Shown here piece after piece: positions 1-12,736 of a DNA stretch of 12,736 nt (positions are counted from its first letter, which is position 1; each line of letters begins with the position of its first letter). The translations under genes were made by a program, and so were the position numbers. This DNA comes from Candidatus Nanohalobium sp. Lineage in GTDB: Archaea; Nanohalarchaeota; Nanosalinia; Nanosalinales; Nanosalinaceae. Location: positions 8,306 to 21,041 of the forward strand of contig JBDGTY010000024.1 in the NCBI GenBank assembly GCA_042216335.1, in the 5' to 3' direction. The notes beneath the pieces are model-generated. The model did no database searches, was not told the origin of the DNA, and saw only the letters and a program-made list of their open reading frames with translations.

Positions 1-18
1 GTTGTTTTTGTTTGTCAT
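1..18 (-). CDS. 5' end of a gene running off the left edge (MTNKNN...), product unknown
   Basis: Minus-strand ATG at 18-16 with a strong Shine-Dalgarno GAGGTGA (33-27) 8 nt upstream; frame is open to the window edge. Confidence 0.65.
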
Positions 19-278
19 GTTGGTGTTCACCTCGAAGTTGAATGAAAACTTGGAGAAACGAGAAGTGAACACTGCGCCTGTTACAGCAGCAGTGCCAGCA
101 GAAGAATACCTGAAACCTGAACAGAATCAAAATCTACGTGAGAAAACTTGGAGATAGTTGCAACTGAGTCAAACTTAGTGTTGCAGAACGCAGAATCCTT
201 TGGTTTCTGCTTGAGCAGTCTTTCCGCGTGCGGAAAGCTGCAGAACGCGTCCACCAGAGATTGATGCGGATTCCATAT
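19..278 (-). promoter_or_regulatory. Long structured 5' leader (or cis-regulatory RNA) of the left-edge gene
   Basis: Lies between TATA box TTTATAAA (302-309) and the SD/ATG. Hairpins at 215-241, 159-185 and 69-95; long-range pairing 193-198/268-273; repeats GAAAACTTGGAGA (44-56, 142-154) and TGCAGAACGC (182-191, 239-248). Confidence 0.5.
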
Positions 279-301
279 ATCTGTTACTGGAGTATCAAAC
301 A

Positions 302-309
302 TTTATAAA
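302..309. promoter_or_regulatory. Archaeal TATA box (palindromic TTTATAAA), probably driving the leftward transcript
   Basis: Matches the archaeal TATA consensus, in an intergenic region between divergent genes. Confidence 0.6.
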
Positions 310-391
310 GAGTTCGCCGGTTAGACTTCTGATTAATCAGGACGGCATCGTAGCCAGAATGAATAAAAGAATTCTTCGATACCTCATATCT

Positions 392-643
392 ATGGGCGAT
401 TCTGAGGAATATGATGGGCGTACTACCCGCAGTTTCAACAGTCCGGAGCAAGGGCCACTGGAGTCTTTAGTATATGGCCTGGATTCTCCCGAAGATATCA
501 GGGATGAACTGGAGGAGTACGATGATGATAAGACCACTTCTATGTCTAACTCGCCTGAAGAAAGCCCTACTGAAGCAATGAAAATGATCCTGGGAAAAAG
601 CTACGACGCACTGGAAGGAAAGATCAACGATCTGCTCCCATAG
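392..643 (+). CDS. Small acidic hypothetical protein with an internal two-copy repeat
   Basis: ORF 359..643. ATG at 392 is preferred because AATAAAA (362-368) sits at leaderless-start distance. D/E-rich; EEYD..TT...NSPE..P.E motif occurs twice. Confidence 0.65.
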   Translation: MGDSEEYDGRTTRSFNSPEQGPLESLVYGLDSPEDIRDELEEYDDDKTTSMSNSPEESPTEAMKMILGKSYDALEGKINDLLP

Positions 644-654
644 AAAAAACCCTT

Positions 655-1344
655 TCAGAACAATCCTTTCTTCTCCGGTTCTTCCAGGCCGTCATCGGTT
701 ATCTTGAACTGTATCTTCTTTCCTTCGGGTAAAGACCTATGTTTGGCGATCTCCATCTGGCGGAGATTCTTGCCTTTGTCGGAAAGTTTGAGAAGGCATT
801 TGCTCCAGTACTTGGGCACATCTTTCCCTACTATCTCCATGTTGCCTTCATCGAAGCTTGTGTAGACCTGATTGGTGATGAGTACAGGAATGTTGTGTTC
901 TCGGGCGATCTTGGTAAGTTGTGAGAGCTGGCCGGATAGCTGGTTGTTGATCTCGGAGGCGTTGTCGCCGTTGACCTTTAACCTGTAGAGGGAGACTGCC
1001 GAGTCTACGATGACGAGCTCGACGTCTTCTTCCTCTACTGTTTCTTCAAGTGATTCGATGGCTTCTTCCTGCTGTTCGAAGTCTGTAGGAGAACGTATCA
1101 GGATATTGTCGAGTGCTTCCTCGTTTGACATCTGGAGGAACCGTTCCGGGGAGAAACCTGCTTCTGTGTCTATGTATGCGACTTTTCCCCCGTTTTCTGC
1201 TACGTGTGCTGCGACCTGGACGCAGAGGTTGGTTTTTCCTGACCCGGATTCGCCGTATACGTTGTTGACTATGCCTTTTTCCAGGCCGCCGTTCAAGAAC
1301 CTGTCCAGGTGTTCACTCCCCGTTGAAACCCTTTCAACCTTCAC
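655..1344 (-). CDS. radB: DNA repair and recombination protein RadB
   Basis: 229-aa RecA-fold ATPase lacking the RadA N-terminal HhH domain. Walker A GESGSGKT, YIDTE, Walker B VIVDS, TNQV and the RadB basic patch KHR. GTG start. Confidence 0.93.
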   Translation of the reverse strand: MKVERVSTGSEHLDRFLNGGLEKGIVNNVYGESGSGKTNLCVQVAAHVAENGGKVAYIDTEAGFSPERFLQMSNEEALDNILIRSPTDFEQQEEAIESLEETVEEEDVELVIVDSAVSLYRLKVNGDNASEINNQLSGQLSQLTKIAREHNIPVLITNQVYTSFDEGNMEIVGKDVPKYWSKCLLKLSDKGKNLRQMEIAKHRSLPEGKKIQFKITDDGLEEPEKKGLF

Positions 1345-1416
1345 ACCGAGTCTTTGAATGGAAATCTTTTATCACTGAAAATTTATCCTAGATAATAGCC
1401 TGTACTTTTCGATGAT

Positions 1417-1740
1417 TTATGCTGTTGATGGGGCTGATGTGTCCTGAATTTGGGCTGCTAGAGTTGTCCTCTCTTCCTCGACTTTCAATCTTACCGTTAT
1501 CTGCGCGTTTTCTCCGCTGGAAACGAGCTGTAGTTCGGCCTCAGTTATGTTCTGCAGTTGTTCTCTGTCGACGCCGAGCATTCTGGAAATGTTCTGTATT
1601 TCTACGCCACGAAGTTCTCCGTTGGGATCAAGGTCTACTGTGAAGTCTCCTGAACGGATGGATCTGCCGTATTCGCTCTCAGTATCATCTATCGATAGTA
1701 TATCAAGTTCGGGCGAGTAGTTTACATCTAGCTTACTCAT
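1417..1740 (-). CDS. DUF2283-family protein (putative antitoxin)
   Basis: N-terminal Y-x3-D-I-L-x-I followed by VDLDPNGELRGVEI, typical of DUF2283. ATGA overlap (1737-1740) with the upstream gene. Confidence 0.8.
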   Translation of the reverse strand: MSKLDVNYSPELDILSIDDTESEYGRSIRSGDFTVDLDPNGELRGVEIQNISRMLGVDREQLQNITEAELQLVSSGENAQITVRLKVEEERTTLAAQIQDTSAPSTA

Positions 1741-2048
1741 TCTCTCATCACCGTTACCGCCTTCATCGTTCCATTCTCCAAGATGTAGAAAGGCACAGTT
1801 ATCTTATCTCCGTCAACTGATAAAAAGATTATATAGGCCTCCTCGAAAGGGATGCTATGGTTGGGATTGTGGTTCAATTCTACTCCATCAATCTCGCCAG
1901 ACCTCAGACCTTGCTTTATGCCTTCCCAGTTGAGCCGTCTCTGGCCTGCTCTGAACCTCATATGCGGAGAAAACTTAATCGATTCGAAGCCTCCTAACTC
2001 CTCTACTCGTGATTTAAACTCCTGTAAAGATACCTCAGCCATAACCAT
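1737..2048 (-). CDS. DUF4258-like protein (putative RelE-like ribonuclease toxin)
   Basis: F-S-x-H-x3-R-x3-R motif and C-terminal VTV strand; directly upstream of and coupled to DUF2283. Start may be ATG 2042. Confidence 0.68.
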   Translation of the reverse strand: MVMAEVSLQEFKSRVEELGGFESIKFSPHMRFRAGQRRLNWEGIKQGLRSGEIDGVELNHNPNHSIPFEEAYIIFLSVDGDKITVPFYILENGTMKAVTVMRE

Positions 2049-2103
2049 ACTTCGGGCTCCGATGGATTTAAACTAGACTACTCGAAAAGGAACCAAAACT
2101 CGT

Positions 2104-2125
2104 TTTTTGTTGACGTCAGTAAAAA
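2104..2125. promoter_or_regulatory. Imperfect 22-bp palindrome, candidate operator between divergent promoters
   Basis: TTTTTGT-TGACGTCA-GTAAAAA, 18 of 22 positions symmetric, lying between TATA-like ATTTAAACT at 2066-2074 and 2128-2136. Confidence 0.45.
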
Positions 2126-2156
2126 TTATTTAAACTTTCACTCCTTTCATTTGATT

Positions 2157-2507
2157 ATGTCCGAGGCCTCGCTGTTGACTTACTCGACGGAGAAGAAGAA
2201 CTTTGACTCGGTGTACGAGCGGAACAAGTTTTACAGAGGGCTTTTCGGCTACAGGCAAACGGTGAAGAAGAACGGGAAGACCTACGAGTACGACAAGGAC
2301 GGTTTGATGGATGAGATCCCGAACATAAGGATCGATGACTCGGTCTTTATAATCGCGAAGAGAAAAACCGATGAGATACGGGAGTACTTCGTGGAGTGGG
2401 AGCCGAAGGTTTCCTACCACATATTCACGGTGTTAATCGAGGACGAGGATATAGTGGACAGGATAAAAGAAGAAAACAGTTCAGACGATAGAAAGCTCGA
2501 AAAATAG
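2157..2507 (+). CDS. Hypothetical protein, possible Cas2/VapD-like ferredoxin fold
   Basis: ORF 2151..2507; ATG at 2157 fits TATA 2128-2134. Pattern LLTYS / ERNKFYRGLFG / IRIDDSVFII / EIREYF / YHIFTV resembles the Cas2 beta-alpha-beta-beta-alpha-beta order. The CDS is well supported; the fold call is tentative. Confidence 0.7.
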   Translation: MSEASLLTYSTEKKNFDSVYERNKFYRGLFGYRQTVKKNGKTYEYDKDGLMDEIPNIRIDDSVFIIAKRKTDEIREYFVEWEPKVSYHIFTVLIEDEDIVDRIKEENSSDDRKLEK

Positions 2508-2582
2508 ATGCTACAAAGGTGAACAATCAAAAATGAAAATTCAACGAATTTTCTTGCAGAAACCCACTGAGGTGGTTTTCGA

Positions 2583-4850
2583 ATGACGGACGATAACGTT
2601 AAGCTGCGTGTTGGAGAGGTTCCTCCTAACGCTCAGCAGGACGTCGGCAAGGGAATAATCAGGATAGACAGTAAAATCATGGAAGAGCTCGGTATACAGG
2701 AAGGCGACGCCGTGGAGATAGAGGGCAACAGGACCACGGTCGGAAGAGTCGCCAGGAGCTATCCAGCAGACAAAGGACTGGGAATCGCCCGTATGGACGG
2801 CTACATGAGGAAGAACGCCGGGACAAGCTTGGGAGAACATGTAAACGTCTCGAAGGTAGAGCTGGATGAAGCTGACAGCATCACATTGGCACCGGCCGAG
2901 GAAGGCATCGTGATGCAGGTACGCAACCCCAACATGTTCAAGAGAGGTCTCGCCGGAAGACCGATTGTCCAGGGTGACATAGTCGTACCTGATGGAAACG
3001 AGAGGCCGAGAGGACTGTTTGAGGACATGTTCGAGGGAATGGCTGACAACATGCGGTTCAACTGGAGCGAGCTGAAACTGCGTGTCGTCAAGACCAGTCC
3101 TGCCGGGCCGGTGAAGATAACCGAGAACACTGACATCAACATCAAGGAGAAGGCAGTCTCCGAGCCGGAACAGCAGCAGGTCAGAGTACCGGAAGTAACA
3201 TACGAGGACATCGGAGGGCTCGACGACGAAGTGCAGAAAGTACGGGAGATGATCGAACTTCCGCTGAAACATCCCGAAGTCTTCCAGCAGCTGGGCATCG
3301 ATGCGCCCTCCGGCGTACTGCTGCAGGGCCCTCCCGGCACGGGAAAGACCCTGCTCGCGAAGGCTGTTGCGAACGAGGCAGACGCCCAGTTCCTCAGTAT
3401 CGACGGACCAGAGATAATGTCGAAGTACTACGGAGAATCCGAGAAACAGTTGCGTGAGAAGTTCGAGGAAGCCCGTGAAGGAGATCCTGCGATCATTTTC
3501 ATCGACGAGATCGACGCCATCGCACCGAAGAGAGGTGACGCAGGCGGAGAAGTAGAGAGAAGAGTAGTAGCCACACTACTTTCCGAGATGGACGGGCTCG
3601 AAAGCCGTGAAAACGTCATCGTTATCGCAGCCACCAACAGGCAGGAAGCCATCGACCCAGCACTCCGCAGAGGAGGCCGCTTCGACAGGGAGATAGAGAT
3701 CGGAGTCCCGAACAGGGAAGGCAGAAAGGAGATTCTCCAGATCCACACTAGGAACATGCCACTGACCGATGATGTCGACCTCAACGAGATCTCCGAGTTG
3801 ACACATGGCTATGTCGGAGCAGACCTTGAATCCGTGTGTAAAGAGGCCGCAATGTCCGTGTTAAGAGACGTATTGCCGGAGATAGACATGGACGAGGAGA
3901 TACCGTCGGAGGTCCTTGAGAAGCTTGTCGTCGACGAGGACGCCATGATGGACGGCATCCGGAACGTCGAGCCAAGCCAGATGCGTGAAGTCATGGTCGA
4001 GGTACCGCAGGTCTCATGGGACGACATCGGAGGACTCCAGGACACCAAAGACCGGCTCCAGGAGATGGTCGAATGGCCGCAGAAATACCCTGAACGGTTC
4101 GAGAACATGGGCATCGACGTACCTAAAGGCATCCTGTTGTATGGAATGCCAGGAACCGGAAAGACATTGATGGCGAAAGCTGTCGCCAACGAGGCCAACG
4201 CCAACTTCATCTCCATCAAAGGGCCCGAAATCTTCTCGAAATTTGTCGGAGAGTCCGAGGAAGCCGTTAGAGAAATCTTCAAGAAGGCTAGGCAGGTTGC
4301 TCCGTGTGTACTGTTCATAGACGAGATAGATGCAATCGCGCCGCGCAGAGGAGGCAGGAGCAGTGATTCTGGTGTCGGAGACCGCGTGGTTAACCAGCTT
4401 CTGACAGAGCTCGACGGTATCGAAAGTCTGAAAGGCGTGACAGTCATCGCAGCGACGAACAGGCCTGACATGATTGATCCGGCGATTACGCGGCCCGGAA
4501 GAGTCGACAGGAACGTCGAGGTCGAGATACCGGACCTAGAGGCACGGAAGAGGATCTTCGAGGTCCACACCGAGGACATGCCGCTGGCGGACGACGTGGA
4601 CCTTGACGAGCTGGCCGAGAAGACGGAGAACTACGTCGGCTCGGACATCGAATCGATCTGCAGGGAGGCAGGTATGAACGCTCTGCGTGGCGATCCGGAC
4701 AGCGAGGAAGCGACGATGGAGGACTTTGAGGAAGCCATCGAAGAAGTGAAGGCGACAGCCACTGAGGACAACCGTGATATGTACCGTCGCATGACGCAGA
4801 AGATGAACGACATAGAAGCCGAGGAAGAAACGCCGGACTACTACGCCTAA
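2583..4850 (+). CDS. cdc48: CDC48/VCP (VAT) family AAA+ ATPase
   Basis: 755 aa; N-domain plus two AAA modules ([27 protein letters not shown] and [24 protein letters not shown]); C-terminal YYA HbYX motif; SD GAGGTGG at 2569-2575. Confidence 0.97.
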
Positions 4851-4904
4851 CCGTCCGGAAACCCCTCACCTTTTATTCCCCCTCTTACCTGAATTCTATC
4901 ATAT

Positions 4905-5906
4905 ATGAGCCATGAATGCGAGGAGTGTGGAGAGGAGTTCGACACGGAGCGAGGACTCTCAGTCCACAAAACACAGAGCCACAGTGAAGAGGATTCTGGA
5001 AAAACTACTACAGAAAAGAGAGAGGATACAGTCCAGGAGATCTCTCTGAACGTCCGACAGTTCGGAGGACTGGTCTTCGGCCTGGGACTTTTCCTCGGGA
5101 TCATAATCGGAGGGACATTCTCCGGCGGTTCACTTGACGTGGCGGCACCACAGTTAGAGGTTACGGGGGATACAGGTTCTCCAATTCCGTCAGATTCCCC
5201 TGCTCAGAACACAGGTAAAACGAAAGATACTGACACAGGCAAGGGCGATTCAGGTAACACAGGTTCGCAGGTTGTCTCCCTTAATTCAGGAGACTATCCA
5301 TACAACGGCCTTAAAGCCGGCATTGGGGAAGGCAACGTGACCCTGAACGGTAAAACTTTCAGGTTAAAGGGCGAGCCTTACATCGGTTCTGCGGATGCGC
5401 CGGTTACCGCTGTATCGTTTGAGGACTTCGAGTGTCCTTTCTGCAGTCGTTACAACCAGGATGCTTTCCCTAAGATCAGGGAGAACTATGTGGCTCCTGG
5501 CAAGGTTCAGTACTTCTTCAAGAACCTTCCACTTCCACAGCTTCATCCATGGGCCAAGAAAGCAGCTCTTGCATCGGAATGCGCACTTAACCAGGATGTG
5601 AAGGCTTTCTGGACCTTCAAAAAAGGATTTTTCAGCAATCAGAAGGCGTTAGGTCAGGCATATGGCAGCGGAAACTTCGACAAGTCGATGTACAAGTGGG
5701 CTGAGCAGACAGGCCTGAATGTCGACAAGTTCAAGCAGTGCTACGACAACAAAGAGGAGATGGATGAAGTGGAGGAAGACGCTCAACAGGCAGGAAGCGT
5801 CGGAGCACAGGCCACACCTACAGTGTTTATCGACGGCAAAAAGGTTGAGGGAGCACAGCCATACTCCCGGTTCAAGACCGTAATCAACAACGCACTACAG
5901 CAATGA
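4905..5906 (+). CDS. Membrane-anchored DsbA-family thiol-disulfide oxidoreductase with an N-terminal C2H2 zinc finger
   Basis: CEEC-x12-H-x4-H at the N-terminus, TM helix FGGLVFGLGLFLGIIIGG, S/T/G-rich linker, GSADAPVT...FEDFECPFC active site and cis-Pro loop ATPT. Confidence 0.9.
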   Translation: MSHECEECGEEFDTERGLSVHKTQSHSEEDSGKTTTEKREDTVQEISLNVRQFGGLVFGLGLFLGIIIGGTFSGGSLDVAAPQLEVTGDTGSPIPSDSPAQNTGKTKDTDTGKGDSGNTGSQVVSLNSGDYPYNGLKAGIGEGNVTLNGKTFRLKGEPYIGSADAPVTAVSFEDFECPFCSRYNQDAFPKIRENYVAPGKVQYFFKNLPLPQLHPWAKKAALASECALNQDVKAFWTFKKGFFSNQKALGQAYGSGNFDKSMYKWAEQTGLNVDKFKQCYDNKEEMDEVEEDAQQAGSVGAQATPTVFIDGKKVEGAQPYSRFKTVINNALQQ

Positions 5907-6430
5907 ACCAGGAAATAATCCTTCAGAATCTGAGGAAAGGACTGAAGTCCGCCTTCAGTACCCGGAGGAGGGCAGCCACCACGCTGCTCCTTTCAACCTC
6001 CATCTTTTTCCTCATGGCTCTGTCAAGATCCATAGGTTACTCCACGCAGATGTTCCTGTCCGGGAAAATAGTGAACTGGCTTACCGCCCTGTATACCCGC
6101 GTTCTGGGAGTTTACATAGTCGACGGGTACTACGGCCTGTTCATCAACACGGTCTACGCCGTTCTGATAGGAGTTACCCTGACAAACTTCCACACAAAGT
6201 TCAGGAGCTCGGGCGTGAAAATCAGGAACCTGACAGGAATTGCACCAGGATTCATAGCAGCAGGATGCGCTGGATGCGGCATAGGACTGCTCAGCCTTCT
6301 CGGCATAGCAGGAGGCGTAGCAGTACTCCCTTTGCAGGGAGCACTTCTGAGAATTTCCGGCATGGCACTTCTCTTATTCTTCATAGTCAGGACCGGTGAT
6401 CCAGAGACATGCTCTATCGCCGGGTCGTGA
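5903..6430 (+). CDS. Multi-pass membrane protein with a GCAGCG (CxxC) motif
   Basis: About four hydrophobic segments, AAGCAGCGIG motif and a C-terminal Cys. ATGA overlap with the DsbA gene; 17-nt convergent overlap with map. Confidence 0.8.
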   Translation: MNQEIILQNLRKGLKSAFSTRRRAATTLLLSTSIFFLMALSRSIGYSTQMFLSGKIVNWLTALYTRVLGVYIVDGYYGLFINTVYAVLIGVTLTNFHTKFRSSGVKIRNLTGIAPGFIAAGCAGCGIGLLSLLGIAGGVAVLPLQGALLRISGMALLLFFIVRTGDPETCSIAGS

Positions 6431-7298
6431 CGATGTTCTCTCCGTCGTCAGCGCCGACAAGAACGGTGTGCTCGGCCTGAGTCACGATACCGCCATCCAG
6501 CTCCTTCAGAACAGGGTAATGCTTGACGGCTCCGGACTGAACAAGCTTCTTCAACGCCATCTTCTCTCTTCCGCTCATGTCCAGCCAGCGTGAACTGAAA
6601 GGAAGGCCGTTAAACTTCTCAATCTTCTTCATAAGCTTTCTCCCGGCTCTGCCCCTAGGGTTTCCTCCCTGTTCGATGTAGATGTTGCCTTTCTTTCCTT
6701 CCTTGATCTTTCCTGCGCCTGTAGTTAGGAAAGGTTCGATGGCGACCGCATCGCCTTTCTCCAGTACAGTATTGTTTTTGTTGGCGACGTTCGGGATGGA
6801 TAGGCCGGCATGCTGCGTGTATTTATCCAGGGAGTGTCCTGTAAGGTTCCGGACGACTGAGTACTTTTCCGGTACCTGGTTCTGGACGAAGGTTCCGACT
6901 TCACCTACTGTTATTCCCGGTTCGATGAATTCCAGAGCCTTCTCCAGAACCCTCCGGTTGGCCTCGATCATGTCCCTGTGTTCTCCGGAGGGATTGACGG
7001 TCAATGCTGTATCGGCGATGTAGCCTTCGGAGTGGGCTCCTATGTCGACTTTGAGAACATCTTCCTCCTTCAGTTCCCTGTCTTCTTTCAATCCCGGGGA
7101 GTAGTGTGCCGCAACATCGTCTATGGACAGGTTGACGGGGAAAGCCGGTTCCAGGCCTTCATCCCTGATAAGTTTCTCGACTTTTTCAGCTATCTGTTTG
7201 AGGTTGATGCCTGGTTCTGCTACTTCTCTTGCCTCTTTCCGTGCTTTCTGTATGACTCTTCCGGCCTCGATGTAGTTCTCTTTTTCTTGTTGTTCCAT
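6414..7298 (-). CDS. map: Methionine aminopeptidase type II
   Basis: AFPVNLS, AAHYSP, KVDIGAH..GYIADTA, NLTGH, AIEPF, helical insert with LPFSSRW, and QAEHTV. Confidence 0.96.
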   Translation of the reverse strand: MEQQEKENYIEAGRVIQKARKEAREVAEPGINLKQIAEKVEKLIRDEGLEPAFPVNLSIDDVAAHYSPGLKEDRELKEEDVLKVDIGAHSEGYIADTALTVNPSGEHRDMIEANRRVLEKALEFIEPGITVGEVGTFVQNQVPEKYSVVRNLTGHSLDKYTQHAGLSIPNVANKNNTVLEKGDAVAIEPFLTTGAGKIKEGKKGNIYIEQGGNPRGRAGRKLMKKIEKFNGLPFSSRWLDMSGREKMALKKLVQSGAVKHYPVLKELDGGIVTQAEHTVLVGADDGENIVTTRR

Positions 7299-7400
7299 AG
7301 GTATTTGGAATCTCTTGAACTGTTAAAACGTGAATGGTTTAATGGTTTGTTTCAGCGTAGCGAAGCCAAGAGTTTATAGAAGGACTACGAGTGAAAGCGC

Positions 7401-7883
7401 ATGTTTTCCAGAATCAGGAGTGTGGAAGCACCTTTATTTGACAGTCTGAAAACCTCCAGGCCCGGACGATCGGAATCGACTACAGGAGTCCGGCCTGTGA
7501 AGATCTGAAGGAGCTTCTCTCCGGGGTATACAGGGAGCATGAGTCGAGTACAGGTTCGGGTGCGATATTTGAGGTCACCAGGGAGGAACGTACTCCCGGA
7601 TACTTTCCCGAAAAAAGAATAGATCCTCAGTCGGCCAGATGGAACTTCAGAAAGGTTGAAAGAAAGCTTGAGGAGCTCGGGGATAGAGCGGATTACAGCC
7701 TCAAGATAGGCGCAAACAAGTATGGCCTGAACACCTATGTTAAAGCCGAGAGATCCAGATCTATCACAGCAAAGGCATGCGGAAAACGGTTTTTACGGCG
7801 CCTGGGAGATCAGTTTCACCTCAAGACCGCACACACGGTCAAACCTCTCCGCTGCAGACGCTGCTGCGATACTCGAGGACTAG
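7401..7883 (+). pseudogene. Frameshifted hypothetical gene (~160 aa), or assembly indels
   Basis: TATA TTTATAGA (7373-7380) then ATG 7401 (MFSRIRSVEAPLFD). A protein-like reading continues in the -1 frame from ~7442 (QSENLQARTIGIDY...LNTYVKAE) and returns to the original frame at ~7752 (DPDLSQQ...AAILED), ending at TAG 7881-7883 which overlaps the malic enzyme stop. Confidence 0.55.
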
Positions 7884-9013
7884 GCCGCTTCCCTCACCTT
7901 CTCGGCTATCTCCTTTGCCAGCTCCCTGTCCAGAGTCTCCGGTACGATCCTGTCCTTCTCCGGCTCGATGAAGCCTCTGATGGCCTCGGAAGCCGCCAGC
8001 TTCATATCCTCATTTATCTCGGAGGCCTCTGCATCCAGAGCGCCGCGGAAGATGCCCGGGAACGCCAGTGAGTTGTTGACCTGGTTGTCGAAGTCTGAAC
8101 GCCCGGTCGCGGTGATGAAGGCGCCCGCCTCTTTGGCGTCCGGCGGCAGGATCTCCGGCTCCGGATTCGCCAATGCAAAGACAATCGGATCCTCCGCCAT
8201 CGATTCGACCATATCCTTCGAGACTATTCCCGGAGCGGAGAGGCCGATGAAGACATCCGCATTTTCCATCGCGTCTTCCAGGCCTCCTGACTCGTTGCAT
8301 GCCTGTGTTTTTCCCGCGAGGTTCGCCTTGTACATGTTTTCGTCATCCGTGCTTAGTATTCCGGATGAGTCGACAGGAACGATGTTCTCAGCTCCAGCAT
8401 CTAAAAGGAACTCGGCTACCGCGATACCTGATGCTCCCGCACCGGAGATCGCGATCCTAACGTCTCCCAGGTCTTTTCCAGCCAGTTTCAGGGCGTTTTT
8501 GAGTGCTGCGCTGACTACTATGGCAGTGCCGTGCTGGTCGTCGTGGAAGACAGGGATGTCCAGGCTTTCCTTCAGTTCTTCCTCGACTCTGAAGCATCTG
8601 GGAGCCTTGATGTCTTCCAGATTTACTGCTCCGAAGGTCGGAGCCTCTCGCTCGACGTGCTCGATTATCTCTTCGGCTGAATTGGCGTCGACGCAGATCG
8701 GAAATCCGTCAACCCCCCCAAACTTCTTCATCAGATTGGCTTTACCTTCCATCACCGGCATCGCAGCTTCAGCTCCTATGTCGCCCAGGCCGAGGACTGC
8801 AGATCCATCGGAAACGACTGCGACGAGGTTTCCCTTCGATGTGTAGTCGTATGCTTTTTCTTTATCCTCTGCTATCTCTCTGCAGGGTTCTGCCACGCCC
8901 GGCGTGTAGACGAGTTCCAGGTCTTCTCTACCTTCTATCTCGACGCTTGATTCTACCGAGATTTTTCCAGGGTTTCTGCTGTGAAGTTCCAGTGCTTCTT
9001 CTCTATCGGCCAT
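7880..9013 (-). CDS. NAD(P)-dependent malic enzyme (short form, no phosphotransacetylase domain)
   Basis: YTPGVAEPC, VSDGSAVLGLGDIG, PVMEGKA, NLEDIKAPRCF, PVFHDDQHGTA, GAGASG, FALANPEPEI, ATGRSD..NQVNN.LAFPGIFRG. Confidence 0.95.
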   Translation of the reverse strand: MADREEALELHSRNPGKISVESSVEIEGREDLELVYTPGVAEPCREIAEDKEKAYDYTSKGNLVAVVSDGSAVLGLGDIGAEAAMPVMEGKANLMKKFGGVDGFPICVDANSAEEIIEHVEREAPTFGAVNLEDIKAPRCFRVEEELKESLDIPVFHDDQHGTAIVVSAALKNALKLAGKDLGDVRIAISGAGASGIAVAEFLLDAGAENIVPVDSSGILSTDDENMYKANLAGKTQACNESGGLEDAMENADVFIGLSAPGIVSKDMVESMAEDPIVFALANPEPEILPPDAKEAGAFITATGRSDFDNQVNNSLAFPGIFRGALDAEASEINEDMKLAASEAIRGFIEPEKDRIVPETLDRELAKEIAEKVREAA

Positions 9014-9051
9014 GACTATGAGTTTCTCCGTTTTACTGAAAAATTAATCGG

Positions 9052-9472
9052 TTACCGGTGGACCGCCCGGTAGTCGTAGAGTATCGGCCCAGCCTGAACT
9101 GCCGCCGCGATAAAAGCCACGTAGGTTAGCGGGATGAGGTAGACGAGAGGGACAGTCAGCAGGTTGAGGATTGCTCCGTAGAGATACGTCTTATCTGACG
9201 GTGGAGGAAGTTTTTCCGAGGTGTAGTAGTACCCTGCCGCGCCCACCAGCAGCCAGAGTGTGAAGTAGCTGAAGACAGGGAAACTGTTGAAAAGAAAGTT
9301 CTGAGCCATAAAGAAAGCGGTGAGAACTGCCCATAGGTTGAATACTTTGTTGGATATGTTGAAGCGGTATTTTTCGGCTGTGATGAGTACTGGATGGCCA
9401 TGAGCCGTCCAGATGGTAAGGCTCAGCCCGCACAGGGTCGGAAATGCTTGTGGAGATATTAGTCAACAACAT
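9052..9472 (-). pseudogene. Small multi-pass membrane protein gene with frameshift(s) in its 5' part
   Basis: The frame of ORF 9052..9309 stays open and hydrophobic upstream to ~9460 without an ATG. The likely leaderless ATG (9472, TATA TTTAAAT at 9499-9493) is in another frame, so at least one indel near 9430 is needed. Confidence 0.55.
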
Positions 9473-9484
9473 ATTCGAAAAAGG

Positions 9485-9601
9485 TTTAACGAATTTAAAC
9501 AGGTTTTGTGGTTTAAGAGACCTCCAGGACGGAACAAGCAGAAAAGGGTAAACGCTTGTTCAGTGAACTGATTTAAAATCGTGTTCAAACAATGAAACAC
9601 G
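9485..9601. promoter_or_regulatory. Divergent promoter region with TTxAAC direct repeats and several palindromes
   Basis: TTTAAC (9485)/TTAAAC (9495); GTGAAC (9563)/TTAAAA (9573); inverted repeats GAACAAGC/GCTTGTTC (9532-9561), GTTCAgTGAAC (9558-9568), GATTTaAAATC (9570-9580) and CGTGTT/AACACG (9580-9601). Confidence 0.5.
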
Positions 9602-9602
9602 T

Positions 9603-10418
9603 ATGAGGAAACTTTCAGCGTTAATTATCCTGGCTATATGCCTGACGACAGCAGGGTTTTCACAGCCTGTAGAACCTCAGACGAAGGCGGCTATAGCACC
9701 AGGTAATCCGTTCTACATTGTTGAAAGCTTTGTAGAGGATCTGGAGGTTGGCCTGGCAGGTATCATAGGAGGTCGGGGCCTGAAGGCGAAGACAATAGCC
9801 AATAACGCTGAGGAGAGTCTTGCAGAGGCAGAAAAACTGGCGGAGATGAACAAGACGAAGAGAGCAGTGAAGATGATCGAAAAGTACGAGAGGAAGTTGA
9901 ACAGATCACAAGAGCTCGCAGGCAGGGAAGGAAACCTGAGCAGCAAGATCATGGAGATATCCCGAAACAACGTAAAGAGGCTGGAAGAGGTCAAGAAGAA
10001 ACTGCCGGAAGAAGCACAGAAAGGCATACAGAACGCGATCAAAAACTCCATAAGAAGAAATAGAGGAATGAAGAACTTCAGCGAAACCAAGCAGCCCAGG
10101 ACACCTAAAGACAAAAATCGGAAAAGGCTTCCACCTAAGAAGAAAAAACCGGTTGGGCCAGGAGCCGGAAAAGCGGAAAAATCTCCTAAGAATGTGACAG
10201 AGCTCAGACCAGAAGGAACGAATAAGACTCCGGAGACAGCGGAAAGATTCCGCAAAAAGGAGAATGGGACGGGAGAAACAGCCATGGATAAAGTAGTGAA
10301 CAGAACACAGGAGCCCGGAGGAACAGTTGAAAAATCCAAAGAAGCCTCTCTGAACGGTTCCGGGGACTCCGGAAACACTGGAGATCCCGTAAACTCGGTC
10401 AGGGAAGGCATGCCCTGA
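9603..10418 (+). CDS. Secreted DUF5667-like helical protein with a disordered tail
   Basis: Signal peptide MRKLSALIILAICLTTAGFS; IAPGNPFYIVESFVE motif followed by AEESLAEAEKL, typical of DUF5667; low-complexity C-terminus; eight N-x-S/T sequons. Confidence 0.8.
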   Translation: MRKLSALIILAICLTTAGFSQPVEPQTKAAIAPGNPFYIVESFVEDLEVGLAGIIGGRGLKAKTIANNAEESLAEAEKLAEMNKTKRAVKMIEKYERKLNRSQELAGREGNLSSKIMEISRNNVKRLEEVKKKLPEEAQKGIQNAIKNSIRRNRGMKNFSETKQPRTPKDKNRKRLPPKKKKPVGPGAGKAEKSPKNVTELRPEGTNKTPETAERFRKKENGTGETAMDKVVNRTQEPGGTVEKSKEASLNGSGDSGNTGDPVNSVREGMP

Positions 10419-10458
10419 ATCGTTAATCCTTTATTTCTGTTTCACTGAGGGATTTTCT

Positions 10459-10839
10459 ATGGCTGTTCCGTTTCCGGAGGCAGAGTTTGAGGTACTTATC
10501 TACATGATGCTCGGAGCTTTCATGGCTCTGACAGCCGCCGGAGGATTCTATATCTGGAAACTCCGGAAACTTCTTGCACAGCACCAGCAGAACGAAGATG
10601 AAGAAGACCTCAGGACGGACAACATAGGCCTAACCCACAAGGCAGAGCAAACCCTGGACGTCGTGCTGGATGATCCAATGCTTCAAAGTGAGCTTCCCGA
10701 CGAACTAGGTGTTTCAAAGGCGACGATCAGCAACGCAGTCTCAGAACTTTTCGAAAGAGACCTTGTAATCAAGAAGAAGAAAGCTAACACCTACCGGATC
10801 GAACCTAACAGGGAAGAACTGAGAAAACAGCAGAGATAA
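10459..10839 (+). CDS. Membrane-anchored winged helix-turn-helix transcriptional regulator
   Basis: N-terminal TM (VLIYMMLGAFMALTAAGGFYIW) followed by KLRK; C-terminal LQSELPDELGVSKATISNAVSELFERDLVIKKKKANTYRI wHTH resembling COG2512-type C-termini. Confidence 0.87.
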   Translation: MAVPFPEAEFEVLIYMMLGAFMALTAAGGFYIWKLRKLLAQHQQNEDEEDLRTDNIGLTHKAEQTLDVVLDDPMLQSELPDELGVSKATISNAVSELFERDLVIKKKKANTYRIEPNREELRKQQR

Positions 10840-10864
10840 ACCATTCTTTCTGGGAAATGCACAC

Positions 10865-10932
10865 CTGAACAGAATTGAACGCGAGAAACACCGTGTTAAA
10901 CGTTATTAAACGGTTTTTCAACAACGTTGAAC
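10865..10932 (+). repeat. Helically phased array of six (T/C)T(A/G/C)AAC hexamers, candidate operator
   Basis: CTGAAC 10865, TTGAAC 10875, TTAAAC 10896, TTAAAC 10906, TTCAAC 10917, TTGAAC 10927 (spacings 10, 21, 10, 11, 10), upstream of TATA-like CTTAAG (10953-10958) and SD GGTGA (10981-10985). Confidence 0.75.
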
Positions 10933-10991
10933 GTCCGTTTCCGGCATGCCCTCTTAAGGGTCGGAGATGTATTCTGACTTGGTGAAATCAC

Positions 10992-11597
10992 ATGAAATAC
11001 GATAACGCATTAACGGCAGCATTTCTGATCGCAGGGATGACTCTATTCGCCGCACCGACAGCGGCACAGACCACAGAAACGAAGGTCGAAACGGACGCGC
11101 AAGCCTCCGCACAGGTAGATATTCAGGCACTCCTACAGACAGTACAGGAGCTCAAGCAGCAGGTTCAGCAGCTCCAGGAAAGAGTCAGCGAACTTGAGGC
11201 AGAGGTCAAGGCCTCCGCAGAAGAGGCTGGAAGACGGGGACCCCCAGAGAAAGCAAGTAACGACGACAACCTCGGAGCTAACGTTTCGGCAGAAGCAAGG
11301 GCCGGTGACAGGAAAGGCGTCCTAGGAGCTATCTCGGCTTTCCTTAGCAGCAAAGGCAACGACAGAGCAGCAGAAGCAGTACAGTCCCCCCAGAGACAGA
11401 GCAATTCCAAAAATGAAAACGGCTCGGAGGACGCAGAAGTAGAGACTCAGGTCAAAGCCAGGGCAAGAGGGAATGTAGAAGCAGGAGCACAGAACAGTAA
11501 ACAGAAGACAGAGACACAGGCCGATACAGACGCCCAGATAAAAGCCGGGATAGGCAGGGCAGGCGTAGAAGCTAAAGCCAACTTAGGCCCTGAATAA
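10992..11597 (+). CDS. Secreted protein with a coiled coil and A/Q/E-rich low-complexity repeats
   Basis: SD GGTGA; signal peptide ending APTAA|Q; heptad segment IQALLQTVQELKQQVQQLQERVSELEAEV. Confidence 0.82.
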   Translation: MKYDNALTAAFLIAGMTLFAAPTAAQTTETKVETDAQASAQVDIQALLQTVQELKQQVQQLQERVSELEAEVKASAEEAGRRGPPEKASNDDNLGANVSAEARAGDRKGVLGAISAFLSSKGNDRAAEAVQSPQRQSNSKNENGSEDAEVETQVKARARGNVEAGAQNSKQKTETQADTDAQIKAGIGRAGVEAKANLGPE

Positions 11598-11622
11598 ACC
11601 CTTTTTCTTCCTACTTTATTTT
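11598..11622 (+). terminator. Pyrimidine/T-rich archaeal-type terminator
   Basis: CCCTTTTTCTTCCTACTTTATTTT immediately after the stop codon, between convergent genes. Confidence 0.45.
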
Positions 11623-12006
11623 CTATTCTGAAATGTAATCCGGAGACCCGTTCTCGTCCTCAAATTCCTGAACGTATTCAAATACTTCCTTTCCTATCAA
11701 TTCCCCTCTTTCATCCAGCTCATCCAAGAGATATACCTGGAGATCCGCGACCTTTTCTGTACCGTACTCATCTCCGAACTGCTCCCAGACGTACTCTACA
11801 AGGTCGTCACGGCCTTTGCCATCGTCAAGCTCATTTTTAAACTCCGGACGGAACTTGTTACCGAGTATATTCCGATCCAGCCTGTCATTGTCATCATAGT
11901 CCGACTCTACCTGGGCCAAATTTCTGAGTCCGGTCATGTCTCCCAGACCCTCCTCCGAATTCTTTCTGCTGGATTCGCTGAGAGCACTCAAACCGTCCTT
12001 ATCCAT
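11623..12006 (-). CDS. Acidic hypothetical protein
   Basis: 127 aa, strongly D/E-rich; TATA-like TATAAG ~25-30 nt upstream on the minus strand. Confidence 0.72.
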   Translation of the reverse strand: MDKDGLSALSESSRKNSEEGLGDMTGLRNLAQVESDYDDNDRLDRNILGNKFRPEFKNELDDGKGRDDLVEYVWEQFGDEYGTEKVADLQVYLLDELDERGELIGKEVFEYVQEFEDENGSPDYISE

Positions 12007-12104
12007 AACATCAACTGAGAAAACAAAAACTTATACAGGCTTCCAGAGGTTCAGCCACCCCCGAACTCAACAAACTTAACTTTCCCACCTCGAATATATC
12101 CACG

Positions 12105-12395
12105 ATGGACCTGGAAACACAGAAGAAAAGGGAGCTTAAGGAATACCTTGAGGAGACACACGAAGGTAATTACGGCGTTTCATTAGAACTAGACAGCTTA
12201 GAAAACAAGGTTGAAGCATGGATTATTGCCGATGGAGAAAGCGAGGAGCCGGAGATCGATGAGATGTTCCCTGAGCTCGGTCGAGAGGTCGGTATACTCC
12301 AGCCAAGCGGAGAAATGGAATACGACGAAGAAAAAAGCTGCTATCACTGGAAGATAACCGAAAAACAGGAATACAGAGTGAAGATAGACTCCTGA
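12105..12395 (+). CDS. Acidic hypothetical protein
   Basis: 96 aa, E-rich; CTTAAC ~25-30 nt upstream; fills the space between neighbours without overlap. Confidence 0.72.
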   Translation: MDLETQKKRELKEYLEETHEGNYGVSLELDSLENKVEAWIIADGESEEPEIDEMFPELGREVGILQPSGEMEYDEEKSCYHWKITEKQEYRVKIDS

Positions 12396-12407
12396 GAGAA
12401 ACAGCAG

Positions 12408-12736
12408 CTAATCCTCGAACCCAATCTCTATATCCGCTACGTAAGCCGTATCGCCCTTCAAAATCAGCGGATTGATATCGATCTCGGAGATTTCTTCATG
12501 ATTCATGGCTAACTCGCCAAGCCGGATGATTGCGTCTTTCACCGGCGCCATGTGGTTCTCTTCTCCACGTACTCCTTCGAATAGATCGGAACTCTGTAGT
12601 TCTTCTATCATATCCTCGGCCTCCTCCTCGCTGATTGGTGCGATGCCGAAGGATATGTCGTGTAGTGCTTCTATGTAGATTCCTCCGAGACCGACGAGTA
12701 TCATGGGGCCGAACTGTGTGTCGCGCTTCATTCCCA
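12408..12736 (-). CDS. C-terminal ATP-grasp part of an ADP-forming acetate/acyl-CoA ligase (partial, start outside window)
   Basis: RDTQFGPMILVGLGGIYIE, GVRG and ISEIDINPL motifs of the ACD beta domain; frame is open to the right edge. Confidence 0.92.
   Translation of the reverse strand, partial: GMKRDTQFGPMILVGLGGIYIEALHDISFGIAPISEEEAEDMIEELQSSDLFEGVRGEENHMAPVKDAIIRLGELAMNHEEISEIDINPLILKGDTAYVADIEIGFED

Follow-up and report, generated by a model that had tools for sequence, protein, structure and literature searches.

Transcription regulators of the ToxR and CadC type bind repeated sites near the promoter. In those parts of the analysis by Kinch et al. (2022; PMC9214523) on which we draw, the regulators of the ToxR/ToxS, TcpP/TcpH, VtrA/VtrC and PsaE/PsaF systems and CadC are described as having an N-terminal CadC/OmpR-type helix-turn-helix (HTH), an N-in/C-out topology and a periplasmic domain. 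The co-component partner is a membrane-tethered lipocalin-like β-barrel that forms a heterodimer with the regulator; its gene follows that of the regulator on the same strand, often with an overlap (Kinch et al., 2022). In archaea, a census has found 1,384 transmembrane transcription regulators (TTRs), about four per genome, the single-pass type being the commonest (Demey et al., 2023; PMC10269533). It is a census without operators or partners, and the portions of its main text used here contain no mention of Nanohaloarchaeota, MarR or DPANN (Demey et al., 2023). In Sulfolobus acidocaldarius, ArnR and ArnR1 are membrane-bound activators of surface structures with boxes upstream of BRE/TATA, at -43 to -84; ArnR has an N-terminal HTH, HAMP-like and sensor domains and two C-terminal transmembrane helices, and its sites are inverted repeats (Bischof et al., 2019; PMC6396743, in the parts covering these features).

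The locus described here comes from Candidatus Nanohalobium sp. (assembly GCA_042216335.1, contig JBDGTY010000024.1, positions 8,306-21,041 of the forward strand), a stretch of 12,736 nt called the window below, from a genome of 1,021,146 bases with the GTDB lineage Archaea; Nanohalarchaeota; Nanosalinia; Nanosalinales; Nanosalinaceae. Nanohaloarchaea, with genomes of some 1 Mb, depend obligately on haloarchaeal partners, and we know of almost nothing that has been established about their gene regulation. Three co-directional open reading frames, g1, g2 and g3, lie on the + strand, and a repeat array precedes g3. A sequence-only reading of the window had described a protein with a transmembrane helix and a winged HTH (wHTH) between two signal-peptide proteins, together with the array, and all three frames and the array are present as it described them. 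Its further remark, that no characterized system with this makeup was known to it, needs qualifying: tethering of regulators to the membrane is already established as frequent among archaea, going by the parts of the census used here, and the general makeup therefore has precedents (Demey et al., 2023). As judged from sequence, the locus nevertheless looks like an apparently undescribed form of membrane-based control of surface genes: a literature search on transmembrane transcriptional regulators of Nanohaloarchaeota gave, by title and start of abstract, no paper on the g1-g3 locus, and one on membrane-anchored winged-helix transcription regulators of archaea gave nothing relevant.

The central gene, g2 (10459..10839, + strand), encodes a single-pass protein of 126 aa, a putative membrane-tethered regulator, which is composed of an exo-peptide (residues 1-10) with an FPEA motif, a transmembrane segment (about residues 11-33), an acidic linker and a minimal wHTH (residues 57-117). 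One hydrophobic 19-mer, at residues 12-30 with a mean Kyte-Doolittle value above 2, is found in all orthologues, and the acidic 10-residue N-terminus before it and the KLRK after it indicate an N-out/C-in topology, as read from hydropathy and charge only. In an AlphaFold2 model, a long helix (residues 6-47) is followed by an H-H-H fold with a β-hairpin wing (pLDDT 86-89). This fold has 17 matches in the PDB with E <= 1e-3, of which those listed are MarR/ArsR-type regulators plus CodY; among them are complexes of MarR with DNA and AbfR2, a biofilm regulator of archaea (32% identity, rmsd 3.5 over 85 columns). The window's g2 scores below every Pfam cut-off (HVO_A0261_N, 26.2 against 35; MarR_2, 24.9 against 27; DUF7343, PF24034, 24.1 against 27.6). 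Among its aligned orthologues, HVO_A0261_N matches 14 of 14 and DUF7343 12 of 14 at E <= 1e-3 (best 3.1e-8). Five residues of the recognition helix, S86, K87, A88, T89 and S91, are invariant in 14/14 sequences with overall identity down to 33%; in the exo-peptide, M1, P4 and F5 are invariant and A8 is nearly so.

The nearest sequence relatives of the g2 wHTH are archaeal proteins with an ectodomain, a transmembrane segment and a DUF7343 wHTH (hhalign probability 76%, E 2.4e-5), which share the order of parts with g2; the genome of the window itself encodes an example, 298 aa long, on contig C28. All 30 scanned relatives have DUF7343. Unlike g2, they carry an outside domain of 60-190 residues in cis, and DUF5667, the domain of the g1 product, occurs in 0/30. 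A fused protein in which DUF5667 is joined to a transmembrane wHTH was found in none of these 30, of 127 regulator-like representatives or of 40 g1 relatives (132-583 aa). Our literature search found no paper on 'DUF7343' and no characterized protein of this ectodomain-bearing type. In sequence and in fold, the DNA-binding domain is matched best by regulators of the Lrs14/AbfR and MarR types; these are soluble dimers with dimerization helices, whereas g2 has a minimal wHTH without such helices and is tethered by its transmembrane segment. With a predicted DNA-binding domain and at least one predicted transmembrane region, g2 has both features by which TTRs were defined, and it differs from the usual TTR, as far as the census text used here portrays it, in having no ectodomain (Demey et al., 2023). 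Its predicted role, membrane-bound control of surface genes through boxes upstream of a TATA-like element, resembles that of ArnR/ArnR1, but g2 has one N-terminal transmembrane helix, a C-terminal wHTH and no further domain, and its putative sites are direct repeats, in contrast to ArnR as set out in the parts of Bischof et al. (2019) used here.

With the ToxR/CadC group, in so far as the sections of Kinch et al. (2022) used here characterize it, the locus shares a single-pass tethered wHTH, a neighbouring gene for an exported protein and surface or adhesin genes as targets, which are putative in the present case. The g2 wHTH, however, is C-terminal and MarR/DUF7343-like, the protein is N-out/C-in by prediction with only 10 residues outside, and CadC/OmpR-type Trans_reg_C is absent among its 13 Pfam and 16 NCBIfam hits; g1, unlike the co-component partners in those sections, lies upstream of g2 or diverges from it and codes for a secreted protein of four helices. 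The idea of an archaeal counterpart of ToxR/CadC therefore survives in part: by this comparison the g2 system would work like these regulators and can be called an analogue, and its HTH class, topology and partner fold set it apart as not a member.

g1 (9603..10418, + strand) encodes an exported DUF5667 protein of 271 aa with a signal peptide (about residues 1-20), a four-helix domain (about 38-161) and a disordered, sequon-rich tail. Residues 31-137 match Pfam DUF5667 (PF18915) with 55.9 bits against a curated cut-off of 27 (E 6.1e-15); the match spans profile positions 2-99 of 99 and reaches 57.8 bits in a whole-genome search. By inspection, the N-terminus is a signal peptide made up of K/R, a hydrophobic stretch and a small-x-small motif, which aligns with the AxA-Q sites of orthologues; it looks cleavable, with no membrane anchor in the protein. 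The pI is 9.9 and there are nine N-x-S/T sequons. The AlphaFold2 model has a pLDDT of 86-97 over residues 51-150, with helices at 38-81, 85-106, 110-133 and 136-161. A Foldseek comparison with the PDB gave no match with E <= 1e-3, and the top Z in a wide VIA-align comparison, 11.5 with designed helical repeats, is in the noise range for helical models; in the Atlas, the matches to g1 are DUF5667 clusters, mostly bacterial, and TPR-like helical models (TM 0.39-0.60). These comparisons of a predicted fold yield no lead on function, and no paper on 'DUF5667' was found in the literature search. Short DUF5667 proteins also occur alone, with a regulator at 0/18 such loci.

Between g2 and g3 is an array of six direct T[AGT]AAC(G) boxes (10866..10932, + strand), the putative g2 operator. 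The boxes start at 10866, 10876, 10897, 10907, 10918 and 10928, that is, with spacings of 10, 21, 10, 11 and 10 bp, and their core is as conserved as the recognition-helix residues of g2. An array of at least four phased boxes occurs once in the genome and in none of five Markov shuffles, and the promoter profile has one significant hit on the genome, at the array (E 4.3e-31). Tandem Repeats Finder reports no array (0 rows), because the conserved part is only a 5-7-nt core in each 10-11-nt unit; Rfam has no match within the window. The array is followed by the g3 promoter (10937..10961, + strand), which consists of the conserved GTTTCNGG and the TATA-like TTAAGGGT (10954-10961) with invariant or near-invariant columns, and by a conserved Shine-Dalgarno-like TTGGTGAA (10979..10986, + strand) 6-13 nt before the g3 start codon. 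Upstream of 612 long open reading frames of the genome, the word GGTGA is most frequent at -15 to -11 (36/89 occurrences). We infer that TTAAGGGT is the TATA box of g3; this assignment, and with it the sign of control, is uncertain since the last box is itself TATA-like and the Shine-Dalgarno-like element stands where a start from TTAAGGGT would fall.

The gene behind the array, g3 (10992..11597, + strand), encodes a secreted coiled-coil protein. Its signal peptide was recognized by inspection, and only sub-threshold coiled-coil families match its coiled-coil stretch. It has 201 aa in the window as against 265-287 aa in four aligned orthologues; Fn3_arc matches 4/5 aligned members of the family (best E 5.8e-7), the window's copy being the one without it. 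The idea that g3 might be a diverged DUF5667 protein was dropped, as hhalign aligned the signal peptides only (probability 30%).

Orthologues of g2 were found in 16 genomes, all from one nanohaloarchaeal family. The sequence-only reading had set co-location in other genomes beforehand as a test on which it could fail, and the genes do stay together: g1 adjoins g2 in 14/16 and a g3-family gene lies in 10/16 clusters, counts that overstate independence because the genomes are kin within one family. g1 is thus the most constant neighbour of g2. Two genomes have a gap of 2-4 nt between them, in others the gap is 30-60 nt, and the pairing occurs in co-directional and divergent orientations and in a paralogous second module. 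A 37-nt four-box pattern (at most one mismatch) occurs in 12 of the 70 genomes of the phylum, once in each, and a control pattern in 0/70. Eleven of the 12 hits are in the g2 locus, and the promoter profile adds the array at four more g2 loci (E 4e-20 to 7e-8); the array is present in 15/16 genomes with a g2 orthologue. Regulator and array are linked one to one. One genome, 75% complete, is a candidate for an array without g2, the array there lying at a contig end. No array was found beside two g1-like genes, L067 and L071, where the regulator has been lost.

The array is always on the strand of a signal-peptide protein gene, in six gene orders, and the distance to the next start codon is 55-64 nt in 10/11 loci and 75 nt in one. 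In some orders it has moved from downstream of g2 to 1.5-2.1 kb upstream of it, or into a divergent placement. The genes behind it are g3, g1 and those of small acidic secreted proteins; it precedes g1 itself in two genomes, in the divergent arrangement, and in a paralogous module. In two cases the regulator has the array and a secreted target but no DUF5667 gene next to it. The exo-peptides of these two are PPFQNG and PPFEQA, and that of all 14 main-module regulators with a DUF5667 neighbour is FPE[AV] or FPGA. The module is dispensable and has been lost within the genus: two genomes of the genus have the syntenic flanks with no module between them, and a truncated g1 is all that remains in a third. 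The suggestion that the array is the operator of g2 has thus gained weight, since it is single-copy, linked to g2 in 15/16 and fixed in its geometry before a secreted-protein gene; on such sequence evidence, g2 with the array appears to be the firmest unit of the locus. A metagenome scan with the four-box pattern gave at least 125 loci, and none of the matches listed holds g2, g1 or g3; in so large a collection, chance alone would yield such regulator-less loci, and the scan is therefore silent on the link between g2 and the array.

Related sites occur upstream of g1. Two T[AGT]AAC boxes at a spacing of 10 bp form a distal pair (9485..9501, + strand), which is kept in six genomes. Only four strict box pairs exist in the genome, and both intergenic ones fall in the g1-g3 locus; the remaining two fall within coding regions or at their starts and were treated as chance occurrences. 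A proximal box followed by GTT (9549..9562, + strand) ends 17-18 nt before the TATA-like element of g1 and has an arrangement much like that of the last box and GTTTC in the g3 promoter, and its T.AAC columns are invariant in an alignment of six g1 upstream regions. The TATA-like TTTAAAA (9572..9578, + strand), conserved in this alignment, lies 31-25 nt before the g1 start codon, as is usual in leaderless promoters; upstream of the 612 long frames, the word TTTAAA is most frequent at -35 to -26 (37/57 occurrences). The six genomes that share the window's gene order have two distal sites and one proximal site, and the boxes are limited to that order, none being found in the type II order. The promoter-profile hit upstream of g1 is not significant by itself (E 3.9). 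Weaker boxes at this position suggest that g2 probably controls its own operon too.

We propose, with moderate confidence, that g2 is a tethered wHTH factor of the MarR/Lrs14/DUF7343 type acting on the phased array before g3. The 10-residue exo-peptide would lie outside the cell, one helix would pass through the membrane, and the DNA-binding domain would be in the cytoplasm. The most likely operator is the series of four to six TTRAACG boxes, phased and in direct orientation, which the domain would bind; a spacing of 10-11 bp places the boxes on one face of the helix, so that several wHTH monomers could sit side by side. From just upstream of the g3 core promoter, g2 would control the secreted coiled-coil surface protein, and through the weaker sites upstream of the g1-g2 operon it would probably regulate itself; an operator-like array together with boxes upstream of g1 fits such a reading of regulator, target and autoregulation. 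The position of the boxes upstream of TATA-like elements makes activation more likely than repression.

The sequence-only reading had made the DUF5667 protein a sensor or co-component. That role is unsupported, given the two regulators without g1, the array before g1 in the divergent type, the DUF5667 proteins that stand alone and the 0/127 fusions. The link to envelope stress or host contact that the reading also offered is speculation. g1 is certainly a target in some genomes, and the array before it in two genomes, taken with the two regulators that lack it, makes it a frequent partner and target, not a proven sensor. Whether it may also be an extracellular modulator that docks on the FPEA exo-peptide, as a substitute in trans for an ectodomain, we consider possible though somewhat doubtful. 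The fullest form of this idea, a split transmembrane one-component system peculiar to nanohaloarchaea in which the secreted DUF5667 protein would dock on the FPEA exo-peptide, set the number of tethered monomers on the six-box operator and so switch on a coiled-coil/Fn3 surface protein for host contact, is rather unlikely as a whole; if it were true, the sensor would lie inside its own regulon, and the circuit would report the state of the cell's secreted layer.

A strict co-component system, in which DUF5667 would be the obligatory outside sensor in complex with g2, as ToxS is for ToxR and VtrC for VtrA, and g2 would be inactive without it, might be suspected from the pairing in 14/16 genomes, which is kept in divergent orientation and in the paralogous module, from an FPEA exo-peptide that tracks the presence of g1, and from the lack of an ectodomain in g2 itself. 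We regard it as unlikely, because two regulators retain array and secreted targets with no DUF5667 gene adjacent, g1 is the array-driven gene in the divergent type, and no fusion with a regulator turned up (0/30, 0/127, 0/40); besides, g1 is encoded upstream of g2 and not downstream and overlapping, is α-helical and not lipocalin-like, and has by inspection a cleavable signal peptide and no anchor. The opposite extreme, that g2 senses nothing and is a constitutive tether coupling transcription, translation and export at the membrane, with DUF5667 as cargo only, would suit the fact that all array-driven genes, g1 among them in two genomes and a paralogous module, encode signal-peptide proteins, as well as the near absence of g2 from the outside of the cell. 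An inert anchor would not need so strongly conserved an exo-peptide, however, and a dedicated tether would have very little to do if it served one locus per genome, so that this reading seems distinctly unlikely.

Two further explanations take the array away from transcriptional control by g2. Its boxes resemble TATA-like words (TTTAAAC, TTAAAC), and its linkage to g2 could be shared inheritance within one family; the array might then be bound by another factor or be an unusual core promoter, with g2 nearby for unrelated reasons and having another DNA target or none. This is very unlikely, as the linkage outlasts six gene-order rearrangements, the array is absent where g2 is absent, and one array per genome is unexpected of a general promoter type. 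Unique, single-copy, phased direct repeats beside the gene of a small, predictedly membrane-bound DNA-binding protein might also recall a centromere-like or membrane-attachment site by which g2 tethers the chromosome for segregation or DNA handling. The fixed distance from array to start codon, with conserved TATA-like and Shine-Dalgarno-like elements between them, the loss of the module from same-genus genomes, which would be odd for segregation, and a cluster devoid of a partition ATPase make this highly improbable.

On the preferred reading, in which g2 acts on the array as a tethered transcription factor, the locus offers a defined candidate regulator and a strongly conserved cis-element in the poorly understood nanohaloarchaea, and its putative targets belong to the secreted proteins of the cell surface, which of all classes are the likeliest to count where cell meets cell. 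Lacking an ectodomain, with a wHTH reduced to the minimum and a row of sites along one side of the DNA, it would also be a compact case for how a membrane-fixed transcription factor works. Should DUF5667 modulate g2, this would be the first function for a widespread domain and an archaeal counterpart of the independently arisen bacterial co-component systems; should it not, a clean regulator-operator pair would still be left, of moderate interest only. PHROGs and PADLOC gave weak hits at the level of a wHTH only, which gives no sign of a viral or defence role, and viral contigs searched with the g2 alignment held no match. The idea of a genome free of two-component systems, suggested by the part of Galperin et al. 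(2018; PMC5847659) used here, was abandoned, as the genome has four Response_reg matches.

The sequence-only reading had described three co-directional genes, and all three are present as open reading frames on the same strand: g1, encoding the exported DUF5667 protein (271 aa; 9603-10418, +), g2, encoding the membrane-tethered winged helix-turn-helix (wHTH) protein (126 aa; 10459-10839, +), and g3, encoding the secreted coiled-coil protein (201 aa; 10992-11597, +). They lie on contig C17 of a genome of 1.02 Mb (74 contigs, 96% complete). The repeat array also claimed for the g3 promoter is borne out: between g2 and g3, six T[AGT]AAC boxes start at 10866, 10876, 10897, 10907, 10918 and 10928, and with their spacing of 10, 21, 10, 11 and 10 bp they all fall on the same side of the helix. 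The whole genome, both strands considered, contains only one phased chain of four or more boxes, and five Markov shuffles of it contain none. On the 3′ side of the array come GTTTCC, TTAAGGGT (TATA-like) and TTGGTGAA (resembling a Shine-Dalgarno element), and after these the start codon of g3; the TATA assignment is uncertain because the last box of the array is itself TATA-like. A promoter profile has a single significant match in the genome (E 4.3e-31), the second-best one, upstream of g1, being not significant (E 3.9). The strict box pair is found four times, twice in intergenic regions, upstream of g1 and of g3, and twice in or at coding sequence.

The main finding is that the array accompanies g2 in other genomes. 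When 70 genomes of the phylum were scanned with a 37-nt four-box pattern allowing at most one mismatch, 12 gave exactly one match each, and the reversed control pattern gave none in the 70. Eleven of the 12 matches fall within the g2 locus; the twelfth is at a contig end of a 75%-complete genome in which no g2 orthologue was found. The promoter profile adds an array in four further g2 loci (E 4e-20, 2e-19, 7e-14 and 7e-8) and matches weakly at a paralogous module (5e-4), with no match at two g1-like genes lacking an adjoining regulator. Among the 16 genomes with g2 (the window's own genome, 13 from a search of 61 relatives and two added later), 15 have the array and the sixteenth is represented by a contig of 3 kb, which is too short to decide; as these genomes are related, such counts are not independent trials, while repeated rearrangements do count as independent. 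The array always shares its strand with the next gene, which encodes a signal-peptide protein, and the start codon of that gene follows the last box at 55-64 nt in 10 of 11 loci (at 75 nt in the other). Outside the nanohaloarchaeal lineage the four-box pattern lacks specificity when used by itself, since in metagenomes (at least 125 loci) g1, g2 and g3 were all absent at 125 of the 125 matches listed.

The genes around g2 and the array are arranged in six orders. Type I, g1-g2-array-g3, is found in six genomes including that of the window, and type II, array-g3-g1-g2 with a small CxxC ORF between g3 and g1, in four. One genome each has type III (array-acidic secreted protein-g1-g2), type IV (array-two secreted proteins-methyltransferase-g2) and type V (array-small secreted protein-g2). 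In type VI, g2 is divergent from array-g1 (two genomes and the paralogous module). The CxxC-containing, zinc-ribbon-like small ORF or conserved stretch of type II (L042 2860-3093, L043 2381-2611, L040 2373-2654) has no counterpart in the window. In three genomes the putatively array-driven genes encode very acidic small secreted proteins (L045 2520-3092; L046 2318-2638 and 2738-3289; L047 3603-3944) that have in common only a QGPPE...RGP...FV...FG-like C-terminal motif; a GPPEH motif occurs in the g3 family as well. The g3 protein itself has a signal peptide, recognized by inspection, and a coiled coil; four of five aligned family members carry an archaeal Fn3-like domain, which the shorter window copy lacks.

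The g2 protein starts with an acidic stretch of 10 residues; a single hydrophobic segment and KLRK follow, and an acidic linker leads to a minimal wHTH. A membrane topology with the N-terminus outside is predicted from this layout. The window protein scores below the curated Pfam cut-offs for all wHTH families. Its wHTH class nevertheless appears secure from sequence and model, because HVO_A0261_N is matched by 14 of 14 orthologues and DUF7343 by 12 of 14 (E <= 1e-3), the family profile matches MarR, AdcR and Lrs14-like PDB chains, the predicted structure has three helices and a beta-hairpin wing (pLDDT 86-89), and the model has 17 fold matches at E <= 1e-3, those listed being MarR/ArsR-type regulators and CodY; the Lrs14-type AbfR2 ranks 20 (E 1.1e-3, 32% identity). 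Residues S86, K87, A88, T89 and S91 of the recognition helix are invariant in 14 of 14 sequences, and the core of the array box is equally constant, a pattern that would be expected of a regulator and its operator. We infer from this that g2 binds the boxes as its putative operator.

Weaker relatives of g2 are wHTH proteins in which a TM helix links an outside region to a C-terminal DUF7343; in a domain scan of 30 of them, DUF7343 was listed in all and DUF5667 in none. The window's own genome encodes one such ectodomain-TM-DUF7343 protein, of 298 aa with an ectodomain of roughly 180 residues, and g2 therefore has the appearance of a side branch, without ectodomain, of a type of membrane-tethered regulator that is common in archaea. 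The gene for this second tethered regulator is at L092 799-1695 (+, contig C28). Its product begins with a signal peptide; the outside domain of ~180 residues is beta-rich, and beyond the TM helix comes the wHTH, which matches DUF7343 (E 6e-21) and forms the C-terminus. Look-alikes of 290-410 aa are present in most genomes of the family.

The reading of the locus as a ToxR/CadC-like archaeal analogue stands as to its manner of working only. The g1-g2 locus would work like those wHTH regulators of bacteria that are tethered to the membrane and have an exported partner (Kinch et al. 2022, PMC9214523), and it resembles the archaeal membrane-bound activators ArnR/ArnR1, which act at surface-structure genes on boxes upstream of the core promoter (PMC6396743). 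HTH class, topology, the absent ectodomain and the helical partner all depart from the defining features, and the g2 system is a member of neither the bacterial co-component group nor ArnR/ArnR1. Archaea commonly have membrane-tethered regulators (PMC10269533), so that this kind of system is already known. Our literature search found nothing on DUF5667, DUF7343 or the g1-g2-g3 locus.

Autoregulation by g2 is probable. All six type I genomes retain, ahead of g1, a distal pair of boxes with a spacing of 10-11 bp and a proximal box followed by GTT, the latter 17-18 nt before TTTAAAA, which is 31-25 nt before the start codon. Ahead of long ORFs of the window's own genome, TTTAAA is most frequent at -35 to -26, whereas the peak of GGTGA is at -15 to -11, so that g1 looks leaderless while g3 seems to have a leader. 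In types II to V, the array promoter lies on the strand of g2 and upstream of it, and ahead of g1 type II showed no boxes. Of the g1-g2 spacers (10419-10458 in the window), most of those of 30-60 nt contain T-runs of 5 or more, which may cause partial termination and hold the amount of regulator below that of g1; in two genomes the spacer is only 2-4 nt.

The g1 protein covers the full Pfam DUF5667 profile (55.9 bits, cut-off 27). Its N-terminus is by inspection a signal peptide, whose end aligns with the AxA-Q sites of orthologues, and its pI of 9.9 is unusually basic (orthologues, 4.2-9.9). The AlphaFold2 model, confident for residues 51-150 (pLDDT 86-97), has helices at 38-81, 85-106, 110-133 and 136-161 and then a disordered tail with many N-x-S/T sequons; fold searches with it gave generic helical-repeat matches only.

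Whether g1 senses for g2 can be weighed from its occurrence. Co-location recurs: g1 adjoins g2 in 14 of 16 genomes, in two orientations, and two regulators have no DUF5667 neighbour. All 14 main-module g2 proteins with such a neighbour have FPE[AV]/FPGA in the exo-peptide, the predicted outside 10 residues, and the two without a DUF5667 neighbour have PPFQNG and PPFEQA; most g2-family representatives have the FPE[AV]/FPGA peptide too. Adjacency, short gaps and this correlation suggest a functional tie between g1 and g2. Against an obligatory sensor role it weighs that the two regulators without a DUF5667 neighbour keep the array and secreted targets, that in type VI g1 is itself, by position, the array-driven gene, and that g1 has no anchor. 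Furthermore, of the 70 genomes of the phylum 44 have DUF5667, frequently in short secreted proteins that stand alone, with a regulator near none of 18 such loci, and scans of regulator-like and g1 relatives found no DUF5667-regulator fusion. From both sides of this evidence g1 is therefore taken as a regulon member and, at somewhat less than an even chance, as a possible outside modulator. Elsewhere in the genome (contig C65:8357-10699, -), the gene for a 780-aa secreted protein with an internal DUF5667 domain lies beside that of another secreted protein (353 aa), and no regulator is near.

The module is accessory. The search of 61 relatives yielded full-length g2 orthologues in 12 other genomes (51-77% identity) and a more distant orthologue (33%) in one further genome; one genome also has a second copy. 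All of them belong to a single family. In a genome-collection scan the g2 family appeared only in Nanohaloarchaea or 'uncultured archaeon' records, apart from one spurious 24-residue match, and a HMMER search of 1.84 billion representatives found 11 full-length relatives at E <= 6e-28, after which the matches became abruptly weaker. Two same-genus genomes have syntenic methionine aminopeptidase, malic enzyme and ATP-grasp flanks, with 805 and 347 nt between malic enzyme and ATP-grasp genes versus 3,395 nt in the window, and a third keeps a truncated g1 remnant without g2 and g3. Because the malic enzyme gene adjoins g1 in another genus too, loss of the module seems more likely than gain. The remnant, at the syntenic site (L112 1082-1405, -, genome G003), comprises a signal peptide and about 60 residues of the DUF5667 domain and adjoins a Methyltransf_11 gene; in another genome a similar methyltransferase (L046 3354-3950) stands in place of g1 upstream of g2.

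Two other gene pairs were observed in the window. The N-terminus of the 333-aa protein of 4905-5906 (+) looks, by eye, like a CxxC...HxxxxH zinc finger; a single TM helix is also seen by eye, and a Thioredoxin_4/DSBA domain (E 2.4e-33) follows. Its gene overlaps by 4 nt that of a multi-TM protein of 175 aa without a Pfam match (5903-6430, +), and the two may form a DsbA/DsbB-like pair in which a cytoplasmic zinc finger would be unusual. At 1417-1740 (-) and 1737-2048 (-), genes for a DUF2283 protein (E 3.1e-6) and a 103-aa family-less ORF, also overlapping by 4 nt, resemble in layout a small toxin-antitoxin-like pair.
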